DNA of 64,000 nucleotides from an uncultured Chloroflexia bacterium (GTDB lineage: Bacteria > Chloroflexota > Anaerolineae > CG2-30-64-16). Both the position numbers and the translations under genes were made by a program. The notes below the pieces were generated by a model. The model ran no database searches and was not told the origin of the DNA. It worked only from the letters and a program-made list of their open reading frames with translations. The DNA lies in contig CAVZDU010000007.1 of the NCBI GenBank assembly GCA_963774265.1, positions 192,001-256,000 of the forward strand, given 5' to 3'. How positions within the stretch are numbered: the stretch's first letter is position 1; each line of letters begins with the position of its first letter. This document shows, piece by piece, positions 1 through 64,000 of this stretch.

Positions 1-1418
1 TAAGGACGGCGAACGAGCACCTCCTGCCCATCTGCAGCCCTTGCTGCCACCTCCTCCAACTGAATCGCCTTCTCCGGCAGAGGGCACATTTCCTCACAGA
101 CCAGGCAGATGCGATTATCAACCCACGGGATGCAGCGGTTGCGATCGATATAGGCATGGCCGATCACCTGCTGGCGCTTGACGTCCAGCGGAAGCACAGG
201 GATCGCCCCGGTCGGGCAGACCTGGCCGCACGAATTGCAGCTATAGTCGCAGTGTCCTTGGCGGGGGGTCAGCACCGGGGTCCACATGCCACCCAGTCCT
301 GCGATGCTCAAGCTGGGCTCCAGCCCACCGGTCGGGCAAGCGCGGATGCAGAGGCCGCACCGGATGCACCGCGTTAAGAACTCAGGATCCTGGCTGCCGG
401 GCGGCCTTACGAGGTTCGGAGAAGGACGCGCTGTAGCCGGCTCAATCGCCAGGAGTCCAACGGCTATGATGGCGCCGCCGGCCGACGCCAGGAACTGGCG
501 CCTCGAAGGGTCCTGCACCTGCCAACGCGCGGGGCGCAGGTGGCCGGTGAAACGCTGCCCGTCTCGTGGGCAGGCCGACGCGCAGTCCAGGCACAGGGTG
601 CATTCGGCCGGATTGCTTCTGAAGCCGTCAGCCGGGTCAATTGTCCCCATCGGGCACTCGCGGGAGCAGCGCCGGCACGCCGTGCAGTCCGAGTTAGCCT
701 CACGTCGCAGCCAGGCGGCTTTCCCGACCAACCCCAACAGTGCACCCAGCGGGCACAAATAGCGGCACCAGAACCGGGGGCGCACGGAATTGAGCGCCAG
801 CGCGCCTCCAAAGACCAACGCGGCGAACAGGCCAGCTGCGTACACCAGTTGTGTGGCAGGCAAGACCGTCCCCCGACCGACCGCCTCGAGCGTATCCACT
901 GGCCCGCGGAGGAAGGGCACGGCATACGCGGCCTGCTCCAGGCCCCATAGGATGGCGTTGAATGCCGGCCACGCAACCACCGCGATGGTCCGGGTGGTTA
1001 AGGTGATCGGATCGAGGAAGATCAGGCTCAGGTTGCCGAGCACGGCCAGCAGCAGGATCAGTATCAGCAAGAAGTATTTGACGCGGCGCCAGCGGTCAGG
1101 TAAGTCGACCTCGTTCGGCCGCGATCTGCGCCCCGGCCCCCGAGCCCAATCCAGCACCGTCCCCATGGGGCAGAGCCACCCGCACCAGGCGCGGCCGAGG
1201 ACGAGCGCGAACACCAGGGCGGCGAGGCTGCCGAACAGCAGCGTCCCGGTGATCTGACGCGCCGCGATCATGCCAGAGGCTCCAGCGAGGGCATCCAGCC
1301 AAAAGAACAGGCCAGCCGCGGTGGGCACAGCTGCCGCGCGGATCGTCAGATACACGAACACCAGGAAGACCGCCAATTGTACCCAGCGGCGTGCCTTGTG
1401 CATGGCGTTCGCTCGCAT
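1..1418 (-). CDS. Membrane polyferredoxin / 4Fe-4S binding protein (NapH/MauN-like), runs off window start
   Basis: Not in the ORF track because it has no stop in the window. Manual translation from ATG 1418/1403 gives TM helices, GRAWCGWLCPMG (CxxxCP) and several ferredoxin motifs (CTACRRCSRECP, CTLCLDCASACP, CLVCEEMCP). Confidence 0.85.
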   Translation of the reverse strand, partial: MRANAMHKARRWVQLAVFLVFVYLTIRAAAVPTAAGLFFWLDALAGASGMIAARQITGTLLFGSLAALVFALVLGRAWCGWLCPMGTVLDWARGPGRRSRPNEVDLPDRWRRVKYFLLILILLLAVLGNLSLIFLDPITLTTRTIAVVAWPAFNAILWGLEQAAYAVPFLRGPVDTLEAVGRGTVLPATQLVYAAGLFAALVFGGALALNSVRPRFWCRYLCPLGALLGLVGKAAWLRREANSDCTACRRCSRECPMGTIDPADGFRSNPAECTLCLDCASACPRDGQRFTGHLRPARWQVQDPSRRQFLASAGGAIIAVGLLAIEPATARPSPNLVRPPGSQDPEFLTRCIRCGLCIRACPTGGLEPSLSIAGLGGMWTPVLTPRQGHCDYSCNSCGQVCPTGAIPVLPLDVKRQQVIGHAYIDRNRCIPWVDNRICLVCEEMCPLPEKAIQLEEVAARAADGQEVLVRRP

Positions 1419-1451
1419 ACGCGTCCCCTCTCCCTACGGGATGGTTCCCAA

Positions 1452-2561
1452 TCAGACCGCGACCTCAACCACGTTGACTGCGTTCAAGTCCATCTGCCCG
1501 AGCCCCATCTCAGCGCCCAGGCGGATGTAGCCAATGTCTTTGCCAGTCATCCCGAACAGCGTGGTCGCATACGCGTCGGCCGCAACGATGTCGGCGCTGG
1601 CAATCACGGTGTCAGTGACCTTGACATCGTCCAGGTTGCCGCCGGTGGGCCCGTTCTCCATCAAAATCCGCACGGCATCCACCACGGTTAGTTGCGGTTT
1701 GAGGCTGCTGCTCAGGTCGGCGATGCATTGATCGAGCCCCCGCGAGTGAAAGCCGCCCCGATCCTGGATCAATCCCATCAGGTTCTTCATGCCCAGGGTG
1801 AGCCGCGTGGACCCGTGGTCCTTGGCAATGGGCAGGTTGATCAGCACATCGGCATCGAGCGCGTCGCCATAGACTTGCCATTGTTGGATTTTGCGGCCGT
1901 TGGGGATGTCGAGTGGGCGATAGCGCATCCGGCTCATCACCTCCATCTCGCCGCCGGCAGCCTGCACGGCGTCGGCAATCCCGCTTTTGACATAAGCATT
2001 CTGCCCGGTTCCGCCGAAAGGCGCGTCCATGACACGCACGCGCTTCGCACCTGCGCCCAGGCAGAGGGCAACCACGGCAGCCACCACCTGTGGATTCGTC
2101 GTGCTGGCGTATTCCGGGCCATTGTAGGCGGTGCAGATGTTCGGCTTGAGGATCACGTTTGCGCCGGGCTTGACGAAGCGTTCAATGCCGCCCAGCGCGG
2201 CGATCGCGCGCCGGGTGAGCTCAGCAGGATCGGCGCCCGTTCCGCGCGCGACTGCCAGATAAGCGGTGGTCGCGGGCGTCGTTGGCGCCGCGCCGCTGTC
2301 GAGCGGTGCGGTGGGCTGTGGCGCGGACTGCGCAGGGGGCTTTGCTGGCGGGGCGGCCGAGGGCGACCGGGCGAGCGTCGGGGCAGGGGAAGGTTTCGTG
2401 GCGACGACGCCGGGCGTGGCCGCGGCCGGCTGGCTTTGCGCTGGGACGGTTGGACTGAATGCAGTTGGTTTCGATGTACGACATGCGCTGGCGCCGACCC
2501 CGGTCAGCGTGAGCGCCAGCACTTGCTTGAGGAACTGGCGCCGGTCTCTGATGCCTGGCAT
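1452..2561 (-). CDS. DUF362 domain protein with Tat/lipoprotein signal
   Basis: RDRRQFLK twin-Arg, GASAC lipobox, Pro-rich linker; VILKPN, TTNP and INLPIAKDH..TLGMKNLMG motifs typical of DUF362. Confidence 0.85.
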   Translation of the reverse strand: MPGIRDRRQFLKQVLALTLTGVGASACRTSKPTAFSPTVPAQSQPAAATPGVVATKPSPAPTLARSPSAAPPAKPPAQSAPQPTAPLDSGAAPTTPATTAYLAVARGTGADPAELTRRAIAALGGIERFVKPGANVILKPNICTAYNGPEYASTTNPQVVAAVVALCLGAGAKRVRVMDAPFGGTGQNAYVKSGIADAVQAAGGEMEVMSRMRYRPLDIPNGRKIQQWQVYGDALDADVLINLPIAKDHGSTRLTLGMKNLMGLIQDRGGFHSRGLDQCIADLSSSLKPQLTVVDAVRILMENGPTGGNLDDVKVTDTVIASADIVAADAYATTLFGMTGKDIGYIRLGAEMGLGQMDLNAVNVVEVAV

Positions 2562-2720
2562 GGCTGTGTCTCCAGTGTGGGAATCGCGCTATCTCAGTGA
2601 CCAATGATACCTTAGTAAGCCCAAATACGCGAACCGTCTCGCTGGCGAGGCAGCCTGTCAGAGATGCGCAGAGCGACATCATGACATCCCCAGCGTCGAG
2701 AATGAGCGCGTTTTCAACAT

Positions 2721-3221
2721 CTAGTCTCCTCGTGTGGCAAACGCCCGAATCTCCGCGGCGTGCTTCTGTTCGTCGCGGGCTTCGACGCCGAGCAGCATGG
2801 CGATCGTCACCCGGCGGTTTCTGGACGAACGCACACCATAGTCCCGGTGGAGGTCCCCGGCTGGGAGAGCGACCAGATGATCGATCAAGGCCTGATGCGA
2901 TGCCTCGACCGCGGCCAGCGTCTCGGCCAGCGTGGCCCGCTTGTACCGGGCCACAATCCCGGCGTTGAAGGTGCGCCAATCAGGATCATATGCCGCGTAA
3001 AAAGCCGGCAGTTGTCCGGTTCGGATCGCCTCGATTGCCTCCAGGTTTGCATAATCCCAACCGGTCAAGTGCGCCGCAATGTCATGGGCCGACCATGTGC
3101 CGAGGAAAGGTGTGTCATGCAGATCGCTGTGCAGGTCCGCGGTTGCGCCCAGAACTTCCCGTCGGGCTTCGGTTAGATCGGCGATCAGTTGTGCCTTCTT
3201 GGTTTCCGGATCGGCTCTCAT
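2721..3221 (-). CDS. DinB/DfsB-like four-helix bundle protein
   Basis: GTWSAHDIAAHLTGWD and C-terminal EQKHAAEI His motifs. Confidence 0.7.
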   Translation of the reverse strand: MRADPETKKAQLIADLTEARREVLGATADLHSDLHDTPFLGTWSAHDIAAHLTGWDYANLEAIEAIRTGQLPAFYAAYDPDWRTFNAGIVARYKRATLAETLAAVEASHQALIDHLVALPAGDLHRDYGVRSSRNRRVTIAMLLGVEARDEQKHAAEIRAFATRGD

Positions 3222-3444
3222 GGCGCTGAATGAACCTCAAGACGATTGCCAACTTGCATGAACGATCTCTCATATAATACGCGCGCCATACGTCTTTGTC
3301 AAGCGGGGTTCCGCTAGACCGGAGTGCCAGGCGTTGTTCCGTAGCGTGGCTGACCTGACGTCGTGCCCACTTGTGGCACCGGACATCATCTTATAGTAGA
3401 CTGGGCGCAAGAGCCGGAATTCTTATGGATGTGCGAGGAGTTCT

Positions 3445-4320
3445 ATGCCCAACGTAGCCATCGTGACCGACAGCGTAGCCAGCATCCCGCAGGCCCTGAT
3501 TGATGCGCTCGGCATCCGCTGGGCTCCCTATTACATCCACCAGGGGAAGGTGGTGTTAAGAGACCTGGTCACTGCTCCCGGGGCCATCTTCTACGAGTGG
3601 CTGACCACCGCGACCGAGCTGCCCAAGACCGCCAACCCCAGCGCAGGCGACTACCTGGAGATCTATCGGGCGTTGGCCGGCGAGGGCGTGCGTGAGATCG
3701 CCAGCATTCACATCACCTCCAAGGGCAGTGGGGCTTACCAGGCGGCGCTCATCGCCCGGCAGATGCTCGTTGATGCCATGCCTGACTTGCATATCGAGGT
3801 GATCGACACCCTCAATGTCTCGATGTGCCAGGGTTGGATGGCGATTGAAGCGGCCCGTGCCGCGCTGGCGGGCAAGTCGCTGTCCGACATCGTGGCGCTC
3901 GTGAAGAGCATGATGCCGGTCACCCGCATGATCCAGACTGCCGACACGCTTAGGTACCTTTACATGGGTGGTCGCATCGGGAAAGCCACACATCTTGTTG
4001 GGTCCCTCTTGAACATCAAGCCCTTGATCGGGATGGAAGATGGCGTGATTGTGCCGCTGGGCCAGGCGCGCAGCCGCCGCGCGGCCTATGGGAAGATGGT
4101 CGACATGGTCGAGGCGGCCGTCGGCAAGATGGGCAAGATCAAGGTGGCCTTCGTACACGCTGCGGCCGTCGAAGAAGCTGAGAAACTCAGGGCGTTGTTC
4201 GAAGCGCGGCTGACCTGCGTCGAATCGGTGATCGCCGAGCTCTCCCCGGCACTGGGCGTCCATTCCGGCCCCGGCACGGCCGGCGTCTGTTATTTCCCCG
4301 TGCGCGAGACCGCGGAGTGA
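3445..4320 (+). CDS. DegV family fatty-acid-binding protein
   Basis: IVTDS, PKTANPS, GGRIGKA, LNIKP, GVHSGPG motifs; GAGGAG RBS. Confidence 0.92.
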   Translation: MPNVAIVTDSVASIPQALIDALGIRWAPYYIHQGKVVLRDLVTAPGAIFYEWLTTATELPKTANPSAGDYLEIYRALAGEGVREIASIHITSKGSGAYQAALIARQMLVDAMPDLHIEVIDTLNVSMCQGWMAIEAARAALAGKSLSDIVALVKSMMPVTRMIQTADTLRYLYMGGRIGKATHLVGSLLNIKPLIGMEDGVIVPLGQARSRRAAYGKMVDMVEAAVGKMGKIKVAFVHAAAVEEAEKLRALFEARLTCVESVIAELSPALGVHSGPGTAGVCYFPVRETAE

Positions 4321-4363
4321 GGCCTCACCCCACTCGCGCGGCCCGGGATTCCCACGATTCAAG

Positions 4364-5833
4364 CTACTTCACTTCGATGACGGGCGGTGTCGCGGTGCCA
4401 CCGCGGTAGAAGCGCGTGGGCTGAGGCAGTCCACCATCGCGCTGTATCTCGGTTGGCATCCACTGCGCCAGGGTGTCCTGGTAGCGCTTCATCATATCCG
4501 CGTCCTTCACCATCTGATCCTCACCGGTCAGCCCAGCGACGTCCCGCAACGCCCCTTCCAGGTCGTGCGCCAGGCTCCACGCCTCGACATAGCGTCTCTC
4601 AGTGGCCAGCCGGCTGATCTCCTTCAAGCCCTCCGCCGAGCGTTGGATGGTGACGTTGCGCAGCACCTCCACATCAAAGAGCGGGTCATACGCTACGCCA
4701 TCGGCTCGGAGCACCCGCGCGTTCGAGGTTATGGTTTCGTGTTTGTTAGCCTTCAGATCATCATAGCTGAGCTCAACGGATATGAGCGGCCTCTGGCCTG
4801 GGACATCGGGAGCGAGGCGCAGGTGCACGAGCAGCACCTGGCTGTCACCCGGCGCCAGATCGCGCAGGCTCACCTGCACCGGCCCTGCGGGCAGGCTGCC
4901 TTCATAACCGGTCACCTGGCTGAGTTGCACCCCGGGCTCGGGACGTATGGTCACTGCCACGTTCGCCGCGACCTTGGCCATCAGCCCCAGTGCATCCTTG
5001 CGGAAAACCTTATCCATCTCCTCCGCGGAGTCGATGAAGTGGTAAGGTCCCTTGCCCTGGATTGCGAGCTCGGATAGCAGCGCGTCGTTGACGTCGTGAC
5101 CGAGGCCGATGGTCGCCAGGTAAACGCCGCGGTCATTGTAGGCCTTGGCATCCGCGGCGATGGCGGGGGGATCGGTCACCCCGACATTCGCAATTCCGTC
5201 TGTCAGCAAGAGGACCCGGTTGTTCCGTGCCGGGTCGTAGCGCCGATCGACCTCGCGCAGCCCGAGCATCAGCCCGGCATGCAGATTGGTGGACGCGGTG
5301 GGCTCGAGCCTTTCGATCGCGGCAGCGATCCAGGCGCCATCACCAACGGTCCGCATGGGTTCGAGCGGCCACGCGGTGTCGCTGTAGCCGATGATGGTCA
5401 CCTGGTCGTTGGCAGCCAGGCTGTTGAGGAAAACGCGGAGCGACTGCTTGACCCAGGCCATCTTGCCCGCATCGCCCATCGAGCCGCTGCAGTCGATGAC
5501 CAGCGCCAGGGTGAGCGGCGCAATCTCCTCCGGTCGTGCGGACTTCGCCTGCACGCCGACCTGGAGCCATGCATCGCCGCCCGCGGTGGACACCGTCCCA
5601 TTGCCCAGTCGCACATCAAGCCCCAGCGTCGTGTTGAGGGGCTCGGGGAAGCGCTGTTCGTAGTAGTTGAGGTACTCAGCAACGCGGACTTGCTCCGCGT
5701 CGACGATGCCGCCGCTCTGGATAACGGAGCGGCTCAGCGATTTCGAAGCGTCCATCGAGGCAGCACACCCGGCTGAGAACAAGATCAGGGCCAGGCCGAT
5801 CACCAATGGGATGAGATGACGTCGGGTTTTCAT
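4364..5833 (-). CDS. VWA domain lipoprotein (YfbK-like)
   Basis: ATG 5833 with GGAGGA RBS, lipobox FSAGC, MIDAS motif DCSGSM, LLTDGIAN, EYLNYY segment. Confidence 0.85.
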   Translation of the reverse strand: MKTRRHLIPLVIGLALILFSAGCAASMDASKSLSRSVIQSGGIVDAEQVRVAEYLNYYEQRFPEPLNTTLGLDVRLGNGTVSTAGGDAWLQVGVQAKSARPEEIAPLTLALVIDCSGSMGDAGKMAWVKQSLRVFLNSLAANDQVTIIGYSDTAWPLEPMRTVGDGAWIAAAIERLEPTASTNLHAGLMLGLREVDRRYDPARNNRVLLLTDGIANVGVTDPPAIAADAKAYNDRGVYLATIGLGHDVNDALLSELAIQGKGPYHFIDSAEEMDKVFRKDALGLMAKVAANVAVTIRPEPGVQLSQVTGYEGSLPAGPVQVSLRDLAPGDSQVLLVHLRLAPDVPGQRPLISVELSYDDLKANKHETITSNARVLRADGVAYDPLFDVEVLRNVTIQRSAEGLKEISRLATERRYVEAWSLAHDLEGALRDVAGLTGEDQMVKDADMMKRYQDTLAQWMPTEIQRDGGLPQPTRFYRGGTATPPVIEVK

Positions 5834-5903
5834 TTTGTCCTCCTGATGCTCTTGGGCTAGACTGGAATCGTCACTGATGCTTCCTTCATACCGCAACGCC
5901 GGG

Positions 5904-5941
5904 ACACTTCAAGCACCAGAAGTGTTACATTGGATGCAACA
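5904..5941. promoter_or_regulatory. Two overlapping inverted repeats in divergent intergenic region (candidate operators)
   Basis: ACACTTC-N8-GAAGTGT (5904-5925) and TGTTACAT-N3-ATGCAACA (5923-5941). Confidence 0.4.
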
Positions 5942-5969
5942 GGGGAAATCACACGCCTTCGAGGCGAAC

Positions 5970-7622
5970 ATGCGCTCTTTTGCCGAGCTCCTACGAGAGT
6001 ACTCCGGACGCACGGGTGTCAGCGACGCCGAATTGGCGCGCGCGGTCGGGGTCCAGCGGCAGACGATCTTCCGCTGGAAGGAGGGTGCGGTCGGCCGGCC
6101 GCGCTTGGCAGAAGATGTGCTGCGGCTGGCGAGCAAGTTGCGGCTTAGCGATGCGGAGCGAGATGAGCTGTTGTTGGCAGCCGGCTTCCCGCCAGTCCTC
6201 GTCGCCCCCACCCGGCTGAAAGCTCCGGCTGTGGTCGATATCCCCGCAGACGAGGACGCGGGTCTCACTGATCGTGTGATCTCTTCTGCTCCGGAACGAC
6301 CTCAGTTGTCGCGACGACCGCGCCTTTTCATTGTCATCGGACTTTTGGTCCTCGGCGCCGTCGCCGCCTGGCTGCTCCTCCGTCCTCGCGTGGTGTACCC
6401 GATCAGCCAGCCCGATGAGACGTTGATCGTCGTCGGTCAGTTCGCCAACTATACGGGCGGGGACCGGGGCTATAACGTTCCCGGCCGCATCCGGCAGGCG
6501 CTGGAGCGTGAAATCAGTGGTGCGCGTCTGACAAGCGTCCGCGTGGCGGAGTGGCCCGACCCGATTCGGACGCATGAAGTGGCGGATGAGGTTGCCGAGC
6601 GCTCCAAGGCAGCGCTTATCATTTGGGGCGAGTACGACAGCGGCCGCATCCTTGCGCGCTTCACCGTGTCAGGTGGTGGAGGAGTGCGCGAAGCCGCCTC
6701 CCTCGAGAAGCTTATCTCGTCGACGGACGACCTGTCCGCGGCCATCAACTCAGACTTGCCGGAGGAGACGCGTTTCCTGGCCCTCATCAACCTGGCACAG
6801 GTCCTGCTCGACCGCGGCCAACCGGAGATTGCGGCCGCCTTGTTGGCACAAGCGGCGACCCGCCCGCCCCAAGATGCTGCCGGACTGGCCACCCTACACT
6901 TCCTGACCGGCCTGGCAGCCCAGCAGAGGCAGCCGCCCGACCTTGACATGGCTATTACAGCGTATGGGGATGCCCTGGCGCTGCGCCCGGACCTCTCCGC
7001 CGCATACAATAATCGGGCGGTTGCCTGCCTGAAACGGCAGGCGCCGGGAGACGCGGACCTTGCGCTCGCGGACCTGACACGCTATCTCGCGGATCATCCC
7101 GACGCAGCAGAGGCGCTCACCAACCGCGGCGCGGCCCATCTCCTGCTGGGCGGGAACGACCATGCACGGTTGGCTCTCGTCGACTTGAACCGGGTGCTGG
7201 AGCTGACGCCCGATTCGGTGGAGGCTCTTCTGAATCGCGGGCTTGCCCGACTGCGGACGAAAGAAGCGGGCTGGGAGGCCGATTTCGAGCGGGTGCTGGC
7301 GCTACGGGCCGATCACCCCGGGGCGTTGGAGTCACTGTGTTGGGCTTATGCCGTGCAGGGACAGGCCGAAGTCGCACTGTCCTGGTGCGATCGAGCACTG
7401 TCAGTCGCGAACAGCGGGCCCGCGCGTCACGGTCGCGCGATTGCCTATGCTCTCTCGGGACAATATGCCTTGGCCGCGAAGGATCTGGAGACGTACCTCT
7501 CCGCCCTCAAGCCGCCTCTGTTGGCAAGAGAAGAGGACCGGGTGCGTGAGTGGCTCGTCGAGCTGGCTGCGGGCCGCAACCCCTTTGACGCCGCGGCCCT
7601 CAACCTGCTCCGGCAGGAGTAA
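5970..7622 (+). CDS. XRE-type HTH + transmembrane helix + TPR repeat protein
   Basis: N-terminal SDAELARAVGVQRQTIFRWKEG HTH, one hydrophobic helix (LFIVIGLLVLGAVAAWLLL), TPR repeats (AYNNRA, ALTNRG, ALLNRG). Confidence 0.8.
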   Translation: MRSFAELLREYSGRTGVSDAELARAVGVQRQTIFRWKEGAVGRPRLAEDVLRLASKLRLSDAERDELLLAAGFPPVLVAPTRLKAPAVVDIPADEDAGLTDRVISSAPERPQLSRRPRLFIVIGLLVLGAVAAWLLLRPRVVYPISQPDETLIVVGQFANYTGGDRGYNVPGRIRQALEREISGARLTSVRVAEWPDPIRTHEVADEVAERSKAALIIWGEYDSGRILARFTVSGGGGVREAASLEKLISSTDDLSAAINSDLPEETRFLALINLAQVLLDRGQPEIAAALLAQAATRPPQDAAGLATLHFLTGLAAQQRQPPDLDMAITAYGDALALRPDLSAAYNNRAVACLKRQAPGDADLALADLTRYLADHPDAAEALTNRGAAHLLLGGNDHARLALVDLNRVLELTPDSVEALLNRGLARLRTKEAGWEADFERVLALRADHPGALESLCWAYAVQGQAEVALSWCDRALSVANSGPARHGRAIAYALSGQYALAAKDLETYLSALKPPLLAREEDRVREWLVELAAGRNPFDAAALNLLRQE

Positions 7623-9480
7623 TCCGCAGCCAATGCTCGCGGCGCTCCATCCCGTGGCGGTAGACGACTGTCTGCCGCGGCCGGTCGATCTCGGCCGTCC
7701 CATCACTCACCTCGACCCGGCAGCCGTGCGGATACTGGAACTCGGGCACGAAGACTTCGGTCGCCGCAGTCACGCTGGGGTCGTGGCGGAATTCGAATTC
7801 GAAGACGCGGCGGCGGAGGTCGAACGACAGCCGCAGCGGTTGGCCCGCAACTGCTCGCGGGTACGGGCGCGCGACTGCCCGTAGGGCGCGTCCCCCGGAG
7901 TTGATGTCTCGGGGATCATCCTGCTGGTCCCGGCTGAAGATCGAGAAATCCTCCCCGTTCCACCCGTCGCCGCGGGCGTTGGTGTTGTCTGCCGTGTAGT
8001 TCCAGAGCGTGCCGCTCAACAGATTGTCCTCCACCGCGCGGAGGGAGCGATCCAGCGCACTGACCTGCGCCCCGAAATCTCCCGCACGATACGCGCGGCC
8101 ATCCGCCAGGTCGGACGGGATGCCGAACTCGCCCAGCAACACCGGCATGCCCGCGCTCTCTCCGCCCCGCTTGAGGTTGCGCAGTTGCCCCGCGAACGAC
8201 CTGCGGATCGGGCCGGGCAGGAAGACCGGTTTCCGGGTGTGGGAATTGGCTGCCAGAAGAGGGCTGAATTGCTTTGACATCAGCACATGGCCATCATACC
8301 AGTGCGGCGCAAAGGCGACATCCCCGGCATCCTTCGTGTTCCACGGCGGCCGGAGGCTGCCCGGTTCCGGTTCGACAAAGATCAGTGCCCGTGGATCGAT
8401 CGCGTGGATCGCCGTGGCGAAGCGGAGCGCAAACGGCTGCAGATAGTCCCTTCCAAAGTCAACCGGTCGCCCATGGGCCTCGGAGAAGTGATCCGGGCGC
8501 AGGAGTTGGGGCATCCCCCCGGCATCGAAGTCCCAAATACCGTTCTGCCGCCACACGCAGTCCCGGCCTTCCTGCCAGGCGCGCCGCCGCCCATCATTCA
8601 ATTGCTGCGTGCCGGCCCGGCGAAAACTGACCGTCCCCAGCCTCCACACATCCACTTCCTGGGGCACACCCGAACCTAGCAGCATTGCCTGGAACGGAGT
8701 GGGGCAGGGCCCGAGGGCAAGTGCGCCTTTTCCCACGTTCAGGTTCCGCCGGCCGATATAGCCGGGGAGCGGCTCGTTCAGCATATCGTACCCGATCAAA
8801 TTGGGTAGATCCCTGAGGCGTAAGGCCACCTGTTGGAAGGCCGCGATATAGTGGCGCTGGAGGAACTCCTGAACCGGCTCGCCAGAGATGAGCGTCTGCG
8901 GTGCAAAGTCGTTCCCGCCGAAGAAGAGGCTGAACATGGTGGCTGCGGCCAACTTACTTCCATTGGTCGGCCAGATCATCTTTGGGAAGGATTCGCCGTG
9001 GGTGGCGTGCACGATGGCCGCGCCGGTCTCCGCGAACCCCGTCAGATCAAATCCGACCGCCTCCAATGTCCAACCTGGTGCGCCGTCCCCGCCGGAGAAA
9101 CGGCTCCAGACGTCCTGGTGCGGGTCAATGAAGAGGCTGAGGCCGTGCTCACCCGCTTTTTGCGCAATTGAGTGGACATAATCAAGATAGGCTTCATCAT
9201 AGATGCCGGGTCCCGCGTGTTCGATCGCCTCCCAAGGCACCAGGAGGCGCAGGAGGGTGAGCCCCCACGCGTTCAGCCGGCTGAAGTGCTCGTCCGCTTC
9301 TTGCAGTGGGAACGGACGCCCGACAAACGAGACGTCACGATGTTCAAAGAAGCCCGCGTCGAGGTGCGTGGCGCCGTCCGGCCGCCGTGGCGTCTTGCTG
9401 CTGCCGCCCAGGTTGATCCCGCGCAGCATGAGCGTGCGATTGTGCTCATCCTTGAAGTTGGGACCATCGATGCGGATCAC
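7600..9480 (-). CDS. Glycoside hydrolase family 5 (endoglycoceramidase/steryl-glucosidase-like) with C-terminal beta domain
   Basis: LRGINL, IDPHQDVWSRFSGGDGAP, catalytic NEP and LGEFG motifs, WNY. Confidence 0.88.
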   Translation of the reverse strand: MIRIDGPNFKDEHNRTLMLRGINLGGSSKTPRRPDGATHLDAGFFEHRDVSFVGRPFPLQEADEHFSRLNAWGLTLLRLLVPWEAIEHAGPGIYDEAYLDYVHSIAQKAGEHGLSLFIDPHQDVWSRFSGGDGAPGWTLEAVGFDLTGFAETGAAIVHATHGESFPKMIWPTNGSKLAAATMFSLFFGGNDFAPQTLISGEPVQEFLQRHYIAAFQQVALRLRDLPNLIGYDMLNEPLPGYIGRRNLNVGKGALALGPCPTPFQAMLLGSGVPQEVDVWRLGTVSFRRAGTQQLNDGRRRAWQEGRDCVWRQNGIWDFDAGGMPQLLRPDHFSEAHGRPVDFGRDYLQPFALRFATAIHAIDPRALIFVEPEPGSLRPPWNTKDAGDVAFAPHWYDGHVLMSKQFSPLLAANSHTRKPVFLPGPIRRSFAGQLRNLKRGGESAGMPVLLGEFGIPSDLADGRAYRAGDFGAQVSALDRSLRAVEDNLLSGTLWNYTADNTNARGDGWNGEDFSIFSRDQQDDPRDINSGGRALRAVARPYPRAVAGQPLRLSFDLRRRVFEFEFRHDPSVTAATEVFVPEFQYPHGCRVEVSDGTAEIDRPRQTVVYRHGMERREHWLRITPAGAG

Positions 9481-9682
9481 GTGTCACTCCAGCCAGGCCG
9501 CCACGGGGCGAGCGGACCAAGGCTCATGCTATCACCGATCCGGTTCCTCGAATAAACGCGAGGGACGTAGAGGTTCTCCCGGAAACCTTAGGGCCCCTTC
9601 CAGTGTCATGCCGCTTTGACGTGTCTCTGCGCTGATGCGATAATTGGCGCACACCGTTTGCGATCACACAAAGAGGCAGATC

Positions 9683-10321
9683 ATGGCCACCATCACCATT
9701 TCCCGGCAGTTCGGGAGCCACGGCGATACCGTCGCGCAACTACTCTGTGACCGGCTAGGCTATCGTTACTTCGACAAGAACCTGATGATGGGTCTCGCCG
9801 CGCAGTCGGGACTGGCGCCCGAGACGGTGGTCGACCTGCCCGATGACCAGCGCCGGGCTCGGACTCTCGTGGAGCGGCTCTTCGGCAACTATGCTGCGCC
9901 TTACGGTGATCCTGACACCTGGGCCGCCGCGGCCGCGGCCGAACGGCAAGAGCAGTTGACAGTGGAGCGAATCAAGTACCTGATCCGGGCTGCGTACGAA
10001 GAGGGCAACGTGGTCATCATCGGACGCGGCGGGCAAGCCGTGCTCGCCGGACTGCCCAACGTGTTGCACGTGCGGCTGGTAGCTCCGATGGAGCTGCGGG
10101 TGCAGCGCCACGCGGAGCGGGCGGGGCTAACGGTCGAGGCCGCGCGCGAGTTAGTGATGAAACGCGATGCGGCCTCCCACGACTTCGTCAGTCGGTACTT
10201 CGGTATCGATCGGCGCGATCCGACGCACTATGACCTGGGCATCAATACGGCCAAGCTGACGCCCGCGGCAGCGGTCGAGCTGATTGTCACCGCCCTGGCC
10301 GGTTTGCCGGCTGCGGACTAA
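9683..10321 (+). CDS. Cytidylate kinase-like family protein
   Basis: ITISRQFGSHG, VIIGRGG, YDLGINT motifs. Confidence 0.85.
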   Translation: MATITISRQFGSHGDTVAQLLCDRLGYRYFDKNLMMGLAAQSGLAPETVVDLPDDQRRARTLVERLFGNYAAPYGDPDTWAAAAAAERQEQLTVERIKYLIRAAYEEGNVVIIGRGGQAVLAGLPNVLHVRLVAPMELRVQRHAERAGLTVEAARELVMKRDAASHDFVSRYFGIDRRDPTHYDLGINTAKLTPAAAVELIVTALAGLPAAD

Positions 10322-10354
10322 CCGCGCCGTCCGCGAAAAGAATTGAACGCTTGA

Positions 10355-11701
10355 ATGGACCGCATCGTGCAACGATCTCAACTCTTCAATATTTTCCTCG
10401 TCGTTTTCATCGTCATGCTCGGCTTTGGCCTCATCATGCCGCTGATGCCGTTTTTCGCGGCGCAATACGGCGCCAGCTCCTTTGTGGTCGGCCTGCTGGT
10501 GGCAGCGTACGCCGCCGCACAGTTTTTCGGCGCGCCGCTCCTGGGCCGCCTGTCCGATCGTAAAGGCCGCCGGCCCCTCCTGGTTGTCAGCATGACCGGC
10601 ACCTCGTTCGGATTCATCCTGCTGGGTCTGGCCGATCCCTTAGGCAGGGCGCTGGCTTCCTTGTTCGCTGCCGATCCGTCGCCTGCGCTGCAGAACGCCG
10701 TGATCCTGGGTGTGATGTTTCTTTCGCGCATCGTCTGCGGGCTTTTTGGCGGCATGATCACCGTTGCCCAGGCCTACATCGCCGACATCACCGACGAGCG
10801 CACCCGCACCCAGGGGATGGGCATGATCGGCGCTGCGTTTGGTTTAGGTTTTATCGTGGGGCCGGTGATGGGGGGCGTGCTCAGCCAGTGGGGCTTTGCC
10901 GTGCCATCGTTTGCTGCGGCCGGGATGGCGTTGCTCAACCTGGGCACCATTTTGGTCCTGCTGCCGGAATCGCTGACCGAAGCACGCAAGGACGAGCTGG
11001 CCCGGCAAAAGGGGCAAGGGAAGCAATCGCTGATCAACCTGCCGGCCATGATGGGCAAGCTTGGGAGGCCGCGCCTCGGGCCGCTGCTGACCGTTCGCCT
11101 GATCGTCTCGCTGGCCGGGTCGTTGTTCATGGCCCTCTTCACGCTGTGGGCCAAGGATCGCCTGGGGCTGAGCGCGCAGGTCACCTCCTATGTGATGGCC
11201 TACAACGGCCTGTTGTCGATCCTCGCGCAAGTTGGGCTGATTGGCCCGCTGACCAAGCGGTTCCCTGATGCAAATCTCATCTTTTCGTCGATCGTGATCC
11301 TGGCGACGGCCATGTTGGGGTGGGCGCTGACCGCGAACGTGCCAACGCTGTTGGTGGTGATGATCCCAATGGCCCTCTCCACTGGCGTGCTGAACACGGT
11401 CATCGGCAGCGCCACAAGCTGGTCGGTGCCGCCGCAAGAGATGGGCGACGCGCTGGGCACATCCAGCGCGTTCGAGAGCCTCTCGCGCGTGATCGCACCC
11501 TCAGTGGGCGGCTGGCTTCTGGGGGCAGTGGGTACGTGGGTGCCTGGAACTTTGGGTGCGGTCCTGCTGGCCGGCCTCGCGGTCTTCGCCTGGCGCCGGC
11601 TGATCGTCAACCCCGACCCGCCACTGCCCATGCCGGTCATGTTGGGGCAAGCGGCGCCCATGGATGTTCCGGTCTCGCCTCTCGTCGTTGAGCCCGCATA
11701 G
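10355..11701 (+). CDS. MFS transporter (TetA/DHA1-like)
   Basis: About 12 TM helices, motif A GRLSDRKGRRP, AYIADIT, motif C GFIVGPVMGG. Confidence 0.9.
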   Translation: MDRIVQRSQLFNIFLVVFIVMLGFGLIMPLMPFFAAQYGASSFVVGLLVAAYAAAQFFGAPLLGRLSDRKGRRPLLVVSMTGTSFGFILLGLADPLGRALASLFAADPSPALQNAVILGVMFLSRIVCGLFGGMITVAQAYIADITDERTRTQGMGMIGAAFGLGFIVGPVMGGVLSQWGFAVPSFAAAGMALLNLGTILVLLPESLTEARKDELARQKGQGKQSLINLPAMMGKLGRPRLGPLLTVRLIVSLAGSLFMALFTLWAKDRLGLSAQVTSYVMAYNGLLSILAQVGLIGPLTKRFPDANLIFSSIVILATAMLGWALTANVPTLLVVMIPMALSTGVLNTVIGSATSWSVPPQEMGDALGTSSAFESLSRVIAPSVGGWLLGAVGTWVPGTLGAVLLAGLAVFAWRRLIVNPDPPLPMPVMLGQAAPMDVPVSPLVVEPA

Positions 11702-11768
11702 AGCCGAGCGGCCACCGAACTGCATTCGACGAGCGGTCATGGAAGCCTCCCACACATCATGCGAAGGA

Positions 11769-12443
11769 TCAGAAACGATCCGCTGTGGGGTCCCAGAAGT
11801 CACCCCCCAGCCTCAGGCCGGCGAAGATCTGGCGCATCTCATTCGGCCTTGGGCGCCGGGAGTCCGCCTGCAGGCGCGTGGCGTACCACGTCGTCGCCAA
11901 CCCCCACAGCTGATCCATTGTAACCACTGGCCGCGCCGGGGTGTTGTGGGCTGCGCACCAGGCCTGGACCTGTTCTTCCGACCGGAAGAATAGCATGTTG
12001 GCTCAAGTGAAGACGATATCATCCCACCACCTGGCGGCGGGGACGAGGCAGTGAAAGAGCCACTCTGAGGGCCCGGGACCGCTCAGGTCCACCGCCAGAT
12101 GCAGCGGCTCGCCGGATTCCGCGCAGTGGGAGTGGACGATGCCGGGCTTGTGGAGCGCGGCCAGCACCCCGAGCGCATCCCACGCGCAGACACCGAAGTA
12201 CTCGAGTCCACCGGCCTCCACGTGGTGCTGAGTCGGAACGCCTGAGAATGGCGGCGCCATGCGGATCGAGACCCCGTCCGTCTCGAGCACCAGCACCCGC
12301 TGCTCGCGCAGCCGCGCGTACGCGTCGGCCACACTTTCCACGTTCGAATCGACGCGTCGGGCGACCTCCTCCGGAGAAGGTCCCCTCCCGGTCGCCGCGA
12401 AATGGCGGTAGATTTCCAGTTTGACGTGGGTGTCGAAGTCCAT
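11769..12443 (-). CDS. MerB-like (organomercurial lyase fold) protein, probable selenoprotein read through UGA at 12003-12005
   Basis: N-terminal wHTH, MAPPFS, CAWDALG (C-x-x-D), HCAESGEP, then WWDDIVFT-UGA-ANMLFFRSEEQVQAWC. Both ORF-track pieces are in the same frame, giving 224 aa in total. Confidence 0.85.
11970..11993 (-). promoter_or_regulatory. Candidate bacterial SECIS hairpin
   Basis: mRNA after the UGA reads GCCAACAUG-CUAUUCUUCC-GGUC-GGAAGAACAG: 7-bp perfect upper stem plus 2 further pairs, G-starting tetraloop 19 nt after the UGA. Confidence 0.75.
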
Positions 12444-12467
12444 GTGGCGTCTCTCCTATTCTCTCGC

Positions 12468-13682
12468 TCATAGTTTACCTTCCGGCCGCCGACCTGCGCG
12501 GATGACCGCCACCTGCTCAGCATCAAACGGCGGATCGAACAGCGCGGGCGTCAGGTGGTAGGTGCGGAAGAGATCCGTGATGAAGCGCATACGCTCGGCC
12601 AGATTGCCCCAGTCAGCGACGCGGGCGCTGCGATCCGCGCCTGCCATGACCTGCGCCAGGAATGCAGCCAGTTCGGGACGGTCAATCATTGTCTGGCTGT
12701 CTGGGCTCCTATCAGGGAGGTCCTGGCCGAGCTGCAATACCTCGCCCGTGGGCAGTTTCAGCGTCATCAGGGTCGCAGTGATGACCAGACGTCCGGCCTG
12801 CTGAACCTCCTCTGCCAACTGGTCGCGTGCCTGGAGCAGCGGACCCAGCCGTCGCGCCAGCCTGGCCAGCCAGAAGCGCAGCCGCGACGAGCGGTCGGGG
12901 AGAAGTTCATCAATGAGGTGTTGGCGTAACACGCGCGGATGGATCACCGGCGCATTCATGGCCTCGACGATTTCGCCCTGCAGCCGCGTCTGCTCGTGGA
13001 AGCCGATCTCCAGGTTGGCCAGCAGCAATAGTTGCGCTTTCTGCCTGAGATCATCGGTAGTGATGGCCTGACCATAGTGCTCGAAGGCCTGGGCCAGGTA
13101 TCGCTGGCCGTCCGGGGGATCGCCCGGTCGAAGGCCCTGGCTGAACGCGACCAGACCGTCACGCGTAACGGCCAGCCCGCCGTTCTCGAATAGCGCCAGG
13201 AAGCGCGCGAACTCAGCGCCGATCTCGGCGAATACCTTTACGTTGCCGCGCGCCACCGCGTCACTGGTCCTTTGAAAGGCCGCTACGGGATTCACCGCGT
13301 TCCACACGGCATCCACCGCACCGAAGAAGCTGCGGGGCTGCCGGCCGCGGAGCGCAGCGCTGGCCTCCAGCATGGTGCGGGCGTTCACCTGGGCTGCTGG
13401 CGTCTCGCGGAGCAGCCGTTCCAGCGCAGCAAGCAGATCCTCCCGGCGGATGCTCTGGCCCGCCTGCTTGGACGCCCATGTGGCCACCGTGCACCAGTTT
13501 GCGCCCGCGCCCGTCAACCGCGCCATCGCTGCGGAGAGGTCGTGGTAGGCCTGCGTGATCTGCAGGTTGCGCACGACAGGATCGTCCAATGCTGCGATCC
13601 GGCGGACATCGTCCACCGCCGGGGGCGCGCTCCGGGACCGTTCCATTGCCCCGAGCCGGTCAGTGGAAGGGCCTTCCATCAT
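12468..13682 (-). CDS. Conserved hypothetical protein
   Basis: 404-aa ORF with conserved-looking [14 protein letters not shown] and [15 protein letters not shown] blocks; function not recognised. Confidence 0.7.
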
Positions 13683-13735
13683 CCAACCTTTCGTTTGCTT
13701 CGCACCACCCCGAGTACTCCTTTGACGTAGATGAG

Positions 13736-13750
13736 AGCCTAAGTTAGGCT
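13736..13750. promoter_or_regulatory. 7-1-7 palindrome, candidate operator
   Basis: AGCCTAA-G-TTAGGCT upstream of the hypothetical/MerB-like gene pair. Confidence 0.35.
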
Positions 13751-13760
13751 TTGAGGCGCG

Positions 13761-14177
13761 CTACTCGATCACCACCACCCCATCTTGCCTGATCGTCGCC
13801 ATCCCACCCTCTGCCAGGCTGGCGAAATCCTGCGCCGCCAACGCGACCACGGGCACGGGTTTCCCGTACATCTCGTCCGCCACGATGGACGCGAGGCTGA
13901 GGAAGGCGTCCGGTGTGGCAGTGAGGACCGCTGCCGGCGCCGTGCCGCCGCGTACGGCCTCCAGGAAGACCGCGGTCGTGGTGCTCGAACCCTTGGTGAA
14001 CGGGATCGCCAGCACCCGCGCCGCCGCGATCTGTCCGGAGAGCGGGTGACGCCGATCGATAATCTCACCGGTGGCCGCATTGTAGCCGCCCCAGAAGCTC
14101 AGTGGCACGTCACTGTAGAGGAGTTGCCCCGTTGCCTCGCCCGCGACCAACGCCCGGCCCTGCATCACTCGCGCCAT
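13761..14177 (-). CDS. Aconitase X swivel subunit (DUF126)
   Basis: MARVMQGRALVAG, PLSFWGG, GEIIDRRHPLSG, KGSST motifs. Confidence 0.88.
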   Translation of the reverse strand: MARVMQGRALVAGEATGQLLYSDVPLSFWGGYNAATGEIIDRRHPLSGQIAAARVLAIPFTKGSSTTTAVFLEAVRGGTAPAAVLTATPDAFLSLASIVADEMYGKPVPVVALAAQDFASLAEGGMATIRQDGVVVIE

Positions 14178-15459
14178 AACCTCTCGTCCCTCACAACGCG
14201 ACCCGCGGCCGCTGAGCGTACGCAATCGGCCATGCTGCCGTAAACCACCTGCGTGTTCAGCATCCCCGGCGCGTAGTACGCGTACTTGGCTGAATTCGTC
14301 ATCAGCGTCCGGATCTCCGGCGGGAGCATAGGCGAGGCCAGGGGGCAGGTGTCCACGGTGATCTGCCCGCCAAAGCGCCGCAGCGGCTCCAACAGCCCGC
14401 TGCGTTCGGCCAACGCCGCGACAGCCCGGCTGGTGGTCACCAGGAAGCGGACACGCGGCCGCCGAACCTGCCCGACGAGGAGGGGCGCGAGCTGCCGGAA
14501 CTCGGCCAGCGAAAAGTGAGGACTGCCGAGGAGGACCAGGTCCAGCCCGTCGCCCACCGCAGTCGTCAGTTCGAGTCACGCGGCGCGCAGTTCCGGCATG
14601 CCCGCATGGACGGTCGCGAGGGGGCGCGGCCCTGGAACGCCGCTTCGAGCGTAGGCGCCTCGGGCGTCACCCCGACGAGATGGAAGAGTGCAACCGCGCC
14701 CGATGACGACGCGGCTGCGCCGAGCGCCTTGAGTTGATCCTCGGTGGGCTGGACGGTGATGCCGTCGATCACCGGGATGCGAGCATGCTCGGACTGCACG
14801 CCGCGCAGCCCGAGTATGCTCGCGGCCTTGCCGGTCAAGTGCCCCAGCACAGGGTAGAAACTGTCATCGGCCTGCAGAGCCTCGGGGATCGAGTCGAGCC
14901 GGATGAGGAGTTGGCCGGCCCGGTTCTCGGTCAGGTGTAGGCCGGCCGAAGGGACGCGGCCGGTGATGGCCGCGCAGATGTCGAGCAGATCAGGGTAACG
15001 CTCGGTGCGCGCACCGAGGACCGAGTTAGCGAACGCAATCGCATTGGACTCACCCCACGCAATCTGCTGGCCGAAGGCAGGACGGGGCTCGCTTTGATAG
15101 GGGGCGCAAGTGAAGCTGGGGATGCAGCCCATCCGCCGATAAGCGTCCATCTGGCGTCGCGCCTTCTCGGCCCAATCAGGCGGTACGGACCACTCCGTCC
15201 AGCCATGCTCGTCCACGCCGCTAACGTTGGAGGTGGAAGGCACGGCGACGGTCGCGCCCAGGTCGGCCAGCCGCTCCGCGTACTCGAGTGTGGCGTCGCC
15301 CATGAAGATGGTGCTGTCGATGTGTGCGGCGGTGATGTCGAGCAGTCGCTCCGCGCCGAAGACATCGGCCATGCGCACAATGATCCGCATCGCCATCTGT
15401 GCGCCCGGCCCGCGTTCCCCGGCGAGCAGGGTACGGTCGTAGTCGGTGAGGTGGAGCAT
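14165..15459 (-). pseudogene. Aconitase X catalytic subunit (DUF521), interrupted by a frameshift (~14620) and an in-frame TGA (14576-14578)
   Basis: AHIDS, FTCAPY, WGESNA..ANSVLGART, ALFHLVGVTPEA, then LGSPHFS, VDTC, TNSAKYAYY in another frame; real decay or sequencing error unresolved. Confidence 0.75.
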
Positions 15460-15723
15460 ACGCCTCTCCATCGCAAGCCGAATTCCCGAAATCGCCGTCA
15501 TTATAGCATGAACCGACCGTTCAAAGCTGAGGTCCCCCCCCATTTTGACTTTACGCATTTGTGATGGCATGTGCTATTCTATTCGCCGCTGGTGCTGGTC
15601 AAAGCAGATCGCCGCCGTTACGGATGTAGCGGCGGTTTCGCGCCCCAATGAGCCCCCGCGTCCCACCAACGACCGGTCAGACGCCGCCACACTCAACCCA
15701 CAACTTCAGAAGAGGAGAATCGT

Positions 15724-16977
15724 ATGTCTGCGCCCATCAACCCTTTTCAGACCGCCCAACGCCAGCTCGATGAGGCAGCCGAACTGCTGGGCATGGCGCC
15801 AACCCTCCACGCGTTCTTCCGCGAGCCGATGCAGGAGGTCGCTTTTTCGCTTCCGGTGCAGATGGATGATGGAAGCTATGAGGTCTTCAAAGGCTTCCGT
15901 ATCCAATACAACACCGCCCGCGGCCCCGCCAAGGGCGGTATTCGCTTCCATGCCGACGAGACTATTGACACGGTGCGCGCCCTGTCAGCCTGGATGACCT
16001 GGAAAACCGCGCTAGTAGATATCCCCCTCGGAGGCGGTAAGGGGGGTGTCGTCTGCAATCCGAGAAGCCTATCGCGAGCCGAGTTGGAGCGGCTGAGTCG
16101 CGGCTACATGCGCAAGATCGCGCACGTCATCGGGCCGGAGATCGATGTGCCGGCTCCGGACGTCTACACCAACCCACAGATCATGGCCTGGATGTTGGAC
16201 GAATATGAGGTTATCACCGGACGTCATCTGCCGGGCGTGATCACCGGTAAACCAGTCAGTCTATTCGGCTCGCAGGGCCGGGGCGATGCCACGGCGCGCG
16301 GAGGTATGTACACGGTCCGCGAGACCGCCAAGGTGCTGAATCTGGATTTCCAAGGTGCATCGGTGGCGATCCAGGGCTACGGCAATGCCGGGCAGTACGC
16401 CCACCGGCTCGGCGGCGAGCTGCTTGGGCTGAAGACTGTAGCCATCAGTGACTCGCGGGGCGGTATCTACAACCCGAACGGCATCGATTATGAAGCAGCA
16501 GTTGCCTGGAAGAAAGCGACCGGCAGTGTCGTGGGTTTCAAAGACGCCGACGCAGTCGATAACTGTGACCTGCTGGAGTTGCCGGTCACGATCCTCTTGC
16601 CGGCGGCCCTGGAATGCGTGATTACTGCCGAAAACGCACCGCGCATTCGGGCCAAGATCGTGGGCGAGCTGGCCAACGGACCCACGACCCCTGAGGCGGA
16701 TCAAATCCTCTACGAGAACGGAACGTATGTGATCCCCGACTTCCTCTGTAACGCCGGCGGCGTGACGGTGAGCTATTTCGAGCAGGTGCAGAACGCCTAC
16801 AACTTCTACTGGCCGATCGAGGAAGTACATGCTCGCCTGAACACCACCATGACGCGGGCATTCCATCAGGTCCACGAGATGGCCCAAAGCCGGCAGATTC
16901 ACAACCGGTTGGCGGCCTACCTCGTTGCCGTCAAGCGGGTGGCTGACGCGGTGATCCTGCGCGGGTGGCTGGGGTAA
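15724..16977 (+). CDS. gdhA: Glutamate dehydrogenase (Glu/Leu/Phe/Val dehydrogenase)
   Basis: [53 protein letters not shown] motifs. Confidence 0.92.
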
Positions 16978-17053
16978 GCAGGACGCACCTTTGTCCGCGC
17001 CGGTGGAGGTGACACGTGCGCAGCCCCTGCCGGCGCCGTCATAGCCCGGCGCA

Positions 17054-17554
17054 TCAGCCCGCCGGGTCGTCCGGGACCACGAATTCAAACGCGCGCAATT
17101 CCTCCTGAATGCCGTGGCCCAGCTCCATGAGGTGGACGGCGTGGGCTTGCAGCGCCCGATCCTCCTCCGTGGTGGGCTCCCACTTTGGCACGGGCGTCGG
17201 GCGCCCTTGGGCGTCGATAGCCACGAACACCATCAGGCAGCTCGTGGTCCGCTCATATTCGCCGTGCATGATGCCGCGGGAGCGGACCTGGACCGCGACG
17301 TGCATGCTCGTGCGCCCGGTATGAATCAGCCGGGCGCGCAGCTCGACAATGTCGCCCACCGACACGGGCTTGTGGAATGTGATGCCGCTGATCGAAATGG
17401 TGACGCAGGGCAGGCCACACCAACTGCCCGCGCACACCCCCCCGGCTTCATCCATCCATTTCATCATCGATCCGCCGTGGACGTTCCCCAGCACGTTCCT
17501 GTGCTCTGCGCCGGCGAGAAAGCGCATGGTGAACTCGCGATCTGTTCCTGGCAT
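17054..17554 (-). CDS. Acyl-CoA thioesterase (hotdog fold, YciA-like)
   Basis: GNVHGGSMMKWMD, FHKPV.VG, TGRTSM, FVAID..GRP motifs. Confidence 0.9.
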   Translation of the reverse strand: MPGTDREFTMRFLAGAEHRNVLGNVHGGSMMKWMDEAGGVCAGSWCGLPCVTISISGITFHKPVSVGDIVELRARLIHTGRTSMHVAVQVRSRGIMHGEYERTTSCLMVFVAIDAQGRPTPVPKWEPTTEEDRALQAHAVHLMELGHGIQEELRAFEFVVPDDPAG

Positions 17555-17626
17555 GGGGCCCTCCTTTGCACACAGCCTATTGTACTCTCTTTCCTCCGCA
17601 CCCGTCAGCGCCCCGCAGCCCTGGAA

Positions 17627-19066
17627 GTAACTGTTCAGCGTTACCCTTGACAGGGTGTGGCATGATTACGACATGACCGGGGATGAAGCGCAAGCCTTTG
17701 GGTATTTGCGAGCGGAGAATGCGGCGTTGCGGCAGCAGTTGGCGCTAGCTGTGGCGCGGATTATCGAGCTAGAGGCGCAACTGAACCAGCGCGGTGAGCC
17801 GCCGCCGTTCGTGAAGCCGAACCGGCCGCAGCCGACGGAGCCCAAGGGGCCGCGGAAAAAGCGGGCGGCGGCGCACAACACGTCCCGGAAGCGGTCGCAG
17901 CCGACGCGGATTGAGCGGCACGTGCTGGAGCATTGTCCGGACTGCGGCTATCGCTTGCGCGGCGAGAGCATCGCCTACACCCGGGAAGTGATCGAGTTAC
18001 CGCCGCCCCAGCCGGTGGACGTGATCGAGCATCAGGTGCTCAAGCGCTGGTGTCCACATTGCGCGACGTGGCACAGCCCGAAGTTGGCTCTGGGCGGTCA
18101 AGTGATTGGGCACGGGCGGATCGGGGTGCGGGTGGCGAGTTTGGTGAGCTATTTGCGCACGACGTTACGGCTGCCGTTTCGTTTGATTCAGAGCTATCTG
18201 GCGACGCTGCACCACTTGCAGTTGAGTGTCGGGGAGATCGTGGAACTGACCCATGCCGTGCGCCAGCAGTTGCAGCCGCAGGCCGATCAGCTCAAGGTGG
18301 CGCTGCAGACCAGCACGGTGACGCATGGGGATGAAACGGGTTGGCGGGAGGCCGGTCAGAACGGCTACGCCTGGGCCTTTGTGACCGCTGGGCCCGCCGC
18401 GGTGCGCTACTTCGAGTTTGCGCACAGCCGGGGTCATCTGATTGCCCAGCGCATTTTGGGCGCTGACTGGCGGGGTTGGTTGGTGACCGACTTCTATGCG
18501 GCTTACAATCTGATCCCCGGGCGCCATCAACGCTGCTGGGTGCATCTGCTGCGCGATCTCCACGACCTCAAACAGGCGCAGGCGGATAACCTGACAGTCG
18601 TACAATGGGCGACCGACGTGCGCCAGCTCTACGACGAGGCCCAGGCCTGGCTCGCAGCACACCCAGCACCGCCGCTGGCGGAACGGCGCACTGCGTACGC
18701 CGACCTTTTCACCCGGGCCTGTCGCTTGGGCGAGCAGTATGCCCTGACCTATGCGCATCCGTGTTGCACCCTGGCCAAACGTTTGCTGCGCCACCAGGAC
18801 GAGTTGTTCCAGTTCATCTTGGTGCCCGGGTTACCAGCCGACAATAATCTGGCCGAGCGCAGCATTCGGCCGTTGGTCATCATGCGCAAGATCAGCGGCG
18901 GCTCCCGCAGTGAGGAGGGCACGAAAACGCGCTTGACCTTGGCCAGCTTGCTCCATACTTGGGCCGCCCGCAACCTCAATCCGTTTCTGGAATGCTATGC
19001 GGCCCTCCGGCAACCGACCGCCACCGCACCTCCATAAACTTCCTTACCCGAACGGTGAACACTTAC
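17627..19066 (+). mobile_element. IS66 family insertion sequence, ISBst12-type (single ORF), 1440 bp
   Basis: TIRs GTAACTGTTCAGCGTT (17627-17642) and GTAAGTGTTCACCGTT (rc of 19051-19066), 14/16 identical; 8-bp TSD CCCTGGAA at 17619-17626 and 19067-19074. Confidence 0.95.
17673..19037 (+). CDS. IS66 family transposase (TnpC-like)
   Basis: Leucine zipper, CPDCG/CPHC zinc ribbon, HGDETGW, TDFYAAY, QRCWVHLLR, DNNLAERSIRP motifs. Confidence 0.95.
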   Translation: MTGDEAQAFGYLRAENAALRQQLALAVARIIELEAQLNQRGEPPPFVKPNRPQPTEPKGPRKKRAAAHNTSRKRSQPTRIERHVLEHCPDCGYRLRGESIAYTREVIELPPPQPVDVIEHQVLKRWCPHCATWHSPKLALGGQVIGHGRIGVRVASLVSYLRTTLRLPFRLIQSYLATLHHLQLSVGEIVELTHAVRQQLQPQADQLKVALQTSTVTHGDETGWREAGQNGYAWAFVTAGPAAVRYFEFAHSRGHLIAQRILGADWRGWLVTDFYAAYNLIPGRHQRCWVHLLRDLHDLKQAQADNLTVVQWATDVRQLYDEAQAWLAAHPAPPLAERRTAYADLFTRACRLGEQYALTYAHPCCTLAKRLLRHQDELFQFILVPGLPADNNLAERSIRPLVIMRKISGGSRSEEGTKTRLTLASLLHTWAARNLNPFLECYAALRQPTATAPP

Positions 19067-19144
19067 CCCTGGAACTGACTTTGCTGCAAGGCCGTCACAC
19101 AAGTACAATACAGCAGGTGGCTGACCAGAGAAGGGAGGGCCCGC

Positions 19145-21502
19145 GTGAACCCTAGGCGTGTGTCGGTGTTGGTTGCCTTGACGCTAGCGATGGTGTTGGG
19201 CGCGTGCTCGGCGCAGGAGAGAGAAACCAGTTTGCCCCGCATCCTCGTGCCCACTGAGACGGCGGTCCCAGGGACACCGAGCCCCGCGAGCCGCACGAGT
19301 CCCGAGCCGGGTGTGCTGCCTGGGCCGTCCGATTCGCCCATACCGCAGCCTTCGCCGAATGCATCATCTGCGTTGCGGCTCACGCTGCTGGCGCCAACCG
19401 CATCCGCAACCGGCACAACGCCTGCCCTTTCATCTACGGCCTCACCGCCACAGGTCACACTCTCCCCGTTCGCATCTGTCACGATATCTGTCGCCGGGAA
19501 CGCCGCGGCGGTGCAGACCCAGGCAACCCTGAGTTTGCCGCTGCTGGTTGATAGCCAGCACGGGCGTCTTTATGCGCTGGCTCAGATCGGCCCTGACGGT
19601 CCACGACACATCGCGGTCTTTGCGGCGCGCGATGGCCGTTCCTTGGCGACATACGACAACGGTGGACCGTTTGCGCTGGATGCTGCGGCCGACCGGCTCT
19701 TTGTGGATCGCGGCGCGGCCGGGCTGACCGTGCTCCAGGCCTCGACCGGCGAAATCCTGCGCACCTTTGACGTCCATGGTCCCACAGCGCAGTATGGCGA
19801 CAACCCCGCGCCGCATTTCGATGTCGCCACGAACCAGGTGCTGGCATTCCGGGGCCAAACGCTTTACGCCATCGACAGTGAGACGGGCGAGGTGGCCCGC
19901 ACGGTCGACTTTGACTTGCGCCCCCAGGACAACTGCCGTGAGCCCCATGATGCCCGGCTTCCGGTCATGCGTTCATTCTACGACCCGATCCACCGACTCC
20001 TCTACCTGGATTTCGTGACCTATTCCTGCATCCCCTGGATTGGCCTCACCAATGTTTCGTATGACATGGCTCGAGGGGTCGAAATCGCGCGCCAGGGCAG
20101 CAGTTCTTATTCGGGCCTGGCCGCGGGCGGACGTTTCTACGCAATGAGTTGGTATCGGTTCGGCATCGGCACGATCTGGACGGAGCGAGATGGGCTTCCC
20201 GGGCAGGGCAGCACCGGTTGGAGCAGCGGCTCGGCATTCCAACTCGACGCCGGTCGGGGAAAACTGTATCAAAGCGCCGAAGGCAGCCTTCGCATCTTTG
20301 ATGCTGATAATATGACCCTTCGAGCCGTGGCGCCGCAGCCTGTCGCGGGCGAGCTGGCCGCCTACGATGAGACGACGGATCAGCTGTATTTTGTGCATGG
20401 CGGGGCCGTAAGGACCTGGCCGGCCAGTGACCTCCAATCGACGACGGCTACACCCATGCTTGCGGCAACTCCGCCAGGCGAACCTGTGCGCCTGTTGGTT
20501 CCATCGCCGGGATGGAGCCAGGACAACACCCTGTTCGCCGTCTGGGCGCCGGCATGGCCTGAGACAACGTGCTATGTCTTCAATCAGTCCGGCGGCGTGC
20601 TATTGCTGAGCAAGGACAGGGGCCTGCGCTGGCAAAGCAGCCAGACGGGGCTGCCCGGTGTGTGCGGGCAGACTTCCGCGCTGGCCCTCTCACCGGCTTA
20701 TGCGCAGGACCAGACGATCCTGGCGGCGGTCAAGGGCAACGGCGTTTTCAGATCGACTGACGGCGGCGAACACTGGCAGCCGGCAGGGGCAGGGCTTCCC
20801 CACATGGGGGTGCGCGACCTGGCTTTCTCGCCCGGCTTCGCGGCTGATCGCACGGCCTTTGCAATTGTGCCGGAGAACGGTCTGCAGCGGAGCACCGACG
20901 CAGGTGTTTCGTGGCGGACCTTGAATACGCCTTCAGCTTTGCTAATGGCACTCTCATCTGAGTTCGATCGTGATGGCACAGTGGCGATCTATGCCGCCAG
21001 GGACGCGGCCGGCATGGTGCAGTTCTCAGAGGATCGTGGCGACCACTGGCGCGACGCGACGGGTCCCGTTCCCGGGGAGGGGGGGCTGCGTTTGTTGAGC
21101 CTGGCGCCAGCCTTTGCCCGCTGGCGGGTGATGTTCGCACTGGATAGCGCCGGCGATCTTTATCGCAGCGCGGACAGCGGCGGTTCGTGGCAGCCGGTGC
21201 TCGAGACCGGCGGCGCCCAAGCCGAGCGGGCCATGATTGTCTACGGTCCGGACGAGGCGCAGCGCACTGTCTTCCTGCTTGTAACCGGCACACGGTACGA
21301 GGGAGAGAGTCGGCGTGCCTTGGGTGACCTGTTCCGCTCGACCGATGGCGGGCAAAGCTGGTCTGCGATCGATTTCGGTGCGGGTCTCATACCGGCGGCC
21401 CTCGCAATTTCGCCGTCTTTCGCGGAGGATGGTCTGATCTTGCTTGGTGCGGCCGATGGCCGCGTGTTGAACGTTCGAGGGTTGGATCTGCCGGCCCGAT
21501 GA
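19145..21502 (+). CDS. Lipoprotein with beta-propeller and BNR/Asp-box repeats
   Basis: Lipobox LGAC, Pro/Ser/Thr linker, repeated Asp-boxes (SKDRGLRW, STDGGEHW, STDAGVSW, SEDRGDHW, SADSGGSW, STDGGQSW). Confidence 0.8.
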   Translation: MNPRRVSVLVALTLAMVLGACSAQERETSLPRILVPTETAVPGTPSPASRTSPEPGVLPGPSDSPIPQPSPNASSALRLTLLAPTASATGTTPALSSTASPPQVTLSPFASVTISVAGNAAAVQTQATLSLPLLVDSQHGRLYALAQIGPDGPRHIAVFAARDGRSLATYDNGGPFALDAAADRLFVDRGAAGLTVLQASTGEILRTFDVHGPTAQYGDNPAPHFDVATNQVLAFRGQTLYAIDSETGEVARTVDFDLRPQDNCREPHDARLPVMRSFYDPIHRLLYLDFVTYSCIPWIGLTNVSYDMARGVEIARQGSSSYSGLAAGGRFYAMSWYRFGIGTIWTERDGLPGQGSTGWSSGSAFQLDAGRGKLYQSAEGSLRIFDADNMTLRAVAPQPVAGELAAYDETTDQLYFVHGGAVRTWPASDLQSTTATPMLAATPPGEPVRLLVPSPGWSQDNTLFAVWAPAWPETTCYVFNQSGGVLLLSKDRGLRWQSSQTGLPGVCGQTSALALSPAYAQDQTILAAVKGNGVFRSTDGGEHWQPAGAGLPHMGVRDLAFSPGFAADRTAFAIVPENGLQRSTDAGVSWRTLNTPSALLMALSSEFDRDGTVAIYAARDAAGMVQFSEDRGDHWRDATGPVPGEGGLRLLSLAPAFARWRVMFALDSAGDLYRSADSGGSWQPVLETGGAQAERAMIVYGPDEAQRTVFLLVTGTRYEGESRRALGDLFRSTDGGQSWSAIDFGAGLIPAALAISPSFAEDGLILLGAADGRVLNVRGLDLPAR

Positions 21503-21618
21503 TGCTGTTGCTTCAAGGCAGCAGAACCACCAGGTCGCGTCGGCCCCCGTACCAAGAGCGCATCGCGAAAAAGCTAGCCGAGCGTGGGATTTTGGTGATT
21601 CGCTTGTTTGTGCCTTTG

Positions 21619-21676
21619 TTGACAGGCCAGGAAGTGTTTGTGTATAATCACTGTGAGCGGTGCCGTGAGCGATCAT
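21619..21676 (+). promoter_or_regulatory. Consensus sigma70 promoter with LacI-type operator(s)
   Basis: TTGACA (21619-24), N18, TATAAT (21643-48), followed by TGTGAGCGG and GTGAGCGATCAT. Confidence 0.75.
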
Positions 21677-21716
21677 GGCGCCCCCAGCACCCTCCTATCC
21701 GTCGCGAGGCACAAGG

Positions 21717-22715
21717 ATGTCGTTTCGCCCCACCATTGCTGATGTTGCGCGTGAAGCCGGGGTTTCCCGCCAAACGGTTTCTCGCGCGCTCAACAACAAG
21801 GGAGAAATCAGCAGCGACACCCTCCATCGCGTCCGCGAGGTCATTGAACGGCTTGATTATCGTCCCAGCAGCATTGCGCGCGGCCTGGCCACCCACCGCA
21901 CCCTGACCATCGGCCTGGTCGTCCCGGATATCGCCAATCCGTTCTTTGCTGATATAGGTCGTGGGGCGGATGATGCTGCCCACGCGGCCGGCTACAGCCT
22001 TCTGCTCTGCAATACTGTTGAAGACCCGGGCCGTGAAGCAGCTCTCTTGCGCTTGCTCGAGCAGCGCGACGTCGATGGCGTCGTGCTGTGCAGCTCGCGG
22101 CTGCCTGAAGACGAGCTTGCCGACCTGGTGAACCATCATGCCGCCGCCGTCTTGGTCAATCGCATCTTGCCCGGTCATAGCTCGGTCTGCGTCGATGATT
22201 CCTGGGGCGCGGGTGTCATGGTGCGCCATCTCCTGGCTGGCGGCCGCCGCACGATCGGCTGCCTGGCTGGCCCATCGATTTCCTATAGCGGCCGGGAGAG
22301 GGCGCGCGGATACGCTGAGGCGATGACTGCCGCAGGCCGCGATTCGGCCCCTGCGCTGACCGTCCGTTGCCCCAGTCTCGACCTGGAGGGCGGACGCCGC
22401 GCCGCACTGTCGTTGCTATTCGAGCGGCCCAATGTGGACGCGATTGTCTGTCATAACGACCTGGTCGCGTTGGGCGCACTTCGCGCTTGCGCCGAGCTGG
22501 GCCGTCGTGTGCCGCAGGATGTGGCGGTCGCGGGTGCGGACGATATCATGCTAGCCGCCCTCGTCACGCCATCGTTGACCACCTTGCGAATCGACCGATT
22601 GGCACTCGGCGCAATAGCATCACAAATGTTGCTCAATCAGCTTGGCGGGACTTTGGACGGCTGCATCAACCAACTTTTGCGGCCGGAGTTGGTTGTGCGC
22701 GAAAGCGCACCCTGA
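21717..22715 (+). CDS. LacI family transcriptional regulator
   Basis: TIADVAREAGVSRQTVSRALN HTH; IANPFF; HNDLVALG. Confidence 0.93.
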   Translation: MSFRPTIADVAREAGVSRQTVSRALNNKGEISSDTLHRVREVIERLDYRPSSIARGLATHRTLTIGLVVPDIANPFFADIGRGADDAAHAAGYSLLLCNTVEDPGREAALLRLLEQRDVDGVVLCSSRLPEDELADLVNHHAAAVLVNRILPGHSSVCVDDSWGAGVMVRHLLAGGRRTIGCLAGPSISYSGRERARGYAEAMTAAGRDSAPALTVRCPSLDLEGGRRAALSLLFERPNVDAIVCHNDLVALGALRACAELGRRVPQDVAVAGADDIMLAALVTPSLTTLRIDRLALGAIASQMLLNQLGGTLDGCINQLLRPELVVRESAP

Positions 22716-22752
22716 CAACTGCCGGTTGAGCATTCGGTTATCGGAGCACCAC

Positions 22753-23583
22753 ATGAATTTACTGATCAAAGGCGCTGGGTTCCAGGAGGGATACTGCATG
22801 ATTGCAGGACCTGCGAACGGCTACCTGCGGATGCTGGAATTCGGTCGCCTTGGCGTAGTTCGGGGCAGTCTATACGAGGGCGACACCGGCGACCAGGAAG
22901 CGGTCTTCGACGTTATCTCCGGCGCATGTAAGGTCGAAATTGCAGGCGGTGAGACTTTCGACACGGTGGGTGGGCGACGCGATCCGTTCTCCACCGGTCC
23001 GACCCTGATCTGCCTGCCGCCCCGCACAACTTACCGCTTTACCCCGCTCACCGCCACTATTGACATGGCGGTCTCGTTGACGCCGGCCGACCCTGGATTG
23101 CCGGCGGCGATCCTCGGCCCCAACGACATACCCGAACAGCGGGCCGGCGCGGCCAACTGGTCGCGCACCATCCGACCCGGCACGAGTGTGGCGCCAACAA
23201 CACGGCGTTTGATGATGGCCGAGACCCTGGTGGGGGCCGGCAATTGGACATCGTATCCGCCACACAAGCATGATGCTGAGAATCCGCCGAACGAATCAAT
23301 CTATGAAGAGGTCTATTTCTACCTCTTCAAGCCGGCGGGCGGCTACGGCTTCCAGCGCGTCTACGAGCCGGGCGACGATCCGGGACGGCTCAACGAAGTG
23401 TATGTCGTGGAAGACGGCGATGCCGTGGCTATCCCGAGGGGTTATCATCCGCTCGTGGCCGCGGCCGGCTATCAGTTATGCTATATCTGGGCGCTGTGCG
23501 GCGTGAACCGCACCTATGGCGCCTGGAGTGATGATCCGGCCCACGTGTGGATTCGCGGCGCCGAGGCGATCATCAACAGATAA
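22753..23583 (+). CDS. iolB: 5-deoxy-glucuronate isomerase (IolB/KduI family)
   Basis: GNWTSYPPHKHD, EEVYFY, GYGFQRVY, PRGYHP motifs. Confidence 0.85.
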   Translation: MNLLIKGAGFQEGYCMIAGPANGYLRMLEFGRLGVVRGSLYEGDTGDQEAVFDVISGACKVEIAGGETFDTVGGRRDPFSTGPTLICLPPRTTYRFTPLTATIDMAVSLTPADPGLPAAILGPNDIPEQRAGAANWSRTIRPGTSVAPTTRRLMMAETLVGAGNWTSYPPHKHDAENPPNESIYEEVYFYLFKPAGGYGFQRVYEPGDDPGRLNEVYVVEDGDAVAIPRGYHPLVAAAGYQLCYIWALCGVNRTYGAWSDDPAHVWIRGAEAIINR

Positions 23584-23682
23584 CCAGCCAGACGGTGGAA
23601 CGTGGATCTGGTCGGACGATGAGTAGGTCGGCCAGGTTGCACGAAACTCATTTCGTGGATAACATCTCGGGAGGGAGTTCGG

Positions 23683-24576
23683 ATGAAGATCGTCTGCGCC
23701 TGGATGTACGCTATCGGGAAATACGGCTTTCCGCCAAAACCAGCGGATATGTTTCAGGCGATCTCCGAGATGGGGGCGCTCGGTTTCGAGTACGTGGAAC
23801 TGGAGGGCGTCGGCTTCGAGAATCTGGCCGCGATCGTTGATAACCGCGAGCAGTTCAGGGAAGCGTTGCGGCAGGCGGGCGTCAAACTCTCGAACTTCGC
23901 CATCATCCTGCCCGAAGTCGTTAGCGAAGCCCCCGCAATCTCCGGTCCGGCCCTTGCGGCGTTTGCCGAGGGCGTCCGTACCGCCGCGTACCTGGGATCG
24001 CCCAACGTCTGGGTGGACAGCTATTTCCCGCCGGTCGAAGTCGTTAGCGGCACGCTGATGACCGACGCGATCGTCTTCGGCCAGCAGACGCGCATCCGCA
24101 TTCCGCCGGGATTCAACTGGCCGCGGTTCTGGGAACATTACGTAGGGGTCATGAAGCAGTGCACGCGCATCGCCCGTGAGAACGGCGTGAAGCTCCTGGT
24201 GGAACCGCGCGTGGGCGAGCTGACCTCGAACAGTGAAGCGCTGATGCGCTTACTGGATGCGGTCGACGACGACAATCTCGGCGTGATCCTGGATACCGCA
24301 CACCAGCACGCGCAGAAGGAAATGCTTCCCCTCAGCGTCGAAAAGCTAGGGAAGCGCATCCGCTATGTGCATGTTGCGGACAACGACGGGCTCGTGAACC
24401 GTCACTTCCCGCCAGGCCAGGGCAACATCGACTGGGACGAGACCTTCCTTGCACTCAAGCGCCAGGGATTTGATGGTTTCTACGCCATCGATCTCGAGCG
24501 ACTTCCCGACCTCGAGCAGCGCTTCCTGGATGTCAAACGCTTCCTGGAAGAGCGGGCCAAGGAGTTGGGATTGTAG
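23683..24576 (+). CDS. Sugar phosphate isomerase/epimerase (AP endonuclease 2 TIM barrel)
   Basis: LVEP, LDTAH, YVHVADN, GQGNIDW motifs. Confidence 0.85.
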   Translation: MKIVCAWMYAIGKYGFPPKPADMFQAISEMGALGFEYVELEGVGFENLAAIVDNREQFREALRQAGVKLSNFAIILPEVVSEAPAISGPALAAFAEGVRTAAYLGSPNVWVDSYFPPVEVVSGTLMTDAIVFGQQTRIRIPPGFNWPRFWEHYVGVMKQCTRIARENGVKLLVEPRVGELTSNSEALMRLLDAVDDDNLGVILDTAHQHAQKEMLPLSVEKLGKRIRYVHVADNDGLVNRHFPPGQGNIDWDETFLALKRQGFDGFYAIDLERLPDLEQRFLDVKRFLEERAKELGL

Positions 24577-24734
24577 GGAGGAGCTTACGCACCGAAACAG
24601 TGCGGTCAGCGCGCCGTCGAGGGAAAAAACCATGACGGCGACCGAAAGGAGGGGTTCTGCAACAACGAATAATCTGTCAACTGTTCACTGATGTTTTCGC
24701 TGCTCACCATAAATCACTTTCAGGGAGGAAAGGT

Positions 24735-26838
24735 ATGTCATCTCGTATTCGGCATAACAGCCTGCTTACAGTGCTGAGCATCCTGTTGATCCTGTCATTC
24801 GCACTCTCAGGGTGTTCCACTCCCGCGCCGGCCGCCCCCACCGCAGCCCCGGCACAGCCCACCGCGGTCCCGGCTGCACCCGAACCGACCAAGGCGCCCG
24901 AGCCCACCGCGGTCCCGGCTGCACCCGAACCGACCAAGGCTCCCGAACCGACCAAGGCTCCCGAACCCACTGCGGTCCCCGAGCCGACCAGCAAGTACAA
25001 AGAAGCGCCCATGCTGGCCGAATTGGTGAAGGCCGGCACGCTACCGCCCGTGGACGAGCGCCTGCCTGAGAATCCGTACGTCATCGAGGCCCCTGAAATC
25101 GGCCTGTATGGCGGCATCTGGCATCGCGGCTTCGTTGGCCCGTCCGACCGCAACGGACTGATCCGAATTGTCAACGACGGCCTGGTCCGGTTCTCAATTG
25201 ATGGGGCCAGCGTCGAGATGAAGTACGCGGAGAGCGTCACACCCGAACGACAAATTCACTGAATGGACCATCAAGCTGCGCAAGGGCAGCAGGTGGTCCG
25301 ACGGGGAGCCGTTCACCGCGGACGATATCATGTTCTGGTACAACGACGTGGTGCACAACAAGGAGCTGAAGCCGTCTATTCCGTCCTGGCTGCTGAATAA
25401 GGACGGCACCGAGGTCAAGGTCGAGAAGGTGGATGACCTGTCCGTGAGTTTTACTTTCGGTGCGCCGCAGACGCTGTTCCTGCAGGAAATCGCGCAGAAG
25501 GATGCCGGCGATAAGGAATACCCGATGTTCCTGCCCGCGCACTACCTGAAGCAGTTCCATGCGTCCTATGCGAGCAAGGCCGACCTGGATAAGGCGGTCG
25601 CGGATGCCGGTGTGAAGACCTGGGGCGAGCTGTTCTACCTGCGCCAGGACCAGTTCGATAACCCGGACCGCCCGGTGATGGCCGCGTGGGTGGCTACCAA
25701 TCGCTACAGCGAGCAGATCCTCATCATGAAGCGGAATCCCTACTACGTGGGAGTGGATACGGCGGGCAACCAGCTTCCGTACATGGACGAGATCCAGGTG
25801 AAGTTCTTCGCAGACAAAGCCGCTCTGAACCTGGCTGCCATCGCCGGCGAACTCGACGAGCAAGAGCGCCACATCGACCTGGCCAACTATCCGGTCCTCA
25901 AGGAAGAAGAGGCGAAGTCCGGCAAGTACAAGATCTACCTCTGGTCCAGCACAGGCGGCGAGGAAGCCGGCGTGGTCTTCAACCTGACCTACCAGGGGGA
26001 CAAGGAACTGACGGCCATGTGGACGCAGTTGGACTTCCGCAAGGCGGTCTCCTACGCCATCAACCGGCCAGAAATCCAGGAATCGATCTTCCTGGGCACG
26101 GGCGAGCCGCGCCAGGGCATCATCAAGAAGGGTAGTCCCTGGTATCCCGGCGACGAGTGGGCCTACAAGTACACCGAGTACAAGCCGGATGAGTCCAACA
26201 AACTGCTGGATGCGCTCGGCTACACTAAGCGAGACGCCGAAGGGTATCGCCTGCTGCCCAGCGGCAAGCGGGTCGGCTTCGAGCTCTCAGCGGTTCCCGC
26301 CCTGGGCGCTTATGTCCTCGTCGCCGAATTGGTGGTTGCGGACCTGAAGAAGGTCGGCATCTGGGTCGACCTCCAGGTCCGCGAGCGCGACCTGCACTTC
26401 CAGATGCGCCAGGCCAACGAGCTGCAGGCCGAGGTGTGGAACCAGGACTCGGCGGGCACCATGTTCAGCGGGTCGACCAAGTTCGACATCCGGCTGCCTC
26501 TCTACGGCAACCTGACCTACGGTCCGCTGTGGAAGAACTGGTACGACACGGGCGGCAAGGAAGGCGTGGAGCCGCCGGCGCCGTGGAAGCAGATCGTCGA
26601 GCTCCAGGACGAGGCCAAGACCGTTGGCGCGGACCGGCAGGCGGAGATCGCCCAGGAAATCTTCAAGATCTGGGTGGATAACCTGTACGACATCGGCACG
26701 GTCGGCCTGACGGCTATGGACCAGGGCGTCGCCGTGGTCAACGCCAAGCTACACAACGTACCCGAGAACCTGACCAAGGACTGGGCGCTGCGCACGCCTG
26801 GAAACGGCAAGCCCGAGGTCTGGTTCTTCGCTCAGTAA
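24735..26838 (+). CDS. ABC transporter substrate-binding lipoprotein (family 5), one frameshift near 25245
   Basis: Lipobox LSGC, EAPMLAELV..G.LPPVDERLP, WSDGEPFTADD, RNPYY, GNQLPY. Confidence 0.88.
24857..24990 (+). repeat. Coding tandem repeat (45-bp x2, then 18-bp units) encoding PTAVPAAPEPTKAPE linker
   Basis: GCCCACCGCGGTCCCGGCTGCACCCGAACCGACCAAGGCNCCCGA at 24857 and 24902. Confidence 0.85.
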
Positions 26839-26863
26839 GTATCACTCTACCTGAGTCGAGGCT

Positions 26864-26906
26864 CACCTGCACTGCGCCTGAATCAGCGGCAGGCGCAGTG
26901 CAGGTG
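26864..26906 (+). terminator. 17-bp perfect stem-loop after SBP gene (attenuator/stabiliser)
   Basis: CACCTGCACTGCGCCTG-N9-CAGGCGCAGTGCAGGTG, no U-tract. Confidence 0.7.
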
Positions 26907-27033
26907 CATGTGTTAGCCGGTCTCTCGCTAACCCCGGGCGCATCGGCCAAAGCCTCCAATGCAGCGACCATCCTACCCCTAGCCAAAGAAGTGCGGCGGC
27001 GGCTCGGGAGCCGCCTCTGCTCCAGGAGACCCT

Positions 27034-28029
27034 ATGCTCAGATACATCATCCAGCGCCTGCTCCTCCTGCCGTTCCTGGTGCTTCTTTTCTCGATCATCG
27101 TCTTCGGGCTCGTGCAGGCGCCGCCCGGCGACTTCCTCACCAGCTATATCGCGACGCTGGCCTCTTCAGGCTCATCCATGGACCAGGCCACAGGTCGACG
27201 CTCTCAAGGTGCAGTTTGGGGTCGACCAGCCATTCATGGTTCAATACGGCCGGTGGATAGGCGGTCTGTTACACGGCGATCTGGGTCGCTCACTGGAGTA
27301 CCAGCGCCAGAACTCGGAACTCATCGGTGACCGTTTGGTATTGACTATCGCTCTGGCGCTTTTCGCTTTCGTCATCACCTGGGCGATCGCCATCCCGGCG
27401 GGCATCTACTCGGCCACCCACCAGAATTCCTTCCTGGACTATGTGTTCACCGTCATCAACTATGTCGGCGTGGCTACGCCGAACTTCATGCTGGCGCTGG
27501 TGCTGATGTGGTTCGCATTCAGCAGCCTTGGCATCAGCATCACAGGGCTCTTCTCTCCCGCGTATGTCCAGGCGCCGTGGAGCTGGGCCCGCTTCGTCGA
27601 CCTGCTGAAACACATCTGGGTGCCCGCCATTGTGCTCGGCGTCGCGGGCACTGCCCGTCTGACCCGCGTGATGCCGCGCTAACCTGCTCGACGAGCTCAA
27701 CAAGCAATATGTCACCACCGCGCGCGCCAAGGGCCTCTCGGAATGGCGGCTCGTGATGAAGTATCCGGTGCGCCTGGCGTTCAACCCCCTGATCAGCACC
27801 GTCGGCTGGTACCTGCCCCAGCTCTTCTCGGGCAGCCTCATCGTCGCCACTGTTATGAACCTGCCTAATATCGGCCCGCTGCTGCTGCGGGCGCTTGCAG
27901 CAGCAGGATATGTACCTGGCCGGCAGCATCCTGCTGATTTACTGTCTGCTGACGATTATCGGCACGCTGATTTCGGATGTTCTCCTGGCGCTGGCCGATC
28001 CGCGCATCCGCATGGAGGGAGGCAACTGA
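27034..28029 (+). CDS. ABC permease (DppB/OppB-like), several frameshifts
   Basis: MLRYIIQRLL, PPGDF, GDLGRS, ATPNF, YVTTARAKGL, DPRIR across frames. Confidence 0.85.
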
Positions 28030-28030
28030 C

Positions 28031-29177
28031 ATGACTGAAGCTCTCCCCAATGCATCCACTGTCGAGATTGGCACCGAAATCCAAGGCCGAGGATCGCGTT
28101 TCGGTTGCCTCCAACTGGAAACTCGTGTGGTGGCGGTTCCGCAAGAATCGCCTGGCGGTTGCCAGCGCCGTCGTTCTCATCATCTTTTACATGATCGTGC
28201 TGGTCCCGGACTTCTTCGCCACCCAGGACCCAGAGGCCACCGCTGCCCGGTTGGCCTTCATCCCGCCGCAGCGGCCTGCACTGATCACGGATGGCCGGCT
28301 GGGGCTGTCGGTGCCGTCCGTCGTCGGCGTCCGGAACAAGGTGACGCTGCGGATGGAGTGGACCACCGATCCCGAGCGCCGGATCTCCCTCGCGCTCTTC
28401 ACGCGGGGATATCAGTACGATGTGCTGGGCCTTTTCGAGGCGGACCTGCACCTGGTGGGTACGGCGGACCCCAACGCCACAGAGGGTGTGTACCTGCTGG
28501 GCACGGATCGTCTCGGGCGCGACCAATGGTCTCGCCTGATGTTCGGCACGCGCACATCGATGACGGTCGGCCTGATAGCGGTGATTCTCAGTGTCATCTT
28601 GGGCGTGCTGCTGGGCGGCATGTCGGGCTACTTCGGCGGCATCGCCGACCTGGTCATCCAGCGCGTCATCGAAATCCTGCAGTCGCTGCCGACCATCCCC
28701 ATCTGGCTCGCCATGACGGCCGCGCTGCCGCGCGATTGGCCGCCGACGCGCGTCTTCTTCGCCATCACCATCATCCTGGCGTTGATCGGCTGGACGACCC
28801 TGGCGCGCGAAGTACGCGGTCGCTTCCTGTCGTTGCGCGAGGAGGATTTCGTGCTGGCCGCCGAGCTTTCCGGCGCCAGCCGCTTCCGCATCATCACGCG
28901 CCACATGGTTCCGGCGTTCATGAGCCACATCATCGCCACCAGCACGCTCGCCATCCCCGTGATGATCATCAACGAGACGTCGCTGAGCTTCCTCGGGTTG
29001 GGCATTCGCCCGCCGGCCATCAGTTGGGGCGTGCTGCTGCAGGAGGCCCAGAACATCCAGACGGTGGCGCAGGCGCCGTGGCTGCTGATGCCCGGCGTGG
29101 CCGTCATCATTGCCGTGTTGGCGTTCAACCTTGTCGGCGACGGTCTGCGTGACGCCGCCGATCCCTATAGCCATTGA
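28031..29177 (+). CDS. ABC permease (DppC/OppC-like), frameshift near 5' end
   Basis: WWRFRKNRLA, LGTDRLGRD, ETSLSFLGLG, FNLVGDGLRDAADP. Confidence 0.88.
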
Positions 29178-29184
29178 GTTGCAT

Positions 29185-30239
29185 ATGAACCAACATACCG
29201 AACCGCTGCTGTCAATTCGAGATCTCAAAGTCCACTTCTTCATGGATGAAGGGGTGGTCAAGGCGGTGGATGGGATTTCGCTCGACGTCCACCCGGGGCA
29301 GGTGTTCGGCATCGTCGGCGAGAGCGGGTGCGGCAAGAGCGTGACCATGAAGGCCCTGCTGCGCATCGTCGAGCCGCCGGGACGCATCGTCGAGCGGCGA
29401 GATGCTGCTGCGCCGAACCGGCAAGGGCGGTGCAACCGAGGTGGTCGACCTGGCGAAGCTGGACGCCAAGGGGCGGAGATGCGGGAGGTCCGCGGCGGGC
29501 AGATCGCGCTGATCCCGCAGGAGCCGATGGCCGCGTTCAGCCCGGTTCACACGGTCGGCAACCAGATCATCGAAGCGATCCGGCTGCACCGCGATGTCAA
29601 CGAGCGCGAGGCGCGCAAGATCGCGCTCCAGCAGTTCAAAGACGTCGGCATTCCCGCACCGGAGCAGCGGCTGGATGCAATACTCATGGCAGACTGAGCG
29701 GCGGGTTGCGCCAGCGAGCGATGATCGCGATGGCGCTCTCGTGCAATCCGCTCATCCTCATCGCGGACGAGCCGACCACGGCCGTCGACGTGACGACCCA
29801 GGCGCAGGTGCTGCGCCTGTTGCGCCGGCTCCAGGAGGAGCGCAACTCGGCCATCATCTTCATCACCCACGACCTCGGCGTCATCGCGCAGATGGCCGAC
29901 TACGTCACGGTGATGTACCTGGGCCTGGTGATGGAACAGGGCCCGGTGGACCAGATTTTCCACAACCCCAAGCATCCCTACACGCAGGCGCTGTTGGAGT
30001 CGATTCCCAGCATCCACACCACGCCACGCGTGGACCTGCCCACGATCAGCGGCTCGATCCCGCATCCGTTCAACCGCCCGGCCGGGTGTCCCTTCCATCC
30101 GCGCTGTACGAAATTCATGCCCGGCATCTGCGATCAGCAGACCCCGGCGCTGCTGCCGGTCGGCGAGAAGCAGCTGGTGAGCTGCTTCCTGTATCACGGG
30201 CAACCTCAAGGGGTTGCCAGGGTGGAAGTGACGGCATGA
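29185..30239 (+). CDS. ABC ATP-binding protein (DppD-like), frameshifted
   Basis: [25 protein letters not shown]-terminal GCPFHPRC. Confidence 0.88.
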
Positions 30240-31256
30240 CGAACGACCAACTCTCAGCCGCTGCTTGAAGTCAAGGACCTGCGCAAGTTCTTCCCGATCC
30301 GGAAAGGCTTCCTGCGCAAGACGGTCGGCTACGTGCGGGCCGTCGACGACATCAATTTCTTCATCAACGAAGGCGAGACGCTCGGGCTGGTGGGCGAGAG
30401 CGGCTGCGGCAAGACCACGGCCTCGCGCTGCATCCTGCGCGCGCTCGATCCCACGTCCGGGCAGATGCTCTTCCGCACCGGGAGCGGCGACGTCGTCGAC
30501 CTCGCCAGGCTCAACCGGGAGCAGTTGAAGCCGCTGCGCTCGCAGATGCAGATGATCTTCCAGGATCCCTACGGGTCGCTCAACCCCCGCATGACGCTGT
30601 TCGACATCGTCGGCGAGCCGCTGCTCATCGCCGGGATGCGCAACCGCAAGCAGCGTGAGGAACGGGTGGCGGAGCTGCTGCGCCTGGTCGGCCTGCGTCC
30701 CGAGTTCATGCAGCGCTTCCCGCACGCCTTCAGCGGCGGGCAACGCCAGCGCATCGGCATCGCCCGCGCCCTGGCCCTGAACCCGCGGCTGGTCGTCGCG
30801 GACGAGCCGGTCTCCGCGCTCGACGTCTCGGTCCAGGCGCAGACGCTGAACCTGCTGCTCGACCTGCAGAAGCGGCTGCATCTGACCTATCTGTTCGTTT
30901 CGCACAACCTGAGCGTGGTCAAGCACATCTGCGATCGCGTCACGGTGATGTATGTCGGCAAGATCGTCGAGACGGCTACGTCGCAGGAGCTGTTCGCCCG
31001 GCCACGGCACCCATACACGGCCGCGCTGCTGGCCGCGCTGCCCGTGGCCGACCCGCGCATCAAGACCGGCAACGTGGAGTTGCCCGGCGAGGTCGCCAGC
31101 CCCGCCCATCCGCCCTCGGGCTGCTACTTCCATCCGCGCTGCACCTACTGCATCGACCGCTGCAAGACCGAAGCGCCAGCCTATCGGGAAATCACGTCCG
31201 GCCACTACGCGGCCTGCCATCGCGCTGAGGAACTGAATCTGGCCGGCATGGCATGA
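30236..31256 (+). CDS. ABC ATP-binding protein (DppF-like), frameshift near 5' end
   Basis: [34 protein letters not shown]; ATGA overlaps at both ends. Confidence 0.9.
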
Positions 31257-32512
31257 GCATGATGACCTCGCGGGAACGCGTCCTGGCGGCGCTGCGCCAC
31301 CAGGAAGCCGACCGCGTGCCCATCGACCTGGGCGCGATGCGGTCGTCGGGCATCCAGGCCATCGCCTACAACCGGCTGAAGGCGCACCTCGGCATCGAAG
31401 GCGGCCAGACCATGCTGTACGACATCATGCAGCAACTGGCCCAGCCGGAGATGACCATCGTCGACCGCTTCCACCTCGACGCGCTGCCGCTGCCGCGTGC
31501 GGTGATCGGCCTCGACCCGGCCCGGCCGCGTTGGAAGCCGTGGCGCCTGCCCGACGGTTCGCCGGCGATCATCCCGGACGGCCTGGCGCAGACTGCCCCG
31601 GGACGACGGCGGGCTCGAGATACGCGATGAGGCCGGCCACATCCTCTATCGTATGCCGGCCGGAGGCTTGTATTACGAGCCGGTCTACGAGCCGCTGGCC
31701 CACGCCACCACATCGCTGAAATCGAGGCATGGCAGCCGCCGTCGATCTCCGATGCCGAGTTGGATTGGCTGGCCACCGAGGCTAAGCGCCTGCGTGCCAC
31801 GACTGACAAGGCCATCCTGGGCCTGACAGGGCTGAAGATCTACGAAGGGGCCCAGGGGGCGAGAGGCTGGCAGCGTTTCATGGAAGATCTGGCCGGGCAA
31901 CCTGCGCTGGCCGAGGCGCTGTTGCAGCGACTTGCCGATAGCGCTTGCGCCGATCTGGCGCGCTACCTCGATGCAGTGGGTGAATACATCGACATCGTGC
32001 AGGTGGGCGACGATCTGGGGACGCAGAACGGCCCGCAGCTCTCGCCTCGCATGTATCGCCGGCTCGTCAAGCCGTATCAGCAGCAGGTGTGGCAGTTCAT
32101 CAAGGCCCGCAGCGGCTTACCGGTGTTCCTGCACTGCTGCGGCGGCATCTATCCTCTCATCCCCGATCTGATCGAAGCCGGGCGTCGATATCCTGAATCC
32201 GGTGCAGATATCCGCCCTCGGCATGGATCCCGTCGCGGCTCAAGGCACGAATTCGGCCGGGATCTGGTCTTCTGGGGCGGCGGCGCGGATACGCAGCACA
32301 TCTTGCCCGAAGCGACGCCACAGCAGGTGGCCGATCACGTCCACCGGCAGATCGACATCCTGGCGCCGGGCGGTGGGTTTGTCTTCAACCAGGTTCACAA
32401 CATTCAGGCCAACGTGCCGCCGGAGAACATCGTCGCCATGTTGGACGCGGCGCTGGACTACGGGGCTTACGATTCGATCCGGGGACGGACATTCGCAGGC
32501 GAGGTCACATGA
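31253..32512 (+). CDS. Uroporphyrinogen decarboxylase/MtaA-CmuA superfamily protein, frameshifted
   Basis: [55 protein letters not shown]. Confidence 0.85.
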
Positions 32513-33334
32513 AATTCGCACTTCAATCTTTTATCTACTGCAACTACTCCCTGCAGTACGCCATCCGCAGCCTGGGCCGGATGGGTTATGATGGGATCGC
32601 CGTGTGGGGCGGCCGGCCGCACATGTACCGGCAGGACCTGCACGCACAACTGGCGCGAGATTCGCGACCTGCTTGCCGAGTATCGTATGGAGGTCTGCCA
32701 CGTCGTCCCGGCCCAGTTCCGTTATCCGTCGCTCCTGGCTTCCTCCAACGAGAAGGTTCGTCGCGATAGCGTTCGCTACATCATGGATAATGCGGATAAC
32801 GCACTTTTGCTCGGCGCGCCCTCGGTGCATGTGTGTGCGGGTTTCAGCCTGTTCGACGAGCCCCTGGAGCGGGGCTGGGAGTGCCTGCGACGGAGCATCA
32901 TCGAGATCCTGGAGTACATGCGCGGCACGGGACTGCGGCTCTACATCGAGCCTGCTCACCGCTTCGAATCCAACCAGATTCTGACCCTCGACGATGGCTT
33001 GCGGATGGTCCGCGAGATCGGTGATGCGCAGCTCGGCATCCTGCTGGACACCGGACATCTGCATGTCAACGGCGAGGACCTCGCAGAGGGTGTTGCGAAG
33101 CTGGGACCCTTGTTGGGGCATGTCGACCTGGATGACAACGATGGCTCAGCCGATGCCCACCTGACCCCCGGCGCAGGATCGATCGACTTCACACCATTCA
33201 TCGCCGAGCTCAAGCGCGCCGGCTACTCGGGCTACGTGGCGGCTGAGCTCGGCATGCAATACGTTCTTGACCCTGAACCCATCGCCGCCGCCAGCCTGGC
33301 ATGGATGCGGAAGGCCTTCGCAGATCGAGAATGA
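32509..33334 (+). CDS. Sugar phosphate isomerase/epimerase, frameshift near 32650
   Basis: WGGRPH, YIEP, LDTGH, HVDLDDNDG, PGAGSIDF. Confidence 0.82.
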
Positions 33335-33338
33335 CCCC

Positions 33339-34412
33339 TCAGGCCCCATGCCGTCGATAACGCTCCACGACCTCGTACACGGCAAACAGGTTGTCATCGG
33401 GCGTGCCGTAATCCATGTTGATGCAGCAGACGCCGGCCTTGTCGAGCGGCCCTGCGGCCAGCAACAGGTTTTCGACATCCCCGGCTATCTCTGCAGGCCT
33501 GCCTTGCAACATGCGAATCGGGCTCAGCCGCAGGTTCAGGAATGCGTCCGGCAGCGCCCTGCGGCACGCAGCGAGGTCGGAGCCCCAGCCGACGTCGTAA
33601 AACACGGAGCCGGTTTGGGCATATGCAGGGGCCACCCGGTGCATGTTGTTGCCGCAGTGGTGGATGCCAAACGGTTGGATCCGCTCGGCCATCCGTTTCT
33701 CAATGGGCAGGTGCAGGCTGCGGTAGCTGCTCGGGGAAATCATCTGCACTGAACAATTGGCATGGATGAAGAGCTGCGGATTGACGCGTTCAGCCATGCG
33801 GTTGACAGCGATCGAGCAACTGCCGGTGCGCCCTCGCACGTAGGAGGCGACGTCGACGATGAGATCGGCGATCACCTCCAGGACGCGCCGCACGCGCTCG
33901 GGTGCATCGTAGAAGTCCGCAAAAAGATCCTGGCCGTAGAAGTGATACGCGGCATTCAGGACGCCGTCTGTGTTCAGGTCGCCGATAAGATAGCCGTACT
34001 GCGCTTCCTGCTCGTCCCAGCTTGTAATGAGTTCGGTCATGGGTGACGTGGTCAGGACGTCCGGCTTCTCCAGTGCGTCGATCTGCTCTGCGGTCAGCTT
34101 GATCGGGAGCGGTTGGGGTGCCGCGTCCGGCGCGAACGCCACATCAGAACCCAGCAGCGCGGGGATGACGAATCCCCCCGCCACATGCAGGGAGCCCGCG
34201 ACCGGCCGCGGCTGTGGATCCTTCTGCCCCAGTCCGATGTCACCATAGCGCTCGTGGAGCACACGACGCATGATCACATCATTCTCTACGCGGGTCGGCC
34301 CGTCGAAATAGAAAGGCCGGTCGAAGGAGATGCCGCAGGTGTGATACCACCAGCTCGGATTGAAAACGAATTCGAGGGGCAGAAAGTCCCCCCTTGTGCC
34401 GTCAGCCATCAA
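33339..34412 (-). CDS. UroD/methyltransferase-like TIM barrel protein (second copy, divergent)
   Basis: HANCSVQMISP, GIHHCG, DVGWGSD, NMDYGTPDDN C-terminal pattern. Confidence 0.7.
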   Translation of the reverse strand: MMADGTRGDFLPLEFVFNPSWWYHTCGISFDRPFYFDGPTRVENDVIMRRVLHERYGDIGLGQKDPQPRPVAGSLHVAGGFVIPALLGSDVAFAPDAAPQPLPIKLTAEQIDALEKPDVLTTSPMTELITSWDEQEAQYGYLIGDLNTDGVLNAAYHFYGQDLFADFYDAPERVRRVLEVIADLIVDVASYVRGRTGSCSIAVNRMAERVNPQLFIHANCSVQMISPSSYRSLHLPIEKRMAERIQPFGIHHCGNNMHRVAPAYAQTGSVFYDVGWGSDLAACRRALPDAFLNLRLSPIRMLQGRPAEIAGDVENLLLAAGPLDKAGVCCINMDYGTPDDNLFAVYEVVERYRRHGA

Positions 34413-34430
34413 ACCCTCGCTCGTCCCGTG

Positions 34431-34862
34431 TCATTTGGATTGCTTGACGCTGGCATAGTCCCAGCCGTTGGCGGCGCAGTTGCCTCGAACGTGATCGTCC
34501 CAGGTGGGCTCATCGGCGGGCCGGGCGCCGGGAAACGCGTCAATGCTCAAGTAGCGCACAGGCACTTCGCCGTCATTGAGGATCAAGTGCAGCGTGTCCG
34601 GCGGGATGCGTACTACATCACCCGGCTTCACACGGAAGCGCTCGGCCATTTCAGGTCCGATGCGAAGCTCAGCTTCGCCCTGGATCATGTAGAAAACTTG
34701 CTCGGTGTCAGGATGTTTGTGGAGCGGCGGCGCTTCACCGGGCTCAAGCACCACGATGAAGACCTCGGTGACCGTCGACTCCGACCGGTCCAGGACAAGT
34801 TCGTTTACGTGGGTTGGAAAGCGGTAACGTGTTGTGTCGGTGGTGCTGAAGACGTATCTCAT
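34431..34862 (-). CDS. Cupin domain protein
   Basis: PLHKHPDTEQVFY..G and PGDVVRIPPDTLH cupin motifs. Confidence 0.85.
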   Translation of the reverse strand: MRYVFSTTDTTRYRFPTHVNELVLDRSESTVTEVFIVVLEPGEAPPLHKHPDTEQVFYMIQGEAELRIGPEMAERFRVKPGDVVRIPPDTLHLILNDGEVPVRYLSIDAFPGARPADEPTWDDHVRGNCAANGWDYASVKQSK

Positions 34863-34880
34863 GATTCTCCTCCCTCAGGA

Positions 34881-35879
34881 TTAGGCTGGACTCGGCTGGA
34901 CCGGTTCAGGCGCCGGACCACGCGCCCAGAGCGCGGCCAGGAGGCCGCCGGTGACGATCAGCCCGCCGCCCAGGAACTGGATCGGCGCGAGGCGCTCGTG
35001 GAGAAACAGTGCGCCTAACGCCACGCCAAACACAGGCAGCATATTATAGAACGCCATCGCGCCCGCGGGTCCAACCCGGCGCACCCCTTCATTCCACGCC
35101 AGATTTCCCAGGCAGGTCGCAAACACGCCGATATAAAGGATGGCCAGCACCACAGTGACCGTGATCGTGGGCGGCATCTGGCGCCACTCCAGGGCCGCCG
35201 CGGGCACGAGCAACGGTAGCGCAAACCACGTGGAGAACGTCGTGGCCCAGATGGCCGCACGATTGCGGGTGACGACCCGGCTCATCACGGAGTACAGTCC
35301 CCACATGATCACGTTCACCACCATGATCACGTCGCCAATGACCCGGGCGCGCCACTCCGGGGTGAAGCCGCCTGCCGCGCTGCTCTCCTTACCCCCGATC
35401 ACCAACAGGACGCCGAACAGCGAGAGGATCGCGCCGACAAGCTCACCGCGCGACAGGCGGGTGCGCAGGAGCCAGGCCGCCAGAAACGCGGTGATCAGCG
35501 GTCCTGAGCCATTGATCATGGAGGTGCTGCTGGCCGTGGTATAGTGCAGCGCGAGGTAGAGTGTTACAGGACACCCCACGATCCCGAGCAGCGCCATCCC
35601 CAACAGCCAGGGCCACTCAGAGCCAGCGGTCCCCCGTGGGCGGCCGAGACGGCGCTCGGGGAGCGGCAGGCGGAGCAGCAAGGGCAAGTACACGAGCGAG
35701 GCGACGGCCACCCGTCCCGCAGCCAGGGTGAACGGGCCGACCTGATTGCGTAGTGCGCGACCCAAGACCATATTCCCGGCCCAGAAGAGCGCGGCCAGGA
35801 TGACGAGGACGTAGGCCCAGCGCGCGTCATGGCGCCAATCTGACGTCGCGATGCGGGATACGGGATCGTCTCGGGTCAT
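34881..35879 (-). CDS. DMT/EamA family transporter
   Basis: About 10 TM helices; FWAGN, ALHYT, WNEGV, PVFG..LG.LFL.E. Confidence 0.9.
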   Translation of the reverse strand: MTRDDPVSRIATSDWRHDARWAYVLVILAALFWAGNMVLGRALRNQVGPFTLAAGRVAVASLVYLPLLLRLPLPERRLGRPRGTAGSEWPWLLGMALLGIVGCPVTLYLALHYTTASSTSMINGSGPLITAFLAAWLLRTRLSRGELVGAILSLFGVLLVIGGKESSAAGGFTPEWRARVIGDVIMVVNVIMWGLYSVMSRVVTRNRAAIWATTFSTWFALPLLVPAAALEWRQMPPTITVTVVLAILYIGVFATCLGNLAWNEGVRRVGPAGAMAFYNMLPVFGVALGALFLHERLAPIQFLGGGLIVTGGLLAALWARGPAPEPVQPSPA

Positions 35880-36053
35880 GGGATCTCAATTCGGGCGCAG
35901 GATGAGAACGCGTTTCACGATGTGCGTGGTTGCGGATTCTATCACATTTCTTCGTCTACCCGAATATCGCCATACCTTTTCGAAACCCCTTGTTGCACAT
36001 TCCCCCGGGTGCTATACTCTCGTGTATCAACCCACCGCGGCGGAGGAGAACTT

Positions 36054-36479
36054 TTGATCGCTTTAGAGACAGCGTGGAAGCTGAAGCGTGCTGGCCTAAC
36101 CTGGGAGCCTGGGGAGGGCGATCGCTTTGCCTTGCCCGATCGGGGAATGGATGACCGTGTGTTTGTCATCAACGATATGCCGGCGATGATCGAGCGGATC
36201 CACGGCGCAGAGATGGTGACCTTCCACGGCATGCCTGAGTGGGCGCTGGACTACGTCTACCTGCGTGAGGTGGTGTGGCTGCCGGAGGAAGGGCAACTTC
36301 GCGACCAACTCGGGGTACGGCTGGCGGCGGAGGGCACGGACGTATACGATCTGCTCTACGCAGATGGCGTGTACACCTGCCGGTTCGTGTGGCGGGACGC
36401 GGCGCTGGCTTTTACCGGTGGCGACGCGGTAGATGCCTATGCTGCGGCGCTGCTGCACGTGCTGCTGGGGGAGGCGTAG
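36054..36479 (+). CDS. Conserved hypothetical protein
   Basis: TTG start after GGAGGAG RBS; AGLTWEP..GDRF, EWALD, WLPEEGQLR blocks. Confidence 0.7.
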   Translation: MIALETAWKLKRAGLTWEPGEGDRFALPDRGMDDRVFVINDMPAMIERIHGAEMVTFHGMPEWALDYVYLREVVWLPEEGQLRDQLGVRLAAEGTDVYDLLYADGVYTCRFVWRDAALAFTGGDAVDAYAAALLHVLLGEA

Positions 36480-36556
36480 CCCAGCCCCGCTGCGCCCATG
36501 CCAAACAGCATGTAGAATCACTGGCCATCCACTTTTCAGCGACTTCCCCGGAATTC

Positions 36557-36622
36557 CTTTACCTATTCTTAACCTCACGACTGCACAGTCTTCACCTACA
36601 GATTGCCTCTTGGTTGCATAAT
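36557..36622 (+). promoter_or_regulatory. Candidate OmpR/PhoB-type direct repeats plus -10
   Basis: CTTTACCT (36557), CTTAACCT (36568), CTTCACCT (36590) at 11/22-bp spacing; CATAAT at 36617. Confidence 0.5.
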
Positions 36623-36673
36623 CTATTCGTAACTGAGCGCCCGCTCTTTCGGGCACCATCGGGAGGCACGAGT

Positions 36674-37069
36674 ATGAAGAAACCGACCAACCGCAAAGCC
36701 TTGATCGTTTCGGCTGTGTTGACGGCCCTGATCCTGGTTCTGGGGGGCACCGCGGTCTTCGCATGGGATCGCATTTCGGGGTCCAGCGCGACGAGGACCA
36801 ATGCCGCTGTGGATCCATCAGCATCTCTACCGGCGGCGTCAGCGCTCGCCGTCGACGGCCAGGCGCTCACGCTCGAACAGGCAAAGGCGGAGATCGCGGC
36901 CTACCAGACGCAACTCGAACAGGCCACCCAGGCGTTGAACGACGCGTACGCCCAGATCAACGCGCTGCAGGCGACGCAGAATCAGCCGGGTCGGGGCCAG
37001 TTCTTCGGTGAAGATGAGGGCCGCGAACACGAACGCGTCTTCATCTTCCAGGGAGACGGCAATGGCTGA
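36674..37069 (+). CDS. Membrane-anchored coiled-coil protein with acidic/His tail
   Basis: GGAGG RBS, N-terminal hydrophobic helix, heptad region, EDEGREHE tail. Confidence 0.7.
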   Translation: MKKPTNRKALIVSAVLTALILVLGGTAVFAWDRISGSSATRTNAAVDPSASLPAASALAVDGQALTLEQAKAEIAAYQTQLEQATQALNDAYAQINALQATQNQPGRGQFFGEDEGREHERVFIFQGDGNG

Positions 37070-37382
37070 GCCGGCACGCACGCCAACCGCCGGTCGATCG
37101 CCCCGGCGTTCGGCGACCGCAAGCGCGGCCTGGAAGAGCGGCCTTCTGGCCACCGGCATCGGCGTCGTACTTCTGGGCTGGACGCTGTTGGCCAAGGCTG
37201 AGGGCCCAGCGAACTCCGCAGCTCTCGCGCAGTCGCGGTCGAGCGTGTTGATCAGCCAGGCGCCGGCGAACAGCCTGAGCAGACAGCTCAGTCGGCAATC
37301 GGGCGCCTCCGGGTTCACAATGCCGTCTCTTCCGCAGGCGCCAGCCTTTCGGCGGCCTATCACTCGATCACGGGGCTCGTGA
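37062..37382 (+). CDS. Small membrane-anchored Ser/Ala-rich protein
   Basis: Overlaps upstream gene, one TM helix, C-terminal RRPITRSRGS; 1 nt before apbE. Confidence 0.65.
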   Translation: MAEPARTPTAGRSPRRSATASAAWKSGLLATGIGVVLLGWTLLAKAEGPANSAALAQSRSSVLISQAPANSLSRQLSRQSGASGFTMPSLPQAPAFRRPITRSRGS

Positions 37383-37383
37383 C

Positions 37384-38316
37384 GTGATCGAGCTGCACGA
37401 GCACCACTTCCGGGTAATGAACACCCAAATCTCGGCCTGGATGTGGCTGGATGGGCCCGTGGCTTCGATCTGGCTGAACGAAGCCGAAGCCTTCTTTCGA
37501 GAGATCGAGACGGAACTGAGCCGCTTCCGTCCCGAGTCTGGGTTGAGTCGGCTCAACGCGACGGCCGGAGATGGCCCCCAGGCTGTCTCCGGCACGCTCT
37601 GCACCGTGCTGGACCTGGCACTGGCTGCGGCCCGCGACAGCGGCGGCGTTTTCGACCCGACCGTGCTGCCCGCGCTGCGCAGTGCGGGCTACGATCGCAG
37701 CTTCGAGACCCTGGCCGCCAACATCGGGCCAGCGGTCGACACGAACACCGGCACATCGCCTGGCTGGCAACATGTGAGACTCGATGGGGCACTTGGCGAG
37801 GTCGAGCTGCCGGCTGGCATGGGGATTGACCTGGGCGGGATCGCCAAGGGCTGGACCGTGGACCGGGCCGCCGAGATGCTGGGCGCCTGGGGTGCAGCGC
37901 TCGTGGACGCAGGGGGTGACATCCGGGCCAGCGCGGCGCCCGGTGGTGAACCGTGGCCCATCGCGATCGAAGATCCATTCGACAACACCCACGACCTGGG
38001 CGTGATCCGGCTTGCGGATGGCGCTGTGGCCACCAGCAGCGTCGCGCGCCGGCGCTGGCAGCGCGATGGCAAGATGATGCACCACCTGATCGACCCGCGC
38101 ACCGGCAATCCGAGCGCCAGCGACCTGCTCGCCGTCACCGTGACAGCATCCACGACCGTGGAGGCCGAGGTGGCCGCAAAGGTCGCTTTGATTCTGGGCA
38201 GCCGCGAGGGCCGGGTCTATCTGGAGGACCGCGGGCTGTCCGGCCTGTTGGTGGGCCGCGATGGTCGGCAGCAGCTGGCAGGCAAGCTGATGATCGAGCA
38301 AATGGCGGAGGTATGA
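37384..38316 (+). CDS. apbE: FAD:protein FMN transferase
   Basis: LSRFRPESGLSRLN, FDPTV, DLGGIAKG, DAGGDI, ATSS, HHLIDPRTG. Confidence 0.92.
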   Translation: MIELHEHHFRVMNTQISAWMWLDGPVASIWLNEAEAFFREIETELSRFRPESGLSRLNATAGDGPQAVSGTLCTVLDLALAAARDSGGVFDPTVLPALRSAGYDRSFETLAANIGPAVDTNTGTSPGWQHVRLDGALGEVELPAGMGIDLGGIAKGWTVDRAAEMLGAWGAALVDAGGDIRASAAPGGEPWPIAIEDPFDNTHDLGVIRLADGAVATSSVARRRWQRDGKMMHHLIDPRTGNPSASDLLAVTVTASTTVEAEVAAKVALILGSREGRVYLEDRGLSGLLVGRDGRQQLAGKLMIEQMAEV

Positions 38317-38317
38317 T

Positions 38318-39076
38318 ATGAACCCGCAAAAACCTGCTGTCGGGCGCTCTGCTGTGGCCGTGCCGGACCGGCCAGTGCAGGCCGACCCCCGCGTGCATGC
38401 GGAACAAGCGGATTTGAACGACAGGGAAAGCATGTGGGGCACGATTCTGGGCGGGTTGATCGGCGTGGGACTGGCCGTCGCTGGGTTCGTGCTGGGCGTG
38501 GGGATCACCGGCTTGGCGGGGCAGACACGTTCGTTTTGGTATCTGAGCCGTTCGGCTGGTTTCGTGGCTTATCTGTTGCTGTGGGGCTCCATGGTGTGGG
38601 GGTTGTTGCTCAGCTCCAAAGTCGGGCAGGGCCGGCTGCGACCGCCTGCGCTGCTGGACGCACATGAATTCCTGAGCAATGTGTCGCTGGGTTTTGCTTT
38701 CTTCCACAGCCTGGTGCTGATGGGCGACCGCTACTTGAGCTTTCCACTGCAGGCGATCCTGGTTCCGTTTGCCAGCACATACGAGCCGGTCCTGGTTGCA
38801 GCAGGCCAGTTGGGGCTGTGGTTCTCGCTGTTCGTCAGCCTGAGCTTCCTTGTGCGCAAGCGAATCGGCCAGCGCCGCTGGCGCCAGCTCCATATGGTGA
38901 GCTTCGTGGCCTACTGGATCGTCCTGCTTCATGCGATCGTGCTCGGCACCGATACCCCATTGCTGGTCGTCAAGCTGTTTTACCTGGTCACGGCTGCGCC
39001 GGTGATCTTCCTGACCTTTTTCCGGATTTTCGGGGCACGACGCGGCGCACCAAGGGCGGCGGCTGTGGTAAGATAG
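38318..39076 (+). CDS. Ferric reductase-like (MsrQ-like) diheme membrane protein
   Basis: WYLSRSAG; four TM His (DAHEF, FFHSL, QLHMV, LLHAI); GTD. Confidence 0.85.
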   Translation: MNPQKPAVGRSAVAVPDRPVQADPRVHAEQADLNDRESMWGTILGGLIGVGLAVAGFVLGVGITGLAGQTRSFWYLSRSAGFVAYLLLWGSMVWGLLLSSKVGQGRLRPPALLDAHEFLSNVSLGFAFFHSLVLMGDRYLSFPLQAILVPFASTYEPVLVAAGQLGLWFSLFVSLSFLVRKRIGQRRWRQLHMVSFVAYWIVLLHAIVLGTDTPLLVVKLFYLVTAAPVIFLTFFRIFGARRGAPRAAAVVR

Positions 39077-39080
39077 GGGC

Positions 39081-39881
39081 ATGCCACAAGAGACGATTCT
39101 GCTCGCAGATGACGACGAGATGATCGTGGACGTGCTCCGCTACCGATTGGAGGCGGAGGGCTACACGGTTATCGTCGCGCGTGACGGCGAAGAAGCGTTG
39201 CATCTGGCCCTCAGCGCGAACCCGGACCTGGTGTTGCTGGATGTGATGATGCCGCGGTTGCAAGGCTGGGAGGTGTGTCGCCAGCTGCGACACACAAGCA
39301 CAGTGCCGATCTTGATGCTAACCGCGCGCGGGGAAGAGATGGACCGCGTGCTGGGCCTGGAATTGGGTGCGGACGACTACATCGTCAAACCGTTCAGCTT
39401 TCGAGAACTGCTGGCTCGCATCCACGCCCATCTACGCCGTATGACCCGGCTGGCGCCTGCCGGGCCGGCGCCGCAAGAAGAGGATGACCGCGTCACGCTC
39501 CACGACATCAGTATCGACCGCCGGCGGCATATCGTCACGCGTGCCGCCCAGCCGATCACTCTCTCTCCGCGGGAATATGACCTCCTGTTGGCCTTATTGG
39601 ATGCCAAGGGCGCGGTTATCGAGCGCGGCGACTTGCTGGATCAGGTCTGGGGCGAAGGATGGTTCGGCAACCCGCGCACGCTGGACGTGCACATCCGATG
39701 GTTGCGCGAAAAACTGGAAGCCGATCCCGCCAGCCCGCGGCTGATCCTCACGGTGCGCGGGTCAGGCTATCGCCTGGTCACACCGGATGAGCTGCGAGCG
39801 GGCTTCGCGCCGGCCCAGGGCGGTCGCAACTCCACCACAGGGGGTGGGGCCGGCGGAGCAGGACTGCCCGATGGATGTTAA
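39081..39881 (+). CDS. OmpR-family response regulator
   Basis: ADDD, LLDVMMP, LTAR, GADDYIVKPF, DVHIRWLREKLE, TVRGSGY. Confidence 0.95.
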   Translation: MPQETILLADDDEMIVDVLRYRLEAEGYTVIVARDGEEALHLALSANPDLVLLDVMMPRLQGWEVCRQLRHTSTVPILMLTARGEEMDRVLGLELGADDYIVKPFSFRELLARIHAHLRRMTRLAPAGPAPQEEDDRVTLHDISIDRRRHIVTRAAQPITLSPREYDLLLALLDAKGAVIERGDLLDQVWGEGWFGNPRTLDVHIRWLREKLEADPASPRLILTVRGSGYRLVTPDELRAGFAPAQGGRNSTTGGGAGGAGLPDGC

Positions 39882-41488
39882 TGACACGCCAACCGCGGCC
39901 CAGTCGGCAACTCGTTGGCCGTGGCAGCGCAGCCTGCAAGTCAGGATCCTGCTGACGTATGGTAGCGTTTTTGTGGTGATCCTGGCCTTGCTGATGTTGG
40001 TGATCGGCCGTGTGGTTTACCAGGCGCAGCTGACGACCGCCGAGAGTGCGCTGGAACTCCAGGCATATCTTGCGGCTAACGCGCTCCAGGATCCACTCAG
40101 CGGGTATGTCAGCGAATTCGATGCTTATGCAGTCTGGGAGCGCGAACATGGGCAGGCCCGCCCGATCCCGCCGGGCGAGGAAGGTTCAGAGGATCACGGG
40201 ACGGCAACTCTTACGCAGGTACCCGCGCGATTGCAGCAGGTGGCCGACACCTATGCCGCGGACACCGATGCCCGGGTCACGATCCTGGATCCCCTCGGCA
40301 GCGTGGTGGCCGATAGTGCGACTGCGTTCGACGCAGTCCCCAACCAGTTGAACCAGGCCGAAGTGCAAGCCGCGTTGAGTGGGCTGGCACAACGTTCGGT
40401 GCGCAACGATCCGGCCACCGGCGCAGCGACCCTCTATGTCGCGGCGCCCATCCACCTGGGTGATCGCCTCCTGGGCATGGTGCAGATGTCACGACCGATG
40501 GAGCGGGTCATCGCACGCACGCGTCCGCTCCTGCTGAGCCTCGCCGCGCTCGGCAGTCTGGCGCTGCTGGTGGCGACCGGGTTGGCAGTTGGGCTGGCGC
40601 GGCGGCTGGTGCAGCCGGTGCGTGCGCTGGAACGCGCCGCGCTCGCTATCGCCAGCGGCGATCTGAGCCAGCGTGTGCCGGCGGACACGGCAGATGAATT
40701 GGGCGCGCTGGCGCGGGCGTTCAACATCATGGTTGGGGCGCTTCATCGCACCCTGGAGCAGCAACGCCTGTTCGTTGCCAACGCCAGCCACGAGCTGCGC
40801 ACCCCTGTGACCAACATCAAGCTGCGCAGTGAGGCATTGTTGGGCCCGGCAGGTCAGCGATCCGACCGTCGCACAGCGCTACCTGTCCGAGATCGACAGT
40901 GAGGCGGACCGGTTAGGCCGCCTCGCCAGCGCATTGCTGGATTTGTCTAGCCTGGACGAGGCCGGTCTGCGGCCCGCACCCTCTCCGGTGGACATTCTGC
41001 CCACGGTGCGCTCGGTGGCCGATGCGATGCAGATGCGTGCGTCACACGCGGGGTTGACACTGGCGACAGACCTTCCGGATCAGCTTCCGCTGCTGAGCGT
41101 CACGCTCGAAGAGGTGGAAGCGATCCTGGTCAACCTGCTGGATAACGCCATCAAGTACACCCCTGCGCCCGGCGAGATTCGCCTCTCCGGCCACGCGAGG
41201 CCAGGGCAATGCCTGCTCTGCGTGCAAGACACCGGGCCGGGCATCCCGCCGGCAGACCAATCGCAGGTCTTCGAGCGTTTCTATCGGGTCGACAAAGCCC
41301 GCAGCCGGAGCGCCAGCCGGCTCGGCGCGGGCAGCGGGGCCGGGTTGGGCCTCTCGATTGTCAAGGCGTTGGTCGAGCAGAACGGCGGGACCATCCGTGT
41401 TGACAGCACGGCCGGTGCGGGCGCGCGGTTCGAGATCGCTTTCCCGGTGGCCGATCGGACGGTGCAGATGGGCCTTGGATTTGAGTGA
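39871..41488 (+). CDS. HAMP sensor histidine kinase, frameshift near 40860
   Basis: Two TM helices, HAMP, ASHELRTP, NLLDNAIKY, DTGPGI, GAGLGLSI. Confidence 0.9.
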
Positions 41489-41638
41489 GACGAACACGCA
41501 GTCCTGCGCCTTCGGATTGAGCGGGCCGGACAGCAGAGGGCTGCCGGCCATGCGATGCGCAACTATTGTATCACCGATGAGCCATCCACGAACGCCGTAT
41601 TTCTATATCTTAGTTTTTCGTCTTGTGACATACGTCAG

Positions 41639-43246
41639 CTATGGCTGCGGCGGCGGGCCACTGCCGGGCGGGATCGTCTCCCCATCGGATACGCGCCGCA
41701 GATCATAGCAGGGGACGAATGAGACGTCGCTCCAGCGGTACCCCTTAGCCTCGAAGGTGGGGATGTCCTTGACCCAGTGCTTCTCCCCGTTCTGCAGCAG
41801 ATAGATGTGGGGGCTTTCATAGCATTTGAGCAGGATGGGGTCCGCTCGTTCATAGACGATTTGCAGAATGCTCTCCGGCAGGCCGGCGACCTCGGCCGGT
41901 TCGCCCCGGAAGAGCCAGGGCACCGCCAGCAGGCCGGCCAGCGTCCAGGCGACATAGAGCACAGCGCCAGTTGCGAAGGTTCGGTGCATGGCCCCCAACC
42001 AACGCGGCCGGCCGGCGCGGGCCTGCCGGATCAACAGCGAGGCCAGGACGGCGATGTTGACCAGGTTCCAACCGATGAAGAGCAGGCGGTTGGGGGTCAG
42101 GCGACCGTTGGCGGTGCGGTAGATGATCGCGGCCAGTGCGTAGAGACTGACCAGCAGGCTGAGGGCAGCCAGGCTGATCACCCCGCGGCGTAGCCAGGTC
42201 TGGCCCTTCTCGTCCAACTCAGCCCCGGGCGCCGGGGTCGCGCCCACCAGCAGGGCGACGACGGCGAAGAGCATCGCGTTGAAGATCAGCAGCACATCGC
42301 GGTTCTCGAACGGCTCACGCCAGTTGAACGGGATGAAGGCCAGATAGATCAGCAGCACCGCCACCGTTAGCGGCAACACCAGGCGCATCAGCAGCGCCAC
42401 CAGCTTACTCAGTCCCTCGTCGAAGGACTGCTGCGCAGGCGCCAACCGGGGATCGTAGACCAGCGCGACGGCTACGATTGCGATTAGCCCTCCGCCGCCC
42501 GCCGCGAAGAGGCGCTGCACGACCATAGGCGGCTGAATGCCCAGCGCGCTGAACAGGCCGAAGGTGATCGCGGTGAACAGCCCGCCGGCGATTGCGAGCA
42601 ATCCAGCCACCACAAAAGCCTCCAACGACTTCACAAGGAAGGCAAAGCGGTTTTCGGGGTCGTCCCGCCGCGCCAGCGCGACGAGCCCGACCCCGGCCCA
42701 GGCCAGCAGCCCCAGGTGCAGCACCATCAAGGTCAGATACTGCTCCTGAAACAGCCGCGGCCAGATGCGGGGGAAGAACAGCAGCACATAGGCCGCAGCC
42801 ACGGCCAGGCCAAGTGCGACCGCGAGCACGCGCCCCAAGAGCCGCTTGCCGGCCAGCGTCAGAAAGAGCGCGATCAGCGCAGCGCTGACGGGCGCGGCGA
42901 GCAGGGCTACGACAGGCAAAAAGCTGTGGCTCTGGCCGGTCAGCGGGTTGATCAACTGGATGGTGAAGCGCTGGTCGTCGGACAGGAGCCAGAGGAGCAG
43001 GCCGTTGAGCACGCCGACGGACAGAGCCCAGCCCCAGGCGACGACGCGGCCCTTGACCCGGGCCGCTGCGGAGGCCAGGCGGTAGTGCCAGGCTGCCAGG
43101 AGTAAATTGTCGCCCGCTTGTGCGTAGCCAACCTCGACCGCCTCTGCGAAGGCGGCCTCGTCCCCGGCCTTGATGGCCTGGCGGTAGGCCAGCTCCAGTC
43201 CCTCAGGATTGTCAGCCAGGTTCTGGATGGTCTCGGGATACGGCAT
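41639..43246 (-). CDS. Multi-pass membrane protein (DUF4153-like) with small soluble C-terminal domain
   Basis: About 11 TM helices; NRDVLLIFNAMLF, LTPNRL; C-terminal IYLLQNGEKHWV..FEAKGYRWSDV. Confidence 0.65.
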   Translation of the reverse strand: MPYPETIQNLADNPEGLELAYRQAIKAGDEAAFAEAVEVGYAQAGDNLLLAAWHYRLASAAARVKGRVVAWGWALSVGVLNGLLLWLLSDDQRFTIQLINPLTGQSHSFLPVVALLAAPVSAALIALFLTLAGKRLLGRVLAVALGLAVAAAYVLLFFPRIWPRLFQEQYLTLMVLHLGLLAWAGVGLVALARRDDPENRFAFLVKSLEAFVVAGLLAIAGGLFTAITFGLFSALGIQPPMVVQRLFAAGGGGLIAIVAVALVYDPRLAPAQQSFDEGLSKLVALLMRLVLPLTVAVLLIYLAFIPFNWREPFENRDVLLIFNAMLFAVVALLVGATPAPGAELDEKGQTWLRRGVISLAALSLLVSLYALAAIIYRTANGRLTPNRLLFIGWNLVNIAVLASLLIRQARAGRPRWLGAMHRTFATGAVLYVAWTLAGLLAVPWLFRGEPAEVAGLPESILQIVYERADPILLKCYESPHIYLLQNGEKHWVKDIPTFEAKGYRWSDVSFVPCYDLRRVSDGETIPPGSGPPPQP

Positions 43247-43384
43247 GATGACTCTCCGCGCGCAAATCGTTGTATGAGATTATGGGCAGCCGCCCGGCAA
43301 GGAAGCGGCCCGCATCTCCATCGTTCCGCACCTTAGTCTATCACAGTTCACCCTGGCGGCGACATCCGCTCCCCGTCAGGCTTA

Positions 43385-43837
43385 TCACGCCCGGATGAAG
43401 CCCAGGCCGATCTTTCCCATCGTGAAGAGGACCACGGCCGCGATCAGCGTGGCGACGAGCTTATCATCCAATGCCAGCCACAACGCGACGACGCCGAACA
43501 CGACGAAGCCGAACATACCCACGATGACCAGCAGCGGGGGCAGGGCCGCGCGCCACTGGCCATCCCGGATCAACTGCTTGACCTCGGCATAGGACATCTC
43601 GACTTCGCGGGTCACCGCGACACCTGTCCCGACGAAGACCGCTTTCTCCTTCTCGGCCAGCGTGACGCCGTCATCATCCTCTTCTTCGTAGTTCTCGCCC
43701 ATGCCGCCCATGATCTCGGCGCCGACGTCACGGCCGCTGCGGCGGGTCGTCTGCCCGCGCGACGTCATCAGCAAGACGAAACCGACGATCAGGAGGAGGA
43801 GACCGACAATTGCGAGGGCGAGGAAAAACGTACCCAT
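43385..43837 (-). CDS. Hypothetical membrane protein
   Basis: GGAGGTG RBS, three hydrophobic helices, acidic loop. Confidence 0.65.
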   Translation of the reverse strand: MGTFFLALAIVGLLLLIVGFVLLMTSRGQTTRRSGRDVGAEIMGGMGENYEEEDDDGVTLAEKEKAVFVGTGVAVTREVEMSYAEVKQLIRDGQWRAALPPLLVIVGMFGFVVFGVVALWLALDDKLVATLIAAVVLFTMGKIGLGFIRA

Positions 43838-43905
43838 GACGCACCTCCATTTTGGGCGGACCAAGTTGACAGAGTCCCCAGCGCTGGACCGGAGGCGCAG
43901 CGGAG

Positions 43906-44076
43906 TTAGGCATCCCTGGGCTGCACCAGGTCCCACTTGTTGCCGTACAGGTCGAAGAACACGACCACCAGGCCGTATCGCTCCGTACGTGACGCCTCCG
44001 CGAACCGCACGCCGTGCGCACGCATGTAGTCGTAGTCGCGGACGACCAGTGTTATCAGAGCAATTGAACGGGCCAC
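43906..44076 (-). pseudogene. VOC/glyoxalase family gene with large in-frame internal deletion (56 aa left)
   Basis: GAGGTG RBS; translation MARSIALITLVVRDYD|YMRAHGVRF..YGLVVVFFDLYGNKWDLVQ has both VOC termini but no middle. Confidence 0.75.
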
Positions 44077-44090
44077 GGCCACCTCAAAGG

Positions 44091-44210
44091 CTAGGGCACG
44101 GCGAGGTCAAACTGGAACTTGCCCGTGAGATTCGAAGCGACGCCGAGCCCACTCTCCTTCGCGCGGACGACGTAATACCACGCGCTTCCGGGCTCCGCGT
44201 ATGGTATCAT
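44091..44210 (-). pseudogene. Orphan 3' remnant of a secreted protein
   Basis: AWYYVVRAKESGLGVASNLTGKFQFDLAVP* resembles the C-terminus of the 56927 protein; no plausible 5' part. Confidence 0.5.
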
Positions 44211-44254
44211 AGAGCTCGCAACACGCAAGTCCACCGGCAGGAAGGGAAGATAAT

Positions 44255-45121
44255 ATGCCGGAACATTGGTCCTTCGATGCCGTTTTCTATCACAAGTACC
44301 CACAGGAGCTGGCGCGGTTCACCCGCAGCCTGCGTCCCGATCTCTGGCTGCTGGGTGAGGTGATCCACGTCGATTATCGCCACTGGGCCAACCAGGAGAC
44401 CCTGGATTCCGTGACCAATTACGAGGGCTACAAGGGCCTCGTTTCCAGCCCGGTTAGCAAAAACGACTTCGAGATCGCGCACACGCTCAACCGGCAGTTC
44501 GGTGAGAGCGGCCTGTATCGTGGGCTGCCGCTCTACAACTTCGTCGACAATCATGATGTCGACCGGGTGTCCAGTATCTTGAAGGATCCGAAGCACCTTT
44601 ACCCGCTGTATGCTCTGCTCTTCACCATGCCGGGCATCCCGTCAGTGTATTACGGCAGTGAGTGGGGACTGGAGGGGAAGCGCACCCTGCAGAGTGACGG
44701 GGCGCTCAGGCCGCAACTGGACCTGGCTCGGCTCCGGCAAACGGCGCCACACGCAAACCTGCCGCGGGCCATTCGGAAGCTGATCCAGATTCGCAAGGCG
44801 TCGCCCGCGTTGCGCCACGGCGACTACCGGCAACTGCACGTGAGTCACGAACAACTGGCTTTTGCGCGGCAGTTTGCAGGGGAGACCGTCATCGTCCTGC
44901 TCAACGCTTCCAGCAATTCAGTGAGATTGGAGCTGCCTGTGGACCTTGCGGATGGGTCTCAGTTGGTCGATCTGTTCAACGGGGGGCAGCGCTATGAGGT
45001 CAGTAAGGGTCGCCTGCGCGTGGACGCGCTGAATCCCTATTGGGCGCATGTGCTCAGCACGACCGCGCCCTCTCTCCCCCGATCGGGGGAGACGTCGATG
45101 GCGTTAAGACAGGAGTTCTGA
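44255..45121 (+). pseudogene. GH13 alpha-amylase/cyclomaltodextrinase with in-frame internal deletion
   Basis: N-terminal DAVFYH.YP joined directly to the pre-GEVIH region. FVDNHD, PGIPSVYYGSEWG and the C-terminal domain are present; the GxRxD nucleophile region is absent. Confidence 0.75.
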
Positions 45122-45122
45122 G

Positions 45123-48021
45123 ATGAGACGAATTCTTCCGATCCTCCTCGTGGTTTTGGTCGTGGCCACGGCGTGTATGCCCCTCCCACCCGAACTCCCG
45201 GTGGCGACATCGCCCGCACCTCCCGCGACAACGTTGTCCACGGCGCCCGTCGATTTGATGGAGCGCTTGCCGCTGGATTCTGCCATTCGAACCGGCAAGC
45301 TCGATAACGGCCTCACCTACTACATCCGCCAGAATGCCGAGCCGGCGAAGCGAGCGGAATTATGGCTCGCGGTGAACGCCGGCTCCGTGATGGAAGATGA
45401 CGACCAGAAGGGCCTGGCGCACTTCCTCGAACACATGCTGTTCAAGGGCACCGCAACGCTTCCCGAGCCAGGCGCTGTTGGATTTCCTCCAGAGCATCGG
45501 CATGAAGTTCGGGCCGGACATCAACGCCTACACATCCTTCGACGAGACGGTCTACACTCTGCAAATCCCGACCGACAAAGAAGCCGACGTCTCGAAGGCG
45601 TTTGATGTGTTGCAGGATTGGGCCGGCGCCGCGACCCTCTCGCCGCAAGATTTCGACAAGGAACGCGGCGTCATCGTCGAAGAATGGCGTTTGCGCGACA
45701 AGACTGCGGCCGGTCGCATGCAGGACAAGATCGTGCCGATGTTGTTGGGCGACTCGCAGTACGCGAAGCGTCTGCCCATCGGCGACATGGAGATCGTACG
45801 CAATGCGCCGGTCGATGCGCTGCGCGAGTTTCTACCAGAAGTGGTATCGCCCTGACCTGATGGCGGTGATCGCCGTCGGCGATTTCGACGTCGACAAGGT
45901 CGAGACGCTGATTCGAGAGCGCTTCTCGAAGCTGCCGAAGGCTGACGCCGAATGCCGCGGCCCGGCCGATCGTTCGACGTGCCGGCCCGCGCCGGCACGA
46001 GTGCGCTCGTCGTCAAAGACCCGGAGAACCCCTATACCGTCGGTGTCGGTCTACCAGTCACGGCCCGCGCGCACGTTGGAGACCGTGGGGGACTATCGCG
46101 ATCTGCTGCTCGACTACCTGGTCAGCATCATGCTCAACCAGCGCTACGCCGAGGTGGCTCAGCAGGCCGACGCGCCATTCCTGCAGGCCGAGCGCCGGCA
46201 ACGACAGCCTGGTGCGCCCGACCGATATCTACGGCCTGTCCGCGGTGGTGCAAGAGGAAAAGGCGTTGGCCGGGCTGGACGCGCTCATGACGGAGTTCGA
46301 GCGTGCCCGGCGACACGGCTTCACCGCGAGCGAGCTCGAGCGGGCCAAGCAGGACATCCTGCGCTTCTACGAGAGCGCCTACAAGGAACACAAGACCAGC
46401 GACAGCAGCGGCTATGCCAACGAGTATGTGGATCTCTTCCTGAAGAAGATCGCCTCGCCGGGGATCGAGCTACGAGTATCCGCTCGTGCAGCGCCTGCTG
46501 CCCGGCATCACGCTCGATGACGCCAACCAGCGGATCGCCAACCTCGTCACTGCCGAACAACCGCGCCATCATCGTCCAGGCGCCCGATAAGGCCGATCTG
46601 AAGCTGCCGGGCGAGGCGGAGCTGACCGCAGTAGTGGATGCCGTCGAGGCGAAGAAGCTCGAGCCGTACACCGACCGGGTCGCGCAAACCAAGCTGATGG
46701 ACCAGAAGCCGGCGCCGGCGGCGATCGTCTACCGAGAAGACGCTCCCCGACCTCGGCGTCACGGAGATCACGCTCGCCAACGGCGTGCGCGTCATCATGA
46801 AACCGACGACTTTCAAGAAGGATGAGGTCGTCTTCTCGGCCACCAGCCCCGGCGGCAATTCGCTGGTCACTGACGCGGATTACCCGGAAGCGGCCATCGC
46901 AGCCTCCTGGATCAACAACAGCGGCGTGGGCGATCTGACCGAAACGGAGCTGACCAAGCTGCTGTCCGGCAAACTCGTCAGCGTGTCCCCCGTGATCGGC
47001 GAGCTGAAGGAGGGCTTCCGCGGGAGCGCGTCGCCGGATGACCTGGAAACCGCGCTCCAGCTCGTGTACCTGTATGCCACGCGCCCGCGCAGCGACGACA
47101 ACAGCTTCCAGGTGCTGCGCGATCAACTCGAGACGAGCCTGAAGAACCGTTCGTTGACGCCGGAAAGCGGCTTTGAGGATGCCCTGAACGAGATCCTGTG
47201 CGGCAAGAGCGTGCGCTGCGGACCGCTGCCGCTCGATCAGGTGGACGCGCTCGACCAGAAGCGAACGTTCGATATCTACCGCGACCGCTTTGCCGATTTC
47301 AGCGACTTCACGTTCACGTTTGTCGGCAACTTCGATGTCGACACCCTGAAGACGCTTGCCCAAACCTATCTCGGCAACCTGCCGTCAACCGGCCGCAAGG
47401 AGACCTGGCGCAATGTCCGCGTGGAGCTGCCGACGACCGTCGTCGAGAAGACGGTCCACAAGGGACTGGATGAGCGCGCCCGCACCCGGATCGTCTTCAC
47501 CGGGCCGATCAGCCCGACGCTGGAAAACGAGGTGGTGCTGGATGTGCTCGAAAACGTGCTGGATATTCGCGTGATCGACGAGCTGCGCCAGACGCTCGGC
47601 GGCACCTACTCGCCGCAGGCCGCCACGCGCTGGGAGATGCTGCCGAAACCGACCTACGACGCCATCATCGACTTCGTGTCCGATCCGAAGCGTGTGGATG
47701 AGCTCACGCAGGCGGTGTTCAGCCTGCTCGAGGACCTCCGGACGAACGGCCCATCGGAAACCGATGTGAACAAGGCCAAAGAACAGGCGCGCCTCGCGCA
47801 CCAGAAGGCGATGGAGGAGAACTCCTTCTGGCTGGCGCAACTTCAGGATCACCTGACGACACCGGGCGACGACGGCAGCGATATCCTGCGGTATGAGAAG
47901 GCGCTGGCTGCGGTGACCGCTCGAAGACATTCAGCAGGCCGCGCAGACATACCTGCCGCGCGACCGCTACGTCAAAGTCGTGCTGTACCCTGAGAAGTTC
48001 GAGGAGAAGAGCAGCAAATAG
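45123..48021 (+). CDS. M16 (insulinase/PqqL-like) zinc protease lipoprotein, multiple frameshifts
   Basis: Lipobox ATAC, LDNGLTYY, GLAHFLEH (HxxEH), NAYTSFDETVY, KERGVIVEE, WYRPD, L.NGVRV. Confidence 0.88.
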
Positions 48022-48041
48022 CCTCCGCCGGAGTGCAAAGA

Positions 48042-48245
48042 TTAGAGAGTATCAGGGGAACGAGAAGACGGAAGAGCGGCCAGTGTTTCGATGATCAGGT
48101 CGGCCGCTGCTGCCAGAGGCAGTTCGCCTGTATTGACGATTAAGTCGTAGAGGGCGGGATCGGCAATATCGGCGTGGTAATAGCGCCTGATGAAATCGAC
48201 CGAGCCGCGATCACTCTCGAGCACCTGCCGCGCGAGCAGCTTCAA
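48042..48245 (-). pseudogene. 3' fragment of cytidylate kinase-like gene (paralog of 9683-10321)
   Basis: DFIRRYY..D..DPALYDLIVNT aligns with DFVSRYF..D..DPTHYDLGINT; N-terminal P-loop missing. Confidence 0.7.
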
Positions 48246-48264
48246 CGGTTATCCCGGCTCGAAC

Positions 48265-48344
48265 CTGGTGGCGTCGCTGGCGGTCCGGATTCGACGCCAC
48301 CAGCCCGACGCCCAACATCATCGCTGGAAGCATCAGCGACGATG
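48265..48344. repeat. Two adjacent inverted repeats
   Basis: CTGGTGGCGTCG-N15-CGACGCCACCAG (48265-48303) and CATCATCGCTG-N7-CAGCGACGATG (48316-48344). Confidence 0.65.
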
Positions 48345-48375
48345 CGCAGCACGGCGCCCTGGCGAAATTGGGGTA

Positions 48376-48425
48376 TTGACAAGCCCCGCCGCACCGTGGT
48401 ATAGTTCTAGTTGTAAGCGCTTACA
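48376..48425 (+). promoter_or_regulatory. sigma70 promoter plus perfect LacI-type operator
   Basis: TTGACA (48376-81), N18, TATAGT (48400-05); palindrome TGTAAGCGCTTACA (48412-25). Confidence 0.85.
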
Positions 48426-48441
48426 CGAAGAAGGTGCTGCG

Positions 48442-49488
48442 GTGCGACGGAATCCGAATCGCCAGGACAGGAACATCACGATCCACGATGTCGCTGCGGC
48501 GGCCAGCACCTCCTACGGCACCGTCTCCCGCGTCATTAACGATGCCCCACATGTCAAAGATGAGACTCGCCAACGGGTGCGCGCGGCCATGGATCGGCTG
48601 GGATACGTCGTCGATCGCAGGGCCCGCAGCCTGGCCGGCGGCCGCTCGCAGGTGCTGGCCGTCCTGGCGCCCGATCTGGGGACAGGCTACATCGGGGAGA
48701 TCATCCGGGGCATCGACGCGGAGGTGGAGCTGGCGCAGTACGAGCTGCTGCTTTACACCACGCATCGCCAGGCCACGAAGGAGTCCTCCCGCGTCGCCAG
48801 CATCGCCTGCGGGATGGCAGACGGGTTGGTGCTGGTCCTCCCGAGCGACCTGCGCGCCATGGTCAACACCCTCCGGCAAATCAAGTTCCCGTTCGTCCTG
48901 GTGGACTACCAGGGTGACGACGACAATGTGCCGGCCGTGTGCGCCACGAACTGGCAGGGCGCCTACAACGCGAGCGAATATCTGATCGCACTCGGACATC
49001 GCCGCATCGGCTTTATCACCGGCGACATGGAAATGGCCGCGGCACGCAACCGCCTGGCGGGTTTTCAAGCCGCGCTGCGCACTCATCACGTGCCCCAGGC
49101 GCCTGAGTTGATTCGCACCGGCCAGTTTCACTATTCGGAGGGGTACGCTGCGGCGCAGGCGCTGCTTGCCCTGGCTGTGCCCCCCACCGCGATCTTTGCC
49201 TCCAACGACGACATGGCCTTTGGCGCCATGGAAGCTCTGCGCGAGCAGGGGGTGCGCGTCCCCGACGACATGTCGGTGGTCGGGTTTGACGGTATTCCGC
49301 AGGCCGCACTCATGCATCCCCCGCTGACCACAGTATCGCAACCCCTCGCCAAGATGGGGCGCGTCGCAACACAGATGCTGCTCGACCAGCTGAGCGATCC
49401 CGAAAAACCGATCCGGCGCATCGAACTGCCCACTGAACTGATCATTCGCGGGTCGTGCCGGCCGCCAGGTTCATCTCGCGACTCGTAG
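48442..49488 (+). CDS. LacI family transcriptional regulator
   Basis: TIHDVAAAASTSYGTVSRVIN HTH; PTAIFASNDDMAFG; PPLTTV. Confidence 0.93.
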   Translation: MRRNPNRQDRNITIHDVAAAASTSYGTVSRVINDAPHVKDETRQRVRAAMDRLGYVVDRRARSLAGGRSQVLAVLAPDLGTGYIGEIIRGIDAEVELAQYELLLYTTHRQATKESSRVASIACGMADGLVLVLPSDLRAMVNTLRQIKFPFVLVDYQGDDDNVPAVCATNWQGAYNASEYLIALGHRRIGFITGDMEMAAARNRLAGFQAALRTHHVPQAPELIRTGQFHYSEGYAAAQALLALAVPPTAIFASNDDMAFGAMEALREQGVRVPDDMSVVGFDGIPQAALMHPPLTTVSQPLAKMGRVATQMLLDQLSDPEKPIRRIELPTELIIRGSCRPPGSSRDS

Positions 49489-49551
49489 CACGGCGCTTTA
49501 TCCAGGGCCCTGTGCAGGCAGGACAGGATTAAGGAGGTCTCTATTCGATTC

Positions 49552-49565
49552 TGTAAACGTTTACA
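49552..49565. promoter_or_regulatory. Second LacI-type operator
   Basis: Perfect palindrome TGTAAACGTTTACA upstream of the SBP gene, 12/14 identical to the 48412 site. Confidence 0.85.
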
Positions 49566-49624
49566 AACATCAGTTATCCAAAGGCATCCGCTAGTCTGAA
49601 CAGCTCTTGATAGGAGGAGCAACT

Positions 49625-51016
49625 GTGAACAAGAAGATTCTCGTCCTGATCAGCCTGGTTCTGATCGTCACCTTCCTGGGCGCTTGCGCGCCCGCCGCGG
49701 CGCCGGCGCCCACCGCTGCACCGGCCGCGGCTCCTGCTGCAGCTGAGCCAACCAAGGCGCCGGCTGCACCTGAACCAACGAAGGCTCCTGAGCCAACGGC
49801 CGCACCCGCTGCCGCCGAGAAGGTCAAGATCGTCTGGTGGCACATTACAACTGCGGACAATCAGAAGGCGGTCTGGCAAAAGCTGGCCGATGAATACATG
49901 GCCGCCCACCCGAACGTGACCATCGAAATCACGGTGCTGGAGAACGAAGCCTTCAAGACGAAGATGACGACCGTCATGCAATCCGGTGAACCCCCCGACA
50001 TCTTCCAGAGCTGGGGCGGCGGCACGATGAACGCTTACGCTCAGGCCGGTTTGCTGAAGGACATCACCGCGGATCTCGATGCGGATGGCGGCGCATGGCG
50101 CAATACCTTCTCCCCTGGCGCGCTCGGTGTGTACGCGTACCAGGGCAAGAACTACGGCGTGCCGTGGGATATGGGCATGGTCGGTTTCTGGTACAACAAG
50201 GCCTTGTTCAGCAAGGCCGGCATCGCCAATCCCCCGGCCACCTGGTCGGAACTGCTCGACGACGTGAAGAAACTCCAGGCCGCCGGCATCACCCCCATCG
50301 CTCTCGGCGAGGGGGATAAGTGGCCGGGCGCATTCTGGTGGGAGTACCTGAACGTCCGCATAGGCGGCCAGGCGGCCTTCGATGCCGCCCAAAGCCGCAA
50401 GGGCGCATTCGCCGATCAGCCGTTCGTGGAAGCTGGCAAGAAACTCCAGGAACTGATCGCCCTCAAAGCCTTCCAGGACGGCTTCCTGGGCGCAACCTGG
50501 GGCGATGAGGCGACGGCGATGGGCAATGGCAAGGCGGCCATGGACCTGATGGGTCAATGGGCTCCCGGCGCGTTCAACGACAACAGCCCCGACAAGAAGG
50601 GCATCGGCGACAACCTGGCCTGGTTCCCCTTCCCGGCTGTGGAGGGTGGCGCCGGCGCGGCGACCGACGCGCTCGGCGGCGGCAATGGCTTCGCCCTGGG
50701 CAAGAACGCCCCGGCGGAAGCCGTTGACTTCGCCAAGTACCTGACCCGCGCGGAATCTCAGGTCCAGTGTGCCAAGGAAGATTTCTGCGTCCCGGTTGTC
50801 AAGGGCGGCGAGGCCGGCCTGACCGACCCTTTGCTCAAGATGGTGCAGCAGGGCGCGGCCGCTGCGAAGTACTTCCAACTGTACTACGATCAGTACCTGC
50901 CTCCGGCGATGGGGTCTGTCGTCAACGACAGCGTTCAGGGCATTTTCGCCGGAACGTTGTCGCCTGAGCAGGCCGCCCAGGCGCTCGAAGACTCGGCCAA
51001 GAAGGAATTGAAGTAG
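49625..51016 (+). CDS. Carbohydrate ABC transporter substrate-binding lipoprotein (family 1)
   Basis: AGGAGG RBS, lipobox LGAC, AAPEPTKAPE linker, PPDIFQSWGGG, WYNKALF, GKAAMDLMGQW. Confidence 0.92.
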   Translation: MNKKILVLISLVLIVTFLGACAPAAAPAPTAAPAAAPAAAEPTKAPAAPEPTKAPEPTAAPAAAEKVKIVWWHITTADNQKAVWQKLADEYMAAHPNVTIEITVLENEAFKTKMTTVMQSGEPPDIFQSWGGGTMNAYAQAGLLKDITADLDADGGAWRNTFSPGALGVYAYQGKNYGVPWDMGMVGFWYNKALFSKAGIANPPATWSELLDDVKKLQAAGITPIALGEGDKWPGAFWWEYLNVRIGGQAAFDAAQSRKGAFADQPFVEAGKKLQELIALKAFQDGFLGATWGDEATAMGNGKAAMDLMGQWAPGAFNDNSPDKKGIGDNLAWFPFPAVEGGAGAATDALGGGNGFALGKNAPAEAVDFAKYLTRAESQVQCAKEDFCVPVVKGGEAGLTDPLLKMVQQGAAAAKYFQLYYDQYLPPAMGSVVNDSVQGIFAGTLSPEQAAQALEDSAKKELK

Positions 51017-51031
51017 TACGCACAGGTGGAT

Positions 51032-51061
51032 GCGGGGATTGGGCTATTATCCGATCCCCGC
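51032..51061 (+). terminator. Stem-loop after SBP gene
   Basis: GCGGGGATTGG...CCGATCCCCGC. Confidence 0.55.
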
Positions 51062-51097
51062 CCGCCTGGCCGGTGATCTCCGACCCAGTCGAGAGGA

Positions 51098-52054
51098 ATG
51101 GTCTTATGCAAACCGACTTTGGCCGGGCGCCGTGCCCCCGACGCCCAACGGCAGACTCGCTTCCAGCGCCGCACCCTCGACAACCTGACCGTCGCTTTGT
51201 TCCTGGCGCCCGCCCTCGTGGTCTTCCTCGCTTTCGTGATTTATCCAATCCTGCGTTCTGTCTACTTTAGTATGTTCAACTGGAAGGGTTTTGGCCCTGC
51301 GGTTGACTTTGTTGGACTGCAGAATTACGCAGACATCTTCAAGGACCAGGTATTCATGAAGGCGGTGGGAAACGGTCTGATCATCGTGCTGTTGTCCCTC
51401 GTCGTTCAGTTGCCGTTGGCTCTGGCGTTGGCGCTCATGGTGGGCCGCGATTTGCCTGGCCGCGCATTCTTCCGCACGATCTTTTTCCTGCCCTATGTGG
51501 TTTCCGAGGTCATCACGGCCATCATGTGGTTGGGCCTCTTTAATCCTGATCCTGACCGAGGCCTGTTCAATGCGATTTTGGTCCTTATCCCGGGTGTGAA
51601 GGCTGTCTCCTGGTTAGGCAATACCAGCATCGTCATGGCCGCGCTTTTTGTCGTGATGACCTGGAAGTACTTTGGTCTGCACATGCTGCTGTACATGGCC
51701 GGTCTGCAAAACATTCCGTCGGAAGTTGAGGAGGCCGCCCGCATCGACGGCGCGAATGGCCGCCAATTGCTGACCAACATCACTATGCCCTTGCTGGGGG
51801 GGACGATTCGCACCACCATCTATCTATCGGTCGTCGGATCGCTGCAGCAATTCATCCTGGTCTGGATCATGACCAAGGGCGGACCGGTCAATGCCAGTGA
51901 AATGATGGCGACCTATATGTACCGTTTTGCCTTTGTGCGGTTCTGGTTGGGGTACGGCTGTGCCGTAGCACTCGTGATGTTCCTGATTTGTTTGGTCTTC
52001 TCGCTGATTTACCAGCGCCTGGCGCGCCAGCCGGATTACCTGGGTGGCATGTAG
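51098..52054 (+). CDS. Carbohydrate ABC permease
   Basis: FVGLQNY, RTIFFLP, EAARIDGA (EAA motif), MTKGGP. Confidence 0.92.
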   Translation: MVLCKPTLAGRRAPDAQRQTRFQRRTLDNLTVALFLAPALVVFLAFVIYPILRSVYFSMFNWKGFGPAVDFVGLQNYADIFKDQVFMKAVGNGLIIVLLSLVVQLPLALALALMVGRDLPGRAFFRTIFFLPYVVSEVITAIMWLGLFNPDPDRGLFNAILVLIPGVKAVSWLGNTSIVMAALFVVMTWKYFGLHMLLYMAGLQNIPSEVEEAARIDGANGRQLLTNITMPLLGGTIRTTIYLSVVGSLQQFILVWIMTKGGPVNASEMMATYMYRFAFVRFWLGYGCAVALVMFLICLVFSLIYQRLARQPDYLGGM

Positions 52055-52067
52055 AAAGGGCTGATCT

Positions 52068-52931
52068 ATGGCGACGGCGACGATCTCTCCATATGCACGC
52101 ACCGGCTGGCAGAAGAGACTCCCGAGGTTCTGGCAGTACCTCATCCTGTCCGTGGTCGTGGTGCTCATCCTCCTGCCCATCGTGATCCTGATTTTCGGAT
52201 CACTGAAGACGCGCGGCGAAATGTATTCACGCCCTTACACCCTGCCGGTTCCACCGCGCTGGGAAAATTACGGCAAGATTCTGAGCATGGCCACATTTTG
52301 GACCATGCTGCGCAACAGCCTCCTGGTGATGCTGGGAGCAACAGGGGGTGTGGTGCTTGCATGCAGCCTGGCCGCCTTCGTGTTCGCCCGTATGGAGTTT
52401 CGGGGGAAGGCCCTGGCTTTCAATCTGCTCACCGTGGGCATCATGTTTCCCATCAACGTGGCCATATTGCCCGTCTTTCTGGTGCTGCGCCAGATGGGCT
52501 TGCTTAATAATCTGTGGGGCATTATCCTGGTCCAGGTTGCCTTCCAGATCTCCGGCAACATCCTGATTCTGCGCGGCTTTTTTGCCTCGATCCCGGTTGA
52601 GTTGCAGGATGCTGCGTACATAGATGGCTGCACCACGTTTGACTTCTTCTGGCGCATCCTGCTCCCGTTGGCGCGTCCGGCGCTATCGGCGGTCGCCGCA
52701 TTGACCATGGTTGTCAGTTGGAATGACTTGCTCGTGCCCCTGGTTGTGGTAGACAAGGATAAACTTTGGACCTTGCCGCTGGGCACCATGCAGTTCCAGG
52801 GCCAATATGGTCAGGACTTGAATATGGTTGCGGCCTTCGTCACCCTGTCCGCGGTGCCCGCGATCCTCTTCTATATTTTCGCGGAACGACAGATTGTGTC
52901 CGGCTTGACCGCCGGTGCGCTCAAGGGATAA
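52068..52931 (+). CDS. Carbohydrate ABC permease
   Basis: WENY, NSLLV, DAAYIDG, SWND, GLTAGALKG. Confidence 0.92.
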   Translation: MATATISPYARTGWQKRLPRFWQYLILSVVVVLILLPIVILIFGSLKTRGEMYSRPYTLPVPPRWENYGKILSMATFWTMLRNSLLVMLGATGGVVLACSLAAFVFARMEFRGKALAFNLLTVGIMFPINVAILPVFLVLRQMGLLNNLWGIILVQVAFQISGNILILRGFFASIPVELQDAAYIDGCTTFDFFWRILLPLARPALSAVAALTMVVSWNDLLVPLVVVDKDKLWTLPLGTMQFQGQYGQDLNMVAAFVTLSAVPAILFYIFAERQIVSGLTAGALKG

Positions 52932-52941
52932 GGCCATTCCC

Positions 52942-54240
52942 GTGAAGCTCTACGCCACGCTCGCTGTCCTGCTCGTTCTTTCTTCTTCTCTGACAAGCTG
53001 CATCCCGGTCCAGGTGGCTCCGTCAGCCCCCAGCAGACAGGACGCCGCCGAACCTGCGATCACGCCCAGTCCGCCGACTCCCGCGCCGGCCGTGGTGGGT
53101 GCTTTCACTTCGGGGCGTTACCGCAATCTATTCAAGGAACTGCTGAATAGGAGCGATGCTGACACCCAGGCCAAAATCGACGCTGCCTGGGAACAACTCT
53201 TCTATGGCAATGACGACACTCAGCGCGTCTATTACCCTGTCGGAACGGATATGGCCTATATCATGGACATCGGCAACAGCGATGTGCGTTCCGAGGGGAT
53301 GTCCTACGGCATGATGATTGCGGTCCAGTTGGACAAGAAAGAGGAATTTGATCGCCTCTGGAAGTGGGCTAAGACCTACATGTATCAAAAAGAGGGGCCG
53401 TACCGGGGCTATTTCGCCTGGCACTGCAAGCCGAGCGGCGAACAGATTCACGGCAACCCGGCCTCTGACGGGGAAGAGTGGCTCGCGATGGCGCTGCTGT
53501 TTGCGTCGGGGCGCTGGGGCAACGGCGGCATCTTTGACTATCGCGCAGAAGCGCAAGCCATTCTCGACATCATGCTGCATAAGCACGAGCAGAAAAGCGA
53601 TCTGGCGACCGACATGTTTGACGCCACGACCAGGCAAGTCGTTTTTGTGCCGACGATCGGTAAGAATTCGAGCTTCACCGATCCGTCGTATCACTTGCCG
53701 GCTTACTACGAGCTGTGGGCGCGGTGGGCCGACAAGGACAACGAGTTCTGGCAGCAGGCGGTTCAAGCCAGCCGCGAGTTTTTCAGGAAGGCCGCGCATG
53801 CCCAGACAGGATTGATGCCCGATTACGCGGGCTTTGATGGCACGCCGACCGGCGGCGAGCACGAGGATTTCCGATTCGACGCGTTTCGCGCTGCATCGAA
53901 CGTGGCCGTGGATTACGCCTGGTTCGCCGCGGACCCGTGGCAGGTCGAGCAGAGCAGCCGGCTCCTCGACTTCTTTGCAGGCCAAGGGATTAACGGCTAT
54001 GTTAATCAGTATACTCTCGACGGCAAGCCGCTGTCCTCGGACCGCTCCACCGGCTTGATTGCGATGAACGCCGTCGCCGCGCTGGCTGCCACGACAGGTC
54101 AGGCGCCCACGTTTGTGGAGGCGCTCTGGGACGTGCAAATCCCATCCGGCAGGTGGCGCTACTATGACGGTTTGTTGTATGCCCTGGCCCTGTTACACGT
54201 CAGCGGCAACTTTCGCATCTATCCGCCCCAAGGGAATTAG
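52942..54240 (+). CDS. GH8 xylanase / oligoxylanase, lipoprotein
   Basis: Lipobox LTSC; DVRSEGMSYGMM, PASDGEE, TDPSYHLP, RFDAFR, RYYDG. Confidence 0.9.
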   Translation: MKLYATLAVLLVLSSSLTSCIPVQVAPSAPSRQDAAEPAITPSPPTPAPAVVGAFTSGRYRNLFKELLNRSDADTQAKIDAAWEQLFYGNDDTQRVYYPVGTDMAYIMDIGNSDVRSEGMSYGMMIAVQLDKKEEFDRLWKWAKTYMYQKEGPYRGYFAWHCKPSGEQIHGNPASDGEEWLAMALLFASGRWGNGGIFDYRAEAQAILDIMLHKHEQKSDLATDMFDATTRQVVFVPTIGKNSSFTDPSYHLPAYYELWARWADKDNEFWQQAVQASREFFRKAAHAQTGLMPDYAGFDGTPTGGEHEDFRFDAFRAASNVAVDYAWFAADPWQVEQSSRLLDFFAGQGINGYVNQYTLDGKPLSSDRSTGLIAMNAVAALAATTGQAPTFVEALWDVQIPSGRWRYYDGLLYALALLHVSGNFRIYPPQGN

Positions 54241-54269
54241 AGACGCCCCGGCCATTGGGAGAGCCAACT

Positions 54270-56848
54270 ATGCCTACTGAGACATCTTCCCTCACCCCAA
54301 CCCCAGCTTACAGCGATGCCACCCGGTCCATTGAGGAGCGCGTAGACGACCTCATCTCCAGGATGACCCTGGAGGAGAAGATCTCGCAGATGGTCCACGA
54401 TGCGCCCGCGATCGAGCGTCTGGGCATCCCCGCCTACGGCTGGTGGAATGAGTGCCTGCACGGCGTCGCCCGCGCGGGCATCGCCACGGTTTTTCCGCAG
54501 GCCATCGGCATGGCAGCCACGTGGGACGTCAAGCTGATGGCTGAGGTGGCCGACGCCATCTCGGACGAAGCGCGTGCCAAGCACCACGAATCTCTGCGCC
54601 GCGGGGTGCGCCAACTTTACACCGGCCTCACCTTCTGGTCGCCGAACGTCAACATCTTCCGCGACCCACGCTGGGGCCGCGGGCAGGAGACCTACGGCGA
54701 GGACCCGTACCTGAGCGCGATCATGGGTGTGACGTTCGTCAAAGGGCTGCAGGGCGAGGATCCGGAGACCCTCAAGGTGGTCGCCACCCCGAAGCACTTC
54801 GCGGTTCACAGCGGCCCCGAGAGCGACCGGCATCACTTCGATGCAGCCGTGAGCGAGCGCGACCTGCGGGAAACCTACCTGCCCGCGTTCGAGGCGTGCG
54901 TCGTGGCGGGGAAGGCGGCTTCGGTGATGGGCGCGTACAACCGCCTCAACGGCGAGCCGTGCTGCGCCAGTCCGACGCTGCTGCAGAAGATCCTGCGTGA
55001 GGAGTGGGGCTTCCGGGGCTATGTGGCGTCCGATTGTTGGGCCATCAACGACATTTTTGGCGGGCACGGCCTGGTGAAGTCGGCCGCTGAGGCGTCGGCG
55101 CTGGCAGTCAAGATGGGATGCGACCTGGAATGCGGCTGCACGTACCCGGCGCTGCTCGACGCGGTCCGGCAGGGCTTGATCGACGAGGCCGCCATCGACC
55201 GGGCCGTGGCGCTCCTGTTCACGGCACGGTTCCGCCTGGGCATGTTCGACCCGCCCGAGCAGGTGCGGTACGGGAGGATCCCCTTCGAGGTCAACGACTC
55301 GCCGGCGCATCGCACCCTGGCCCTGCAGGCCGCACGGGAATCGATCGTGCTGCTCAAGAATGAGCCTGCCCTGGCCGGGATCCCCGGCAGCCGCTGCTGC
55401 CGCTTGGGAAAGGTCTCAAGTCCATCGCGGTCATCGGGCCGGACGCAGACGACCTGGCCGTGCTGCTGGGCAACTATTGCGGGACGCCGTCGGCCGCGGT
55501 CACGCCGCTGGAGGGGATCCGCCGCAAGGTGGCGCCGGGCACCGTGGTCTATCATGCGCAGGGCTGCGAGATCGCGCCCGGTGTGCCGCCGCTGCAGGTG
55601 GTGCCGTCCGAGTATCTTCGCCCGACGGGTGGGCGCACCGGACACGGGCTGGCCGGAACCTACTTCCGCGACCACCGTTTTTCCGATGTGGCCTTTGGCC
55701 GCGTTGATCCCCTCGTGGACTTCATGTGGCGCGATGCCTCGCCCCTGGGCGGATACGGCACCGAGCCCTTCGCCGCGCGCTGGACGGGTGCGCTCATCCC
55801 GCCGGTTTCGGGGGCATATCAATTAGGCGTGCGGGCTTCGAGCGGCTTCAGCCTGTGGCTGGACGGCCGCGAGCTGCTTGACTTCGCAGCTCATGACCAC
55901 GAGACGTTCACCCGGACGGCTTCGGTCGAGCTGGAAGGGGGGCGGCTGTACGAGGTGCGCCTGGACTACATTAACGCGGGCCGCGATCCGAAAGTGCAGC
56001 TCCTGTGGGCCGTCCCGGGCTACGATTATGCCGCCGAGGCGCTGCGGGCCGCGGAGAAGGCGGAGGTCGTGGTGATGGTCATGGGGTTGTCGCCCAGCCT
56101 GGAGGGCGAGGACATGCCGGTGTACGTGGCGGGGTTCGCGGGCGGCGATCGCACGGACATTGCCCTGCCGGCCACCCAGGAGGCGCTGCTCCGGCAGATC
56201 CATGCACTGGGCAAGCCGGTGGTGCTGGTGCTGATGGGGGGCAGCGCACTGGCGGTCAACTGGGCGGACAGCCACGTGCCGGCCATCCTGTGTGCGTGGT
56301 ATCCCGGCGAGGAGGGGGGCGCGGCCATCGCGGATGTGTTGTTTGGAGACTATAATCCCGTGGGCCGGCTGCCGGTCACGTTTTACAAGTCGGTCGATCA
56401 GCTGCCGCCGTTCGACGACTATAACATGGCCGGCCGCACCTATCGCTACATGACGGAGGAGCCGCTCTACCCGTTCGGCTTCGGGCGGAGTTATACGGCC
56501 TTCGAGTACAGCGACCTGCGCATCAGCCCGTCCTCCATAGGGCCCGGCGGCGCGGTGCAGGTGGCTGTGGATGTGGCGAACGTGGGCGAGGTGGCCGGCG
56601 ACGAGGTCGTGCAGCTTTACATAAGTTTTGAAAATTCCACGGTCAGCCGGCCGATTAAAGAGCTCAAGGGCTTCGAGCGCATCTCCCTTGCGGCGGGCGA
56701 GCGGCGCACCGTGACCTTCACCCTCCCCGCGTCGCAGTTGCGGTATTGGGGCGGCGACGGGTGGGTGCTTGAGCCTGGGACGGTGGCGGTGCAGGTGGGC
56801 AGCTCCTCGCGCGATATCCGGGTGGCGGGGAAGGTGGAGGTCGGATAG
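54270..56848 (+). CDS. GH3 beta-xylosidase/glucosidase with PA14 insertion and FN3-like domain, frameshift near 55390
   Basis: WWNECLHG, WSPNVNIFRDPRWGRGQETYGEDP, KHF, ASDCWA, VLLKN, WYPGEEGG, YPFGFG. Confidence 0.92.
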
Positions 56849-56860
56849 CGCCTCATCGTT

Positions 56861-56893
56861 AGGAGCCGGGCACCTCCGAGGTGCCCGGCTCCT
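56861..56893. terminator. 15-bp perfect hairpin between convergent genes
   Basis: AGGAGCCGGGCACCT-CCG-AGGTGCCCGGCTCCT. Confidence 0.75.
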
Positions 56894-56926
56894 GGATCAA
56901 GTTACTGGAAACCGGCCCCGCGGCTG

Positions 56927-58987
56927 TTACGGTTCCACGGTTCCCAGGACCAGGCCGAAGACGAAGGCGCCGGTGCGGCTGTAGTTGCCTAACGGCTGGC
57001 TGCTCGTATCCAGCGGCACGACGGCATAGAAACAGGTGTTGCCCGCCGCCGTCAGATCGGCAGTCGGGTCAGGGAAGCCCAGATCTTCAGGCGGCGCGGT
57101 TGGCGGCGTGGATGGCGTCACGTCATCCAACCAGGTGGCCGCGTCCGGTGCGAAGTAGGGCGCGGTCAGGCTACGGTGGACCTCGTAGTGGGCCACCGCC
57201 ACCGCCCGGTGCGTCCAGTCGAGTTTAGCGTAATTGCCTGACCCGGAGATGGTGACGTCGTTGACGCGCACGGTGAAGTGGGCGGTGACGGACCTGTCCC
57301 CGTCCATCGTCACCTGGCACGCGCCCGCGCCCGCGCACACGCCGCTCCAGTGGTCGAACACACAGCCTGCCGCGGGCTCAGCCGTGACATCGACAATGGT
57401 GTGTTGGTTTGGCGTATGGACGCCCGCCGTCGGGAGGGTGGCGCCGCCGCCGGGGGGGTCCGCGGCCACCGTCAAACGATAGGTCAGCGCCGCCGGCGTG
57501 ATGGCGTAGGTGTAGGCGGGTACTGTGGCGCCGGTTTTGATGTAATCCACCGTCGTCTGCCCGGGTCCGACCGTGATTTTCAAGCGGCCGTACGTTTGAG
57601 TGGCATCGGCCCAGATCGTATATCCACTGTTCGTCGTATAGATGCCGAAATTGCCGGTAAAACTGCCTATGGGGACTGACTGATAGACGACGCCATCTCT
57701 CTTTTCATAAGCATACTGATGATCGTGGCCGTGGAAAAAACCGCTGACGTCGTTCGCGACTAACATCTGGTGGATCGGCTTGCTTCCCCAGCCGCTGGTT
57801 GCGGGTCGTTTCGTAGTCCACTCATTCGCAGTGCCGGCTTCGTTGAATCCACCCCACTCGACCAGGTGGGTCGGATTGGCACCGCCCCGGACGTAATCGT
57901 CCGAGCCGCCGGTCATGTGGTGGGCGAAGATGAACTTGTACCTGGCCGAGCTGCCTTCGAGAGTCGTCTCCAGCCAGTTGTCTTGCACCACGCCCAGGGT
58001 CCAGTCCCAGCGATCGCCGGTTCACGCGTAGGGTTCACCGCCTCCAGTCGTTCCGACGAACGGTTTGTTCATCGTGTACCAGTAGGGGTCGATCATGACA
58101 AAGAGCGCGTTGCCCCACGTCCAGGCGTAGTAGTCCTCACGAAAGTGGTCGCCAGAAAGGTGGGCATAGGGATCAGTATTGCCGGTGTAGAAGGCATCCG
58201 GCACAGGATTTGGGAAGTATTTCTTCTGGGCGTTGGCGCCGATGACGGGCGGGGCAAGAGTGGGATCGGTCGTATCGTCCAGGTGCCGGCCTTCCGGCTG
58301 CTCGTGGTTGCCCGGGGCCAGGAAGATCGCAGCCGAAGCGCTGGCAAGATTGAAGAATTGATATTGGAATCTGTAGTTCGTCTCAGCGGTCGTAACCGTG
58401 GCGACGTTGTCCATCGCAATTGTGTCGCCGAGATCGATCAGGAAGTCAGGATGGTCGCTGGCAACACCCGTCATGGTCTGCGTCCACCTGGTGGGGTCGC
58501 CCAGCATGATGTTTACATGGGAATCGGAGGTCACGTCGAACGTGAAGGGACTGCCCTGAGCCCTCTGGGTATGGAAAGAATATTCGGGCCTCTGCACCCA
58601 CGTGGTCCCGTCCGTGCTGTATTGCATCCGGTAGTAGTACGGCGTGTTTGCCGCCAGGCCGTCGATGACGACCACCTTGGGCTGGCCGGCAGTTGCAGTG
58701 GTCGTGGCGGTCTGCCCCGTGTACGCCCCCGGCATTGTGCCGTGTTGGTAGAAGAGCGAGATGGCCGCGGCCGGCAGGACGGAGACCGTGATCGATGTGT
58801 CTTTGGGTCGGCCGAGGAGTTCTTTCCCTGTGAAGGTGATTTCGGCAGTCTCCGCGCTGGCGGCTGATCCTACCACGAGTGAGAGGAGGATGGCCAGGAT
58901 CGTGAAGACGCGGCCAAACCTCGCAGAAGAAGCGTACGGAAGCGTGTGGGTCCACTGCTTCCTCGGCGGCAGTTGGCTCCCGGACAT
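56927..58987 (-). pseudogene. Secreted metallophosphoesterase (purple acid phosphatase-like) with B-repeat and C-terminal beta domain, interrupted by an in-frame TGA at 58022-58024
   Basis: Signal peptide, SDSH, DLGD, PGNHE, FAHH, FHGHDH; the two ORF-track pieces are in the same frame. Confidence 0.75.
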
Positions 58988-59245
58988 GTTTTCCTCCTGT
59001 GAACTGACGGATATTCCGGAAGAGGAAAATAGCGCATTTCTAGACAAGTACACTATACCAAATGTGACAGGAACAAGGCAACGCGCCGGGCCAGCAGAGT
59101 GTGCGATAAGTGGACCCCTCTCCACTGCACTCCGGGTGATGGTCGCTCACTTCTCGTTGACCCGCCACCCGCTTGGGCTTACAATGAGGGCCTGACGAGA
59201 CGTTCCTGGAACTTCACTACAACATCTATGCGAGGACTGTAGACC

Positions 59246-60650
59246 ATGACCCTTTCCACTGGTAGTCGACCGGTCGAGCTGAAGATCGCGTACATCGGCG
59301 GCGGAAGCCGCGAGTGGGCGCGGAAGCTCATGTTCGACCTGGCGCTCTGCCCCGACCTGGCCGGGCAGGTGGCGCTTTATGATATCGATGTGCCTTCGGC
59401 AAGGCTCAATGAGGCGCTGGGCAACTGGCTCCAGGAGCAGCCCGGCGTCGTATCCGCCTGGCGCTATACTGCGGTCGAGCGGCTGGAGGAAGCGCTGCGC
59501 GGGGCGGACTTCGTGGTGCTCTCGATCCAGCCCGGCACGCTGGAGTGTATGGCCGAGGAAATCGCCCTCGCCGAGCGGCACGGGATGTTCTTCCCCGTGG
59601 GCGACACGACCGGCGCGCCAGGGCTGGTGCGCGGGCTGCGCGCGGCCACGATCTACGCAGGCTTCGCACAAGCCATCGACGCGATCTGCCCGCGCGTGGG
59701 TGATCAACTACACCAATCCCATGACGATTTGCACGCGCACGCTGACCCGCGTCGCGCCGGGGCTGAAGGTCTTTGGCTGCTGTCACGAGGTGTTCGCCAC
59801 CCAGGCGATGCTCGCAAAGCTGGCCGGCAAGGCCCTGGCGGTCGAGACCCCGCGCCGCGATGAGATTCACGTCAACGTGACGGGCATCAACCATTTCACC
59901 TGGATCGACCGCGCCTCCTATCGCGACGTGGACCTCCTGGCGCTTCTGCAGCATCACATCGGAGAGCCGGGCGTGCTCCGGCCCTACACGCGGGAGGAAG
60001 TCGAGAGCTGGGGCAGCTGGTTTCACAGCGCCGAACAGGTCAAGTTTACGCTTTTTCAGCGGTTCGGCCTCCTGGCTGCCGCGGGCGACCGCCACCTGGT
60101 CGAGTTCCTGCCGGGCTTCATCCGCTCGCCGGAGGAGCTCTACCGCTGGGGGGTCATCCGTACGCCGGTGGCCTGGCGCATCGGCCGCTGGCGGGACGCG
60201 CCCGGCAAGACGCGCGACCTGATGGCCGGCCGGGAGCCGCTGCGGCTGGAGCCGTCGGACGAGGAAGGGGTCAGGCAGATCCGGGCGTTGCTCGGCTTGG
60301 AAGACCTGGTCACCAACGTGAATACGGCAAATCGGGGCCAGGTGGAGAATCTGCCGCGCGATGTGGTGGTGGAGACCAACGCCCGTTTCAGCCGCGACGA
60401 AGTACGGCCGCTGGCCGCGGGCGCCTTGCCTCCCGGCCTGCAGCCCCTGATCGCCCGGCACGTGGCCAATCAGGAGCTCATCGTCGAGGCCAGCCTGGCC
60501 CGGGATCGAGACCTGGCTTTCCAGGCGGTCCTGGGCGACCCGACCAACCGGCTGCCCCTGGATGAGGCCTGGACCATGTTCCTTGAGATGCTGGAGGCCA
60601 GCCGCGAGTTCCTGCCGGGTTGGCCGAGCGCCGGGCCGGCGCTTGAATAG
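59246..60650 (+). CDS. GH4 glycosidase, CHEV-motif (alpha-galacturonidase LplD-like), frameshift near 59690
   Basis: IAYIGGGS, VGDTTG.PG, INYTNPM, GCCHEV, GINHFTW, GDRHLVEF. Confidence 0.85.
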
Positions 60651-60675
60651 GGCGCCAACCGTATTCGACGTGCGA

Positions 60676-61833
60676 TCAGGCCAGCCGCTCCCGGAGCCAG
60701 GCAAAGGCGGCGGCCTGCATCTCTATATCGAACCTGTGTGGGCCGGGATAGAACTGGCCTGTGTAGGCTTCGGGGTGGCCCACGCCCGTGAAGTGGCCGG
60801 CCAGCCGGGCATCGGCTGCCCTCATGCCGGGTTCAGTGAAGAGGTCATCTCCCAGCAGGTACTGCACCAGTAGCGGCGACGGCGCTCGGCAGGCCGCCAG
60901 GTCGGGCCAGTCACCGTGCCGCGACCACCCGAACGGAAACAGCATCCAGGTGTGCGACGATATGTTCTGGTCGAGCAAGCCCTCATACGTGGTCATCAGC
61001 CCCACGATGGCCGCGGCCGCGATGCCATTGTGGGTGGCGTTGAGCAGCGCCGCCCGGTTCCCGCCACCGGAAAGCCCCAGGCAGCCTACCCGGTCGGGGC
61101 GCACGTCGGCCCGCGATAGAAGGTAGTTGACCGCAATCCGGTCTTCATGGCTGACGACTCCGGCCAGGTTGGTCCCCAGGACATTGCAATATTTGGATAC
61201 GGTGTGTTCGTGCAAACCCGCTGCAGCGTTGTATTCCGCGATGTCCGGCGGCGCACCCCAGGCGGGATCGCTGCCGGCCTGCAATAAAGCACGGCCCCCG
61301 GCGCGCACCTCCGCGGGCAGCGTCTCCAGCGGAAAGCGCCGGCTGCCCCACAGAAAGGCATCGGGCGCCAGGACGACGAAGCCTGCGGCTGCCGCGGCAT
61401 TGGCCCAGGCCCTGCCGCCGTAGTACTGCTCGCGGTACCGCGCCAGCACGTCCGGGGGCTTGTCAGGGCCATCCGTGATGGCTCCATCGGCTATTTTCTC
61501 CTTGCCGTAATACTTGAACGCGCCGTGGTCGTGCAAGGCTACCAGGGCGGGCAGAGGTCCCCGGGCATGGGCCGGCTTGAGGAGGTAGGCGTGCGTGCGG
61601 GGTCCGTAACTCACCGACCAGGAAAGCTCCTCGCCGGCCAGATCCCCGCGTTCCCAGCGCCGTTCCACGCGGACGTCCAGCGGCATCTCGGGCCCCCGGC
61701 AGAACCCCAGGGCCTCGCGCACCAGCGCTTGTGTCCCTGGGCCGGGCGCCGCAAGAGGATAGAGCGGACCTTGCCGCCGCGCCTCGTCTACCAGGTCACT
61801 GAAGATGCCGAGATGTGTGTAGTGCTGTGTCAT
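60676..61833 (-). CDS. Alpha/beta hydrolase (dienelactone hydrolase / carbohydrate esterase-like)
   Basis: ALHDHG, GLSGGG nucleophile elbow, DDLF, GPHRF. Confidence 0.8.
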   Translation of the reverse strand: MTQHYTHLGIFSDLVDEARRQGPLYPLAAPGPGTQALVREALGFCRGPEMPLDVRVERRWERGDLAGEELSWSVSYGPRTHAYLLKPAHARGPLPALVALHDHGAFKYYGKEKIADGAITDGPDKPPDVLARYREQYYGGRAWANAAAAAGFVVLAPDAFLWGSRRFPLETLPAEVRAGGRALLQAGSDPAWGAPPDIAEYNAAAGLHEHTVSKYCNVLGTNLAGVVSHEDRIAVNYLLSRADVRPDRVGCLGLSGGGNRAALLNATHNGIAAAAIVGLMTTYEGLLDQNISSHTWMLFPFGWSRHGDWPDLAACRAPSPLLVQYLLGDDLFTEPGMRAADARLAGHFTGVGHPEAYTGQFYPGPHRFDIEMQAAAFAWLRERLA

Positions 61834-61948
61834 GCTCTGGTCTCCGTTTCAGGTGGGGGCGGTGCGCTCTCCGATAACCTCGTTGTGGTATAATCGTGGC
61901 ATCATATATCGGCAGCTTGCCGGGGGCAAATGCCGATTGAGTTTTCCT

Positions 61949-64000
61949 ATGAGCCAACAGGGGACTGCAGGGTCGCAGGCACGACGGCCACGTATCGGCT
62001 ACATCACACCCAGGATCAGCGATCACCACGGGCTGGCGATCTGGCGCGGCATAGTCGAGACGGCACAGGCGCGCGGCGTGGATGTGCTCAGTTTTGTGGG
62101 CGGTGAGGTGCAGCACGGGGAAGATGCCGGGCGCCGAGCCAATGCGATCTACGACCTGGTTGACCTGGAGCATCTTGATGGGCTGGTGGTGTGGGGTGCA
62201 TCCCTGGGCTACCATGCCGGCCCCGACGCCACCTACGACTTCTGCCGTCGTTTCCAACCCCTGCCCCTGGTCAGCATCGGCATCGCGCTGCCCGGCATTC
62301 CCGGCGTCGTCCTGGATAGCTACGGCGGGACGCGTGCGGAGATGGCCCACCTCATCGAGGTCCACGGACGGCGCCGACTGGCGTTTATCCGGGGACCGGC
62401 GTCCCATCGTGAAGCCAGCGAGCGCTATCGATCCTACTGCGACGCGCTGGCTGTCTATGGCATCCCCTTCGACCCGGATCTCGTTTCACCACCCTATCTG
62501 TGGGTGCACGACGAACGGCGCCGAGGCCATCCGCCTGTTCCTGGATGAACGCTGCGTGCAGTTCGATGCGATCGTCGCGGCCAGCGACACCCTCGCACTG
62601 GGTGCGTTGCCGGCCCTACAGGCCCGAGGCGTCCGCGTGCCAGGCCAGGTGTCGGTCGTCGGTTTTGACGATCGGCCGGCCAGCCGCGTCCTCACACCGC
62701 CGTTGACCACCCTCAAGATCAGCATGCGGGAGCGCGGCCGCCAGGCAGTGTCCATGCTCCTGGCGCGGCTGGCGGGCGAGAGCTTGCCTGATGAAACATC
62801 GCTGCCCGCACGACTGGTCATTCGCCGGTCGTGCGGGTGTTTCGACGCCGAGGTGGTGCGCGCAGGTGACAGCTCGGGCGAATCTCCGGCCCCGGAGATT
62901 CCGAGTGCCCCAGCCATTCTGGCCGGCGAGGAAGCGATCGCCGGGGTGACACTTGCGGTGGTAGCATCCCCCGCAGTTCCGGGTATGGACCGGGAGCTGG
63001 AAGGTGTTGATTCTAGCACCCCGACGCGGGCCGCTTTTGCTCGACGCTTTGCTGTCGGAGCTGGGTGGGGGAGAGCCGGGAAGCTTTCTCGTTACGCTCG
63101 ATGACCTCTTGCGCCAGGCCGTGGATGCAGGGGGCGAGGCGTGGGCCTGGCACGGGGTGATTTCGGCGCTGCGGGAACAGATACTGCAGCGGTTGGCCGG
63201 CGAGGGTCAAAGATTGGGACATGCCGAGAGCCTCTGGCACCAGGCACGCGTGCTGATCGGTGAGTACGCCTGGCGCGCGCAGGCCGACACCAATCGACAT
63301 GCGAGCCAACAATTTGACAGGCTGCACGAAATCAGCCAGGTCGCTGGCCCTGGCCGGGGATGTTCCCGAGCTGATGGACATCCTGGCGCGGCCGAGCTGC
63401 CTGCCCTGGGCATCGGTTCCTGTGCCGTGGCCCTGTACGAGGACCGGCCATCCGGCGAAGATACGGCGCAGGAGCCCGCCGGGGCTTGCCGGTTGGTGTT
63501 AGCCTACGATGAGGATGGCCGCGCCGAGACTGCCGCCCGCTGGAGAAGCCTGGCATGCTCCTCTCCTGGCATCGGGAGGGCTGCTGGCAGGCGCTGCTTC
63601 TCCAGGCGCCGAAGGCGCCGAGATGCGGCAACACAGCGTGAACACCCTCGTCGTCGAGCCGTTGTTCTCCCGGGATGAGCAGCTGGGCTTCATCATGCTG
63701 GACGGCAGCGGCTGCGAGGGCCAGGTCTATCGGGTTCTGCAGGAACAGATCAGCAGCGCGCTGAAGAGCGTGTTGCTGTTGCAGGAGAACGTTCGTTTGT
63801 ACCATGCCGCGGCGCTGCGTGCAGAGCGCAGCGACGCTGCACAGCAGGCAGCACAGGAGAAACAACGCCTGGCCGAAGAGGCCGACCGCCTCAAGAGCCG
63901 CTTCCTGTCCATGGTCAGCCACGAGCTGCGCACGCCGCTGATCCTGCTGGAGGGGCTGAGCGAGATGATGCTGCGCGAGGGACTGGGCAGCCGGCCGCCG
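61949..64000 (+). CDS. Hybrid LacI-type sugar-binding domain + histidine kinase, frameshifted, runs off window end
   Basis: N-terminal effector domain without HTH (HLIEVHGRRRLAFIRGP, VVGFDD, PPLTT, RRSCGC); HisKA KSRFLSMVSHELRTPL at the end; TGGTATAAT -10 at 61886-94. Confidence 0.82.

Follow-up and report, generated by a model that had tools for sequence, protein, structure and literature searches.

The window, the whole 64,000-nt stretch of DNA analyzed here, very probably contains at positions 11769-12443 a single gene coding for a MerB-like selenoenzyme, with selenocysteine (Sec) at the position of the second catalytic cysteine. This follows from the sequence of the locus and of its relatives, among which we distinguish TGA-forms, with an in-frame TGA at the codon concerned, and Cys-forms, with TGT or TGC. 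The elements of the gene are the following.

11769..12443, minus strand: complete gene of the predicted MerB-family selenoprotein, 224 codons followed by the terminal stop TGA at 11769-11771
12186..12188, minus strand: codon of Cys86, the MerB Cys96 equivalent by alignment; Cys in 84/84 TGA-forms
12177..12179, minus strand: codon of Asp89, the MerB Asp99 equivalent by alignment; Asp in 83/84 TGA-forms and Glu in one
12003..12005, minus strand: in-frame TGA, probably read as Sec147, the MerB Cys159 equivalent
11772..12002, minus strand: part following Sec, residues 148-224, comprising the MerB C-terminal region and a conserved tail (...GLxGxFW)

Two open reading frames of the minus strand, 12003-12443 and 11769-11996, were found to be in one frame and separated by TGA-GCC-AAC only, exactly as the sequence-only reading had described; the end coordinate of the former takes in the TGA itself (12003-12005). 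Across the TGA the peptide reads ...WWDDIVFT*ANMLFFRSEE..., and the read-through product comprises 224 residues before the terminal TGA is reached. Both halves match the Pfam MerB profile, at its positions 1-80 and 88-125 out of 126, and the PF03243 score of 49.7 bits for the N-terminal part increases to 86.8 bits for the read-through product, with a cut-off of 27. In gene-caller annotation the post-Sec part is either a separate small ORF or omitted. The proposal that gene callers split a 224-residue read-through enzyme was supported; the TGA is kept in all 84 TGA-form loci.

These 84 loci, close or distant, come from about 11 phyla and comprise the best 80 loci fetched, the locus itself, and L016, L017 and L099. 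TGA was present in all 80 fetched loci, as well as in L016 (same genus), L017 (28% identical) and L099. In distant full-length proteins the same column was occupied by Cys in 30 cases out of 38, and TGT or TGC was found in 47 loci. Cys-form loci were sought with a single protein, P0150, as the query; the column count used 47 TGT/TGC and one TGA of 77 loci, the pattern having been misplaced in 22 others and unmatched in seven, and a tighter pattern placed 65 loci in the Cys-form tree. The suggestion that homologs should have either Cys or TGA at this point therefore agrees with what was found in both sets. Among the top 120 database matches, each representing a cluster, nearly all are stumps of exactly 146 aa labelled "organomercurial lyase" or "hypothetical protein", and among 150 cluster representatives 61 stop exactly at position 146 and 42 cross the column with Cys. 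Downstream of the TGA the frame is open for 64-110 codons in 81/81 loci, and the diversity of the three codon positions in the post-Sec part (0.23/0.14/0.50) indicates normal coding constraint. The search for sequencing runs gave one soil-metagenome run (share 0.06) and no RNA run; the former contains relatives and not this organism, 10 of 11 pieces being less than 90% alike; reads of these relatives cover the stretch with the hairpin and TGA at a depth of 18, with no change listed at the TGA.

The AlphaFold (AF2) model of the read-through protein had a pLDDT of 96.7. When it was compared with the PDB using Foldseek, the top 11 matches were all MerB or MerB2 (E 8e-12 to 4e-8), the next one having an E of 0.04. 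The catalytic residues of MerB are Cys96, Asp99 and Cys159, Asp99 being the proton donor. Cys86 and Asp89 of the CAWD motif align with the first two of these, and the TGA aligns with Cys159 of 3f2g and the equivalent Cys in MerB2 (5c17), in agreement with the earlier assignment of the UGA as the Cys159 equivalent and of CAWD as the source of the other two residues. The residue preceding Sec is Thr in 83/84 TGA-forms and Ala in the remaining one.

The comparison of loci suggests the following course of events. A ribosome arriving at UGA147 would encounter a hairpin 19 nt downstream, which would recruit SelB with Sec-tRNA(Sec); Sec would be inserted at position 147 and translation would continue to the true stop. 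The resulting Cys86/Asp89/Sec147 active site, set in a MerB fold, would be the counterpart of Cys96/Asp99/Cys159 in MerB. If the enzyme works as MerB does, an organometallic substrate may be held through its metal by Cys and Sec, and protonation of the leaving carbon by Asp may break the metal-carbon bond. Sec would act as a permanently deprotonated ligand that binds soft metals with very high affinity. As to the substrate, organomercury would be the first guess, with other organometal(loid)s as further possibilities; product release could be hindered by the very strong Hg-Se bond.

The context of the gene bears on this assignment. The best MerA match in its own genome, which is 84% complete, scored 325 bits, below the cut-off of 454. 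Of the flanking genes scanned, one codes for an MFS transporter and the other for a 404-aa protein whose only match, to DUF2515, is weak; no mer operon was found in them. The neighbours in the window were absent from all 80 other loci, and no family of neighbours was conserved, the most recurrent being present in only 6/81 loci. The gene of the Sec-containing MerB homolog (Sec-MerB) stands alone, with a patchy distribution common to many soil phyla. The role of an organomercurial lyase is the weakest step of the proposed scheme because of the lack of an above-cut-off MerA, of a mer operon and of a conserved neighbour, and because of the Hg-Se bond.

Based on these observations, a selenoprotein that is not a lyase needed to be considered. 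Such a protein would use the MerB fold for binding, sensing or transfer of a metal or metalloid (e.g. Hg(II), Cu or Se/As species), possibly with the aid of an N-terminal winged-helix-like domain; we regard this as possible, though unlikely. The absence of an above-cut-off merA and of conserved partner genes is in its favour, as is the presence of Cys at the Asp99-equivalent position in 10/38 Cys-forms, which creates a site with three thiolates, as is typical of metal binding. In addition, MerB2 and D99S MerB bind copper, according to PDB titles and to excerpts of Haft & Gwadz (10.1101/2022.07.06.499078). The N-terminal ~60 residues do superpose on the winged helices of DtxR and LexA, only at E above 0.1, but this domain belongs to the normal MerB fold. 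The proton-donor Asp, present in 83/84 TGA-forms, argues for chemistry over mere binding.

Decoding of the UGA as Sec calls for a SECIS element, and a candidate was located downstream.

11973..11990, minus strand: predicted SECIS hairpin core UUCUUCC-GGUC-GGAAGAA, with a 7-bp stem and a GGUC loop, encoding F-F-R-S-E-E
11970..11993, minus strand: possible 2-bp extension of the stem over a 1x1 mismatch (CU...AG), from the fold

The distance between the UGA and the loop, which starts with G, is 19 nt, and the hairpin with bSECIS geometry postulated from the sequence was confirmed at 11973-11990. An excerpt of PMC13188914 gives the criteria for bSECIS as a loop of 3-9 nt, a stem of 4-16 bp, a G within the first two loop positions, a distance of 16-37 nt from the UGA, and an MFE of -7.5 kcal/mol or lower. 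By these criteria the present hairpin, with its 4-nt loop opening with GG, 7-bp stem and 19-nt spacing, is within range, and its MFE of -7.5 to -9.5 kcal/mol is borderline. The 18-nt hairpin alone folded with -7.5 kcal/mol (z -2.3, 3 of 200 shuffles being equally good), the 36-nt stretch gave -9.5 kcal/mol (z -1.9), and folding of the 71-nt context was no better than that of shuffles (z -0.28). Judged on this one sequence, the stability of the hairpin is only modestly above chance, with nothing remarkable in its thermodynamics (z -0.3 to -2.3). An Rfam scan of 11700-12300 returned no SECIS or other family, the sole match being a chance miRNA with an E of 5.

The case that the hairpin is not a chance structure comes from the comparison of genomes: TGA is present in 84/84 and the hairpin motif in 81/81 TGA-form loci, and the earlier argument that a stop accompanied by such a hairpin is unlikely to be accidental gains accordingly. 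The diversity of third codon positions is 0.085 in the hairpin, compared with 0.51 upstream and 0.50 downstream of it, and 80/81 loci retain the CGG codon for Arg, and as many the TCG codon for Ser. The seven pairs of the core stem are formed in 76-81 of 81 sequences; over the nine pairs counted, pairing is seen in 91.9% of cells and falls to 45-68% on sliding the partners. The two extension pairs form in just 53 and 55 of 81 sequences, so the extension is weakly supported. In L088 a C-G pair is replaced by A-U, and in L099 two U-A pairs are replaced by C-G, with F-F changed to L-L and GAA to GAG. The pair count contains two double changes among 81 sequences, L099 being additional; covariation is thin because the stem scarcely varies. 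Compensatory conservation of the hairpin in homologs, which the sequence-only reading had named as a check, is thus seen in the frozen synonymous sites and in the changes in L088 and L099. No such hairpin was found in the 47 TGT/TGC Cys-form loci.

The machinery for Sec incorporation, whose presence the Sec assignment presupposes, was found complete in the genome, with selA, selB, selC and selD all represented. The tRNA-Sec gene (selC) scored 73 bits and has the anticodon TCA, and matches were obtained for SelA (421 bits), the SelB wing domain (70 bits) and SelD (382 bits), selD having an in-frame TGA of its own. In the assembly selA lies in two frames; the break occurs within a G-homopolymer, and the split is most likely an assembly indel. 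Although it lies elsewhere in the genome, it fits the remark of the sequence-only reading that errors in the window are mostly indels. Genomes with TGA-forms had a SelA match in 38 cases out of 40, strong in 37 of them; 13 of the 40 genomes with Cys-forms had a match, which was strong in only four. The contrast of 38/40 to 4/40 is not a clean statistic, because the genomes are interrelated and both MAG labels and binning are uncertain.

Two other ways of dealing with the TGA deserve consideration. Translation might stop at the TGA and restart at the ATG (Met150) two codons past it, yielding polypeptides of 146 and 75 residues that would assemble with no residue at the Cys159 position. An ATG is indeed present at this point in 79/81 loci, with GTG and TTG, likewise start codons, in the other two, and 5/150 representatives begin at residue 150, the C-terminal piece having been called as a protein. 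However, this Met is equally conserved in the Cys-forms (TCSNML...), which have no need of a restart. Furthermore, a split gene would lose the catalytic residue, and it leaves unexplained the freeze of synonymous sites, the compensatory changes in the GGUC hairpin and the contrast in SelA co-occurrence. We therefore consider it very improbable.

Equally improbable is the insertion of Trp, Cys or Arg by a near-cognate or suppressor tRNA, or the use of TGA as a sense codon. Such reading would be in line with W in P0003, R in P0009 and W in 4/150 representatives at this column, all of these being protein entries only. Against it, TGA serves as the terminal stop here and in 29 of the 81 orthologs (the others have TAG in 28 cases and TAA in 24), and is thus otherwise an ordinary stop; the taxa belong to code-11 phyla, the hairpin agrees with the SelB-type bSECIS model, and Sec machinery co-occurs with the TGA-form. 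Finally, the locus might be a pseudogene, or the TGA an error of sequencing or assembly, TGC or TGG having been changed to TGA in this genome by a point mutation. This can practically be dismissed: the assembly does contain at least one probable indel (in selA), but TGA is found in 83 other independent loci from about 11 phyla, with intact downstream frames under purifying selection.

Sec insertion at codon 147 thus remains the preferred reading, and the family concerned is a large one. At least 504 relatives were confirmed by tblastn, the best 80 of which were inspected for TGA. The species-level genomes with a member of the family number at least several hundred, with hosts in the most abundant soil phyla. 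Members of the Sec-MerB clade are common in the aerobic phyla that dominate soils, among them Candidatus Udaeobacter, Acidobacteriota and Gemmatimonadota. No NCBIfam model claims the protein. A protein search with the C-terminal part, in which shared exact 5-mers were required, gave six candidates, none of them significant; due to this requirement the result shows only the absence of close full-length entries. Annotation pipelines and soil merB surveys consequently miscount or truncate the family. The nearly invariant 18-nt SECIS TTCTTCCGGTCGGAAGAA, following TGA-N12, provides a ready search key.

Demethylation independent of merB takes place in uncontaminated soils and is unexplained. It is conceivable, as a speculative proposal, that the enzyme is a demethylase of very high affinity, independent of the mer operon, acting on trace methylmercury or on another natural organometal(loid). 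If true, it would be a candidate for merB-independent demethylation in soil, with an activity controlled by the availability of selenium.

The protein shares with MerB of plasmid R831b (PDB 3F0P, 3F2G) its fold (Foldseek E about 2e-11, TM 0.6-0.7) and an architecture common over residues 9-196, with the catalytic Cys and Asp kept and the third position aligned. It differs in having only about 23-25% identity, Sec in place of Cys159 and no Cys160. Its scores with the NCBIfam MerB models NF009710 / NF033555 (50 vs 193 and 42.1 vs 200 bits) are far below the cut-offs, and the gene is outside a mer operon, in a genome with no above-cut-off MerA. MerB2 of Bacillus megaterium (5C17) is the best match both in sequence (E 3.8e-8) and in fold (E 7.7e-12, TM 0.68/0.73), and the TGA aligns to the Cys of its GGTC-KQIHYF motif. 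MerB2 has Ser (C-A-I-S) at the position where the present protein (C-A-W-D), like MerB, has Asp, and Cys where Sec is predicted here.

To our knowledge, MerB-like selenoproteins were previously known only as SaoL, from SAO loci of anaerobes. Excerpts of Haft & Gwadz (bioRxiv 10.1101/2022.07.06.499078) describe SaoL (NCBIfam NF040728) as a MerB-like selenoprotein encoded in the SAO locus, with Sec162 aligned with MerB Cys159, a C-U dipeptide, a nine-gene SAO neighbourhood and exclusively anaerobic hosts. As far as that description goes, the two proteins have in common the MerB-family fold, Sec at the Cys159 position and equivalents of Cys96 and Asp99, and database entries of both routinely end at the UGA. 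In contrast, the present protein scores 42.4 bits against the NF040728 cut-off of 140, over residues 26-118 only, and has a distinct C-terminal tail. Compared with SaoL as described there, it has T-U (83/84) instead of C-U, its TGA-form loci lack the SAO neighbourhood, and its hosts are soil Acidobacteriota, Verrucomicrobiota, Chloroflexota, Gemmatimonadota and Eisenbacteria. A search of its own genome for SaoB gave no match, the control being equally silent. The score below the cut-off, the T-U motif and the neighbourhood rule out identity with SaoL. The sequence-only reading was right, on the evidence of those excerpts, that MerB-like selenoproteins are known from SAO loci; the gene described here belongs to a different clade. 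It represents a second MerB-like clade, separate from SaoL, in which Sec occupies the same catalytic position.

A further comparison is with the Cys-forms (e.g. P0126, P0133, P0150; loci L102-L168), which share the length, the GLxGxFW tail, 30-42% identity and the motif ...WWDD..(F/Y)T-[C/U]-x-x-M-L. They differ in having TGT/TGC for TGA and no downstream hairpin, in an LVFENE-like peptide after Cys where FFRSEE follows Sec, and in the replacement of Asp by Cys in the 10/38 cases already mentioned, and most of the genomes that carry them have no strong SelA match. Together the two forms offer a Cys/Sec pair provided by nature in a single enzyme family, in which it can be asked what selenium adds to the chemistry of the metal-carbon bond.

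Two open reading frames on the minus strand, 12003-12443 and 11769-11996 (coordinates including stops), lie in the same frame and are separated only by TGA-GCC-AAC. With TGA translated as selenocysteine (Sec147), the region 11769-12443 encodes 224 residues (...WWDDIVFT-U-ANMLFFRSEE...) and ends at a second TGA. The shared frame, the separator and a downstream hairpin were all found where the sequence-only reading had placed them:

10355-11701, MFS transporter gene, convergent with the candidate selenoprotein gene
11973-11990, minus strand, hairpin UUCUUCC-GGUC-GGAAGAA, UGA-to-loop spacing 19 nt
11994-11996, minus strand, ATG after TGA-GCC-AAC
12003-12005, minus strand, in-frame TGA, followed by GCC AAC and then ATG
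12468-13682, minus strand, 404-codon ORF with a weak DUF2515 match only (E 0.007)

A protein search returned 6332 relatives, and among the top 120 almost every one had a length of exactly 146 aa (69-79% identity), so these are cut at the same place. The few "full-length" database entries have Trp (P0003) or Arg (P0009) at the Sec column, or frameshift-like stretches (P0004, P0005). Trp was also present in P0135, P0148, P0153 and P0241; some Trp entries may go back to TGA codons that a gene caller translated under a different genetic code, not to true TGG. At least 504 relatives were confirmed in species-representative genomes. Each of the best 80 (L019-L098) aligns over residues 1 to about 224 with 61-73% identity, and TGA occupies the Sec column in every one. 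According to submitters' labels they belong to Verrucomicrobiota (19), Chloroflexota (14), Gemmatimonadota (14), Acidobacteriota (13), Eisenbacteria (12) and Planctomycetota (2), with one each in Bacillota, Pseudomonadota, Myxococcota, Ignavibacteriota and Calditrichota. Two copies, L052 and L055, lie on different contigs of one Verrucomicrobiota MAG. TGA is also kept in a genome of the same genus (G001, locus L016, 71% identical), in one of the same family (G012, locus L017, only 28% identical) and in a Solirubrobacteraceae MAG (L099).

The column was further surveyed in 150 representatives of 50%-identity clusters. Sixty-one, with 36-71% identity, stop precisely at position 146 of the query; where the column is spanned, it holds Cys in 42, Trp in 4 and something else in 7, the rest being fragments (30), proteins starting just past the column (5) and one unclassified sequence. 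An alignment of distant full-length proteins has Cys there in 30 of 38. TGA or Cys predominates among homologues, as expected if the UGA encodes Sec, and TGA-forms and Cys-forms (TGT or TGC at the column) together show the typical exchange of Cys and Sec at a catalytic residue.

Taken by itself, the window hairpin is unremarkable compared with shuffled sequences (z -0.3 to -2.3), and an Rfam search matched no family to the region, so the case for a SECIS rests on comparison across genomes. The 18-nt core is nearly invariant in the window and the 80 loci: Arg is encoded by CGG and Ser by TCG in 80 of 81 each, despite six available codons, and the two Phe codons are TTC in 81 and 80 of 81. Mean third-codon-position diversity is 0.085 for the six hairpin codons, whereas the 30 codons upstream reach 0.51 and the stretches further downstream 0.50-0.56. 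Each of seven core pairs is formed in 76-81 of the 81 sequences. When the nine pairs that were counted are pooled, pairing occurs in 91.9% of cells versus 45-68% with the 3′ partners slid by 1-3 columns. Variation is scarce, yet it runs in the direction that keeps pairing: C-G becomes A-U in L088 and U-G in L082, and A-U becomes G-U in several loci. The L099 hairpin, CUCCUCC-GGUC-GGAGGAG, has two U-A to C-G double changes, which convert Phe-Phe to Leu-Leu and change the partner Glu codons synonymously from GAA to GAG; L017 retains CUUCC-GGUC-GGAAG. The Cys-forms provide the decisive control: at 47 loci with TGT or TGC the hairpin is absent from the equivalent place, and the peptide after the column is M-L-V-F-E-N-E-like with unconstrained codon choice. 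The proposed conservation was therefore borne out by a near-frozen hairpin, by compensatory changes (L088, L099) and by its absence from Cys-forms. The loop of 4 nt, stem of 7 bp, G-G opening the loop, spacing of 19 nt and MFE of -7.5 to -9.5 kcal/mol all lie within the bSECIS consensus as given in PMC13188914.

The sequence beyond the TGA behaves as coding. Diversities at the three codon positions are 0.23/0.14/0.50 on the 3′ side of the hairpin and 0.21/0.17/0.51 upstream, and in all 81 loci the frame runs on without a stop for 64-110 codons, with a length of 78 in 56 of them. Only one internal TGA is conserved among these loci. Their terminal stops are TGA (29), TAG (28) and TAA (24), indicating that TGA is otherwise an ordinary stop in these organisms.

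The window genome (G000; 5.5 Mb, 10 contigs, 84% complete) contains tRNA-Sec (73.2 bits, anticodon TCA), SelA (421 bits), a 647-codon frame with the C-terminal wing domain of SelB, and SelD (382 bits). The selD gene (C1:464620-465552, outside the window) has one in-frame TGA and is probably a selenoprotein gene itself, the second in this genome. The selA gene (C1:1423808-1424886, also outside) is in two frames with a break in a G-homopolymer, ...GGTGGGGGAGG..., where frame 0 reads VEGMVGE and the conserved GGGSLPGQ... resumes in frame 2; the break resembles an indel introduced at the homopolymer by long-read assembly more than it does gene decay. SelA was matched in 38 of 40 genomes with TGA-form loci (L019-L059 without L055, which shares a MAG with L052), 37 of them strong. 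For 40 of the 47 Cys-form loci the genomes were searched likewise: 13 exceeded the SelA family cut-off, 4 strongly (over 400 bits) and the other 9 at 41 bits or less. This co-occurrence is a strong trend, not a statistic, because the genomes are interrelated and their completeness is unknown. Overall, the conserved TGA, SECIS-like hairpin, Cys-forms and Sec machinery back the decoding of UGA as Sec, and 11769-12443 is very probably a real selenoprotein gene, with Sec inserted at UGA147 in a presumably SelB-dependent manner.

Both halves of the protein match Pfam MerB (profile positions 1-80 with 49.7 bits and 88-125 with 24.8 bits, of 126), and the read-through locus scores 86.8 bits. The best PDB sequence matches are MerB2 of Bacillus megaterium (5c17, E 3.8e-8) and MerB (3f2g, 3fn8, 1s6l). 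An AlphaFold2 model (39-sequence input; pLDDT 96.7, pTM 0.93) was compared with the PDB using Foldseek: the top 11 matches are MerB or MerB2 (E 7.7e-12 to 4.4e-8, TM 0.5-0.73), and the first non-MerB match has E 0.04. PDB sequence alignments upheld the earlier residue assignment, pairing Cys86 and Asp89 of C-A-W-D with MerB Cys96 and Asp99, and the TGA column with Cys159, the Cys of S-F-C-S-H-V-H-F-F in the MerB C160S mutant. Among TGA-forms, Cys86 is conserved in 84/84, Asp89 in 83/84 and UGA147 in 84/84.

In MerB two Cys hold the metal and Asp protonates the carbon; Haft & Gwadz (bioRxiv 2022) give the same mechanism. The fold, the three conserved positions and this precedent suggest protonolysis as in MerB: the metal of R-M would be held by Cys and Sec while Asp protonates the carbon. 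Sec would offer a ligand deprotonated at neutral pH with higher soft-metal affinity, of use at trace substrate levels. By analogy, an organometal lyase role is plausible. A real alternative is that the protein binds or transfers metal, and it is favored by the Cys that replaces the Asp99 equivalent in 10 of 38 distant Cys-form relatives. These C-A-W-C members have a potential three-thiolate metal site, and some of the wider family may accordingly bind metals instead of cleaving metal-carbon bonds. A classical mercury-resistance role is doubtful because merA and partner genes are missing and the Hg-Se bond is very strong.

In G000 (84% complete), nothing exceeded the MerA cut-off (best 325 vs 454 bits), and a profile search found no second MerB-family gene. 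Two MerA-model matches outside the window (C3:80356-81336 and C1:694218-695273; 315 and 242 bits, below cut-off) are pyridine-nucleotide-disulfide-oxidoreductase-like, have one in-frame TGA each, and could be further selenoprotein genes or broken or frameshifted ones. The selenoprotein gene starts 25 nt downstream of the 404-codon ORF, with which it may be co-transcribed in this genome. Neither this ORF nor the MFS transporter gene adjoins it at any of the 80 other loci, and the commonest neighbor family occurs at only 6 of 81.

Only 3 of 60 relatives' genomes gave any match. A FastTree phylogeny (unrooted, quick method) combined 84 TGA-forms with 65 Cys-form loci and 30 Cys representatives, 179 rows in all, and placed 82 TGA-forms in one starred clade. 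L017 (G012 C3:174129-174785) and L099, very divergent TGA-forms, fall elsewhere on long branches, so that three state changes are required. Since both have the same GGUC hairpin, we infer one SECIS in a common ancestor and later substitution of Cys for Sec, not repeated gains, which suggests that the SECIS predates the main clade. Within that clade phylum labels need 30 changes (minimum 10; shuffled mean 50.6), a partly vertical and partly mixed pattern; the mixing is compatible with horizontal transfer or, alternatively, MAG mis-binning. The window sequence clusters with Chloroflexota (Anaerolineales-labelled) sequences.

The clade is apparently uncurated: the protein reaches no curated NCBIfam cut-off for MerB (NF009710, 50 vs 193 bits; NF033555, 42.1 vs 200) or SaoL (NF040728, 42.4 vs 140), the NCBI records are stumps of 146 aa named "organomercurial lyase", and the C-terminal part as a protein query found no close full-length entry. 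"MerB" is absent from the main texts of Zhang & Gladyshev 2008, Peng et al. 2016 and deep-Sep 2025, and a full-text search combining MerB, organomercurial lyase or alkylmercury lyase with selenoprotein terms found nothing else relevant. The interest of the family lies mainly in its breadth across soil phyla, its systematic mis-annotation and, for metal-carbon bond chemistry, a naturally occurring Cys/Sec pair.

MerB-related selenoproteins had already been reported, as the sequence-only reading noted. According to Haft & Gwadz (bioRxiv 2022), SaoL is MerB-like with a C-U motif, its Sec162 aligns with MerB Cys159, and of 52 nine-gene SAO loci 45 include it, exclusively in anaerobes; the MerB-like selenoprotein entries in the accessible portions of two reviews (PMC9312934, PMC13188914) belong to the SaoL family only. 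The present clade shares the Sec position with SaoL but falls under the SaoL HMM cut-off and lacks both the C-U motif and the SAO neighborhood. Because these three features fail while the Sec position is shared, we assign the TGA clade as a new, second clade of MerB-family selenoproteins.
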